A stretch of DNA of 28,453 nt from the UHGV virus genome UHGV-0259231. One strand, written 5' to 3'. Shown here piece after piece: positions 1-28,453 of this stretch. How positions within the stretch are numbered: the stretch's first letter is position 1; every line of letters begins with the position of its first letter. The notes under the pieces are model-generated. The model searched no databases, had not been told where the DNA came from, and worked only from the letters and a program-made list of their open reading frames with translations. Source of the stretch: a virus. The translations under genes and the position numbers were made by a program.

Positions 1-569
1 GTCGATCCCCTGACAAGGAAATGTGAACCATGGACATCAACGCGTCATAAATGTTTACGCAAGTGCACAATGCACCCTTTCCACTATCAACAAGGAGGAG
101 CAGAAACTGTGTAAATCGTACAATGGTAAGACTTATCAAAAATACAGGTTAATTTTGGTATTTAAACCTTTTTTACTTGTTAGTATGATACAAAGGCTTT
201 CAAAAAAGCTGGGAAATTCAACAACTCTTGGAAATTATGGACTTTGTCCCGCGGCTTTAATCTGACGGCCGCGTTCCTTTTTTGACTCAATTATTGACCC
301 CTTCTCTACGCAACTTCAGTTCCCACCACCAACTTTGCGGCAGTTTCATAGGATGAATGTCTAAAAGAATAATGGTGACCGATAAGAAAACGACTGAATA
401 ACTGCACATTTTCGCTCGAAAGCTTCCTGTCAGATCCATAGCGGATCAAGTGCTGAATGTCACAGTATCGAACAGAAAACAGTGACGATCTAACCCTTCA
501 AGAATATTCTACGATTGTTCTGTTTAGGAAAAGCAAGGCGGGAAGTCAGGAGATAAGTCATTGATAAAG

Positions 570-631
570 TGGCGGAGAGAGGGGGATTTGAACCCCCGGT
601 AGAGTTGCCCCTACTCCGGTTTTCGAGACCG
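570..631 (-). other. attR core: 3'-terminal 62 nt of a tRNA-Ser(CGA) gene (serU-like), lacking the 5' half
   Basis: Minus-strand reading gives CGGTCTCGAAAACCGGAGTAGGGGCAACTCTACCGGGGGTTCAAATCCCCCTCTCTCCGCCA: anticodon loop with CGA, long class-II variable arm, T-arm and CCA end. The sequence expected for the D-arm and 5' acceptor is absent after position 631. Confidence 0.7.
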
Positions 632-847
632 ATGATACAGAGTCGAAAAATCAAAGAGTTAAAAACTTTTCTTGGAATAAATGTCTTAAAATCGTACACG
701 AAAAATCAATAAATTACATAACATTAAAGAAGAATATTCCAAGCCTTCTTGAGGCCACCACCTGTTTTCAGGTGTCATTCAGACGTGATTTACCCCAGAT
801 TGGGTAAGCACGCTTTTTTTCTCAGCTTATTCCGTTTTGCCTGTGTG

Positions 848-875
848 TTGAATAATTCCACTGCAGTTATATAAA
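848..875 (+). promoter_or_regulatory. Candidate sigma70 promoter on the plus strand (TTGAAT, 16-bp spacer, TATAAA)
   Basis: Hexamers at 848-853 and 870-875. The region is AT-rich, so a chance match is possible. Confidence 0.2.
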
Positions 876-929
876 ATCGGTAACGGCTGGAAATCATTCA
901 ATACTCGCACTATCGAAAGTTAACCAGCC

Positions 930-970
930 AGCCGCAGTATCCTATCATGACAAGTTACTGCGGCTTTTTA
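930..970 (+). terminator. Plus-strand intrinsic terminator (10-bp stem AGCCGCAGTA/TACTGCGGCT, 16-nt loop, T-run)
   Basis: Perfect inverted repeat 930-939 / 956-965 followed by TTTTTACTTTTTATATTT on the plus strand. It is convergent with the minus-strand gene that ends at 981. Confidence 0.4.
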
Positions 971-980
971 CTTTTTATAT

Positions 981-1268
981 TTAACGGATCAACATCCAGA
1001 TCAGCAGACACGCCACCACCGGCACAGCAAAATCCATCAGGCTTGCCACATCCCACACGCGCGGATCAAAACCGCCCCACCACGGCATGTTAATCCTCTT
1101 GCCATGCCCAAACATTTCAATCCAGCGATATTCTGCCTGGGTGTGTTCACGCGCAATGAAGAACGTACAACCGGCTATCGCCCCGTAAGCCCAGTTCCCG
1201 GTAAAAAGACCAATCAGTAGCTGCGCAGCCACAGCACAAAGCGCATGAAGGAAAGGTGTTATATCCAT
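981..1268 (-). CDS. Small hydrophobic (multi-pass membrane) protein of unknown function, about 95 aa
   Basis: ORF with ATG at 1268 (alternative ATG at 1274; the ORF-track start at 1283 is TTG). An AGGA Shine-Dalgarno lies about 6 nt upstream. The translation has two to three hydrophobic stretches. Confidence 0.5.
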   Translation of the reverse strand: MDITPFLHALCAVAAQLLIGLFTGNWAYGAIAGCTFFIAREHTQAEYRWIEMFGHGKRINMPWWGGFDPRVWDVASLMDFAVPVVACLLIWMLIR

Positions 1269-1280
1269 TTTCATCCTACC

Positions 1281-1304
1281 CAATAAAACGGGGCGCTCGG
1301 CCCC
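1281..1304 (-). terminator. Intrinsic terminator downstream of the distal fibre gene
   Basis: GGGGC/GCCCC stem with a 5-nt loop, followed on the minus strand by GTTTTATT. Confidence 0.45.
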
Positions 1305-1310
1305 TTGATA

Positions 1311-2351
1311 TTATTTAGACGCAAGCGCCGCCTCAATTGCAGATAATCTTTGTCTTAATTCTGCGTTTTCTTCTTCCAGTGCTGTTATTCTGTCGTCTGA
1401 CTCTCTGGCTACCTGAACAAGCAAGCCAGTAACACCAGAATAATCTACTGTGTAATAACGTTCACCTTCTTCACCTTCCGATCCGCTTGCACCGTCCTGA
1501 TATTTCATTGCGGAACCTACAACTTCTGGGATTGCTTCCAGAGCTTCCTGTGCAATGACACCAGCATAGGGCATACCGTTTTCTTTAAGCGTGTATGTAT
1601 AGCCGTTCATTTTACGGATGCGGTCGGTTGCATTATCGATCACCTGAATGTTGTCTTTCAGATCCCGGTCGGAATGCTGGTTAAATGCGGTGGCATGACA
1701 TGCACCATTAACGCTTAACATATAGGTGTTATCGGTATTTTTCTGCGCATAGAACATATAAGCGCCACCATCAGCACCAACTTCATATACAACCGGACGG
1801 GTAGAGTTACCCCACAAACTAGTAGTAGCGCCAGAATGAGCGGTTCCCTGTGTGTTGATTGTCATGGTTGACCCATGATTGGCATATTTGATTTGTAATG
1901 TGTCTGTGCAGTCAAACTTAATAAGCGCGTTACTTCCCCGCACACCATACGACATGAGACAGTTCCCCATCTTAAGGTAACCATCACTGCCTGGAAAAAT
2001 TAATGTTCCACCGTAAAGATCGCTAAAATCCCAAAAGATACCTTTTGTTCCATTGTGTGTGACAATCCTTGTCATTGTATCTTTTGTACCGTCAATATTT
2101 TTTCTAGTGTACATCTCACTATAAGCGTTTTCGGTTTCTCCTGTCTTATTTGACAAGTGAATCTTACCGCTAAATATAGTTCCAGTGGTCGGCAATGTCT
2201 TTTGATCATAGATTACATTGCAATAACTATTCCATGTTGTTTTATTGTCTACATATGATTTTGTTGCGTAGCTTCCTTGATCGTTTTTTAATTTGCTAAC
2301 GTCGGATTTTAGCGTTTTGATGTCTTCAGGAATTACTGTCGATGTAGCCAT
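1311..2351 (-). CDS. Tail fibre / receptor-binding protein with C-terminal intramolecular chaperone (peptidase S74-type) domain
   Basis: The C-terminal 110 aa (SDRDLKDNIQVI ... GVIAQEALEAIPEVV ... YYTVDYSGVTGLLVQVARE ... coiled coil) fit the auto-cleaving chaperone domain of endosialidase/L-shaped tail fibres. The N-terminal 230 aa are Ser/Thr/Gly/Asn-rich and beta-rich, and the DNA is visibly AT-rich. GGAAG Shine-Dalgarno upstream. Confidence 0.6.
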   Translation of the reverse strand: MATSTVIPEDIKTLKSDVSKLKNDQGSYATKSYVDNKTTWNSYCNVIYDQKTLPTTGTIFSGKIHLSNKTGETENAYSEMYTRKNIDGTKDTMTRIVTHNGTKGIFWDFSDLYGGTLIFPGSDGYLKMGNCLMSYGVRGSNALIKFDCTDTLQIKYANHGSTMTINTQGTAHSGATTSLWGNSTRPVVYEVGADGGAYMFYAQKNTDNTYMLSVNGACHATAFNQHSDRDLKDNIQVIDNATDRIRKMNGYTYTLKENGMPYAGVIAQEALEAIPEVVGSAMKYQDGASGSEGEEGERYYTVDYSGVTGLLVQVARESDDRITALEEENAELRQRLSAIEAALASK

Positions 2352-2360
2352 TTTTCTTCC

Positions 2361-2642
2361 TCACATCCAGCCACGAAGTTGATGCTCAACAGCAACCACG
2401 TATTCATCGAATATTGACGATTTTTTTGCATCATTAATGATGCGCACGTTTACAAAATATCCGTCTTCCTTAACACATACCGGCTCGCCATCTTCGGTAA
2501 GTTCTCCGGTTTCTTTGTACACGTTACCTATCACGTCAATAAGAATATCATCCTGCATCGACTCGTCATCATAATAGCCGGCACTCTCCATAAAGGCCGA
2601 AAAGTCGGCCCTGTCGGCAAATTTGAGTGTTAAATCTTTCAT
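2361..2642 (-). CDS. Acidic 93-aa hypothetical protein, translationally coupled to stf (possible fibre assembly factor)
   Basis: Its ATG at 2642 shares one nucleotide with the Stf stop codon (TAATG), and it sits 9 nt upstream of the next fibre gene. No family recognised. Confidence 0.5.
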   Translation of the reverse strand: MKDLTLKFADRADFSAFMESAGYYDDESMQDDILIDVIGNVYKETGELTEDGEPVCVKEDGYFVNVRIINDAKKSSIFDEYVVAVEHQLRGWM

Positions 2643-4831
2643 TAGATTGACTCCCCCACCTGAGCATCAGTCAATGCCTTGTGCCATATTCTGAAATTCC
2701 TGACATGACCAAATAAATGACGCAACCCGGCTGTAGTCTGGCCTCCAATACGGATAATTGCGGTGTTCTGAATATAGGACCATGTGGCTTTCTTTTCGCT
2801 GGATATACGCCCGTTACTTACTGAGCACGTAGACTGATCTGACTTTACACGCATCCCCATAACCATTTTTTCAAGCGATGCGTTTTCGTTTACCCGTCTG
2901 TTAGCCAAACCTATATCGCAATAAGGAAATCCGTCGTAATCTGTTGAACGACCGAAGCCAAGAATAATAGCCGCTCCGGTTTGATGACCGCCGGTATCAA
3001 AAACACGCGGTGCTGCATTTGGCGTTTTATACCAGTTCTTATGTACCTCACAAAGAACTGTAAAAGGAAGATTATAAAGGTTATTCTTGATTGGGACTGT
3101 CACCATATCGCTTGCGCGAGTGCTTGCAATTATATCAGTTACAATAAATGACGAAGCACTTGATCCACCTTCCACTTGTGGAGTTGCGATATCCAGATAG
3201 TCTCCAGATGCTGTGCCTGAACCTTTTACTGGAGCATATTGAACCATCGCACCAATCATGCTCTCTGTATCTAGTGCATTAATTGTAGCCTGATAGAAAA
3301 TCCAACCAGTAGCCTCATCTTTTACAGCCTTTGCAATAATACGATTTGCTGCACCACCAGTCTTATCAATTACAAGTGTTGATAAATTGAGGTAAGCATC
3401 TCCCAAAAAAGTGTAAGTAGAACCATCATGATGTTCAAATCTTAAACGACACCTTATATTTTCAACATCACTTCTGACACGGCATGAAATGGTCACATAT
3501 TTTTCATCACCTGTGACATCAAATCCTTTACTGCCAGAAACCGTTACGATATTAATCGCACTTGTCTGATCAATAAGAGTATCTTTTACAGTAAATCTCC
3601 CATAAGTAAAATTAAAAGAATCCGTGGATATTTCTGTGAGTTCCAGATTGCCTGACTTATTCCATTTAGATGGATTTGTTGAATTAAGCAGAAGATTAGT
3701 TCTTTGCCCCTCAATAAGCAGGCCATCACGTTCAAATCGCGGCTCGTCAATGGCAGCCTCTGTCAGTACACCAGATTTATTAATATAGGTTGCTTTCGAT
3801 GCGCGTTTAAACTTAACAACCTTGTCACCAGGCATCGTTATTTCGTCGTCGCCAATAACAATCTTTTTATATGATGGCGAAAAGCCCGTAATCATATCCA
3901 GTGAATCGTTAAACGGTATCCACACATCGGGAAGCGGCTGCAAAACTTGTTTATACGGCTCCGCAGCCTGGCTTGCATACTCTCTGGCTGCGTCTTCACT
4001 TGCTTTTGCAGCCGTCTGGCTTGCAGCGGATGCTTTCGCCGAGTTAGCCGCCGCAGTCTCGCTCGCCTTTGCGTTGGTTTCACTGGTTTTTGCAGCTTTT
4101 TGACTGTTGGCTGATGCAGTGGCAGAAGAAGCCGCCGCACTTGCAGAACCAGCTGCGGCACTCTCGCTTTGGGCTGCAGCATCCTGACTGTTTTTCGCCG
4201 CAGTTTCACTGGCTTTGGCATTCGTTTCGCTGGTCTTCGCTGCCGTCTGGCTGGACTTTGCGTTGGTTTCGCTCGTCTTTGCGGCTGTCTCGCTGTTTTT
4301 CGCGTTGGTTTCTGATTTTTTGGCTGCTGTCGCGGAGTTTGCCGATGCAGTCTGTGAGGTCGCTGCCGCCTGTGCGCTGTTAGCTGCATTCGTTTCTGAG
4401 GTTTTCGCCGCGTTCTTCGATGATGCCGCTGCAGTTTCGGATTTCTTTGCCGCCGCTGCGCTCTGAGAGGCGGCTTCGGCGTTGCGTGCCGCTTCTTCCA
4501 CCATTGCCTCAAAACGACGCAATGCCTCCGGCATGACATCATCTTCCGTCATGGCACCGAGAAAATCATTCAGCGTACCTGGTCTGGAACCTTCATAGAC
4601 GGTAATGGTCCCGGCATGTGAAGGCGGAAAACCTTCAACCAGCAGGGTGACGCTGTACTGGCCATACTCAACATCCATGCTGTAACGTCCGGCTTCATCC
4701 GGATTTTCAGAAGCCACCGTGTTCACCAGTACCGTGGTGCTGTTACGCTTTGCCTTCAGTTGAATAGTGCAGTTCTGTATTGGTTTTCCCGCACCATCTT
4801 TCAGCACACCTGAGATTTTTACTGCTGCCAT
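2642..4831 (-). CDS. stf: Side tail fibre protein Stf (lambda-like N-terminus, Ala/Ser-rich repeats, distinct C-terminal receptor-binding domain)
   Basis: The N-terminal 110 aa (MAAVKISGVLKDGAGKPIQNCTIQLKAKRNSTT...) are near-identical to lambda Stf as remembered. A central AAKTSETNAK-type repeat region follows. The C-terminal 430 aa are unrelated to lambda and end in a ...RNFRIWHKALTDAQV motif resembling LamG/ConA-like jelly-roll domains. ATG at 4831 has a GGAG Shine-Dalgarno; the ORF-track start at 4837 is GTG. Confidence 0.8.
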   Translation of the reverse strand: MAAVKISGVLKDGAGKPIQNCTIQLKAKRNSTTVLVNTVASENPDEAGRYSMDVEYGQYSVTLLVEGFPPSHAGTITVYEGSRPGTLNDFLGAMTEDDVMPEALRRFEAMVEEAARNAEAASQSAAAAKKSETAAASSKNAAKTSETNAANSAQAAATSQTASANSATAAKKSETNAKNSETAAKTSETNAKSSQTAAKTSETNAKASETAAKNSQDAAAQSESAAAGSASAAASSATASANSQKAAKTSETNAKASETAAANSAKASAASQTAAKASEDAAREYASQAAEPYKQVLQPLPDVWIPFNDSLDMITGFSPSYKKIVIGDDEITMPGDKVVKFKRASKATYINKSGVLTEAAIDEPRFERDGLLIEGQRTNLLLNSTNPSKWNKSGNLELTEISTDSFNFTYGRFTVKDTLIDQTSAINIVTVSGSKGFDVTGDEKYVTISCRVRSDVENIRCRLRFEHHDGSTYTFLGDAYLNLSTLVIDKTGGAANRIIAKAVKDEATGWIFYQATINALDTESMIGAMVQYAPVKGSGTASGDYLDIATPQVEGGSSASSFIVTDIIASTRASDMVTVPIKNNLYNLPFTVLCEVHKNWYKTPNAAPRVFDTGGHQTGAAIILGFGRSTDYDGFPYCDIGLANRRVNENASLEKMVMGMRVKSDQSTCSVSNGRISSEKKATWSYIQNTAIIRIGGQTTAGLRHLFGHVRNFRIWHKALTDAQVGESI
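3982..4480 (-). repeat. Coding tandem repeat array (about 33-nt units encoding AAKTSETNAKxS motifs) inside stf
   Basis: Repeated GCnnnnAAAACCAGCGAAACnAAnGC-like units are visible on the coding strand. They generate the overlapping alternative-frame ORFs at 3822-4542. Confidence 0.7.
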
Positions 4832-4840
4832 ATCCACTCC

Positions 4841-4869
4841 ACAAAAAAGCCCGCCTGAACCGGCGGGCT
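4841..4869 (-). terminator. Intrinsic terminator downstream of lom
   Basis: 8-bp stem AGCCCGCC/GGCGGGCT with a 6-nt loop, followed on the minus strand by TTTTTTGT. It lies just upstream of the stf Shine-Dalgarno. Confidence 0.6.
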
Positions 4870-4895
4870 GTCATAACACTGTGTTACCTGGCTAA

Positions 4896-5495
4896 TCAGA
4901 ATTTATAACCGACACCCACGATGAAACCGTCAGTGCGCCAGTCACCACTGCCGGAGCCTTCATAAGCAATATCAATGGCCACGGATTCGGTCGGGTTAAA
5001 CTGCACGCCAGCTCCCCACGCCAGAGACGTGTTGCTGTGGCGACCGTCATCACTTCCGGTCAGCACATCGTGCGTTTTCCCCTTGTTGTCAGTTACGCGG
5101 AGATAATCCCCGGAGAACGTCGAAACACGGCTGTAAGCCACACCTGCCATCGCATAAGCACTGAACCATTCATTCACGCGTACAGATGGCCCCGCCATCA
5201 TGCTGAACCAGCGGTTACGCACTGAATCTTCATGCCAGCGGGTATCGCTGTAATGCGTTTTTTGCTCATCTTTGGCATTGGCATAACTGAATGACGTCAC
5301 CAGCCCCAGCGTGTCCGTAAATTCATAACGGTATTTCACGTTAATGCCCTTCAGGTCATCACTGCCTGGCATATCAGTATGGGTCTGAAGATACCCGGCG
5401 CTTAGTGTGGACTGATGCTCTGCTGCGCTCGCTGGCGTACCAGCGGCAACCAGCCAGACTACTGCGGACAGAATAACAGCACATAATTTACGCAT
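4896..5495 (-). CDS. lom: Lom outer-membrane protein (Ail/Lom family) with signal peptide
   Basis: Translation is near-identical to lambda Lom as remembered (…STLSAGY…GINVKYRYEFTDTLGLVTSFSY … ends GFIVGVGYKF). N-terminal signal peptide present. Confidence 0.9.
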   Translation of the reverse strand: MRKLCAVILSAVVWLVAAGTPASAAEHQSTLSAGYLQTHTDMPGSDDLKGINVKYRYEFTDTLGLVTSFSYANAKDEQKTHYSDTRWHEDSVRNRWFSMMAGPSVRVNEWFSAYAMAGVAYSRVSTFSGDYLRVTDNKGKTHDVLTGSDDGRHSNTSLAWGAGVQFNPTESVAIDIAYEGSGSGDWRTDGFIVGVGYKF

Positions 5496-5516
5496 AATTA
5501 CCTCTCGCTTTTCTGC

Positions 5517-5543
5517 AATAAAAAAGGCGTCATTTCTGACGCC
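5517..5543 (-). terminator. Intrinsic terminator downstream of J
   Basis: GGCGTCA/TGACGCC stem with a 4-nt loop, followed on the minus strand by TTTTTTATT. Confidence 0.55.
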
Positions 5544-5562
5544 CGTATTGGGGTTATAAAAT

Positions 5563-8500
5563 TCAGCTGATACTGATGCCTGCGGTGGCTTTCTTCATCA
5601 CCACAACCAGCAAATCGCTGATACTTGCTGTGGGATACCAGTCATTTACCAGCCATGCTGACACCGAAAACTCCAGCGTCATGTGACCGTGACCGGCAGG
5701 CATATCAATAACGCCACTGTAAATCAGCGTATTATCCAGCGCGGTACGGTTATAAATTTCAGCACCGTTTTTCCGCACTATCAGACGGCATGAGGAGTAA
5801 ATATCAGTATGCTCTCTCTCATGCTTAGCGCCGCTGAATGCCACCGCCGGAATAACAATCTGCCGGTCAAACGGCTGATCGTCATAAATCCTGACGGTAA
5901 TGGTCCCTGATGGCCAGCGTTCCGGTGCACGGGAGTCCCGGGGGAAAGCTTTGCCCACTGTTTTAACGAGATCGCCTTCAATCTGGTTCGCGGACAGTTT
6001 TCCCAGAACCCGGCAGTTCTCGTTAATCGTGACGTTGTTGAGCGTCCCGGAGTTCGCATTCACGTTACCGCTGATATCGGCATTTTTCGCCGTCAGCCGC
6101 CCGTCCGGTGTCAGGGAAAATGCCGGAGGATTACCGCCGCTGGTAATGGTGGGAGCCGTCAGATATTTCAGGAACACTTCGTTCATGAATATCTGATCGC
6201 CCTGACCAACAAACATCGGCTTTGTGTTGCCATTCGCAGGATTAACCATCGCAATCCTGTCCGCCGCCAGCAGCACCTGACTCTGCATGCCGTCAGGGGT
6301 ATTCTCAATACCGGCACCAATACCCGCGATATAAAGGCGTCCGTCCTGCATCTGCTGCAGCTTCACAGCCCACATGCTGTTCAGGTTATTATTTGTATCA
6401 ACCTGAACCTTCTGTATCTGCTGAATTGCCGCACTCTGGTCTTCCAGTTTCTTATTGACGGTCTGCGTGACTTCATTGCTGACATCCGTAATGGACGTCC
6501 TGATTTCAGCCAGGTCAGGCGCAAGCTGACCGTTATCAATCTGCGTCCACAGCTCCTGAGCCAGATGGGTTTTCCCTATCTCGCCTTTGAAAAAATCCAG
6601 ATAGCCGGATGCATCATCACTCGGCTGGCTAACAGCCTCCACGAATGCCGATTTGCCAACGGTGTTCACACTGCGGATATAAAAGTAATAATCATGGCCC
6701 GGTTTGATATTGATACTGGCGGCTATCCAGTACAGCCCCGTGCCAAGGTAGCGGGCTGTGGTTTCAACCTGCCTGATATCGGTAATCCGCGTTTCCGAGA
6801 ACCAGAACTCAAATTGTACCGTCGGATCATAAACCGCAAGATGCGGCGTGGCGGTTATCTGAAAATAGCCCGGTGTCAGCTCAATCCGAGACGGCGCTGC
6901 CGGTGCGGCAATCCGGAACGATACCGATGCCGGCTCGCCCTGCTGTCCCCACGCATTTACAGCCCGGACAGTCAGCCTGTAGTTCCCCAGCGCCAGTTGC
7001 GTGAAGCGGTATGTGGTTTCCGTCGTCCGGGCCGTGCTGACCAGCCGCTCACTGCCGTCATCCGCTGTTACGGTCAGACGGAGCAGGAAGCTCACGCCCT
7101 TCACCACCTTCGGCGTGTCCCAGCGCGCCAGCACCTGATATTCCCCGCTGTCTGCGGTGACTTCGGCGGTCAGGTGCTGCACCGCTGGCGGCGTGACACC
7201 ATTCACCGTGCCGCTCTGGTCGCCGTCAAAGTGCGCCCCGTTATCCACGATGGCCTCTTTTTCCGGTACATGCTGCACGGCAGTGATGGCATACGTGCCG
7301 TCATCGTTCTCACGGATACTCACACAGCGGAACAGGCGCTGGCGCAACGTCGGCAACTTCAGCCCCCACACGCTGTATTCAGCAACGCCGTCAGGAACCC
7401 GGCTCACTTTCACCTTCACGCCGTCGGTGACGGACTGAACCTCCACGCTGACCGGATTGCCATTTCCGTCAACCAGGCTTATCAGCGTGGTGCCGGAGGA
7501 TGGCAGCGTGATTTCACGGTCGAGCGTCAGCGTCCGGGTCTGGCTGTTCACCGCCAGCACGCGACCACCGGTGCTGATACCGGCATAGTCATCATCGCAG
7601 ATTTCAATGACATCGCCCGGCACATGGCGAAGCCCTTCAGCACCCACGCTGAAGTCCACGGTCTGCGTTTCCAGCAGCTCCGTTTTAATCAGCCACAGCC
7701 CGGCTCGGTGTGCCTGCCCCCGGCTGGTACAGCCAAAGGCATCCATTTTCGTGACGTTACGACCGTAACGGGCAATGGCCTGCGTATCCTCCACAAGCTC
7801 TGTCGCCGTCTCCCAGCCGTTATTCGGGTCAATCCAGTTCACCTCAACGGCATTATGGCGGTCCTTCAGGGCGCTGAAGCTGTAGCGGAACGGCGCACCA
7901 TCATCCGGCATCACCACATTACTGCGGTTATAGGTCCACACCTTATCTGATGGCCGGTCCTGCACGAACGTCAGCGTCTGCCCGTTCCATACCGGCATAC
8001 AGCGCATCGCCGAGCAGAAATCACTGAGCACATCCCACGCCTTGCGCTGTGTGGTCAGGTACGCATTACAGGTGATGCGCGGCTCCGTGCCGCCAAAGCC
8101 GTCCGGCACTGACTGGTCGCAGTACTGGCCGATGACATACAGCGCCCATTTATCCACATCCGCCGCACCAAGACGTTTCCCCATGCCGTAGCGCGGATGG
8201 GTCAGCATATCCCACAGACACCAGGCCATGTTGTTGCTGTATGCCGGTTTAAACGTTCCGTCCCAGATACCGCTGTATTGCCGCGTCTGCGGGTTATAAT
8301 TCGACGGCACCTGCAGAATACGCCCGCGCAGATGATAATTACGGCTCACCTGCTGGCTGCCGAACTGCTCCGAGTCCACCTGCACGCCGACCAGTGCCGT
8401 GTTCGGGTAGCACTGTTTCACATCGATGATTTCGGTGTATGACGACCAGAGCGTTTTGTTCTGCAGCTGGTCTGTGGTGCTGTCCGGCGTCATCCTGCGC

Positions 8501-9042
8501 ATCCGTATATTGAACGGGCGCGGCGGCAGGTTACCCACCACCACCGAGGCCAGATACTGCGAGGTGGTTTTGCCCTTAATGGTGATGTCTTTTTCCGTCA
8601 CCCAGCCACCATTACGCTGTATCTGAACCAGCAGGCGGACTTCCGACGGATTCCTGTCCCCCTTTGAGGTGGTTTCCACCAGTGCCTGCACGCCGAAGGT
8701 AAAACGCAGTCGGTCAATGTTTGCCGACGTGATGGTCCGGGTGATCGGCGTGTCGTATTTCACTTCCGTACCCAGCACCGTCTCGGAGCCGGAGGATTCA
8801 AATCCCTCCGGCGGTGTCTGCTCCTGCTCACCGGCCCGGAACACCACCGTGACGCCGGAGATGTTGGTATTCCCCTCACTGTCCAGCACTGGCGTACTGT
8901 TCAGCAGCACGCTTTTTAATCCATCCACCGGACCTTCAATCGGCCCTTCGCTGATGGCATCAATCACACTCAGCAGTTGCGTGGATTTCAGGTTGTCCTT
9001 CGCTTCGCGCGGGGTATGCCCCTTACTGCTGCCTTTACCCAT
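5563..9042 (-). CDS. J: Tail tip / host specificity protein J (central tail fibre)
   Basis: 1159 aa. The N-terminus [45 protein letters not shown] and most of the length match lambda gpJ as remembered; the C-terminal receptor-binding region diverges. Confidence 0.93.
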
Positions 9043-9102
9043 TCGTCATGCTCCATAAACGATAAAACCGCCCGGAGGCGGTTTCACATAAAACGTTTTT
9101 CA

Positions 9103-9744
9103 TCAGCGACCAATCACCACAACCTGACCACCATCACCTTCATCTGCTGTGCTGATCTCCTGAGATACCACACGTGATCCCACGCGCATTTCACCGTACA
9201 GAACGGGCAGAACATTGCCCTGGGCAACCATATTATCCAGTGAAGAAAAATAGGTGTTCTGTTTGCCGTTATCCGTTGTCTGTGTGCGGGGGGTTTTGGG
9301 TTTAGGGGCCAGCATCTGTGCAACACCGCCAAGCGTCATACTGGCACCGAGAGAAAACAGCAGATTACTCGCCATAATTCCTACCCCCGGCATCCATATA
9401 GCAACCGCCATAACAGCCGCCCCCAGCACAGCCTGAAACACACCGCCACTTTTGGCTCCTGCCAGACGCGGCACGATATGGATCACAGCACCATTTGCCA
9501 GCGGTTCATTAAGACGGGCTGATAATTCCGTTTCACCTGTATCACGCCCGGCAATGCGTACCTGATACCAGCCGTCGCTCAGCTTCTGACGAAACGCCGG
9601 GATCTGCATGGCCAGCGCCCGGATGGCTTCGGCCCCCGTTTTCACACGCAGATCGATGCGGCGGACAAATCGTTGTAAATCCCCGTAAAGGCAGATGCGT
9701 GCCATGCCTGGTGACGCCAGAGGGAGTGTGTGCGTCGCTGCCAT
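9103..9744 (-). CDS. I: Tail assembly protein I
   Basis: MAATHTLPLASPGMARICLYGDLQRF... and the C-terminus ...ISTADEGDGGQVVVIGR match lambda gpI as remembered. Confidence 0.9.
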   Translation of the reverse strand: MAATHTLPLASPGMARICLYGDLQRFVRRIDLRVKTGAEAIRALAMQIPAFRQKLSDGWYQVRIAGRDTGETELSARLNEPLANGAVIHIVPRLAGAKSGGVFQAVLGAAVMAVAIWMPGVGIMASNLLFSLGASMTLGGVAQMLAPKPKTPRTQTTDNGKQNTYFSSLDNMVAQGNVLPVLYGEMRVGSRVVSQEISTADEGDGGQVVVIGR

Positions 9745-10385
9745 TTGTCGGTATACCTCTCTCGTTTGCTCAGTTGTTCAGGAATATGGTGCAGCAGCTC
9801 GCCGTCACCACAGTAAATGGCGGCATGATTCGGCACCGATGAACCAAAACAGCACAGCAGCACATCGCCCGGCTGCGCCGCTGACAACGGCACCTGATAC
9901 AGCCCTGTGGCCTCCAGATTATCCAGATAGAGATTCTGACCGTGACGCCACCAGTCATCCTCGCGATGAAAATCCGGCATCTCAATTTCCGCCAGATGGT
10001 AAGCATCCCGGAACAGCGTGTAACAGTCCGTCACCCCGTGCTCAAAGCGCCGCCCGGTGAGATACGGCACACAGCGGAATTTATGAATCTCCCCACGGCA
10101 GACCAGCCACCACGGCAAATCACTCTGCACCTGCAGCCGCCGGTCGGCCTCACTCAGCCAGGGCAGACCACCGGGGTGGCTGTGGACCAGCGCCACAATC
10201 TCACCCTGCATCTCTGCCCGCAGCCAGTCCTCCGGCGACATCCGGAAATACGCCTCCGGCTCACCGGAGATATTCACGCAGGGAAAATATCTGTCCCCCT
10301 CCGGCGTTCTCACCACGAAGCCGCACGACTCCGCTGGCGCACATCGCCGGGCGTGCGCCAGAATCGCTGATTCTGTCTCTGTCAT
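9642..10385 (-). CDS. K: Tail assembly protein K (MPN/JAB plus NlpC/P60 domains)
   Basis: HSHPGG metalloprotease motif and an NlpC/P60-like region. ATG chosen at 10385 (MTETESAILAHARRCAP); the longer ORF-track start would overlap L. The 3' end overlaps I, as in lambda. Confidence 0.88.
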   Translation of the reverse strand: MTETESAILAHARRCAPAESCGFVVRTPEGDRYFPCVNISGEPEAYFRMSPEDWLRAEMQGEIVALVHSHPGGLPWLSEADRRLQVQSDLPWWLVCRGEIHKFRCVPYLTGRRFEHGVTDCYTLFRDAYHLAEIEMPDFHREDDWWRHGQNLYLDNLEATGLYQVPLSAAQPGDVLLCCFGSSVPNHAAIYCGDGELLHHIPEQLSKRERYTDKWQRRTHSLWRHQAWHASAFTGIYNDLSAASICV

Positions 10386-10389
10386 GGGT

Positions 10390-11088
10390 TTACTGCGAAA
10401 GTTTGTTAATGGAAAGGTAGCCGCCAAAATTGCCGACGTTATTGCGGAACTTGCAACCACTCAGGCATTTGCTGCACTTATCCTTCGTGATATCGGACGT
10501 TGGCTGGTCATATTCATCCGCGACCGCCGGGCCATCATAACCGCACTCATCGCCGCGGTAGATCCAGGTGCAGGTGTTGGCCAGCATGATGCGCCCCGGA
10601 AAAACAGCGCCATCCGTTTCCGTCGGTGTGGACAGCACAAAAGAGGCACTGACCGCGCTCAGTTCGCTGCACTGTTCGATGCGCCAGCGGCTGATCACCT
10701 CCTGCTCCGGATCGGCGTCACTGTTTCCGTTGACGAAGTTCACCGCATCCAGAAAACGGGCGTAAACCTTACGCCGGACCACCGTTCCGCCGACCAGACT
10801 CTGCAGATCTTCCGCCATCCCGGTGACCATGCCGTACAGATTAGAGACTTTAAGCGTTGGCCTTGCACTGGCTCCTTTGCCGTTCATCTCAAATCCGCTT
10901 CCCTGAATGGGATAAGCCTGATACTGCCGCCCCTGCCAGGTGACTGGTTCACCTTTTTCGTTCTGCTCATTACAGAAGAAATAACGATCTCCGCCGACCT
11001 CTGTCAGATCAATTTCCCAGAGCACGACCAGCGCGGATTGCTCCGTTTTAGTGCACTCATTGAGTGTTTCCTGCTGTATATCCTGCAT
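10390..11088 (-). CDS. L: Minor tail protein L
   Basis: MQDIQQETLNECTKTEQSALVVLWEIDLTEVGG... with the C-terminal cysteine cluster (CTWIYRGDECGY ... CSKCLSGC) typical of lambda gpL. Confidence 0.9.
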   Translation of the reverse strand: MQDIQQETLNECTKTEQSALVVLWEIDLTEVGGDRYFFCNEQNEKGEPVTWQGRQYQAYPIQGSGFEMNGKGASARPTLKVSNLYGMVTGMAEDLQSLVGGTVVRRKVYARFLDAVNFVNGNSDADPEQEVISRWRIEQCSELSAVSASFVLSTPTETDGAVFPGRIMLANTCTWIYRGDECGYDGPAVADEYDQPTSDITKDKCSKCLSGCKFRNNVGNFGGYLSINKLSQ

Positions 11089-11429
11089 CAGTGAGTGACC
11101 TCTTCAAAGGTACAGTTAAAATCGGTATACATGGCATTATCCGAAATGCTCCACTCCCTGCAGACAACCCGGACAGTCCTGTTGTGTTTTGGCGGACGCC
11201 ACAAAAAAGCACGAATCCCGGCATGACGGGATAAAAAACTGTCCAGCGCGGCACGGGAATATTCATCTGTGACACGAAATACCGGTTTAAACGTTTTCAG
11301 ATCCGCATTCAGACCACCAGCCCGTCGCTGTTCATATCCGTCACCAAACTTTACCGTAATAACTGATGGCTTTCGTGTCGTCTCCATCCCCTCACGGGGG
11401 ATCCAGTTAAAAACTTCAGGCTCAGGCAC
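11088..11429 (-). CDS. M: Minor tail protein M
   Basis: ...FNWIPREGME...VKFGDGYEQRRAGGLNADLKTF... aligns with lambda gpM (FRWKVKPGMD...VRFGDGYSQRAPAGLNANLKTY). Start is uncertain: GTG at 11429 has a GGAGGA Shine-Dalgarno; ATG alternatives are at 11444 and 11387. Confidence 0.8.
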   Translation of the reverse strand: MPEPEVFNWIPREGMETTRKPSVITVKFGDGYEQRRAGGLNADLKTFKPVFRVTDEYSRAALDSFLSRHAGIRAFLWRPPKHNRTVRVVCREWSISDNAMYTDFNCTFEEVTH

Positions 11430-14400
11430 TGTACAATCCTCCATCCCGACGCGATGACTGCATAATTGACACAACCCTGCTGTCGATCAGATCCACCAGT
11501 CCCCTGGCTGAGCGCGCATCTATCTCGCCATTGCTCCCTTGATTCTGAATGCTGATGTGATACACGGGAGAATAAACAAATCCACCACCACCATTCACAT
11601 TTCCAATGGCCCTGACCCCAAGAGAGCCGTCCGCTGCCCGTGTCAGTGGCATGATTGCTTCAGGCCCGGCCTCGCCCATCAACCCGGCACCTTTCGCAAA
11701 AGCAAAATACGTCGGTGTATCCACAATAGTGTTACTGTAAGCACTCAGATTTGCCGATGTGTAAACACCACCTTTTGCGTTTGCCACTGCCCCCGAAATC
11801 CATCCGCCGACCGTACCAAGCCACCCTCCGGCACCGGAGAGTGATTTCAGTCCGTTAACAATGGCTGCATTCATCAGAATTTTTGAAACTTCCCGGAGAA
11901 CTGAACTCCCCCAGTTCCTCCAGTCCACAACATTCCCGGCCAGTGCATCGGAAATATTTGATACCAGCCCGTCCATCGTGGAAACGACAGCATCTGCCGC
12001 CTGTGAAGCATAATCGGTGGCACTGTCTGCCCAGTTGGTCAGTCCCTCCTGGAGTCCGGCATTCCAGTTATTACGTAAAGCATCGGCCTTTGCATAATAA
12101 TCCTGCTGATCGCTGAGACGCTCTTCCAGATATTTTTTATTCAGTTCTTTCTCCTGTTTCCACAGGGCTTCTTCAATTTCTCCGGCCTGATACTGTCTCA
12201 GCAGCTCGTTATTTTTCTGCTCAAACGCCTGCCGGATACTCCACATTTCCTGGAGTCGTTCACGCATCCGTGAGCCTTCACCATATCCCAGCAACTGCGC
12301 TTCGTCAGATGCCCGGGCACTGGCATTACTGTCCGCCAGACTGCTCTCATACGCAGCAAGCTGCTCACGAATCTTTTTCTGGTCGATGAGTGCTGCATTC
12401 TGCAAAAGCGTTTTTTTCTGCGCTTCTGACAGGGTTGATAATTCGCCCTGACTGACCTGATATTTCATCTTAGCCAGTTCAGTATTCTGCCCTGCCAGTG
12501 CTATTTGTTCTTTTTGCTGTTTAATCAGCCGTTTATAAATATCTTCTGTTTTTTCCGCTTCGGTCTTTTTATACGCTTTGGGTTTATTTGCCTGGTTATT
12601 TCGCCAGGCATCCAGTGAGTTATTGATATAATTCTGTCTGGCTGTCTGATACGCCTCTCCCACAAAGCCGAGATCATCCGCAGCATAACCCAGGCGGGCA
12701 CGCTCACGGGCTTCCCCCTTCAGGCGGGACAGAGCCAGTTCGCGCTCGCTGTTATTCAGTGCGGTCTGCTGTTTATCATCCAGGGTTGCCTGTGGTAGCC
12801 GTAACGGTACATTCACCAGCCCCTGTCGCTGCAGAAGTAATTCATTACCGAGCCCGAGAAGGCGATTAAACTCGGTATGCTGCCCATTCATGATCAACAG
12901 GGACTGATACGCTTTGTTTTGTTCCGCGGCCTGTTGACGGATCAACGCCACCCGTCGCTCCTCCAGCCCGGCAAGCACATCCTGAATGGATTGCGCTTTG
13001 CCCTGCATTTGTGTGAGACGGGACTGTTCAACTGCCAGTTGATTTGTTGCTTCTGCAAGCCCTTCTGTGACAGTTTTTACCGACGTCATGTGGTTAATCA
13101 TAAAACCGTTATCGGTTGTCCAGCCCGGGTTTGCCAGCACATACTGATAGCCAGCAATTTTTTCCTGTAAGGATTTAATCTTACTTTTCTGCTCGTCAAT
13201 TAACCTGTTTTGCTCATCAAGTGCCTGCCGCGTCTTTTCCTCATTATCTGACGCTTCAGGAAGCGACATTGCCGACGTTTTCTGGCGAATTTCGTCGATT
13301 GTTGCGGCATACTGGCGTGCAGATTCTCTGGCCTGCTCCTGATTCTGATACATCGTGTACCAGGCCGTCGCCCCCAGCATGACGAGTCCCGGCACACCAC
13401 CAACCAACCCCAGCGCACCACTTAACAGACGACTCCCCACTGACGTGACAGTATTCAGCGTTGTCTGTGCAGCTGTTCTGGCCGCAATATTACGGGTAAG
13501 TGACGCCTGGGCAGCTGTCAGCTTCGCTTCTGCTGCGGCCTGCCTTTCGGTACCGCGAGCAGCAACAACCGCCTGTTGCGCACGATAAACCGCCGCACGC
13601 GCCCTGGCGGTTGCTATCTGTGTCCCCCGAAGTTGCGCTTCAGCAAGAGCCACTTCGTTTCTGGCTGCAGTAATTAATCCGGCAGTTGCAGATCCAGCAG
13701 ACGACGCCATATTGCCAAAATATCGGGCTACCCCGACGGCAACCAGTGCGCCAGCTGCAGCAGCCACGGTATCAATATTGTCTGCAACACCATTCAACAC
13801 CCCGGTGAGTGTCTTTGTCACTCCGCTTGCCTCGTTCGCACCACCAACCCAGGCCATAAAGGCGTTTTCAACTTTGGTTGCAGAGGATGAAACAGTATCA
13901 GGCATTGCTGCATATTCATCACGCAACGCCCCAAGCTGACTAATCAGTGCAGGAACAACCTTATCGGCGGTCAGTTTTCCGTTATCCGCCATGGCCTTCA
14001 GATCCTTACGGGCAACACCCATTCCCGCAGCCAGCGCACGAATAACACGATCGCCGTTCTCATTCACAGAGTTAAATTCTTCACCGCGCAGCACTCCCTG
14101 CGCCAGTGCCTGACTGAACTGCGTGATCACCGAACTGGCTTCTGCTGTACTGGCACCGGATAATTTCAGGCCCGTGGAGATCGCCTCGGTGACTTTCAGT
14201 ACCTCCTCAGAACTGTAGCCATACTCCCGCATGGAAGCTGCAGAGCGGGCAAAAAGGCTGGCGTTATCAGAAAACGCCGTTCCCGTTCTCTGGCTGATTG
14301 CCATTAATTCACGTTGTGATACCTGAAAATCATCACTGGACTGTGAAGCCTGCTTCAGACGGGCATTTACTGAATTCCACTCATCGGCGAGAGAAATAAG

Positions 14401-14655
14401 ATGACCGGTAGCAAAAGCTCCGGCAAATGCCCCCGCCATATTCAGTGCCGAAGATTTAGCTGTATTTATCTGATCCGTCACTTCTGCCAGTGCACGCCGC
14501 ATTTCACGGGATGCAGCAGCGGACTGCCGGCCTCCGTTCTGCATGGTACGGTAGTAATCCTGCCCCATACGCGAAGCCCGGGAGATCTCTGACTGGAATG
14601 ACCGGGAATTTGCCGAGATTTTAATAATCAGTTCACGTAATGTCGCCACACTCAT
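11422..14655 (-). CDS. H: Tail tape measure protein (H-like)
   Basis: 1077 aa, Ala/Gln-rich and coiled-coil-rich, sitting between the G/T chaperone genes and M. Typical tape-measure position and composition. Confidence 0.9.
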   Translation of the reverse strand: MSVATLRELIIKISANSRSFQSEISRASRMGQDYYRTMQNGGRQSAAASREMRRALAEVTDQINTAKSSALNMAGAFAGAFATGHLISLADEWNSVNARLKQASQSSDDFQVSQRELMAISQRTGTAFSDNASLFARSAASMREYGYSSEEVLKVTEAISTGLKLSGASTAEASSVITQFSQALAQGVLRGEEFNSVNENGDRVIRALAAGMGVARKDLKAMADNGKLTADKVVPALISQLGALRDEYAAMPDTVSSSATKVENAFMAWVGGANEASGVTKTLTGVLNGVADNIDTVAAAAGALVAVGVARYFGNMASSAGSATAGLITAARNEVALAEAQLRGTQIATARARAAVYRAQQAVVAARGTERQAAAEAKLTAAQASLTRNIAARTAAQTTLNTVTSVGSRLLSGALGLVGGVPGLVMLGATAWYTMYQNQEQARESARQYAATIDEIRQKTSAMSLPEASDNEEKTRQALDEQNRLIDEQKSKIKSLQEKIAGYQYVLANPGWTTDNGFMINHMTSVKTVTEGLAEATNQLAVEQSRLTQMQGKAQSIQDVLAGLEERRVALIRQQAAEQNKAYQSLLIMNGQHTEFNRLLGLGNELLLQRQGLVNVPLRLPQATLDDKQQTALNNSERELALSRLKGEARERARLGYAADDLGFVGEAYQTARQNYINNSLDAWRNNQANKPKAYKKTEAEKTEDIYKRLIKQQKEQIALAGQNTELAKMKYQVSQGELSTLSEAQKKTLLQNAALIDQKKIREQLAAYESSLADSNASARASDEAQLLGYGEGSRMRERLQEMWSIRQAFEQKNNELLRQYQAGEIEEALWKQEKELNKKYLEERLSDQQDYYAKADALRNNWNAGLQEGLTNWADSATDYASQAADAVVSTMDGLVSNISDALAGNVVDWRNWGSSVLREVSKILMNAAIVNGLKSLSGAGGWLGTVGGWISGAVANAKGGVYTSANLSAYSNTIVDTPTYFAFAKGAGLMGEAGPEAIMPLTRAADGSLGVRAIGNVNGGGGFVYSPVYHISIQNQGSNGEIDARSARGLVDLIDSRVVSIMQSSRRDGGLYSA

Positions 14656-14663
14656 TCTCCGGA

Positions 14664-14687
14664 CGAAAAAAAACCGCCGAAGCGGTT
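14664..14687 (-). terminator. Terminator-like hairpin between the T ORF and H
   Basis: AACCGC/GCGGTT stem with a 4-nt loop, followed on the minus strand by eight T, then the GGAGA Shine-Dalgarno and ATG of H. Confidence 0.4.
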
Positions 14688-14695
14688 ATGTTGAC

Positions 14696-15007
14696 TCACT
14701 GAGACACTATTAAAAGCGCGTTTTCCAGTCCGGCAAATGGATCTGATACGCCTTCTGTCTGCTCCTTCTCCCACTGAAGAAGCGCATCATTCAGTGGCAC
14801 TTTGACCCCCTGCGCACCGTAAACAGCTGAAACAATCTGGGCAGCCCGGATATCAGCCCGTTCGTCCCCCAGCGGACTGAACCTGTCAAATTCTGCCCAC
14901 ATCATGATTTCTGATGCTGACATTTCCCGGCGTAACTCTGACAATGTGCGCCCCATCCTGAGCGCCAGCATCATCAGAAAACGCATCCCCGGAAGCGCTA
15001 CTTTTTT
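14696..15007 (-). CDS. T: T domain of the tail assembly chaperone G-T fusion, reached only by a -1 programmed frameshift from G
   Basis: This ORF lies in the -1 frame relative to G (stop-codon low coordinates 14998 and 14696 differ by 1 mod 3) and is entered at the A-AAA-AAG heptamer. The conceptual fusion reads ...GEVKK-VALPGMRFLMMLALRMGRTL... Confidence 0.7.
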   Translation of the reverse strand, partial: KKVALPGMRFLMMLALRMGRTLSELRREMSASEIMMWAEFDRFSPLGDERADIRAAQIVSAVYGAQGVKVPLNDALLQWEKEQTEGVSDPFAGLENALLIVSQ

Positions 15008-15369
15008 TTAACCTCGCCGGCATCACTGATCAGTTCCAGAGACTGCCGAAGAAGCCGCGCATGCACCGGACCATACACGGCAATCACCTGTTCACGATCA
15101 TCCTCTGAAAATACAGGTTGCAGTCCGGTATCACACAGAACATCAATGAACAGTTCAACATCTGCCTCCAGATTTCGGCGGGCGCGCTCCGCAACGGATA
15201 ACGGTGTCTCATCATCTTTTGCTTTAACGATCTCCTGCCAGCGCAACCAGGCTTCTGCAGAAGGTTCCCGTAATACAACCGTTGCTCCCTCCCATTCAGG
15301 CACATCAACAGTTTTATGGCGAAACCCCGACATCGTTGCCAGTGCCAGATTGCGGATATTTTTAGTCAT
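14998..15369 (-). CDS. G: Tail assembly chaperone G
   Basis: Small acidic ORF between the major tail protein gene and the tape measure gene, ending in GTT AAA AAA AAG TAG. ATG at 15369 has a GAGGA Shine-Dalgarno; the ORF-track start at 15384 lacks one. Confidence 0.75.
   Translation of the reverse strand: MTKNIRNLALATMSGFRHKTVDVPEWEGATVVLREPSAEAWLRWQEIVKAKDDETPLSVAERARRNLEADVELFIDVLCDTGLQPVFSEDDREQVIAVYGPVHARLLRQSLELISDAGEVKKK
15001..15009 (-). promoter_or_regulatory. Programmed -1 ribosomal frameshift slippery site (A AAA AAG)
   Basis: Plus-strand run CTTTTTTTTA gives AAAAAAAAG on the coding strand, in the last codons of G. The same XXXYYYZ heptamer is used by dnaX. Confidence 0.7.
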
Positions 15370-15383
15370 CACATCTATCCTCA

Positions 15384-16088
15384 TTAACTGACGGTAACAG
15401 TGCAGGAAGTGGAGGTCACCTTGTTAACAGGGCTTGCTGAATCAGAAATCTCGCAGGTATACGCACCGGCATCACCTGATGCTGCTGATGCCTTACTGAA
15501 TGTTGCCGCCGTCTGTCCGGAAACAGGAGAACTACCTTTCTTCCAGACATAAGAATAAGGCGGCACACCACCGGCAGCCTCAACCACCATTTCGAGTTTC
15601 GCTCCGGCAGAAACCTGCAGCGTGCTGTTTAAATCGACCTTCACTTTCAGCGGCTCTGTCGTCAGCACAGGTTTACCTTTCAGGCGCAGGGAAAACGTTG
15701 CAGCCACAACACCATTGGTTCCTGCAGACCAGGTATGCTGACGCACCTCTGCCATAAAGGTAAATCCGTTTCCTGACGGAAAAATAACTTTAAAGCCATA
15801 CGTGGTGTCATTGTCATAGGCACTGCGCAACGCGTTCTGGGCAGCATTGAGGTAAAAGTTGCCTGACATGGAAATCTCTGACGCGGCACCAAGACCGTTA
15901 ATATTTTCCTGCTCAACAGAACACAGCGTGGTGACATCAATATCCTGCTTTTGTCCTGCGGTAAACTGCACCTCTTTGATTGTACAGCTCAGACCAAGAT
16001 AGCTGGCAGAATCCAGGGTTTCTGCTGTTACCGGTGCAGACGAAATCATAATTTTCGTCAGTTGCGAACGCTCAAAATTAGAGGACAT
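15384..16088 (-). CDS. Major tail protein with C-terminal Ig-like domain
   Basis: Sits immediately upstream of G/T. The C-terminal 90 aa are Ig-like (…PPYSYVWKKGSSPVSGQTAATF…GAYTCEISD…). ATG at 16088 (MSSNFERSQ…) is preceded by an AGGAGA Shine-Dalgarno; the longer ORF-track start would run through the upstream hairpin. Confidence 0.85.
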   Translation of the reverse strand: MSSNFERSQLTKIMISSAPVTAETLDSASYLGLSCTIKEVQFTAGQKQDIDVTTLCSVEQENINGLGAASEISMSGNFYLNAAQNALRSAYDNDTTYGFKVIFPSGNGFTFMAEVRQHTWSAGTNGVVAATFSLRLKGKPVLTTEPLKVKVDLNSTLQVSAGAKLEMVVEAAGGVPPYSYVWKKGSSPVSGQTAATFSKASAASGDAGAYTCEISDSASPVNKVTSTSCTVTVS

Positions 16089-16100
16089 ACTCGTCTCCTG

Positions 16101-16127
16101 AAAATAAAAAACCCGCCAGCGGCGGGT
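16101..16127 (-). terminator. Terminator-like hairpin between the tail completion gene and the major tail protein gene
   Basis: ACCCGCC/GGCGGGT stem, followed on the minus strand by TTTTTTATTTT. Confidence 0.4.
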
Positions 16128-16147
16128 GGGTAAAATCATTAACGACC

Positions 16148-16492
16148 TCAGGCTATTACCTGAAATTCAAGCGTGGCTCTGCTCAGACGGGAATCAGGAT
16201 CATAACCCTGAGTTTTAGAAATAACGGAGGGTGCAAGTTGCCTTACCGCATCAAGCGCCTGCTCACGGATATCATCTGCGTCATCAGGTACTGTTGCCCA
16301 GACATCGATCTGCACGGTAATTCTGGATTCAGCCTGACCATCAAGCACATCAGACGCAGTGTCAGACACCACAGAAAATACCAGCCATGGCGGAGATACC
16401 GCAGGCTTTCCCTCCGTCAGCGGGACCACATAAGGATAAACCTGTCCTCCGGCCAGTTGAGACAGCAGGGAATACAGTGTGGTCTCTCTCAT
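16148..16492 (-). CDS. Tail completion / tail terminator protein (HK97 gp11-position, DUF3168-like)
   Basis: 114-aa ORF in the expected position, overlapping the upstream gene in an ATGA junction. Assignment rests on synteny and size. Confidence 0.6.
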   Translation of the reverse strand: MRETTLYSLLSQLAGGQVYPYVVPLTEGKPAVSPPWLVFSVVSDTASDVLDGQAESRITVQIDVWATVPDDADDIREQALDAVRQLAPSVISKTQGYDPDSRLSRATLEFQVIA

Positions 16493-16935
16493 TTACTTAA
16501 GACCTCATCAATAGCCTGATTCATTCGCTGTATGGCAATCTGTGCTGCCAGTTCCTCTGTCGTATCGAAAGCCGGGCGAATGAACGGATGCGCGGGCATG
16601 TTTATCGTTCCCAGCTCCACAAAGCGCCAGTAAAACGCATTTCGGGGATCACTGGCTTTCATGCTGTTATCACTGTTTCCGGTCCGCAGGTTCCGTCCAC
16701 GAATGTGGACACCCGAGATAATTTCCCCCCGACGCTTTGAACGCTGAGTGAGAACAACCACATTTTTCTTCAGTTTCCCGGTTCGCTCCGGCGCACGTTC
16801 AACAACTGCATCCCGCATAACTTCAGCACCGGCACGGGTGGCATCGCGCAGTACCTTATTGTTTTCTGCCCTGCTGAGCGTCTCCAGATCCCGTGCAATA
16901 TCCGCCAGACCTGAAAAATCAAGACTGAAATCCAT
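16489..16935 (-). CDS. HK97 gp10-family neck/tail component
   Basis: 148-aa ORF, ATG at 16935 overlapping the upstream stop (TGATG). Assignment rests on synteny. Confidence 0.6.
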   Translation of the reverse strand: MDFSLDFSGLADIARDLETLSRAENNKVLRDATRAGAEVMRDAVVERAPERTGKLKKNVVVLTQRSKRRGEIISGVHIRGRNLRTGNSDNSMKASDPRNAFYWRFVELGTINMPAHPFIRPAFDTTEELAAQIAIQRMNQAIDEVLSK

Positions 16936-17273
16936 CACACATTCCCCTTCTGAGAACAGAGTATCTCAAGCCGTGTGGCACGAGCATCCGGTATCGGCGG
17001 ACCGTCTATACTCAGAATCGCGCCTTTGAATGCACCAGTCAGCACTTTCAGACATGAAGTTGCTGTTACATCTCGCCGGAATCTCATCCAGACCCTCACT
17101 GTAGCCTGAGCAGTTTCTGCGCCTCCGGATATTCTCTCCCTGCCACTGATCCCCTTAACTTCTGCCCATATGGTTGCCCCCTCCGTCATTGTTTCCACAG
17201 GGTGCCCTGACGGAGACCGAACGGTGGTGGCATTCAGAATAACCACACGATCACGTAATCTTCCTGCCTGCAT
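16935..17273 (-). CDS. Head closure / head-tail adaptor protein
   Basis: 112-aa ORF with a strong AGGAGG Shine-Dalgarno, in the position of the head-tail joining genes. Confidence 0.6.
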   Translation of the reverse strand: MQAGRLRDRVVILNATTVRSPSGHPVETMTEGATIWAEVKGISGRERISGGAETAQATVRVWMRFRRDVTATSCLKVLTGAFKGAILSIDGPPIPDARATRLEILCSQKGNV

Positions 17274-17281
17274 GAATCCTC

Positions 17282-17587
17282 CTATGTTCCGGGATGAAAT
17301 CGATACATCCGCAGTCCGGTATAGAAAAAATCAGGCACTGCATCCTGCATTTCCCTGTTCTCGTACCAGTAGCCAACCAGTTGCATAAGACGCAGTTTTA
17401 TCAGAGGTGTTATTACAAGCCCGGTCGTATCCTGCTCAGAAACAGTTTCATCGTAAAGCGTCCGGTTTAAAAACTTTTCAGCCTCTTCCCTGGCAGCAGC
17501 CAGATACATCATAAGAAGAGAATTCTCCTGTTCATTGTCATCATCAATCCGGCACTGAACACGAAGCTCTTCCAGAGTGGGCATCAT
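17282..17587 (-). CDS. Head-tail connector (gp6-like) protein
   Basis: 101-aa acidic ORF following the capsid gene region, with a GAGGT Shine-Dalgarno. Confidence 0.6.
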   Translation of the reverse strand: MMPTLEELRVQCRIDDDNEQENSLLMMYLAAAREEAEKFLNRTLYDETVSEQDTTGLVITPLIKLRLMQLVGYWYENREMQDAVPDFFYTGLRMYRFHPGT

Positions 17588-17598
17588 TTGGGCAACCT

Positions 17599-17787
17599 CT
17601 ATGAATGCTGTTTTTTAGACTTATCAGCCCCCCGCGCAACAGGTGTTCTCTTATCAGAGACAATCCCAGCTGCAGTGGCAATTTCGCGTACCCGTTCGGG
17701 TAATTCTTTATCTTCATACTCACCGGCCCGAATAATCTCAACACGCATACCGTCCGGTGACCATTTCAGATCTTGTTTCAGGATCAT
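17599..17787 (-). CDS. Small charged hypothetical protein (62 aa) between the capsid and connector genes
   Basis: ATG at 17787 with a weak GGTGA Shine-Dalgarno; the stop is 11 nt upstream of the connector start. No family recognised. Confidence 0.4.
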   Translation of the reverse strand: MILKQDLKWSPDGMRVEIIRAGEYEDKELPERVREIATAAGIVSDKRTPVARGADKSKKQHS

Positions 17788-17809
17788 GATTCTTTCACCT
17801 GTCAGAACA

Positions 17810-17829
17810 GGGGCGCACTTCTGCGCCCC
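17810..17829 (-). terminator. Perfect 8-bp GC stem-loop immediately downstream of the major capsid gene
   Basis: GGGGCGCA-CTTC-TGCGCCCC. The downstream tract is only weakly U-rich, so it may be a partial terminator or an mRNA-stabilising hairpin. Confidence 0.45.
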
Positions 17830-17837
17830 CTGAATGA

Positions 17838-26313: not shown

Positions 26314-26986
26314 CACTTTGCTTTGAAAATGCCGTCTTTTGTTTTGAACGTGTTCTCATTACAAACAATAAAGCCTCACTATCCAGTCGGTGAAAAATGT
26401 GTTTCATTGCAACCCAGTGACGAGTAAATGTTTTGGACCAGTTTTTAGTTGTCACTCCCGCCAGTAATGCCAGCTCCTGGTATTCATAACCTTCCCCACC
26501 AAAAAGTTCTGCTTTTACTGCCTGCGCCGCCAGCCAGATTAATTTTTTCAGGCGTTCCTGCGTTTTCCCTGCAATTTTTCTGGTACCGGATTGAGTATTA
26601 AATTCATTCCACGCCCACTGTGTTATCGCGATCTGATATTCCCAACAAATACTCCCGCTGTAACACCACAACAACCAGGCTTTATGATGTTCTTCAAGAG
26701 ACAGAACAGCCCGCCGCCACGATGATGTCGAAAACTCAACCGGACTGACCAGAGGAATTGACGTCCCCTTCGCCAGCGATTGCTTTCCCGGGATTGGTGG
26801 ATTATCCCGCGTTATCATTTTTCCAGTCACTTCATCGCGGTACCGGATTTTTTTTCGCCTGTAACGCCCTGTATCGAACATGGCATTCTCTTGCCAGGCT
26901 TCAAGCTGACCTTTTGTTGCCCCACTCAAATCAGCGGTGGCGATAATGAGCTGCTCACGCACAAACTGTAAATACTGGTTATTCAT
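26297..26986 (-). CDS. Q: Late-gene antitermination protein Q (QuuQ / phage 21-82 type)
   Basis: 229 aa, immediately upstream of PR'/tR', the tRNAs and the lysis cassette. ATG at 26986 overlaps the rusA stop (ATGA). Family is inferred from synteny and general resemblance, not a confirmed match. Confidence 0.7.
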   Translation of the reverse strand: MNNQYLQFVREQLIIATADLSGATKGQLEAWQENAMFDTGRYRRKKIRYRDEVTGKMITRDNPPIPGKQSLAKGTSIPLVSPVEFSTSSWRRAVLSLEEHHKAWLLWCYSGSICWEYQIAITQWAWNEFNTQSGTRKIAGKTQERLKKLIWLAAQAVKAELFGGEGYEYQELALLAGVTTKNWSKTFTRHWVAMKHIFHRLDSEALLFVMRTRSKQKTAFSKQSVAKVD

Positions 26987-27348
26987 GCGCACTCCAGTTC
27001 TGTGATTTTTATCCCCAGCCGCCCACCAGGAACGAGCTGACCGCGCACAATATTGATTTCATCTAACTGCTCGTCGTCTATAAGCAGTCCGGCATGCGTC
27101 AGCGCATCCAGTGGTGCCTTCAGGATATTGTCCAGGTCGCGGCGGCGCTTATCCGGTGGCTCTGCAATAATCTTTATCGCCAGCCTTCCGGACAGGCTTA
27201 ATTTCAGCCGCTGCTGGCGAACAATTAGCGCCACATCACGGCGATAACGCTTTCCGGCTTCCGAGATGAAATACGTATTGCCATGACGTCGCCAGTAGGT
27301 ATTCACCGTCGGCGGGTAAGGCAAAACAAATTCTATGCGTTCAGTCAT
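26983..27348 (-). CDS. rusA: Holliday junction resolvase RusA
   Basis: 121 aa; …LPYPPTVNTYWR… and …DKRRRDLDNILKAPLDALTHAGLLIDDEQL… resemble RusA (YPP…N.Y and D.RRRDLDN motifs). Start abuts the upstream stop (TGAATG). Confidence 0.85.
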   Translation of the reverse strand: MTERIEFVLPYPPTVNTYWRRHGNTYFISEAGKRYRRDVALIVRQQRLKLSLSGRLAIKIIAEPPDKRRRDLDNILKAPLDALTHAGLLIDDEQLDEINIVRGQLVPGGRLGIKITELECA

Positions 27349-28404
27349 TCATGCTTTCCACTTCAGGACACCCGAATTTCTCGCGTGCATTAAAAAACGA
27401 ATCAGCAACAACAGCTGGCTGCCGTGTTTTTCTTCAAAATCTTTTACCCCGGCGTGCAGTTCGTTATGACATTTACGGCACAGCGGAATAACAAACAAAT
27501 CATCAGCCTTTGTTCCCATCCCTCCCAGTCCATGACCAATGATGTGATGCGGATCATCTGCCTGATTACCGCACGTCATGCATTTCTGCGTTTTTACCCA
27601 ACGCGTGTATACAGGCATCTCTTCCTGTTGTGGTTTCTGGCGCTGGAGATACTGAGCCGGTGACTCCGGATCAACGGCAATGCTGACCACCGTCTTTTCC
27701 TGTGGCGGGTTTTGCTGGTGGGCATGAGGCAACGGCGCAAGATTTTTTGTGCGCTGCTTCAGTATGCTGGTGGCGGTCTGCTCTCCCGGTACGATGTCGC
27801 TTTCGCGGTACAAGGAGCGGATTTTTTCCGCACGTAACCCCAGAGAACGACGTAATACTGCCTCCGGAAGCGCGTCCGCCACCTGATTGCAGACCGCCCA
27901 CCAGGATAATTCAGCCAGCGACAATTCCCGCTCCTGCGTGCCATTCATTGCATGGCGTATGACGTCAATCATCCATGCTGACAGGTTTTGATGAGCAAGT
28001 TGCCCGAGTGATTCGGATGTCTGGTCACGCAACTGGTTGTCGCAGTGCCAGCACAACACCATCGCGCCGGTACCGTAACGATGTATGACGATTTCACTGT
28101 GATGATAGTCACCATGAGGCCACTGGCAGGATTTGACATGACGCAACAGCCAGTCAGACAGTGCCCCAGCGCCGCCAGCAGCACGAATCACCCGCTCATC
28201 GCTGAAAAATGGCAGTAATGATTTATCCTCCGCCAGCGGCTGGCGAACGGCAGGGACGACTCCGGACGGCAGACCGCGCATGCTTTTCGGTTCAGGCTCC
28301 ACCAGCACTCGAGGGTTATGAAATACTTGCATGGATTCACGGCCCGGCCTAAGGACCACCAGCCCGAGTTCCGGTACCAGAACAGGTCGAAGTAATATCC
28401 GCAC
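27349..28404 (-). CDS. DUF968-family protein (YdfU-like) with C-terminal Cys/His HNH-like motif
   Basis: 351 aa; the C-terminus carries CMTCG…HHIIGHGLGGMGTKADDLFVIPLCRKCHNELH. GTG start at 28404 with a GGAGG Shine-Dalgarno (alternative ATG at 28332). Typical nin-region gene next to rusA. Confidence 0.65.
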   Translation of the reverse strand: MRILLRPVLVPELGLVVLRPGRESMQVFHNPRVLVEPEPKSMRGLPSGVVPAVRQPLAEDKSLLPFFSDERVIRAAGGAGALSDWLLRHVKSCQWPHGDYHHSEIVIHRYGTGAMVLCWHCDNQLRDQTSESLGQLAHQNLSAWMIDVIRHAMNGTQERELSLAELSWWAVCNQVADALPEAVLRRSLGLRAEKIRSLYRESDIVPGEQTATSILKQRTKNLAPLPHAHQQNPPQEKTVVSIAVDPESPAQYLQRQKPQQEEMPVYTRWVKTQKCMTCGNQADDPHHIIGHGLGGMGTKADDLFVIPLCRKCHNELHAGVKDFEEKHGSQLLLLIRFLMHARNSGVLKWKA

Positions 28405-28405
28405 G

Positions 28406-28453
28406 TTACCTCCAGATCCGTTGCTGGTATGTGCGGGATGGGCGCGGTGGGCG
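28406..28453 (-). CDS. 3' end of an upstream nin-region gene (partial, runs off the window)
   Basis: Open minus-strand frame ending …QQRIWR-TAA at 28408..28406, 1 nt upstream of the next start. Too short to identify. Confidence 0.25.
   Translation of the reverse strand, partial: RPPRPSRTYQQRIWR

Follow-up and report, generated by a model that had tools for sequence, protein, structure and literature searches.

The tRNA fragment at positions 570-631 of the window (the whole 28,453-nt stretch of viral DNA analysed here) and its flanks almost certainly represent the attR site (P-O-B') of a lambdoid prophage that integrated into the Escherichia coli serU gene through tyrosine-integrase site-specific recombination. 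The original prediction, made from the sequence alone, had proposed a prophage-host junction formed by integration into a tRNA gene, and this was borne out, as the attB, attP, attL and attR configurations were all identified. The label attR was also correct by the lambda convention, this being the tail/J end of the prophage, opposite int. As a junction it is a standard attR, at a hotspot that is already documented; the additions made here are limited to a motif map of the P arm and to the use of alleles to place the strand exchange in the anticodon stem-loop.

The truncated serU gene and its intact counterpart

On the plus strand, window positions 570-631 read TGGCGGAGAGAGGGGGATTTGAACCCCCGGTAGAGTTGCCCCTACTCCGGTTTTCGAGACCG. 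The reverse complement was aligned to the 90-nt tRNA-Ser(CGA) encoded by serU of E. coli K-12 MG1655 and matched its positions 29-90 at 62 of 62 nucleotides; identity to serU ended at 632, where the window carries a T and the tRNA a C (C28). As had been predicted, the minus strand at 570-631 thus holds the 3' 62 nt of a serU-like tRNA-Ser, from the anticodon stem-loop through CCA, and the 5' part of the tRNA, comprising 28 nt with the 5' strand of the acceptor stem and the D arm, is missing. In the predicted serU cloverleaf the anticodon stem is formed by positions 28-32 and 40-44 and the loop by positions 33-39. The fragment starts at position 29, the second base of the 5' strand of this stem, and ends with CCA. 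Of the two ends proposed for it, the CCA end stood, whereas the start had been placed at the anticodon loop and actually lies one base into the 5' strand of the anticodon stem.

The 62-nt string was present as a single copy in the 28.4-kb window, and none of 100 shuffled sequences matched it when three mismatches were permitted. ARAGORN did not call a tRNA at 570-631 (four phage-borne tRNAs were called elsewhere in the window, at 25778-26087) and Rfam gave only sub-threshold tRNA-like matches at the fragment, both of which are expected for a truncated gene. The sub-threshold Rfam matches (Plastid-psbl-rps4, tmRNA T-arm and sX4) were dismissed as echoes of the tRNA fragment. An open reading frame of 69 aa at 490-699 (minus strand) overlaps both the fragment and host intergenic DNA and was taken as spurious.

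Positions 1-569 of the window are host DNA from the yodB-serU intergenic region and form the B' arm of attR, collinear with positions 1400-1968 of the K-12 reference segment (L003). Collinearity with the K-12 yodB-serU region extended over window 1-631, with five SNPs in the 569-nt flank, and broke off at 632. Since K-12 continues past the equivalent of 632 into the 5' 28 nt of serU and then into mtfA, it represents the empty attB. A comparison with an uninfected allele had been suggested, and in K-12 MG1655 yodB-serU-mtfA was indeed found uninterrupted, with both flanks adjacent. Over window 1-1400, SMS-3-5, XDL and several more complete E. coli genomes showed 100% identity, and yodB is annotated directly upstream in SMS-3-5 and XDL, ending just left of window position 1.

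The other end of the prophage, with attL and int, is absent from the window and was therefore read in the near-identical relatives SMS-3-5 and XDL; the best complete genome for a 25-kb query showed about 98% identity. In both genomes an intact 90-nt tRNA-Ser(CGA) is located approximately 42.4 kb from the fragment, about 14 kb past the right edge of the window, and contains a second copy of the 62-nt sequence that is identical to the fragment at 60 of 62 positions. It is neighboured by genes for a tyrosine integrase, a DUF4224 excisionase and an exonuclease VIII-type protein, with mtfA and asnT on the opposite side. The integrase (341 aa) matched PF00589 and phrog_1, and the DUF4224 protein matched the excisionase family phrog_1266. 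The predictions that an intact tRNA and an integrase gene lie beyond the right edge of the window, and that a second copy of the core is attached to an intact tRNA-Ser beside an integrase gene, were thus both confirmed in these two relatives.

In the PGAP annotation the integrase gene is flagged as frameshifted in SMS-3-5 (L002 18527-19577) as well as in XDL (L011 41547-42597). However, a prophage locked in by an inactivated integrase was rejected, because the open reading frame consists of 341 uninterrupted codons, as in the attP contigs. It differs by 1 nt from int of the phage record ON470583 and is 99-100% identical to int of the three attP-bearing IMG/VR contigs described below. The flag seems to trace to a longer reference model. 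Read by eye, the integrase sequence contains HDLK, compared with HxxR in lambda Int.

The attP site and the interval of strand exchange

For the identification of attP, a synthetic site was assembled by joining the SMS-3-5 arm on the int side to the core and to the window from 632 onward. Searched against the phage collection, it found no deposited phage with the full junction. ON470583 and ON470580 were rejected as attP carriers, being prophage cut-outs with host mtfA and asnT, and mEp332, ev099 and PhiR70_1 were rejected as they carry a fossil attR with host flank instead. IMG/VR was then scanned for an exact pattern of 83 nt across both junctions in which two polymorphic positions were left open. 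Three independent contigs (L008, L009 and L010) matched, and in each of them the int arm, the 62-nt block and the arm that starts at window 632 are joined. In L009 the order is tail-fibre genes, window-type P arm, core, and int, xis and exo, with 95-98% identity to the window over 554-5069; this is the excised or free-phage arrangement.

The 62-nt copies at attR and attL differ at two positions, window 601 (A versus G) and window 612 (T versus C). The A/T alleles are found in attB of K-12 and in attR of the window, and the G/C alleles in attL of SMS-3-5 and in all three attP contigs. Window 601 corresponds to position 59 of the tRNA and window 612 to position 48; in the predicted cloverleaf these two form a base pair of the variable-arm stem. 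On this folding model the phage allele is a compensatory change from A48:U59 to G48:C59, with which the tRNA should stay foldable.

As attR carries the host alleles at 601 and 612, and attP and attL carry the phage alleles, 570-612 (minus strand; alleles A601 and T612, tRNA U59 and A48) is derived from the host and the exchange took place within 613-631 (minus strand), an interval delimited by the allele at 612 and by the end of the attP/attB identity at 631. It corresponds to tRNA positions 29-47 and contains the anticodon loop (33-39) between the inverted strands of the anticodon stem. Within 613-631 we infer a 7-bp overlap. The boundary between host and phage lies between 613 and 632, with 632 as the first phage-only base.

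These results specify two statements of the original prediction. A prophage end at about 632 and a host flank at 1-569 were both correct, with the refinement that host DNA also covers at least 570-612 and that the boundary falls between 613 and 632. The 62 nt were correctly taken as the att core in so far as they are the duplicated block of identity between attP and attB, but they are not the mechanistic core, exchange being confined to 613-631. Williams reportedly described, in 2002, an anticodon-loop class of tRNA-gene integration sites in which exchange occurs at the loop flanked by the inverted stem strands. The site studied here resembles this class, as the identity block begins in the anticodon stem and reaches the 3' terminus of the tRNA, and the exchange is confined to positions 29-47, which include the loop.

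Integration proceeded from a phage attP that bears a copy of the 3' 62 nt of serU, with exchange within the anticodon stem-loop. A complete tRNA gene was rebuilt at the int end (attL) from the 5' part of the host gene and the 3' part of the phage copy with G48:C59. The original 3' part of the host gene (A48:U59), severed from its promoter and its 5' half, was left as a dead fragment beside yodB at the tail-fibre end. By analogy with lambda, the 196-nt phage arm that adjoins this fragment probably holds accessory sites for excision (arm-type Int and IHF sites) and a terminator for int transcripts.

Organisation of the phage arm and the prophage interior

The phage P arm of attR (632-827, plus strand) is a conserved module of 196 nt that is joined to the core and the int side in L008, L009 and L010. 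Its outer edge is defined by the end of similarity to L010, mEp332 and ev099, which stops at 827 in these unrelated carriers. The 9-nt motif CTTGGAATA occurs twice in the 28.4-kb window, both times in the P arm, compared with an expectation of 0.17 (local expectation 0.016). Its plus-strand copy at 671-679 (P1) and its inverted copy at 735-743 on the minus strand (P2, inverted repeat I1) are candidate arm-type integrase sites; P2 is mutated in the fossil copy of mEp332. In the P' arm the 8-nt core of the motif, CTTGGAAT, is present in three tandem copies (CTTGGAATT, then CTTGGAATA twice) across the int stop codon. The copies of the arm motif are conserved in all attP contigs.

Two perfect matches to the IHF consensus WATCAANNNNTTR were detected on the plus strand of the P arm, AATCAAAGAGTTA at 649-661, which is part of the direct repeat D1, and AATCAATAAATTA at 704-716, whereas 0.03 matches are expected within 632-827. 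The whole window contains four matches versus 0.96 expected, and three of the four are located within 554-716, the third of these being in the host arm at 554-566. By analogy with lambda, we infer that the P-arm motifs are candidate arm-type Int and IHF sites.

Past the CCA end of the tRNA, the P' arm of the phage still resembles the B' arm of the host (TAAGTGATTGA versus TAAGTCATTGA; window 553-569 versus L002 18500-18517), so that the similarity of attP and attB reaches, imperfectly, about 15 nt beyond the tRNA. In this stretch the host sequence fits the IHF consensus perfectly, and the phage sequence departs from it at one position.

Further along the P arm, two hairpins (759-774 and 789-808) are followed by a T-run on the plus strand (759-820 in total), with a terminator-like match at 789-808. 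The fold of 745-830 was more stable than that of shuffled sequences (z = -3.2). In the attP configuration, transcripts of int would read the strand that bears the hairpins and the T-run; the end of the conserved module follows closely after the T-run. By comparison with lambda, 759-820 is a possible int terminator in a position like that of tI/sib.

The arrangement resembles attR (P-O-B') of lambda in several respects: a tyrosine integrase and an excisionase are encoded, attR is located at the tail/J end, short motifs recur in both the P and the P' arm, there are IHF-consensus sites, and across attP, downstream of int, a hairpin is followed by a T-run. Lambda differs in its target, which lies between gal and bio, has a core of 15 bp and is not a tRNA gene, and the sequences of the arm sites are unrelated. 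The roles of Int, IHF and RNase III are experimentally established for lambda; those suggested for the serU prophage are drawn by analogy.

The att module is separated from the last prophage gene by a variable non-coding spacer (828-980, plus strand), which is not conserved in L010, mEp332 and ev099. It contains a GC-rich hairpin of 10 bp at 930-965 (inverted repeat I2) followed by a T-run to 975 on the plus strand (fold z = -4.4). The last open reading frame before attR is located at 981-1283 on the minus strand (100 aa in the list of open reading frames, 95 aa as annotated) and matched phrog_1443 (E = 8.5e-58); the product had no Pfam match and is annotated as a hypothetical protein in SMS-3-5. 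This gene occupies the usual position of a moron, and many lambdoid and Stx phages whose att sites differ carry it at 99-100% DNA identity.

From 632 onward the window reads as a lambdoid prophage from its tail end, with the small open reading frame, tail-fibre genes, Lom, J, tape measure and head genes, followed by terminase, lysis genes, a tRNA cluster, Q and RusA. The four phage-borne tRNAs (25778-26087, minus strand), located between the Q antiterminator and the holin, are Gly-TCC, Thr-TGT, Lys-TTT and a tRNA with the anticodon CAT (Met according to ARAGORN, Ile according to RefSeq). Subsets of this cluster vary among the relatives, and XDL is without the Lys tRNA. The tail-fibre open reading frame of 731 aa (2642-4837, minus strand) is intact here, whereas the copy in SMS-3-5 (L001 14751-18356) is split by an IS3-family element. 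No stx, LT-II or effector genes were seen in the window.

A fossil of the same attR was observed in the genomes of free lambdoid phages, namely mEp332 (L004 2051-2585), ev099 (L005 2239-2773) and PhiR70_1 (H45). It combines three parts: 278 nt from between E. coli yodB and serU, corresponding to window 292-569; the serU fragment of 62 nt, bearing the A/T alleles of the host; and the P arm of 196 nt. It is bordered by tail-fibre genes on one side and, on the other, by an AraC-like regulator, fragments of IS elements and another integrase. The fossil looks like host DNA captured by imprecise excision from serU, by analogy with the lambda bio transducing phages. In the mEp332 copy one arm-type motif has decayed.

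The serU hotspot and the history of the junction

Several prophages are already known from this site. Sp14 of O157 Sakai occupies serU, with yodB on one side and tRNA-Ser(cga) on the other (PMC8190617); after mitomycin C treatment, PCR revealed its circular form (PMC2669165). A Stx1d prophage has serU and yodB as its borders (PMC9729726), strains of O145:H28 carry serU prophages, with prophage replacements at serU (PMC7067040), and serU is among the listed integration sites of Stx phages (PMC8065619). SE11 has a serU prophage with a duplication of 77 nt (PMC2608844), compared with the block of 62 nt here. In the GenBank record KU052038 ('phage SerU-LTIIb') the annotation lists a pseudo tRNA-Ser beside yodB that is the same 62-nt piece. 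The prophage of the window thus shares with Sp14/CP-933U of O157:H7, the Stx1d prophage of O121:H7, SerU-LTIIb and PP_SE11-6 the chromosomal arrangement yodB, prophage, serU-mtfA, and these other serU prophages differ from it in their cargo (stx, LT-II, effectors).

Among 5426 complete E. coli genomes, the complete 200-nt attR junction was present in 881 and the complete 200-nt attL junction in 1155, O157:H7 included. The pattern of matches expected for an empty site, judged from identity and coverage, was seen in about 3800 of the 5426. For this count a 200-nt attB junction query was uninformative, since attL alone covers 81% of it. In O157:H7 (Sp14/CP-933U) the 200-nt attL, comprising intact serU and the 3' end of int, was 100% identical to the SMS-3-5 query, whereas the attR query was matched only to position 103-106 of 200, that is 3-6 nt beyond the core, where another phage arm begins. 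As attL is shared but the P arm is not, the window carries a Sp14-type integration module and not Sp14 itself. Judging from these sequences, the same integration module combines with other P arms, as in O157:H7.

This modularity of the att arms is also what would be expected if the junction had been inherited from an earlier serU prophage and the present interior had been swapped in by homologous recombination between lambdoid phages. The unequal counts of attL and attR junctions (1155 versus 881) and the replacements on record for serU prophages (PMC7067040) point in the same direction. However, in L009 the same tail-fibre genes, P arm, core and int are joined as attP at 95-98% identity, and the P arm therefore travels with this type of phage. 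We consider such an inherited junction unlikely, and it would alter only the history of the junction and not its identity as attR.

Far less probable is the mirror-image reading of the duplicated core, in which the fragment would have come with the phage and the intact serU at the far end would be host DNA throughout. No specific support for it was found, and the alleles contradict it: the fragment has the host alleles (A601, T612) and adjoins the yodB flank, whereas the intact copy has the attP alleles and adjoins int. A tRNA pseudogene from a deletion or rearrangement unrelated to phage, or a chance resemblance, would fit the lack of a tRNA call by ARAGORN and Rfam at the fragment, but it is the least credible of all in view of the 62/62 identity with zero chance matches expected, the precise break at a phage arm which directly adjoins the core in the attP contigs, and the complete set of attB, attP, attL and attR.

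The identification of 570-631 and its flanks as attR has direct consequences for annotation. The boundary of the prophage is fixed (exchange within 613-631, 632 as first phage-only base), its locus is serU between yodB and mtfA, and the positions of the integrase and the functional tRNA can be predicted from the junction. With the two-allele marker, the sequence alone suffices to place the crossover in the anticodon stem-loop with unusual clarity. As the serU hotspot carries virulence prophages (Sp14 with effectors, Stx1d, LT-IIb), recognition of the junction also aids prophage typing.

Lysogeny at serU would swap the A48:U59 of the host for the G48:C59 of the phage, and about a fifth of E. 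coli genomes would be affected. The long variable arm is a feature that seryl-tRNA synthetase recognises, so this change could subtly alter the function of the tRNA. It is a speculative and rather doubtful proposal, taken as a whole, that lysogeny at serU acts as a lysogenic conversion that alters a tRNA and that the hairpin and T-run of the P arm act as a sib-like retroregulator of int. If true, the retroregulator would switch int expression according to the state of integration, and both readings would extend known principles.

Follow-up and report, generated by a model that had tools for sequence, protein, structure and literature searches.

A candidate terminator cassette at the convergent ends of lambdoid prophages in Escherichia coli

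The window, by which we mean the whole stretch of 28,453 nucleotides analysed here (virus genome UHGV-0259231), carries at positions 871-970 one copy of a cassette of about 100 nt, which we defined by comparing about 80 distinct versions. On balance we lean towards reading this copy as an orphan plus-strand terminator or 3'-end cassette, located at a convergent lambdoid junction and parted from the dinI gene that usually precedes it. This reading draws on a T-run that is confined to the plus strand, on the position at the junction and on compensatory changes in homologues. The cassette has no earlier description and is an undescribed 3'-end element, and none of the records that we examined carries an annotation at its position. 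A sequence-only reading of the same DNA had proposed a promoter-like element followed by a strong terminator, acting as a small RNA or as an insulator. The terminator or insulator half of that proposal is partly supported by the evidence presented below; the view of the element as such missed that it is a widespread cassette, that it normally forms the 3' trailer of dinI and that a second terminator lies upstream of it. The features on which the argument turns are the following, in coordinates of the window.

569-630, minus strand: 3' fragment of a tRNA-Ser gene, a displaced att copy that marks the prophage end
784-820, plus strand: T1, a canonical intrinsic terminator, with its stem-loop at 784-812 and seven T at 814-820
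848-877, plus strand: sigma-70-like match, TTGAAT (-35, 848-853) with TATAAA or TAAAAT
871-929, plus strand: constant 5' half of the cassette, made of (A/G)TAAAATCGGTAAC, stem 1 and its loop
930-978, plus strand: variable 3' hairpin of the cassette (hairpin 2), with arms at 930-939 and 956-965, the loop at 940-955 and a T-rich tail at 965-978
981-1268, minus strand: convergent last gene of the tail-fibre end, a predicted membrane protein of 95 aa (phrog_1443), function unknown
1311-2351, minus strand: tail-fibre protein with a Peptidase_S74 domain
2642-4837, minus strand: Stf-like fibre of 731 aa

The window starts immediately 3' of host yodB, as judged from the annotation of E. coli SMS-3-5, in which yodB lies upstream; the same genome (L001) matches positions 560-1320 perfectly. 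Within the spacer between yodB and serU, a plus-strand hairpin (CGCGGCT...GGCCGCG, followed by TTCCTTTTTT; 250-283) folds weakly better than shuffled sequence (z -1.5) and may be the yodB terminator. At the tRNA-Ser fragment, the Rfam covariance models returned partial tRNA/tmRNA-like matches (573-624) and ARAGORN found no complete tRNA. The sequence at 630-747 matches phage 'SerU-LTIIb' (H80) beside the tRNA-Ser of that phage, and a serU-type integrase module contributes its att arm at 630-827, with T1 at the end of the arm. T1 consists of an 11-bp stem, a 6-nt loop, one unpaired C and seven T, and a further hairpin lies upstream of it at 759-774. Being more canonical than the hairpin of the cassette, T1 contradicts the claim that the latter is the only convincing plus-strand signal here. 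T1 accompanies the same att arm even in a cassette-free prophage (L232), and in noe1104 (L230), which shows the phage-type order, a plus-strand int is followed by att, T1, the cassette and the convergent membrane-protein gene. T1 is probably the tI analogue of this phage's integrase gene, that is, the equivalent of lambda tI. On the other side of the cassette, convergence on a minus-strand gene ending at 981 was borne out, this being the phrog_1443 gene. Neither dinI nor an SOS box is present in the window. Two further observations concern the tail-fibre end and the far end of the window: the large tail-fibre gene, intact here, is split in SMS-3-5 by an IS3-family transposase (L001 6192-7420), which makes the window part of a genome related to, yet distinct from, that of SMS-3-5, and four tRNA genes (Gly-UCC, Thr-UGU, Lys-UUU, Met-CAU) are clustered on the minus strand at 25778-26087.

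The cassette is composed of two halves with very different behaviour. Its left edge follows the consensus (G/A)TAAAATC(G/A)GTAAC and leads into stem 1, in which 6 bp (GGCTGG at 885-890 with CCAGCC at 924-929) enclose a nearly invariant loop of 33 nt (891-923). Hairpin 2 follows directly, its sequence differs among versions, and homology between versions stops at its foot. In the window, 880-975 folds into two adjacent hairpins (-28.1 kcal/mol, z -5.0). Of 5426 complete E. coli genomes, 5249 contain the module corresponding to 872-939 (median 2 places per genome), and so do 198 phage records, among them HK97, HK106, HK75, mEp460, phiP27 and many Stx phages. An exact 20-mer of the module, looked for in 185,579 species representatives, was found in Escherichia and Shigella only, apart from a few very short contigs which look like contaminants. 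The whole window returned no match in Rfam 15 at gathering thresholds, and nothing overlapped 848-970 at E <= 10 when positions 500-1400 were searched.

The commonest upstream neighbour of the cassette is the 3' end of phage dinI, the cassette beginning 8 nt past the dinI stop codon. When loci were picked by DinI protein similarity alone, the cassette lay right after that stop in 74 of 80. Examples are mEp460 (int, dinI, cassette, convergent tail fibre), Sakai Sp17 (ssrA att, dinI, cassette) and Sakai Sp15 (att, dinI, cassette), in the last of which dinI (ECs_2939; L147 700-790) is preceded by a TTGACA-type promoter and a perfect SOS box, CTGTACATAACTACAG, just 5' of the ribosome-binding site. 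Given this box, dinI-linked copies of the cassette should be DNA-damage inducible. Contexts without dinI include a position after a P4-type integrase gene, the end of the Qin prophage of K-12 and several others, and also HK97, where the order is int, attP, the annotated sib and the cassette, facing tfa. In phiP27 the cassette lies 230-300 nt from attR. Whatever the context, the cassette was located a few hundred bases from att on the tail-fibre side in all cases examined, and the gene preceding it always read in the same direction as the cassette; in most phage contexts, it is met from the other side by convergent tail-fibre genes.

Two unannotated copies are carried by K-12 MG1655. One (304242-304309, minus strand; L236 / L004) sits behind a dinI pseudogene remnant in the spacer between ecpE and ykgJ, and the other (1632484-1632503 within about 1632470-1632570, plus strand; L235 4485-4504) about 200 nt inside the left boundary of Qin. 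The small-protein gene ynfT, which the Qin copy precedes by about 390 nt, does not overlap the cassette and was rejected as an explanation of it. The copy upstream of ykgJ, with the dinI remnant before it, is found in nearly all E. coli. Several phages carry the start of a ykgJ-like ORF (ATGAGCAATCTGAATC) downstream of their cassette (L097, L109, L106, L037 and L016; compare L004 3128), and the chromosomal block of dinI remnant, cassette and ykgJ therefore looks like an old prophage end. The gene ykgJ is also a reported target of RyhB; judged by eye, the pairing site is likely at the start codon, outside the cassette.

Turning to hairpin 2, the perfect 10-bp hairpin and T-run noted in the sequence-only reading are indeed there: arms AGCCGCAGTA (930-939) and TACTGCGGCT (956-965) form a stem holding 6 G-C pairs around a loop of 16 nt, and TTTTACTTTTTAT follows. 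The hairpin alone folds at -16.6 kcal/mol (z -4.67), and none of 200 shuffles folded as well. On the plus strand, five T at 965-969, the first of which is paired in the stem, are followed by AC and five more T, giving the G+C-rich stem and U-tract typical of intrinsic terminators; read on the minus strand, the hairpin leads into GGCTGGTTAAC, without a U-tract. The plus-strand loop, however, exceeds the usual range of about 3-8 nt, and for this reason the hairpin at 930-965 was not listed by the terminator consensus scan; the word 'strong' was thus too generous. Such a loop is atypically large for an efficient terminator, and this counts against the terminator reading, as does the fact that about half of the cassette versions are without a good T-run. 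Most homologous alleles of hairpin 2 have loops of 9-11 nt, and a T-rich tail 3' of the hairpin is present in 43 of 88 distinct versions, that of the window included. A further consideration against termination as its role is that, with T1 about 110 nt upstream, little plus-strand transcription may reach it. The minus-strand form of the window's allele is the more stable one (-21.4 vs -16.6 kcal/mol), and a comparison of G.U with A.C pairs across alleles favours neither strand as the selected RNA. Located 15 nt past the stop codon of the phrog_1443 gene, hairpin 2 may also serve the 3' end of that convergent mRNA. Coding potential offers no alternative: as had been said before, the ORF list shows no ORF inside 880-970, which disposes of a small ORF as the explanation, and a minus-strand ORF of 35 aa (790-897) was rejected because it extends into non-homologous sequence in other contexts.

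Patterns of variation point to selection on both halves. In hairpin 2, 8 of 13 aligned pairs show compensatory changes and 89.9% of cells are paired, a figure which drops to 26-55% once the partner columns are offset by 1-3 positions; double-change cells number 29, compared with 11.2 ± 3.0 in shuffles, and none of 500 shuffles reached 29. Stem 1 showed no covariation, being invariant and hence uninformative in this respect. Nucleotide diversity was computed on the sample selected by DinI protein rather than by the cassette. Values of pi were 0.104 at third and 0.007 at first and second codon positions of dinI, 0.018 in the 5' arm of stem 1 with the loop, and 0.28 in hairpin 2. Stem 1 and its loop hence vary about 5-fold less than the synonymous sites of dinI (Fisher test on variable sites against dinI third positions, p = 0.0095), a degree of conservation in the 5' half that a plain terminator leaves unexplained and that therefore counts against the terminator reading as well. 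The allele of hairpin 2 is more closely associated with the right-hand context than with the left-hand one (adjusted mutual information 0.45 vs 0.15). The window's own allele occurs with four left classes and a single right context, namely the membrane-protein gene phrog_1443, with which it is co-inherited. That the allele tracks its right-hand context suggests that the 3' hairpin belongs functionally with the convergent gene, and this linkage, taken together with the low diversity of the 5' half, points to the latter as a constant, constrained element at which left and right modules recombine.

We thus propose the following account of the cassette as a terminator. It lies between the integration end of the phage, consisting of int, attP and usually an SOS-controlled dinI that reads toward it, and the tail-fibre genes read in the opposite direction. 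Hairpin 2 and the T-run, we infer, would act as a Rho-independent terminator of plus-strand transcripts, which in most phages would be those of dinI; in the window they would be transcripts that pass T1 in the excised, circular genome, or host-side transcripts reading into the prophage. Termination at this point would keep plus-strand transcripts from running antisense into the tail-fibre genes. The allele of hairpin 2 is inherited with the right-hand gene and the constant 5' half would provide the shared sequence for recombination of left and right modules, while also being constrained in sequence, presumably as part of an RNA 3' trailer.

One rival explanation is that the window holds a stand-alone sRNA gene of about 90 nt, which would start at about 882-885 from TTGAAT-N18-TAAAAT and end with the hairpin and T-run at about 968-972. 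The prophage would express the RNA, whose invariant loop (891-923) would act in trans as a seed or as a platform for protein binding, and in dinI-linked copies the same RNA would be set free from the dinI mRNA's 3' end. We regard this as unlikely, albeit as a contender to be taken seriously. The architecture is suitable, with a 5' stem-loop whose single-stranded part is long and conserved, then a terminator hairpin and five U in a row, and an sRNA would explain the purifying selection on the 5' half (pi 0.018 vs 0.104). It is also favoured by the left edge: TAAAAT, a -10-like hexamer, forms the edge of the cassette, is present in 46 of 55 upstream versions and is where homology begins in at least eight unrelated upstream contexts. 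Its variants (TATAAT, TACAAT, TAGAAT) differ at position 3 alone, which is compatible, at the level of sequence, with a -10 element. The stretch of about 58 nt between TAAAAT and hairpin 2 is, like the hexamer, strongly conserved, and a bare terminator would need neither. The remainder of the promoter is much less convincing. The hexamers reported previously do exist (TTGAAT at 848-853 and TATAAA at 870-875, with a 16-nt spacer; alternatively TAAAAT at 872-877, with an 18-nt spacer), but 'near-consensus' overstates a 9/12 match with non-optimal spacing. The 4 kb scanned contain 13 matches of this quality, and shuffles give 9.0 ± 3.1, so that their number does not exceed chance; a 4/6 match to the -35 at that distance turns up at 12% of random positions in comparable sequence. 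The -35 falls in a segment of 44 nt (828-871) that is peculiar to the left arm of serU type; IMG/VR yielded 18 loci with this segment, every one of which shows that left arm followed by the cassette, and locus L017, considered as an independent context, is really a serU arm carrying an IS3 insertion. Within these 18 loci the arm is joined to at least six different right-hand alleles, across which -35 and -10 are retained, a point for the sRNA. Outside the serU class, however, the -35 is missing from every upstream context, never exceeding a 3/6 match and mostly showing 2/6, and in Sp15-type dinI copies a 1-nt deletion destroys the -10-like hexamer. The pattern that the sequence-only reading had named as telling against a promoter, with hairpin conserved and hexamers not, is therefore seen in homologues for the -35 and not for the strongly conserved TAAAAT. 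An sRNA is further disfavoured by the missing Rfam family and by the two MG1655 copies, at neither of which the reference annotation has an RNA gene in this most studied of transcriptomes.

The closest precedent for such an RNA is DinR, an Hfq-dependent sRNA that is cut by RNase E from the Klebsiella dinI mRNA's 3' end and represses ftsZ, with its seed within a Klebsiella-specific insert preceding the terminator (PMC10907235). The cassette, too, is an extra, lineage-specific sequence between the dinI stop and the terminator, a likeness of position. In line with this, the trailer of host K-12 dinI has a simple terminator only, without similarity to the cassette, which would make the latter an added 3'UTR insert, and the SOS box of phage dinI copies would render the trailer DNA-damage induced. 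Differences are that DinR starts inside the dinI coding region and that the window lacks both dinI and the SOS box, despite the dinI-trailer location of 74/80 DinI-selected loci. A DinR-like ftsZ target was rejected, complementarity of the loop to the start of E. coli ftsZ being at chance (-10.3 kcal/mol, compared with -10.9 ± 2.6 and -12.8 ± 2.7 in shuffles), and the best pairing of the loop within the 28-kb window was also inside the shuffle range. Other prophage RNAs fare no better. AgvB, AsxR, Esr41, STnc100/PasD, PasA-C, DicF and IpeX are likewise short non-coding elements with intrinsic terminators that hold conserved places in lambdoid prophages; prophage sRNAs lie at the PR' moron site or in the immunity region, whereas the cassette is at the att/tail-fibre end. 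AgvB, AsxR, Esr41 and STnc100 were dismissed for their other prophage positions and for want of a covariance-model match, and the published probes for PasA-D of EPEC (PMC8550237 table S6) are absent from the window, allowing up to 4 mismatches. EcsR2 (PMC4350180) is located in the neighbouring yagU-ykgJ spacer and not in the cassette. In the Sakai Hfq-CRAC data, EcOnc22-24 lie in tail genes, and EcOnc31 and EcOnc43 at the Sp5 end in a region without the cassette; the cassette is missing from the listed plus-strand Hfq peaks (PMC4104026). The only nearby peak listed is EcOnc47, antisense to Sp15 dinI at its 3' end and adjoining the cassette (L147 977-1023, minus strand; Tree et al. 2014, Table S2, gives Sakai 2896476-2896522, the position being uncertain given the older assembly), which suggests that minus-strand transcripts read through the Sp15 cassette. 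About as unlikely as the stand-alone sRNA is the wider proposition that the cassette represents an undescribed phage-borne family of regulatory RNA carried by almost every E. coli genome, mostly an SOS-induced dinI trailer and, in serU-type prophages, a sigma-70 stand-alone transcript, with the loop as seed in trans or as platform.

A third possibility is that the cassette has no function beyond serving as a relic or recombination linker, its constant half being a shared stretch at which the left (int, att, dinI) and right (tail-fibre) modules are exchanged; here, such an exchange would have removed dinI, and the promoter match would be a coincidence in AT-rich DNA. The window's hairpin allele with its four left classes, the serU arm with its six or more right alleles, the chance frequency of promoter-like matches and the lack of annotation in all records examined would agree with this. 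Mosaic lambdoid phages have conserved 'boundary' or linker sequences at module junctions, and the cassette resembles them as a short conserved stretch amid exchangeable modules, with crossovers evidently within it. However, neither compensatory changes nor variability below the synonymous level is expected of linkers. Even in dinI-linked copies, variability in the constant half is far below that of the synonymous sites nearby, hairpin 2 still pairs through 8 compensated positions, and the ykgJ-locus copy is kept in nearly all E. coli, all of which argue for selection rather than drift. We hence consider a pure recombination relic quite improbable, and less likely than either the terminator or the sRNA.

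Returning to the terminator reading, the known system with which the cassette is best compared is tI and sib of lambda and HK97. Like the cassette, these lie downstream of attP from int, face the tail-fibre or b-region end, are parted from int in the prophage and include a plus-strand hairpin with a T-run; for the cassette, the position downstream of attP relative to int is seen in L230 and likewise in HK97. The two are nonetheless distinct elements. The cassette is not homologous to sib of HK97, which has both, the cassette starting directly after the annotated T-run of sib, and lambda has sib and lacks the cassette. A tI-like role in the window is better filled by T1 than by the cassette, and no long duplex of RNase III type is evident.

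What these results mean depends on which reading holds. If the cassette is a terminator only, the gain would be a modest one: it gives a name to a landmark of E. coli prophage ends that is very common yet unannotated, and that marks the junction at which int/att and tail-fibre modules are exchanged. In K-12, the cassette accounts for the conserved non-coding block upstream of ykgJ and for the one at the end of Qin. If, on the other hand, the constant half proves to be a functional RNA, the gain would be larger: an unrecognised RNA would be carried by nearly all E. coli, in one to several copies of which most would be tied to the SOS response via phage dinI, and one could directly test whether DNA damage, prophage induction and post-transcriptional control are connected. 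Should the regulatory-RNA reading be true, a dinI trailer would have been recruited as a riboregulator for a second time, independently of DinR in Klebsiella.

Follow-up and report, generated by a model that had tools for sequence, protein, structure and literature searches.

A conserved gene for a predicted three-helix membrane protein accompanies receptor-binding-protein genes in proteobacterial phages and prophages

Across Proteobacteria, a gene of the PHROG 1443 family comes immediately after receptor-binding-protein genes, in the same orientation and often translationally coupled with them, and the link was seen in sipho-, myo- and podoviruses. The copy studied here is the last gene of a lambdoid prophage in a 28,453-nt stretch of viral DNA (UHGV-0259231; "the window", to which all coordinates refer unless a locus is named). 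Its 95-aa product is predicted to be an accessory, non-structural inner-membrane protein with three transmembrane (TM) helices. Our working interpretation, held at a probability of roughly 0.3, is that it may be a late-operon accessory protein of the exclusion or immunity type, by analogy with small phage membrane proteins of that kind.

Results

The ORF belongs to a constrained family without functional annotation

The coding sequence (981-1268, minus strand) runs from an ATG at 1268-1266 to a TAA stop at 983-981, and its product begins MDITPFLH and ends WMLIR. RefSeq PGAP annotated the same 288-nt CDS in E. coli SMS-3-5 (WP_021549777.1, 'hypothetical protein'), and the N-terminus M-D-(I/L)-(T/S)-P also begins the homologues in the family alignments. 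A longer version starting from a TTG (1283) received no support from other copies. The preliminary description had proposed a gene for a small hydrophobic membrane protein of 95 aa, which agrees with an ORF on the minus strand and three predicted helices, but had been unable to assign it to a family. That assignment can now be made: the PHROG 1443 profile was matched at E 8.5e-58 (193.5 bits), residues 6-100 of the 100-aa ORF aligning with positions 1-95 of 97. PHROG 1443 is a phage orthologous group without functional annotation.

The gene was found by megablast in 1906 of 5426 complete E. coli genomes (median two copies, maximum seven), in 70 of 50,697 phage records, where GenBank labels it 'hypothetical', and in 40 plasmid or phage-plasmid records. 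From a set of 5.8 billion proteins came 568 relatives, all named 'hypothetical', and an exhaustive HMM search gave 435 clusters at 50% identity; among the best 150 of the 435 clusters there was no fusion, each being a single protein of 63-146 aa. Comparison with ten E. coli copies gave a dN/dS of 0.13-0.42. The profile match, the homologues and the dN/dS values place the ORF far beyond a chance reading frame, and by these comparisons it is a real gene, strongly conserved and under constraint. It is at the same time accessory, not essential, since one E. coli copy (NRZ100600, locus L089) has an internal stop and is a pseudogene, since so few phage records hold the gene, and since phage lambda is not known to carry it.

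Searches for a known function gave the following: i) scans of the 95-aa protein against Pfam (E<=1), NCBIfam and PADLOC (E<=10) returned no match, the exclusion-family models of Pfam (Imm, SieB and others) and PADLOC included; ii) a Pfam scan of 59 distant relatives returned scattered weak matches to unrelated families, the best at E 0.0013; iii) a sequence-profile search of the 95-aa protein against the PDB returned noise only (E 0.55). One Aeromonas member carries the UniRef name 'Lgt' (prolipoprotein diacylglyceryl transferase); that identity was rejected at an hhalign probability of 0.5% over six aligned columns (RVWD), against a manually entered Lgt sequence. As far as these comparisons reach, the protein is in no known exclusion, holin, Gtr or Lgt family. 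A well-characterised housekeeping homologue or a lack of conservation, which the preliminary description had named as outcomes that would speak against it, did not appear.

A compact fold with one conserved, positively charged face

The AlphaFold2 model of the protein (pLDDT 93.2, pTM 0.77) has helices at residues 4-23, 26-52 and 74-94, and its comparison with solved and viral folds gave no informative match. The HMM and structure searches that had been suggested earlier yielded a family and a confident three-helix model with no counterpart among the solved and viral folds compared. Among 59 members with 28-57% identity to the query, H8, R40, E41, W72 and P83 were invariant and Q44, A45 and E46 nearly so; Y47, R48, I50, R58, P62 and D79 were also more than 85% conserved over 210 members. 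The conserved set as a whole comprises H8, R40-E41, Q44-A45-E46-Y47-R48, M61-P62-W-W-G-G-F-D, W72, D79 and P83, and the invariant residues span four proteobacterial classes, from Alpha- to Deltaproteobacteria.

Because of the hairpin formed by helices 1 and 2, a single side of the membrane holds H8, R40-R48, the Trp-rich loop and the beginning of helix 3. Most of the positive charge is on this side as well: mean K+R over 210 members was 0.55 at the N-terminus and 5.65 in loop 2 (the 35-residue loop between helices 2 and 3), as against 0.05 in loop 1 and 0.80 at the C-terminus, i.e. 6.2 on the conserved side and 0.85 on the opposite side. The C-terminal tail has a mean of 5.7 residues with 0.8 K+R. 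Under the positive-inside rule this bias argues for an N-in, C-out topology with the conserved face cytoplasmic and almost nothing periplasmic, a prediction that rests on the charge count.

The gene is the last before attR, far from the lysis cassette

The attR core lies at 570-631 (minus strand) and corresponds to the 3' part of tRNA-Ser (serU), from the anticodon loop to the 3' end. The segment 300-631 matched 5423 of 5426 complete E. coli genomes, and at prophage-free sites the match ended within the annotated tRNA-Ser; thus the prophage/host junction falls at about 631 and prophage DNA begins at about 632. Host DNA lies to the left of the core (zinT and yodB in SMS-3-5) and prophage DNA to the right. 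The junction is 350 bp from the stop codon of the 95-aa gene, which bears out the earlier placement of the gene at the extreme prophage end, as the last before attR.

On the minus strand, the order 5' of the gene is lambda-type J, lom, stf, a 93-aa gene and a 346-aa fibre gene. The stf gene (2642-4837, minus strand) encodes an Stf-like side tail fibre of 731 aa. It is followed on the same strand by the gene for the 93-aa protein (PHROG 1361 by profile match; 2361-2642), which is the constant partner in the side-tail-fibre cassette, and by that for a 346-aa distal tail fibre (1311-2351), which matched the C-terminal Peptidase_S74 intramolecular chaperone and PHROG 4563. The 93-aa protein may serve the fibre cassette as an adaptor or chaperone; it has no Pfam match, and in some prophages its gene lies directly 5' of the PHROG 1443 gene. 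Within stf, at 3800-4550, there are long Ala/Ser/Thr/Lys-rich repeats with units of the AAKTSETNAK type, where local GC rises to about 56% and long spurious ORFs arise on both strands. The stf gene of SMS-3-5 (L001 8052-9280) is broken by an IS3-family element and that of the window is intact; the SMS-3-5 prophage end is otherwise identical to the window's, so that the window derives from another strain with the same prophage end.

A complete lysis cassette, assigned by ORF sizes and order, lies 23 kb away at 23901-25485 (ORFs of 71, 104, 177 and 159 aa), downstream of a tRNA cluster. This cluster, with genes for Gly-TCC, Thr-TGT, Lys-TTT and Met-CAT head to tail (25778-26087, minus strand), is placed between the holin and a candidate Q ORF (26297-26992), which likely encodes the Q antiterminator. 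The distance between this cassette and the 95-aa gene bears on the idea that the protein is itself a lysis-associated membrane protein made late, i.e. a holin, antiholin or lysis-timing factor. At about 95 residues, with three predicted TM helices and probable co-expression with late genes, it does resemble class I holins such as lambda S; one distant member weakly matches Phage_holin_8 in Pfam (E 0.0036); and in podovirus EC.W1-9 the gene lies 3' of a lyase-type tailspike gene ('eliminase') and directly 5' of two holins, an endolysin and a spanin. However, class I holins are N-out/C-in with a charged C-terminal tail and have an endolysin neighbour, whereas the predicted topology here is the opposite, with a C-tail of only 1-6 residues and no charged tail, and EC.W1-9 is the one context in which a holin adjoins the gene. 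Lambda S has a Met-Lys-Met start, and an in-frame ATG-AAA (1274-1269) gives the window copy a look-alike; this dual start was dismissed as a coincidence of that junction, because it is absent from the other contexts and the Shine-Dalgarno sequence favours the second ATG. Moreover, a strongly conserved polar motif is atypical of holins, and chromosomal copies beside housekeeping genes would be unlikely for a lethal one. A role in lysis is accordingly rated as quite improbable.

The gene ends a mobile side-tail-fibre cassette

In E. coli contexts the PHROG 1443 gene is the terminal gene of a mobile cassette consisting of stf, the ~93-aa gene, an optional distal fibre gene and the gene itself. 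We counted its parts in the closest 80 of 518 IMG/VR loci: stf was upstream in 78 and the 93-aa gene present in 64, while a fibre of the 346-aa type stood between the latter and the PHROG 1443 gene in 27, and the two small genes adjoined directly in two. An insert of ~240 aa occupied this position at 35 loci, 26 of them without similarity to the 346-aa fibre and nine resembling only its first ~30 residues. Of the 80 predicted proviruses, 17 end 12 nt or less from the stop codon of the gene.

What follows the gene varies: sitABCD in Nissle 1917; a tfa remnant and then the pin invertase in NRG857C; a tfa remnant and then an IS1 fragment and cat in BL21(RP); pinR and int in the lambda-like phage Tritos. 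In NRZ100600 (L089 3016-5310) the pseudogene copy is followed, before int, by an opposite-strand reverse transcriptase gene and a SLATT-domain gene, likely an anti-phage defence pair. These genes (sitABCD, the pin invertase and the reverse transcriptase with SLATT) show a slot in which other prophages carry cargo, in agreement with the moron-like position proposed earlier. The tfa remnants beside the cassettes of BL21 and NRG857C point to replacement.

We rejected the possibility that the gene tracks one type of fibre, since the protein is found alike after the 346-aa S74 fibre, after a ~234-aa fibre, with no distal fibre at all, and after P22-type tailspikes and a lyase-type spike. This bears equally on whether the protein could be a tail-fibre assembly factor or a minor virion component of the fibre module. 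The gene constantly adjoins fibre and spike genes, is sometimes translationally coupled with them, and occupies the place of tfa in stf-tfa pairs, with tfa remnants 3' of it. But the protein is by prediction integral to the membrane, whereas fibre assembly is cytoplasmic; next to unrelated fibres and spikes its sequence hardly changes; many phages with these fibre types lack the gene, and an internal stop has made one copy a pseudogene; and chromosomal copies exist without phage genes nearby. A part in fibre assembly or in the virion thus appears very unlikely.

The family extends to other phage types and to cellular chromosomes

The protein is ~80% identical between lambda-like and other phage types, P22-like phages included. 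Beyond the E. coli cassette, the gene was found i) in a circular phage record of 108 kb, 3' of stf and a 92-aa gene and not far from a ParA gene; ii) in the baseplate/fibre operon of an Aeromonas P2/HP1-like prophage, overlapping the stop of the tail-fibre gene by 4 nt; iii) 3' of gpJ in Comamonas; iv) 3' of a tail-fibre chaperone gene on a metagenomic contig; v) in the 236-kb Aeromonas phage ACP1, next to a tail-fibre gene; and vi) within the structural module of a P22-like Aeromonas phage. The gene is not confined to prophage ends, given the P2/HP1-like operon, the 236-kb phage and copies on alphaproteobacterial chromosomes.

At 29 alphaproteobacterial loci the commonest neighbours were housekeeping genes, with no phage genes among them; these neighbours included thiC, cox1, ftsZ and genes for an M13 peptidase, a cyclophilin, DAHP synthase and RNase PH. 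At four loci from Alphaproteobacteria and metagenome-assembled genomes (L062, L071, L072 and L073), ligA (NAD-dependent DNA ligase) is directly 5' on the same strand and no phage genes are nearby. On the Ideonella dechloratans plasmid NZ_CP088082.1 (L084 4001-4594), a prophage encodes a 197-aa fusion of a PHROG 1443 domain (1-90) and DUF5658 (108-189); on one side of its gene is that for a tail-type protein, and on the other are two avd/reverse-transcriptase pairs belonging to a diversity-generating retroelement. The fusion, which itself matches PHROG 1443, came from the plasmid search and is the only one found; its second domain is small, membrane-embedded and uncharacterised. The DUF5658 model (PF18902) matched only the C-terminal half of the fusion and not the 95-aa protein, and no mention of DUF5658 was found in the literature searched.

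Taken with the protein model, these cellular copies would fit a small membrane enzyme, or a cofactor- or metal-binding protein, with a general cellular role that phages would have borrowed as an auxiliary gene, the invariant His, Arg, Glu and Gln residues forming an active or binding site at the membrane-cytoplasm interface. The invariant residues are polar and are kept in four proteobacterial classes, the predicted fold is compact and confident, chromosomal copies sit by ligA, ftsZ, thiC, cox1 and the peptidase and cyclophilin genes, and one member is fused to a small membrane domain. E. coli DgkA is a very small membrane enzyme, comparable in that respect only. We rate a borrowed enzyme or binding protein as unlikely, if worth keeping in view. 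In general terms, a specific molecular activity is suggested by the polar residues that never vary, by the confidently predicted fold and by the existence of chromosomal relatives.

The promoter- and terminator-like sites belong to the fibre cassette rather than to the gene

An AGGA Shine-Dalgarno sequence (1277-1274) lies 5 nt 5' of the ATG and directly 3' of a terminator-like hairpin, GGGGCCGAGCGCCCC + GTTTTATT (1282-1304, minus strand; a 5-bp GC stem at 1304-1290 and GTTTTATT at 1289-1282), which itself lies 3' of the fibre gene (stop codon at 1311-1313). The reported position of the Shine-Dalgarno immediately after a terminator T-run was thus correct. A promoter-like TTGAGG (1336-1331), 17-nt spacer and TAATAT (1313-1308) had also been proposed; it is present inside the 3' end of the fibre gene (1308-1336, minus strand), but it agrees with only eight of 12 consensus positions, scores under the promoter-scan threshold and is not conserved with the gene. 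When seven contexts were aligned, similarity started at the Shine-Dalgarno/ATG and ended at the stop codon, so that only the CDS is common to all, and the hairpin was shared only by Tritos-type contexts. Since the flanks show no similarity, the promoter-like site and the hairpin belong to the 346-aa fibre cassette.

In prophages without the 346-aa fibre, only 10-13 nt separate the gene from the fibre-module gene before it, and there is no terminator between the two. This spacing, or overlap with the fibre gene, indicates that the conserved mode is co-transcription with late tail genes and not an autonomous moron unit. In two respects the gene does look like a moron, being patchily present (70 of 50,697 phage records; 1906 of 5426 E. 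coli genomes) and deviant in composition (GC 52.8%, as against 41.8% in the fibre gene, 42.9% in the 93-aa gene and 36.7% in the flank). A promoter and terminator travelling with it, however, were not found across the seven contexts. The moron reading put forward earlier is supported as regards the prophage end, the GC content and the cargo slot, and is not supported as regards a travelling promoter, the late-gene operon and the sites away from prophage ends.

The same evidence bears on a lysogenic-conversion moron, expressed in the lysogen from a promoter of its own and altering the envelope, e.g. by blocking undecaprenyl-phosphate-linked O-antigen or capsule synthesis at the cytoplasmic face. 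Epsilon15 and phage D3 encode small hydrophobic polymerase inhibitors beside the tailspike, and in P22 the tailspike-to-int slot holds gtrABC; in the P22-like phage Gally the PHROG 1443 gene sits in that slot, between tailspike and int, 240 nt after the tailspike gene. The location by attR and the unusual GC content suit such a moron, as do the conserved face rich in Arg/His, the frequency of the polysaccharide-specific kind among upstream receptor-binding proteins (S74 fibre, P22-type tailspike, 'eliminase'), a Novosphingobium plasmid copy 1.4 kb from glycosyltransferase/LPS-synthesis genes with two other genes between, and the weak promoter-like site, from which transcription would start within the hairpin. 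On the other hand, no promoter or terminator around the CDS is conserved, many contexts show the gene in one operon with late genes or overlapping them, ACP1 is presumed virulent, the commonest neighbours of chromosomal copies do not include polysaccharide genes, and Pfam gave no similarity to GtrA or other conversion proteins. On balance we doubt that the gene is a conversion moron.

On the plus strand, a 10-bp hairpin with a T-run (930-976) abuts the stop codon of the 95-aa gene; it has no U-tract on the gene's own (minus) strand and would terminate transcription arriving from the attR side. Opposite the 3' end of the gene, also on the plus strand, is a promoter-like TTGAAT-18-TAAAAT (848-877), 3' of which come hairpins at 885-929 and 930-965 and then a T-run at 966-976. 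The structure folds at -28.1 kcal/mol (z -4.7 against shuffles), and its sequence recurs 3' of the gene in locus L011 and in no other context. It could encode a small RNA of ~90 nt, or just be a terminator guarding the prophage end; an Rfam scan of 1-3000 gave tRNA-like matches on the attR fragment only and none for 848-976.

Discussion

A tentative exclusion-type role

In the exclusion-type reading, the protein would be made mainly with the late tail operon, in the lambdoid prophage here by Q-antiterminated read-through of the small, weak hairpin, while any synthesis in the lysogen would come from a weak, context-specific promoter. Its site of insertion would be the inner membrane, whether the cell is infected or lysogenic, and there its conserved, cytoplasm-proximal face might bind or alter a universal inner-membrane component, and the membrane would thereby become refractory to the entry of, or damage by, other phages. 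We rank this reading first because a dispensable membrane protein is encoded in the place that elsewhere holds cor or llp, seroconversion genes or defence cargo.

Several considerations nevertheless make us hold it weakly: i) conservation across phage morphotypes and bacterial classes is unlike that of known exclusion proteins, and cellular copies exist; ii) the operon layout disfavours expression in the lysogen, late-operon coupling being a poor arrangement for its protection; iii) with the predicted cytoplasmic orientation, an incoming tail tip would find hardly any of the protein exposed in the periplasm. As judged from the alignments, the conservation is more in keeping with an enzyme, or with a universal target, than with a lock directed at a single ejection machine.

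A more specific idea is that the protein could be a very small, previously unrecognised membrane enzyme or lipid-carrier binder whose His/Arg-Glu/Gln-Ala-Glu cluster acts on a universal substrate at the cytoplasmic face, e.g. polyprenyl-phosphate-linked glycan precursors; phages would have it next to their receptor-binding genes so as to stop or alter synthesis of the surface polysaccharide that the fibres recognise, and Alphaproteobacteria would keep a cellular version. If so, progeny would not be trapped and lysogens would be shielded from superinfection. To this proposal we give only a slim chance. The remaining probability goes to an explanation outside those set out here.

Roughly one in three complete E. 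coli genomes has the gene, in most cases in at least two prophages. Despite this prevalence it has no name and no Pfam model, and the literature searched held no paper on it and no mention of the PHROG 1443 family. For an accessory membrane protein of phages, it is unusually conserved. It could turn out to be a broadly acting exclusion factor, relevant to phage therapy and host-range prediction, or a new small membrane activity. Should it prove one more narrow exclusion protein, the result would be useful for annotation and no surprise.

Comparison with known systems

Like the lambdoid morons lom and bor (Juhala/Hendrix), the PHROG 1443 gene is an extra gene in some relatives, deviant in GC and located at the late-operon end by att, but it has no travelling promoter/terminator pair and moves in a three- or four-gene fibre cassette. 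The searched portion of the text of Mathieu et al. 2020, with its list of lambda morons, does not mention the gene.

The genomic logic is also that of Cor and Llp, i.e. a gene for a small accessory envelope protein beside receptor-binding genes. Cor (phi80/N15/T1) and Llp (T5) are small envelope exclusion proteins encoded by the receptor-binding genes at the end of the late region; they are outer-membrane lipoproteins that block FhuA. The PHROG 1443 protein, in contrast, has no lipobox and three predicted TM helices, and its sequence is constant whatever fibre lies upstream.

T4 Imm and HK97 gp15 are small inner-membrane exclusion proteins, gp15 being a moron inside the tail gene region. P22 SieA is a phage-encoded inner-membrane superinfection-exclusion protein (PMC10883804). 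All three, like the protein predicted here, are small accessory phage inner-membrane proteins outside the virion, yet the PHROG 1443 protein has no sequence or fold similarity to them. Moreover, Imm, SieA and gp15 have a narrow phage range and are poorly conserved, inner-membrane exclusion proteins being usually specific to one phage group and fast-evolving, whereas PHROG 1443 is conserved across proteobacterial classes and phage morphotypes and counts chromosomal genes among its members.

Follow-up and report, generated by a model that had tools for sequence, protein, structure and literature searches.

The closest described counterparts of the locus considered here are the fibre genes of phages AKFV33 and IrisVonRoten. 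In AKFV33, ORF137 and ORF135 were named ltpA and ltpB, and the ORF137 product was found in virions (PMC3326045); in IrisVonRoten, Gp24 was predicted to attach to the proximal fibre Gp22, whose C-terminal domain has been described as galectin-like (PMC11990801). The proposal for these phages is that a distal fibre hangs on a proximal one and that the latter may bind additionally through its galectin-like end (PMC3326045; PMC11990801), this attachment being put forward in the literature from predictions and genetics (PMC11990801, PMC3326045). Such a two-segment side-fibre design, with a small protein, here called p93, encoded between the fibre genes, is already common and partly described. Term searches of both papers (PMC3326045, PMC11990801) recovered no discussion of a small p93-type protein, the AKFV33 virion proteomics paper makes no mention of the p93 homologue ORF136 (PMC3326045), and IrisVonRoten Gp23, another homologue, is annotated simply as 'tail fiber protein'. 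Here we analyze a window of 28,453 nucleotides (the whole stretch of DNA studied, from UHGV virus genome UHGV-0259231), in which two genes flagged by a first-pass annotation probably specify the outer half of a side tail fibre built in two segments by a lambda-like E. coli prophage.

The two open reading frames, at 1311-2351 (346 residues) and 2361-2642 (93 residues), lie on the minus strand downstream of stf and are annotated alike by RefSeq in identical E. coli DNA. Listed from the start of stf towards the prophage end, the features of the locus are:

4436-4825, minus strand: Stf residues 5-134, N-terminal collar/anchor domain (PF08400 phage_tail_N, E = 8.9e-67)
3938-4435, minus strand: Stf residues 135-300, shaft rich in Ala, Ser, Thr, Glu and Lys with SETNAK-type repeats of 7/14 residues
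2645-3937, minus strand: StfC, Stf residues 301-731, a lectin-like beta sandwich that terminates the proximal fibre, assigned from homology and domain matches
2361-2642, minus strand: p93, acidic 93-residue protein of PHROG 1361 (phrog_1361), with no known function
2301-2351, minus strand: distal fibre residues 1-17 (MATSTVIPEDIKTLKSD), conserved N-terminal motif from a motif search, proposed docking peptide
1917-2231, minus strand: distal fibre residues 41-145, hypervariable, rich in beta structure, and the part with the highest AT content (GC 0.375)
1674-1916, minus strand: distal fibre residues 146-226, conserved fibre-tip module before the predicted cleavage site, assigned by homology
1314-1673, minus strand: distal fibre residues 227-346, Peptidase_S74 intramolecular chaperone (Pfam), ending in a long helix
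1290-1304, minus strand: weak terminator-like hairpin 3' of the distal fibre gene, GGGGC-N5-GCCCC then GTTTTATT, a consensus match only
981-1283, minus strand: p100, small membrane protein (phrog_1443, unknown function), last prophage gene

The first-pass annotation had described the DNA for the N-terminal part of the 346-residue protein as AT-rich. Its GC content (residues 1-226) is indeed 0.398 against 0.519 for the prophage, at the 2.9th percentile among equal-sized windows, but the low-GC tract is not confined there and spans 1311 to about 3937. Low GC also marks the S74 part of the same gene (0.455), the p93 gene (0.429) and the final 431 codons of stf (0.414, and 0.33 at third positions), which places the compositional boundary inside stf at about 3937. 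The suggestion that the cassette was recently acquired is not supported: the arrangement is widespread, with DNA matching window positions 900-2900 in 1920 of 5426 complete E. coli genomes, making it a composite unit carried by many E. coli prophages. Domain searches and annotation revealed no Tfa-type gene between lom and the prophage end, in agreement with the first reading, and a search for a complete tRNA at the prophage border recovered only a fragment.

Stf residues 5-97 match chain 9e7m_Ta (E = 7e-49), the collar domain of Ur-lambda Stf, which is in contact with gpV/gpM (PMC12617516). The shaft that follows is encoded by DNA of GC 0.56, in which units of 21 and 42 nt are repeated in tandem at 4122-4312; about 64 of 80 prophage loci have this shaft at 90% identity or more, and its length varies among prophages. 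The StfC region is 43-71% identical to fibre ends of phage 21 and of T1-like, Seuratvirus, Nonagvirus, T5-like and rV5-like phages, and 34-71% identical to the proximal-fibre C-termini of AKFV33, IrisVonRoten (where the counterpart is Gp22, at 65%), EC100, JenP2, VogelGryff and tinuso. Stf residues 374-575 match the NCBIfam GTA_spike_fiber domain, and Laminin_G_3 was matched on distant StfC relatives. A conservation profile of the region reveals a conserved frame (residues 296-385, 551-610 and 701-731) enclosing two variable stretches (386-550 and 611-700). StfC is likely to be both the first receptor-binding part and the docking platform for the distal fibre.

In the 346-residue protein, the C-terminal chaperone domain proposed at first reading is clearly present: residues 227-278 match Peptidase_S74 (PF13884; E = 6.2e-14, 52.5 bits against a cut-off of 22), and a profile of this and related domains retrieves the solved chaperones 8hqz_d (E = 3.4e-19), 6f45, 7dc3 and 3gud. 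The catalytic Ser-x4-Lys pair of such domains corresponds to S227-D-R-D-L-K232 (Ser227 codon at 1671-1673, Lys232 codon at 1656-1658), with SDRDLK aligned to SDERHK of 3gud and SDRRIK of 6f45; both residues are nearly invariant, each being at least 90% conserved in 13 homologues. An AlphaFold2 monomer model from a 13-sequence alignment has a mean pLDDT of 35.9, and only the helix at 305-345 attains values of 67-81. Upstream of the chaperone, residues 146-226 are 45-53% identical to the C-terminal parts of T5-like and rV5-like fibres and weakly similar to the T4 gp34 repeat domain (4uxe/5nxf). Residues 41-145 fall into two allele classes among the 346-residue homologues, only about 51% identical to each other, and the window's allele is found in 250 of 5426 E. 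coli genomes; this region is likely to determine specificity.

Domain and PHROG searches recovered no collar or anchor domain in this protein. The earlier remark that it lacks a tail-attachment domain holds only for direct attachment to the tail, but a conserved N-terminal motif points to docking on Stf instead. The N-terminus (MATSTVIPEDIKTLK) fits the pattern T-x-IP-x-DI-x-x-LK, which is shared with eight other phage loci. In JenP2, VogelGryff, EC100, IrisVonRoten and tinuso, each locus holds a single copy of the core IP-x-DI-x-x-LK, which invariably opens the gene that follows p93; the motif is also seen in AKFV33 and KarlBarth, as read from translated N-termini, and IP-x-DI-x-x-LK was not found in the phage 21 and nimi loci. 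Among the loci compared, only genes lying downstream of StfC and p93 were seen to begin with the motif, and its bearers carry S74 in all cases except KarlBarth gp30/gp31. That it is common to the distal fibres of T5-like, T1-like, Dhillonvirus and Queuovirinae phages suggests a role in docking on Stf. This shared sequence feature makes it most likely that the 346-residue protein is a distal fibre docking on Stf in the way suggested for AKFV33 and IrisVonRoten.

As first described, p93 is acidic (pI 4.19; 21 Asp/Glu against 9 Lys/Arg) and coupled to stf, its ATG overlapping the stf stop codon as TAATG. It is a real gene, since it is under purifying selection (dN/dS 0.33) and AlphaFold2 models it confidently (pLDDT 85) as a beta-alpha-alpha-beta-beta fold. 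A fold search with this model gave no informative match and no likeness to solved fibre chaperones; sequence searches against PDB, Pfam, NCBIfam and PADLOC gave zero matches, Caudo_TAP (PF02413) included, and PHROG 1361 was the sole family match. The C-terminal tail, P-x-R-x-W-A, is conserved but modelled with low confidence, and the rV5-like homologue, from a locus without a distal fibre, lacks it.

To define the partner of p93 we compared 80 prophage loci picked by p93 similarity, all close E. coli prophage relatives, with a wider p93 diversity drawn from GenBank phage records and five metagenomic loci. A p93 homologue lies directly 3' of a StfC-type fibre end in all loci compared, spanning six phage groups and the metagenomic relatives. 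StfC is followed by p93, with stop and start overlapping or abutting, in phage 21, VogelGryff, JenP2, EC100, nimi and tinuso; the same junction recurs in IrisVonRoten, KarlBarth, AKFV33, mEp460 and Lambda_ev110, and in 80 of the 80 E. coli prophage loci. The numbers of phage records holding the two are similar as well, 218 for StfC and 181 for p93. Even the five metagenomic relatives of this junction, whose p93 is only 29-33% identical, retain it, the protein upstream of p93 there ending in HLFGH-x-RN-x-RIWH-x-AL-x-D-x-Q; rV5 itself lacks the StfC, p93 and distal fibre module. A second fibre is absent while p93 is present in phage 21, mEp460, Lambda_ev110, rV5-like nimi and the metagenomic loci L094 and L098/L099, so that the distal fibre is an optional part of the module. 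Because p93 directly follows the StfC-type end whether or not a second fibre exists, it belongs, judging from gene order, with StfC, of which it is the constant partner, and not with the second fibre as had first been supposed.

Alignment of the 80 prophage loci divides the locus into conserved blocks (4050-4850, 2300-2720 and 1000-1250) and variable ones (about 2720-4050 and 1300-2300). The central conserved block is a linker that begins ~26 codons before the end of stf, takes in p93 and stops ~17 codons into the distal fibre gene, and the stretch for distal-fibre residues 1-17 within it is alignable in 72-80 of the 80 loci. The right-hand flank of the variable distal-fibre cassette is p100, which is alignable in about 67 of 80 loci and is 89% identical to the phage 21 'putative membrane protein' that directly follows p93 there. 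In this sample, chosen by p93 similarity, p93 is at least 92% identical beside StfC alleles only 39-46% identical. The common distal fibre types, one of 229-234 residues and one of 346 residues with another binding allele, are both found with every StfC allele class, and the five window-like loci span two StfC allele classes. Cassette exchange, surmised from the first, does take place at this locus, but it does not move a single unit downstream of stf: as read from these alignments, StfC and the distal fibre body are two cassettes exchanged independently around the conserved p93 linker.

Taken together, we consider it probable that the products of this region form the outer parts of a side tail fibre with two segments, composed of a collar-anchored Stf, p93 and a docked S74 distal fibre. 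Stf, presumably a trimer, would be the proximal segment, held on the tail through the collar domain at its N-terminus and ending in the lectin-like beta-sandwich of about 430 residues in place of a lambda-type tip with its Tfa chaperone. Made by translational coupling at the stf stop codon, p93 would act on or with StfC. In the distal segment, the S74 domain is predicted to drive trimerization and then to cleave itself off at Ser227, and the N-terminal peptide would dock on the StfC/p93 end of Stf. Each side fibre would thereby display two receptor-binding parts, one formed by the StfC variable stretches and one by the distal fibre's variable body, both probably directed at surface glycans; two such parts, as the first-pass annotation had suggested, are plausible. 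In E. coli prophages, recombination in the 5' half of stf, in the p93 linker and in p100 would swap these two parts independently.

As to p93 itself, our best guess is a folding or assembly factor dedicated to StfC and standing in for Tfa. Its position directly downstream of a fibre gene and its coupling resemble the stf-tfa pair, an analogy that supports its working like Tfa but not membership of that family. In phiR2-01, moreover, it is a genuine Caudo_TAP chaperone gene that occupies the corresponding slot between proximal and distal fibre genes. The near-invariance of p93 beside divergent StfC alleles, in a sample chosen by p93 similarity, would be unusual for a chaperone that reads a variable tip, and better fits binding to the conserved frame or tail of StfC, or else a purely structural junction. 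In the latter case p93 would be kept in the virion like T4 gp35 between the half-fibres and, sitting on the conserved C-terminal tail of Stf, would form a socket for the N-terminal peptide of the distal fibre. The conserved DNA linker, which covers exactly the end of Stf, p93 and the start of the distal fibre, the contrast of p93 with its two varying neighbors, and the conserved low-confidence tail, as expected of a docking peptide and lost in the rV5-like locus without a distal fibre, all favor such a junction. We nonetheless regard it as rather unlikely, since p93 is intact and retains the tail motif in the functional phages 21, mEp460 and Lambda_ev110, none of which has a distal fibre, the distant loci L094 and L098/L099 likewise keep p93 without one, and the linker is equally explicable as a recombination anchor free of diversifying selection.

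The first-pass annotation, for its part, took the 346-residue protein to be an independent receptor-binding protein, with p93 as its partner, acquired as one cassette downstream of stf and attached to the tail by another route. The adjacency and AT-richness of the two genes and the protein's own chaperone domain are consistent with that reading. It is nevertheless improbable given that p93 accompanies StfC where there is no second fibre, that the AT-rich block and the mosaic boundary begin inside stf, that the protein has neither collar nor anchor, and that the motif is seen only after StfC and p93 in phages with otherwise unrelated tails (siphoviruses of four groups, including T5-like). That the module is a decaying or non-structural remnant left out of particles is very improbable: it does adjoin the attachment site, where cargo genes and debris gather, and truncated copies exist in some loci, but every reading frame is intact, purifying selection acts on p93, the catalytic residues have been conserved and the same three-gene module occurs in lytic, plaque-forming phages.

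Returning to the dedicated assembly factor, we propose, as a possibility to which we give nearly even weight, that p93 (PHROG 1361) is the founding member of a new family, made up of small acidic proteins for fibre assembly or fibre junctions and obligately paired with lectin-type StfC ends, that replaces Tfa in lambdoid, T1-like, Dhillonvirus, Queuovirinae, T5-like and rV5-like phages, and that perhaps also provides a socket for interchangeable distal fibres via the 17-residue N-terminal peptide. If so, p93, StfC and the peptide would constitute a portable plug-and-socket system for stacking receptor-binding modules. For annotation, the locus is to be read as one composite side fibre and not as stf plus an orphan second fibre. 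For engineering the host range of lambda-based particles or T5-/T1-like phages, the mapped junctions (near residue 300 of Stf, at the p93 linker and in the opening 17 residues of the distal fibre) are practical places to splice; p93 would probably need to travel with any StfC-type tip. The current understanding of phage fibres is left unchanged by these results.

Among known fibre systems, endosialidase K1F, T5 pb1, GA-1 gp12 and S16 gp37 resemble the window's protein in having an S74 domain with Ser-x4-Lys right after the fibre tip, followed by helices; in the window, unlike in these, it sits on a short add-on fibre with no virion anchor of its own. The S74 profile also matches the C-terminus of the 1076-residue L-shaped tail fibre chain 8hqz_d, to which the window's Stf showed no match. 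In the branched fibres of DT57C/DT571-2 (LtfA/LtfB), phiR2-01 (g125/g124/g123) and phiEco32 (gp14/gp15), an S74 second fibre attaches via a first, virion-bound one, as proposed here. Their distal N-terminus (M-x-R-x-LMP-x-SG...) differs from T-x-IP-x-DI-x-x-LK, and we rejected a DT57C/phiEco32 docking motif on the window's distal fibre; the N-terminus of phiR2-01 g123 is of the gp15 type, unlike the window's. Comparison of phiEco32 gp14 and gp15 with the window's proteins recovered no similarity and no StfC. Like the window, phiR2-01 has a small accessory gene between two fibre genes, but that gene encodes a true Caudo_TAP chaperone (E = 2.6e-19), a family that p93 did not match, and this ruled it out as a p93 homologue. 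Lambda Stf with Tfa shares with the window a homologous N-terminal collar, a coiled-coil shaft and an accessory gene directly after stf; unlike lambda, the window has no Tfa/Caudo_TAP gene, a lectin-like sandwich (GTA_spike_fiber/LamG-type) instead of a gp37-like tip, and an extra distal fibre gene. The likeness is closest to AKFV33 and IrisVonRoten, which have a proximal fibre with a StfC-type end (34% and 65% identical, respectively), an 88-92-residue p93 homologue and a distal fibre that starts with T-x-IP-x-DIT-x-LK and ends in an S74 chaperone. Their distal fibres are longer (557-576 residues against 346), and the window's, by sequence, is without the Gp12-like first binding domain of the T-shaped fibres of the IrisVonRoten type. 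The anchors also differ, a lambda Stf collar domain in the window standing against a T5 Ltf N-terminus in AKFV33 and IrisVonRoten.

The region forms the late-gene end of a lambda-like E. coli prophage, beside yodB, and the two ORFs downstream of stf lie where the first-pass annotation had placed them.

Genes of the region (ORF calls; window coordinates)
5563-9042, minus strand: J
4896-5495, minus strand: lom
2642-4837, minus strand: stf
2361-2642, minus strand: 93-aa ORF (p93)
1311-2351, minus strand: 346-aa ORF
981-1283, minus strand: 100-aa membrane protein (p100; phrog_1443), the last prophage gene, followed by host DNA

On identical DNA, RefSeq names the stf product a 'prophage tail fiber N-terminal domain-containing protein' and the 346-aa product a 'tail fiber domain-containing protein', with both p93 and p100 annotated 'hypothetical protein'. 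p100, which is conserved and borders the variable distal-fibre cassette on its right, is 89% identical to a two-TM 'putative membrane protein' that directly follows p93 in phage 21, and its role is possibly exclusion or envelope-related. A strong terminator-like hairpin between lom and the stf start (4848-4869, minus strand; 8-bp stem, 7 G-C pairs, T-run) and a similar one after J (5525-5544) are presumably read through by late antiterminated transcription. At ~573-624 lies a fragment like a tRNA 3' half, whose ORF translation reads like tRNA-Ser; ARAGORN called no tRNA there, and Rfam gave sub-threshold matches to a tRNA-antisense family and the tmRNA 3' end. The 241-bp stretch containing it has no annotation and is present in two copies per genome; it is thus probably an attachment-site repeat, the prophage having integrated at a tRNA gene. 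Clustered at 25778-26087 (minus strand) are four tRNA genes of the prophage (Gly-TCC, Thr-TGT, Lys-TTT, Met-CAT).

The 346-aa protein had been described as a second fibre ending in an S74 intramolecular chaperone, and profile searches bear this out: Peptidase_S74 matches residues 227-278 (E 6.2e-14), and the catalytic Ser/Lys pair, on which the assignment had been made to depend, is present as S227-DRDL-K232, with conservation of at least 90% across 13 homologues. When this and related domains are combined in a profile, S227/K232 align with the solved chaperones 8hqz_d (E 3.4e-19), S16 gp37 (6f45), MYRF (7dc3) and GA-1 gp12 (3gud, which begins SDERHK). In the EC100 distal fibre (7678-8019 of that locus) a Cys replaces the nucleophilic Ser (CDERLK) within a strong Pfam S74 match; this may be a variant that uses Cys as nucleophile, or one that does not cleave.

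At the other end, the first 17 residues, MATSTVIPEDIKTLKSD, carry the motif IP-x-DI-x-x-LK, which occurs once per locus and always opens the gene after p93 in JenP2, VogelGryff, EC100, IrisVonRoten and tinuso; translated N-termini place it also in AKFV33 and KarlBarth, and the phage 21 and nimi loci lack it. The bodies of the motif-bearing products are otherwise unrelated, and all except KarlBarth gp30/gp31 have an S74 end. In the 346-aa protein the motif is followed by a short helical stretch, a hypervariable region of lowest GC (41-145; two allele classes ~51% identical), a conserved tip module (146-226) common to T5-like and rV5-like fibres and weakly similar to T4 gp34 repeats, and the chaperone domain (227-346). 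A monomer structure model was of low confidence (pLDDT 36), and no collar or other tail anchor was found on the protein. The simplest reading of these sequence features is that it would be a distal fibre docking through its N-terminal peptide on the StfC/p93 end of Stf, StfC being Stf residues 301-731 (2645-3937). In the homologues P0191, P0194, P0197, P0198 and P0201 the motif is followed by a variable number of NITTLQNDVKTAKSDI-like repeats, so that stalk length differs between distal-fibre alleles. The KarlBarth distal fibre (5044-5923 of its locus) has been annotated as a pair of ORFs, gp30 and gp31; jointly these resemble phiEco32 gp14 in its C-terminal binding region and are without S74; this may reflect a frameshift, or a distal fibre with another tip type on the same docking motif.

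Stf residues 5-97 match the Ur-lambda Stf collar domain solved on the tail (9e7m; PMC12617516), which makes Stf the virion-bound piece. Its shaft looks polymorphic in length: 21- and 42-nt tandem repeats (SETNAK-type) lie at 4122-4312, and the otherwise matching Stf of NZ_CP048107 has 792 aa versus 731 in the window. Within StfC Pfam found no match, and NCBIfam placed a GTA_spike_fiber domain at Stf residues 374-575. Conservation alternates between a frame (296-385, 551-610, 701-731) and variable segments (386-550, 611-700), as would be expected of a lectin-like sandwich with variable binding loops. IrisVonRoten Gp22, 65% identical to StfC, is described as a proximal fibre from whose C-terminus protrudes a galectin-like domain that may be an additional receptor-binding domain (Humolli et al. 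2025, PMC11990801).

p93 is, as first noted, acidic (pI 4.19) and coupled to stf, its ATG overlapping the stf stop codon in TAATG, and no Tfa-type gene was found. It is a real gene (dN/dS 0.33 among 41 alleles) with a predicted beta-alpha-alpha-beta-beta fold (pLDDT 85) and a conserved, less confidently modelled C-terminal tail. Its family is small and narrow, with only 52 clusters recovered when 1.84 billion representatives were scanned exhaustively with HMMER; tblastn recovered homologues in 181 GenBank phage records, from lambdoid, T1-like Drexlerviridae, Dhillonvirus, Queuovirinae, T5-like Markadamsvirinae and rV5-like Vequintavirus phages, and the same groups supply the 218 records that contain StfC. 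Some records bearing the name of a Campylobacter or Listeria phage (such as MG065654 and OR847733) match E. coli rV5-like and T5-like phage sequences at up to 100% identity and are probably mislabelled or contaminant assemblies. In every locus examined (phage 21, VogelGryff, JenP2, EC100, nimi, tinuso, IrisVonRoten, KarlBarth, AKFV33, mEp460 and Lambda_ev110) a StfC (34-71% identical) is directly followed by a p93 homologue, with stop and start overlapping or abutting. Among five of the most distant members (29-33% identity), the upstream protein retains StfC's initial ~90 residues and, at its end, the motif HLFGH-x-RN-x-RIWH-x-AL-x-D-x-Q; the part between them can be unrelated, and two of the five give weak Laminin_G_3 matches. 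The second fibre is absent at the phage 21, mEp460, Lambda_ev110 and nimi loci and at the metagenomic loci L094 and L098/L099, where p93 still accompanies StfC. This constant adjacency indicates that p93 partners the StfC end, and not the S74 fibre with which the first-pass annotation had joined it in one acquired cassette.

The low GC reported for the N-terminal part of the 346-aa gene is real (0.398 over codons 1-226, the 2.9th percentile of equal-sized windows, against a prophage mean of 0.519), but the tract is wider than described, reaching through the p93 gene (0.429) into stf. As the last 431 stf codons have a GC of 0.414 (third positions 0.33) versus 0.53-0.56 in the 5' part, the compositional break is inside stf, near 3937.

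We compared the window with 80 IMG/VR loci whose p93 is at least 92% identical.

Mosaic structure across the 80 loci (window coordinates)
4050-4850: stf 5' half; conserved, at least 90% identical in ~64
2720-4050: StfC; variable, amino-acid identity 39-100%
2300-2720: linker (last ~26 Stf codons, p93, first ~17 distal-fibre codons); alignable in 72-80
1300-2300: distal fibre body; variable, alignable in ~39
1000-1250: p100 block; alignable in ~67

The third gene encodes a 229-234-aa mini-fibre with S74 from residue 116 in 36 loci (L008 and 35 others), a 346-aa protein carrying a different binding allele in 27, and a window-like protein in five. The mature mini distal fibre would have only ~115 residues, made up of the docking motif, a coiled coil and a tip of very small size. 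Every StfC allele class is found with both common types, and the five window-like loci span two classes; hence each of the two receptor-binding parts is exchanged independently of the other, and the p93 linker is the recombination anchor that they share. The window's variable allele (1917-2300) is found in 250 of 5426 complete E. coli genomes.

Its tie to StfC, Tfa position, translational coupling and persistence without a distal fibre lead us to prefer p93 as a putative assembly factor for StfC, substituting for Tfa. The main argument for a Tfa substitute is indirect: a true Caudo_TAP chaperone (E 2.6e-19) is encoded between the proximal and distal fibre genes of phiR2-01, which would make the same slot here a natural one for the proximal fibre's assembly factor. 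A serious rival is that p93 is a structural piece of the junction, for it hardly varies next to widely differing StfC alleles, the conserved linker covers exactly the three pieces that would meet at the joint, and the C-terminal tail motif has been lost from the rV5-like homologue, whose locus is without a distal fibre. The two roles are compatible.

The first-pass observation is thus sound and its interpretation half right. Docking of a distal on a proximal fibre has been proposed for AKFV33 ltpA/ltpB (PMC3326045) and IrisVonRoten Gp22/Gp24 (PMC11990801). DT57C LtfB, phiEco32 gp15 and phiR2-01 g123, in contrast, start with M-x-R-x-LMP-x-SG instead of IP-x-DI-x-x-LK, a different junction type, and their partner fibres are without the StfC that the window's Stf has. 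The strict StfC-p93 linkage across phage groups, the N-terminal motif common to plug-in distal fibres and the exact mosaic boundaries are what this analysis adds; the locus itself is common in E. coli and in principle ordinary, being the form that the two-segment lateral fibre already recognised in T5-like phages takes in lambdoid prophages.

What the first reader, a model, noticed from the sequence alone, without database searches (positions are those of the whole stretch)
14696..15369. Conserved G / G-T programmed -1 frameshift with an A AAA AAG slippery heptamer
The chaperone ORF ends …GTT AAA AAA AAG TAG, and the downstream ORF is open in the -1 frame through this site, so slipping gives a fusion …GEVKK-VALPGMRFLMML… This is the tail-assembly frameshift conserved across long-tailed phages, here using the dnaX-type heptamer rather than lambda's G GGA AAG.
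Basis: partly seen in the sequence, partly recalled or inferred. Interest (0 to 1): 0.5.

Follow-up and report, generated by a model that had tools for sequence, protein, structure and literature searches.

The report
Phage tail-chaperone G/GT frameshift site
This is the well-known programmed -1 ribosomal frameshift that lets a lambdoid/HK97-like E. coli prophage make a small amount of a fused G-T tail-assembly chaperone alongside the shorter G protein; it is real, but ordinary and already described for this gene family.

Summary
On the minus strand, gene G (15369-14998) ends ...GTT AAA AAA AAG TAG. The T reading frame is -1 relative to G. It is closed by TAA just before the A-run and open from there to 14696, so the two frames overlap only across the heptamer A AAA AAG (15007-15001). 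G is an HK97 gp13-type chaperone (PF06222; PDB 2OB9). T is a lambda-T-type domain (PF06223). They sit between the tail-tube and tape-measure genes. The predicted 224-aa fusion matches a fused-protein PHROG profile in one continuous stretch. In 72 species-level relatives, T is in the -1 frame in 69, and all 69 carry an in-register A_AAG in the overlap (about 5 expected by chance). Of these, 44 use A_AAA_AAG, so this heptamer is the family's majority form and not a peculiarity. The T-frame peptide is conserved right from the shift site, and some relatives have no Met there, which excludes independent initiation. No upstream Shine-Dalgarno motif or downstream structure is conserved. HK97 gp14 is annotated as a -1 frameshift product, and published reporter assays on HK97-like prophage chaperones gave 6-7%. 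Minor additions: the A8 run could add transcriptional slippage, and the adjacent TAG may help. Verdict: already known, low interest.

The parts
14998..15369 (-). Gene G: tail assembly chaperone, 123 aa plus TAG stop (HK97 gp13 type)
   Evidence: Pfam PF06222 Phage_TAC_1, E 2.8e-58, full-length. phrog_344 tail assembly chaperone. PDB 2OB9 (HK97 gp13), E 4.6e-49. RefSeq and GenBank records annotate this start. GAGGA lies 8 nt upstream of ATG 15369.
15001..15007 (-). Slippery heptamer A AAA AAG (the last 6 A of an A8 run at 15009-15002, plus G 15001); site of the -1 shift
   Evidence: It is the only in-register site in the 7-nt overlap of the two frames. The core TTAAAAAAAAGTAG is invariant in 69 of 71 close relatives. 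In-register A_AAG is present in 69 of 69 species-level relatives with T in the -1 frame.
15008..15010 (-). TAA stop in the -1 (T) frame, immediately 5' of the heptamer; sets the upstream limit of the shift zone
   Evidence: Translation of the T frame reads ...CRRG*KKVALPGM; junction analysis.
14998..15000 (-). 0-frame TAG stop of G, directly 3' of the AAG codon (context TAG-C); possible 'shifty stop' contributor
   Evidence: A stop directly follows AAG in 44 of 69 relatives (27 TAA, 17 TAG, 0 TGA) and in 13 of 13 loci whose P-site codon cannot re-pair (Fisher p = 0.003, not corrected for phylogeny).
14696..15007 (-). T segment read in the -1 frame after the shift (KK-VALPGMRFLMML...IVSQ plus TGA stop); C-terminal part of the G-T fusion
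   Evidence: Pfam PF06223 Phage_tail_T, E 3.5e-19. phrog_337 and phrog_14766. The T-frame peptide K-V-x-x-P-x-x-x-F-L-M-x-L-A-L-R is conserved right from the shift site in relatives.
14696..15369 (-). Whole G-T recoded gene: 224-aa fusion protein made by the -1 shift at 15007-15001
   Evidence: The fusion matches phrog_14766 in one stretch, residues 1-220 against profile positions 1-220 of 224, E 3.4e-92. HK97 gp14 is annotated as a joined CDS 'translated due to a -1 frameshift'. In L149 a natural A9 variant reads as an in-frame fusion.
15384..16139 (-). Upstream neighbour: major tail tube protein with a C-terminal Ig-like domain
   Evidence: phrog_158 major tail protein, E 9.7e-110; Pfam Ig_2, Phage_TTP_11 and Phage_tail_2.
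11422..14655 (-). Downstream neighbour: tail length tape measure protein
   Evidence: Pfam Phage_HK97_TLTM E 1e-93, TMP_3, Tape_meas_lam_C; phrog_339.
14662..14687 (-). Intrinsic-terminator-like hairpin (AACCGC-TTCG-GCGGTT plus a T-run) in the 40-nt gap between T and the tape measure gene
   Evidence: Terminator scan. The exact hairpin is present in 72 of 83 close relatives. HK97 has annotated terminators and a moron at the equivalent position.

Best explanation
This is the G/GT programmed -1 ribosomal frameshift of a lambdoid (HK97-like) siphovirus prophage of E. coli. Most ribosomes translate G (123 aa) and terminate at TAG 15000-14998. A small fraction, probably a few percent, slip one base back on A AAA AAG (15007-15001). 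This works because E. coli's single tRNA-Lys pairs better with AAA than with AAG. These ribosomes then continue in the -1 frame through T and make a 224-aa G-T fusion (...GEVKKK-VALPGMRFLMM...). By analogy with lambda, the G parts of both proteins coat the tape-measure protein encoded just downstream. The rare T domain recruits the tail-tube protein encoded just upstream, so the fixed G:GT ratio set by the slip frequency drives correct tail assembly. Shown here: the ORF geometry, protein family membership, gene order, family-wide conservation of the -1 arrangement and of the in-register A_AAG, T-frame coding from the shift site, and the absence of an independent start. Inferred: the efficiency, the biochemical roles, and which tRNA movement occurs (tandem P/A-site slippage, or P-site slippage while TAG sits in the A site).
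For: Sequence and frames. Families: G is PF06222, T is PF06223, flanked by tail tube and tape measure genes; the rest of the window is a complete lambdoid structural module. G matches the HK97 gp13 structure 2OB9 (PMC9603447). The 64%-identical HK97 pair gp13/gp14 is annotated as a -1 frameshift join, and mEp234 carries the same note. The fusion matches the fused-protein profile phrog_14766 straight through the junction. Survey: T is in the -1 frame in all 12 annotated relatives where both genes could be placed and in 69 of 72 species-level loci. The three exceptions are an upstream indel in G, or an A-run one base shorter or longer; the A9 case is an in-frame fusion with the predicted junction. 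All 69 have an in-register A_AAG, against 5.4 expected. The spacing from the shift-site Lys to the conserved F-L-M-x-L-A-L-R motif is nearly constant, and L109 and L116 have no Met there. Literature: G:GT of about 30:1 and the roles of the G and T domains in lambda (PMC5009743). A_AAA_AAG is highly shift-prone in E. coli (PMC5009743; PMC4066793). An HK97-like prophage tail chaperone cluster was measured at 6-7% frameshifting (PMC3711429). Cluster A_AAA_AAG_25 'tail assembly chaperone [true]' is listed in E. coli prophages (PMC4066793 Table S4).
Against: No protein-level or reporter data exist for this exact locus, and none of the public records I opened for it annotate a joined CDS. The bare A_AAA_AAG motif gives only about 0.3% in a reporter without stimulators (PMC4066793 Table S3). 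I found no conserved stimulator: SD-like motifs are inconsistent and no consensus downstream structure exists. What raises the rate to a useful level here is therefore not established. The A8 run means part of the fusion could come from transcriptional slippage, which gives the identical protein.
Confidence: 0.9

Rival explanations
1. Transcriptional slippage: RNA polymerase adds one extra A while copying the A8 run (15009-15002). This yields a minority of A9 mRNAs in which G and T are in one frame, and standard translation of those mRNAs gives exactly the same 224-aa fusion. As the main mechanism this is unlikely. As a minor additive contributor at this particular A8 locus it is plausible (perhaps 30-40% likely to contribute measurably).
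For: The run is 8 A long. A9/T9 is the length at which slippage is efficient and selected against, and A8 is productive in some organisms' IS elements (PMC1088944; PMC5009743 section 43). The A8 length is conserved in 69 of 71 close relatives. A natural A9 allele (L149) shows that the inserted-A reading gives an intact fusion.
Against: Across the family the A-run before G has length 3 (16 loci), 4 (9), 6 (2), 7 (33), 8 (8) or 9 (1). At lengths 3 and 4, polymerase slippage is implausible. Yet every one of the 69 loci keeps AAG as the 0-frame codon preceded by A. Polymerase slippage has no need for that codon register or for the terminal G; both point to a ribosomal mechanism. 8 is below the 9-nt threshold reported for most genomes (PMC1088944).
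Confidence: 0.06
2. T is made as a separate protein, either by independent initiation or by termination-reinitiation at ATG 14986 (12 nt after the G stop) or at the conserved F-L-M methionine. On this view the heptamer is incidental.
For: ATG 14986 exists and opens a 96-aa ORF. Public annotations call T as a stand-alone CDS from this or a nearby ATG. The short distance from the G stop would permit reinitiation in principle.
Against: No Shine-Dalgarno motif lies at a functional distance; only GGGG abuts the ATG. ATG 14986 is not conserved: it is Val in the HK97 type and Thr in many others. L109 and L116 have no Met in the first 20 T-frame residues, and L163 has none before residue 19. The T-frame residues upstream of any Met (K-V-x-x-P-G) are conserved with constant spacing from the shift site. 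This model cannot explain in-register A_AAG in 69 of 69 overlap zones. In lambda, T is described only as part of gpGT (PMC5009743).
Confidence: 0.03
3. The split is an artefact or decay product: an originally single G-T gene broken by a homopolymer indel, either a sequencing error or a pseudogenised prophage.
For: Homopolymer runs do vary in this set: 2 of 71 close relatives have A7, L120 is one A shorter than its relatives, and L149 has A9.
Against: The same A8 two-frame arrangement is found in 69 of 71 independent close relatives and at 100% identity in many complete E. coli genomes. The -1 arrangement holds across genera with different heptamers. HK97, a viable phage, has the same architecture.
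Confidence: 0.01

Closest known systems
Phage HK97 gp13 / gp14 (tail assembly chaperone and its -1 frameshift extension; AF069529; PDB 2OB9 for gp13)
   Same: Same Pfam families for both halves (PF06222 plus PF06223). About 64% and 63% amino-acid identity. Same position between the tail-tube and HK97-type tape-measure genes. T is in the -1 frame. gp14 is annotated as a joined CDS 'translated due to a -1 frameshift'.
   Different: HK97's in-register site is G GAA AAG, inside a 52-nt overlap, with the G stop 15 nt further on. The window has A AAA AAG inside a 7-nt overlap, with TAG immediately adjacent. HK97 also carries a moron (gp15) between T and the tape-measure gene, where the window has only a terminator-like hairpin.
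Phage lambda G / G-T frameshift (Levin, Hendrix & Casjens 1993; Xu, Hendrix & Duda 2004, 2013, 2014, as cited in PMC5009743)
   Same: Same gene order (V, G, T, H). Same -1 shift near the end of G. Same T-domain family, PF06223. Same A-site codon AAG read by tRNA-Lys. Same presumed function: G and GT at about 30:1, neither present in virions.
   Different: Lambda uses G GGA AAG. Its gpG belongs to a different Pfam family (PF06894), and tblastn found no significant similarity between the window proteins and lambda. The lambda-type heptamer does occur inside the window's own family, for example in mEp506 and L153-L160.
E. coli prophage tail-chaperone clusters already catalogued as -1 PRF: A_AAA_AAG_25 / ECs1801 (Sharma et al. 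2014, PMC4066793) and the HK97-like 'phage tail assembly chaperone' cluster (Antonov et al. 2013, PMC3711429)
   Same: Same host, same gene type and same heptamer. Marked a true frameshift case. 6-7% measured for two genes of the HK97-like cluster. The predicted hairpin was scored as no better than background, matching my result.
   Different: I did not verify that this exact prophage lineage was among the genes in those clusters or among the two tested. The Stx-phage-type relative, which carries the same A AAA AAG TAG, is about 67% identical in G.
E. coli dnaX gamma/tau frameshift cassette
   Same: Identical heptamer A AAA AAG, decoded by the same tRNA-Lys (PMC5009743).
   Different: dnaX shifts at about 50% thanks to an upstream SD-like element about 10 nt away and a downstream stem-loop, and its shift product is the shorter protein. 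Here the SD-like GAGGT lies 3 nt upstream and is not conserved. No downstream structure is conserved. The expected efficiency is a few percent, and the shift product is the longer protein.

Membership tests
G/GT tail-assembly-chaperone programmed -1 frameshift of long-tailed phages | Two small ORFs located between the major tail (tube) gene and the tape measure gene | tested here: met
   Tail tube 15384-16139, G 15369-14998, T to 14696, tape measure 14655-11422.
G/GT tail-assembly-chaperone programmed -1 frameshift of long-tailed phages | The second ORF is in the -1 frame, overlaps the 3' end of the first, and lacks its own conserved start or SD | tested here: met
   Searches give the -1 frame and 7-nt overlap. 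There is no SD for ATG 14986. The ATG is not conserved, and some relatives lack any Met near the junction.
G/GT tail-assembly-chaperone programmed -1 frameshift of long-tailed phages | A slippery sequence in the correct register inside the overlap | tested here: met
   A AAA AAG at 15007-15001, with 0-frame codons AAA AAG.
G/GT tail-assembly-chaperone programmed -1 frameshift of long-tailed phages | The arrangement is conserved among homologues despite sequence divergence | tested here: met
   All 12 annotated relatives where both genes could be placed. 69 of 71 close relatives keep A8. 69 of 72 species-level loci have T in the -1 frame, all with in-register A_AAG against 5.4 expected.
G/GT tail-assembly-chaperone programmed -1 frameshift of long-tailed phages | Two proteins, G and G-T, are actually produced at a fixed low ratio (about 3-7% fusion) | not testable with these tools
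   Requires a western blot, reporter assay or mass spectrometry. Relatives: lambda about 30:1 (PMC5009743); HK97-like prophage genes 6-7% (PMC3711429).
G/GT tail-assembly-chaperone programmed -1 frameshift of long-tailed phages | Both products are required for tail assembly and are absent from mature virions | not testable with these tools
   Genetic and biochemical property, known for lambda (PMC5009743).
Pfam PF06222 Phage_TAC_1 (HK97 gp13-type chaperone) | Full-length match above the gathering score | tested here: met
   195.7 bits against a cut-off of 25, profile positions 1-124 of 124. HK97 gp13 scores 203 bits. PDB 2OB9, E 4.6e-49.
Pfam PF06223 Phage_tail_T (lambda minor tail protein T domain) | Match above the gathering score in the -1 frame segment | tested here: met
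   69.4 bits against a cut-off of 25.9. Lambda T itself scores 54.1 bits against the same model.
Pfam PF06894 Phage_TAC_2 (lambda gpG family) | Sequence match of the G ORF to the lambda gpG model | tested here: not met
   The window's G hits only PF06222. Lambda G hits only PF06894. tblastn found no significant similarity to lambda. The window works like lambda G but is not in its sequence family.
dnaX-type frameshift cassette | A_AAA_AAG heptamer | tested here: met
dnaX-type frameshift cassette | SD-like stimulator about 10-14 nt upstream of the shift site | tested here: not met
   The only SD-like motif (GAGGT) ends 3 nt before the heptamer. In relatives, SD-like motifs are present in 37 of 70 loci at spacings from 0 to 15 nt and absent from the rest.
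dnaX-type frameshift cassette | Conserved stem-loop about 5-8 nt downstream | tested here: not met
   The window's downstream 100 nt fold somewhat better than shuffles (z -2.5, 5 of 200 shuffles as good; the stem starts 2 nt after the heptamer). RNAalifold on 30 relatives finds no consensus pairs. Sharma et al. scored the equivalent hairpin at background level.
Programmed transcriptional slippage site | Homopolymer A/T run of at least 9 | tested here: not met
   The run is A8. Family run lengths are mostly 3-7. The 9-nt threshold comes from PMC1088944, which notes that A8 can be productive in some organisms, so a minor contribution is not excluded.

The most novel reading that the evidence does not exclude
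In this branch of the family, the 0-frame stop codon directly 3' of AAG (here TAG-C) is a functional part of the recoding signal, a 'shifty stop'. A substantial share of shifts would then occur by single P-site slippage of peptidyl-tRNA-Lys on A_AAG while the ribosome waits for release factor, rather than by dnaX-style tandem slippage. That would explain how 13 related loci manage with P-site codons that cannot re-pair (GCA, GTA, GAA), all 13 of them with an adjacent stop. It could explain why adjacent stops are TAA or TAG (27 and 17) and never TGA. It might also account for how a motif giving about 0.3% on its own reaches the few percent needed without any conserved RNA structure. At this locus the A8 run might add a transcriptional-slippage component, so that two mechanisms together set the G:GT ratio.
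Probability: 0.3. Interest if true: 0.3.

Novelty: already known. Interest (0 to 1): 0.1.

Why it matters
The direct value is for annotation. This prophage type is present in 902 of 5,426 complete E. coli genomes. In every public record I opened, T is called as a free-standing ORF from an arbitrary internal ATG, or is even split into pieces, and the 224-aa G-T fusion is missing. Biologically it adds nothing new: the G/GT frameshift, its purpose and the use of A_AAA_AAG in enterobacterial prophage chaperones are all published. One modest point is worth a specialist's attention. It is the family-wide pattern of an adjacent TAA or TAG stop codon, which always accompanies non-canonical P-site codons. 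This suggests a testable stimulator for a recoding site that otherwise has none.

Tried and rejected
(1) I first assumed PF06222 was lambda gpG's family. Scanning lambda G showed it is PF06894, so I withdrew the claim that G is a lambda-G homologue at the sequence-family level.

(2) tblastn of the window's G and T against the lambda locus gave nothing significant.

(3) NCBIfam has no model hitting G, T or the fusion.

(4) A dnaX-like upstream SD was rejected: the spacing is wrong in the window and it is not conserved.

(5) A downstream stimulatory hairpin or pseudoknot: the window alone gives z = -2.5, but there is no consensus structure in 30 relatives, and the published assessment of the equivalent hairpin is at background level. 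I treat it as unsupported.

(6) The search for related loci on genome contigs failed with the 9-sequence alignment because no stretch was conserved enough. It worked after I dropped the Bordetella and Burkholderia sequences, so the species-level survey is biased towards Enterobacterales and relatives.

(7) The viral-contig scan returned mostly near-identical loci. These were useful only for the A-run length census.

(8) Xu et al. 2004 (Mol Cell) is not held in the library, so its list of phages and heptamers could not be checked directly.

(9) I did not run structure prediction or the large protein-database searches, because the family assignment was already unambiguous.

Full report
**What is in the sequence**

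The genes of this region lie on the minus strand. An ORF starting at ATG 15369 is preceded by GAGGA 8 nt upstream. A longer version from ATG 15384 is not supported by homologues or by public annotation. This ORF encodes 123 aa and ends ...GGC GAG GTT AAA AAA AAG TAG, with the stop at 15000-14998.

The reading frame one base back (-1) contains TAA at 15010-15008. It is then open through AAA AAA GTA GCG CTT CCG GGG ATG ... to TGA at 14698-14696. The two frames therefore overlap only over AAAAAAG (15007-15001), which in the G frame reads A AAA AAG. Any -1 slip inside the A-run gives one product...GEVKKK-VALPGMRFLMML..., 224 aa long. The observation and its coordinates are otherwise confirmed.

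**What the proteins are**

- The upstream ORF is a full-length member of Pfam PF06222 (Phage_TAC_1, E 2.8e-58).
- The downstream segment carries PF06223 (minor tail protein T, E 3.5e-19).
- They sit between a tail-tube protein with an Ig-like C-terminus (15384-16139) and an HK97-type tape measure protein (11422-14655).
- The rest of the window is a complete lambdoid structural module: HNH, small and large terminase, portal, protease, HK97-fold capsid, connectors, M, L, K, I, J, Lom and tail fibre.
- G matches the crystal structure 2OB9 (E 4.6e-49), which is HK97 gp13 (PMC9603447).

I had first assumed that PF06222 was lambda gpG's family. A direct scan showed that lambda G is PF06894, whereas lambda T shares PF06223 with the window's T. 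G is therefore an HK97 gp13-type chaperone. It is analogous to lambda G but is not in its sequence family.

**Is the fusion real?**

The predicted 224-aa fusion matches PHROG 14766, a 224-position profile of annotated fused proteins. The match is one uninterrupted stretch, 1-220, with E 3.4e-92. HK97's homologous pair (64% and 63% identity) is annotated as gp13 plus a joined CDS gp14 'translated due to a -1 frameshift'. mEp234 carries the same note.

**Where the locus occurs**

The locus is a common E. coli prophage. It is found in 902 of 5,426 complete genomes, many at 100% identity, and in phages Evi, phi467 and the vB_Eco-...R series. None of the records I opened annotates the join. T is called from different internal ATGs, or is split.

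**Conservation**

- In all 12 annotated relatives where both genes could be placed, from E. coli to Burkholderia, T is in the -1 frame.
- Among 71 close relatives, the core TTAAAAAAAAGTAG is invariant in 69 although neighbouring codons vary. Two have A7.
- In 72 loci from different species, T is in the -1 frame in 69.
- The three exceptions are an upstream indel in G (L106), an A-run one base shorter (L120), and an A9 run that fuses G and T in frame as ...IAKKKVTQPGMQFLM... (L149). The last is a natural allele that reads exactly as the predicted frameshift product does.
- All 69 carry an in-register A_AAG in the overlap zone. The split is 44 A_AAA_AAG, 5 G_GGA_AAG (lambda's heptamer), 7 G_GAA_AAG (HK97 type) and 13 with P-site codons that cannot re-pair.
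- From the background frequency of in-register A_AAG in G bodies (49 of 7,245 codons), 5.4 loci would be expected to have one by chance. Among the 29 loci with at most four candidate positions, 0.5 would be expected and all 29 have it.

The 'dnaX-type' heptamer is therefore the majority form in this family, not a departure.

**Independent start for T?**

ATG 14986 has no Shine-Dalgarno motif at a working distance; only GGGG abuts it. The T-frame peptide is conserved from the shift-site lysine onwards as K-V-x-x-P-G/L-x-x-F-L-M-x-L-A-L-R, with almost constant spacing. The Met at 14986 is Val or Thr in many relatives. L109 and L116 have no Met at all in the first 20 residues. Independent initiation or reinitiation cannot be the family's mechanism, and it would not explain the universal A_AAG.

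**Stimulators**

SD-like motifs upstream are present in 37 of 70 loci, at spacings from 0 to 15 nt. In the window, GAGGT ends 3 nt before the heptamer, which is not the roughly 10-nt spacing seen in dnaX.

The window's downstream 100 nt fold somewhat better than shuffles (z -2.5). However, RNAalifold finds no consensus pair in 30 relatives. Sharma et al. scored the hairpin of the equivalent E. coli prophage cluster at background level (ddG 0.020).

In their reporter, A_AAA_AAG and G_GGA_AAG are equally shifty: 0.29% and 0.28% without a stimulator, and 4.3% and 3.8% with the IS911 stimulator. Native HK97-like prophage chaperone genes gave 6-7% (PMC3711429), and lambda gives about 1:30 (PMC5009743). 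What lifts the native rate is therefore not established.

Two candidates emerge from the survey.

1. A stop codon directly follows AAG in 44 of 69 loci: 27 TAA, 17 TAG and no TGA, always in the contexts TAG-C or mostly TAA-A. It does so in 13 of 13 loci with a non-re-pairing P-site codon, against 32 of 50 canonical ones. Fisher p is 0.003-0.013, not corrected for shared ancestry. This fits P-site slippage of tRNA-Lys on A_AAG while the A site holds a stop, the 'shifty stop' of Weiss et al. 1987 as cited in PMC5009743. That review also notes that slow A-site decoding matters more for +1 than for -1 shifts. This is inference.
2. The A8 run could support some transcriptional slippage, which would give the identical protein. 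A9 is the usual threshold, and A8 is productive in some organisms (PMC1088944; PMC5009743). However, the family's run lengths are mostly 3-7, and its strict codon register points to the ribosome as the conserved mechanism.

**Verdict**

It is a standard member of the G/GT tail-chaperone frameshift system, in the HK97 gp13/gp14 sequence family. It uses a heptamer already catalogued and experimentally validated for E. coli prophage tail chaperones (PMC4066793 Table S4; PMC3711429).

Novelty: already known. Interest: low. The practical consequence is that public annotations of this very common prophage omit the fusion protein. The only mildly new point is the association with an adjacent stop codon, which is testable.

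Noticed in passing
window 14662-14687 (- strand): A terminator-like hairpin (AACCGC-TTCG-GCGGTT followed by a T-run) sits in the 40-nt gap between the T stop and the tape-measure start, inside what should be one late operon. The exact hairpin is present in 72 of 83 close relatives, with the T-run varying from 5 to 7. HK97 has a moron (gp15) flanked by annotated terminators at the same position, so this may be a moron remnant or a tolerated attenuator.
   Followed up: partly
L053 and L073 (position 1561); L120; L149: The A-run length is unstable. Two of 71 close relatives have A7, which puts T at +1. Serratia L120 is one A shorter than its relatives. 'Candidatus Symbiopectobacterium endolongispinus' L149 has A9, an in-frame G-T fusion. 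I could not tell sequencing errors from real alleles.
   Followed up: partly
L094-L165 junctions (species-level relatives): Stops directly after the shift-site AAG are TAA (27) or TAG (17) and never TGA, although GTG would also encode the conserved Val in the T frame. The next base is always C after TAG and nearly always A after TAA. All 13 loci with non-re-pairing P-site codons have an adjacent stop. This is not corrected for phylogeny.
   Followed up: partly
window 14696-15369, as annotated in ON470580.1, NZ_CP020509.1 and LR597642.1: Public annotations are inconsistent. T starts at different ATGs (equivalent to 14986 or 14974). One record splits the T region into two short CDSs. Some RefSeq copies name T 'DUF4035 domain-containing protein'. 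No record opened has a joined G-T CDS.
   Followed up: yes
window, 13 sites (for example 168-174, 277-283, 813-819, 21891-21897 and 24245-24251 on the - strand): AAAAAAG occurs 13 times in the window against 5.4 expected, and 0 of 100 shuffles reach 13. By my own count from the ORF start, the copy inside the large terminase ORF (21891-21897) reads AAA AAA G, which is not the -1 shift register. The other copies were not examined.
   Followed up: no
window 15369-15386 (- strand): There are two possible G starts. ATG 15384 overlaps the tail-tube stop as TAATG, a coupling arrangement. ATG 15369 has GAGGA 8 nt upstream. Homologues, Pfam coverage and public annotation favour 15369.
   Followed up: partly
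window 14649-14655 (- strand): The tape-measure start is ambiguous. ATG 14655 has GGAG only 1 nt upstream. GTG 14649, chosen by RefSeq, has better spacing.
   Followed up: no
window 14900-15000 (- strand): A long imperfect hairpin is predicted in the mRNA just downstream of the shift site (-36.4 kcal/mol, z -2.5), with a GC-rich core formed by the codons for L-A-L-R-M-G-R. It is not supported as a conserved structure.
   Followed up: yes
window 4896-5495 and 1311-2351 (- strand): There is a Lom/Ail outer-membrane protein gene (PF06316, E 5e-128) between J and the tail-fibre gene, as in lambda. A downstream ORF carries an endosialidase-chaperone (Peptidase_S74) domain. These are ordinary lambdoid cargo.
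   Followed up: no
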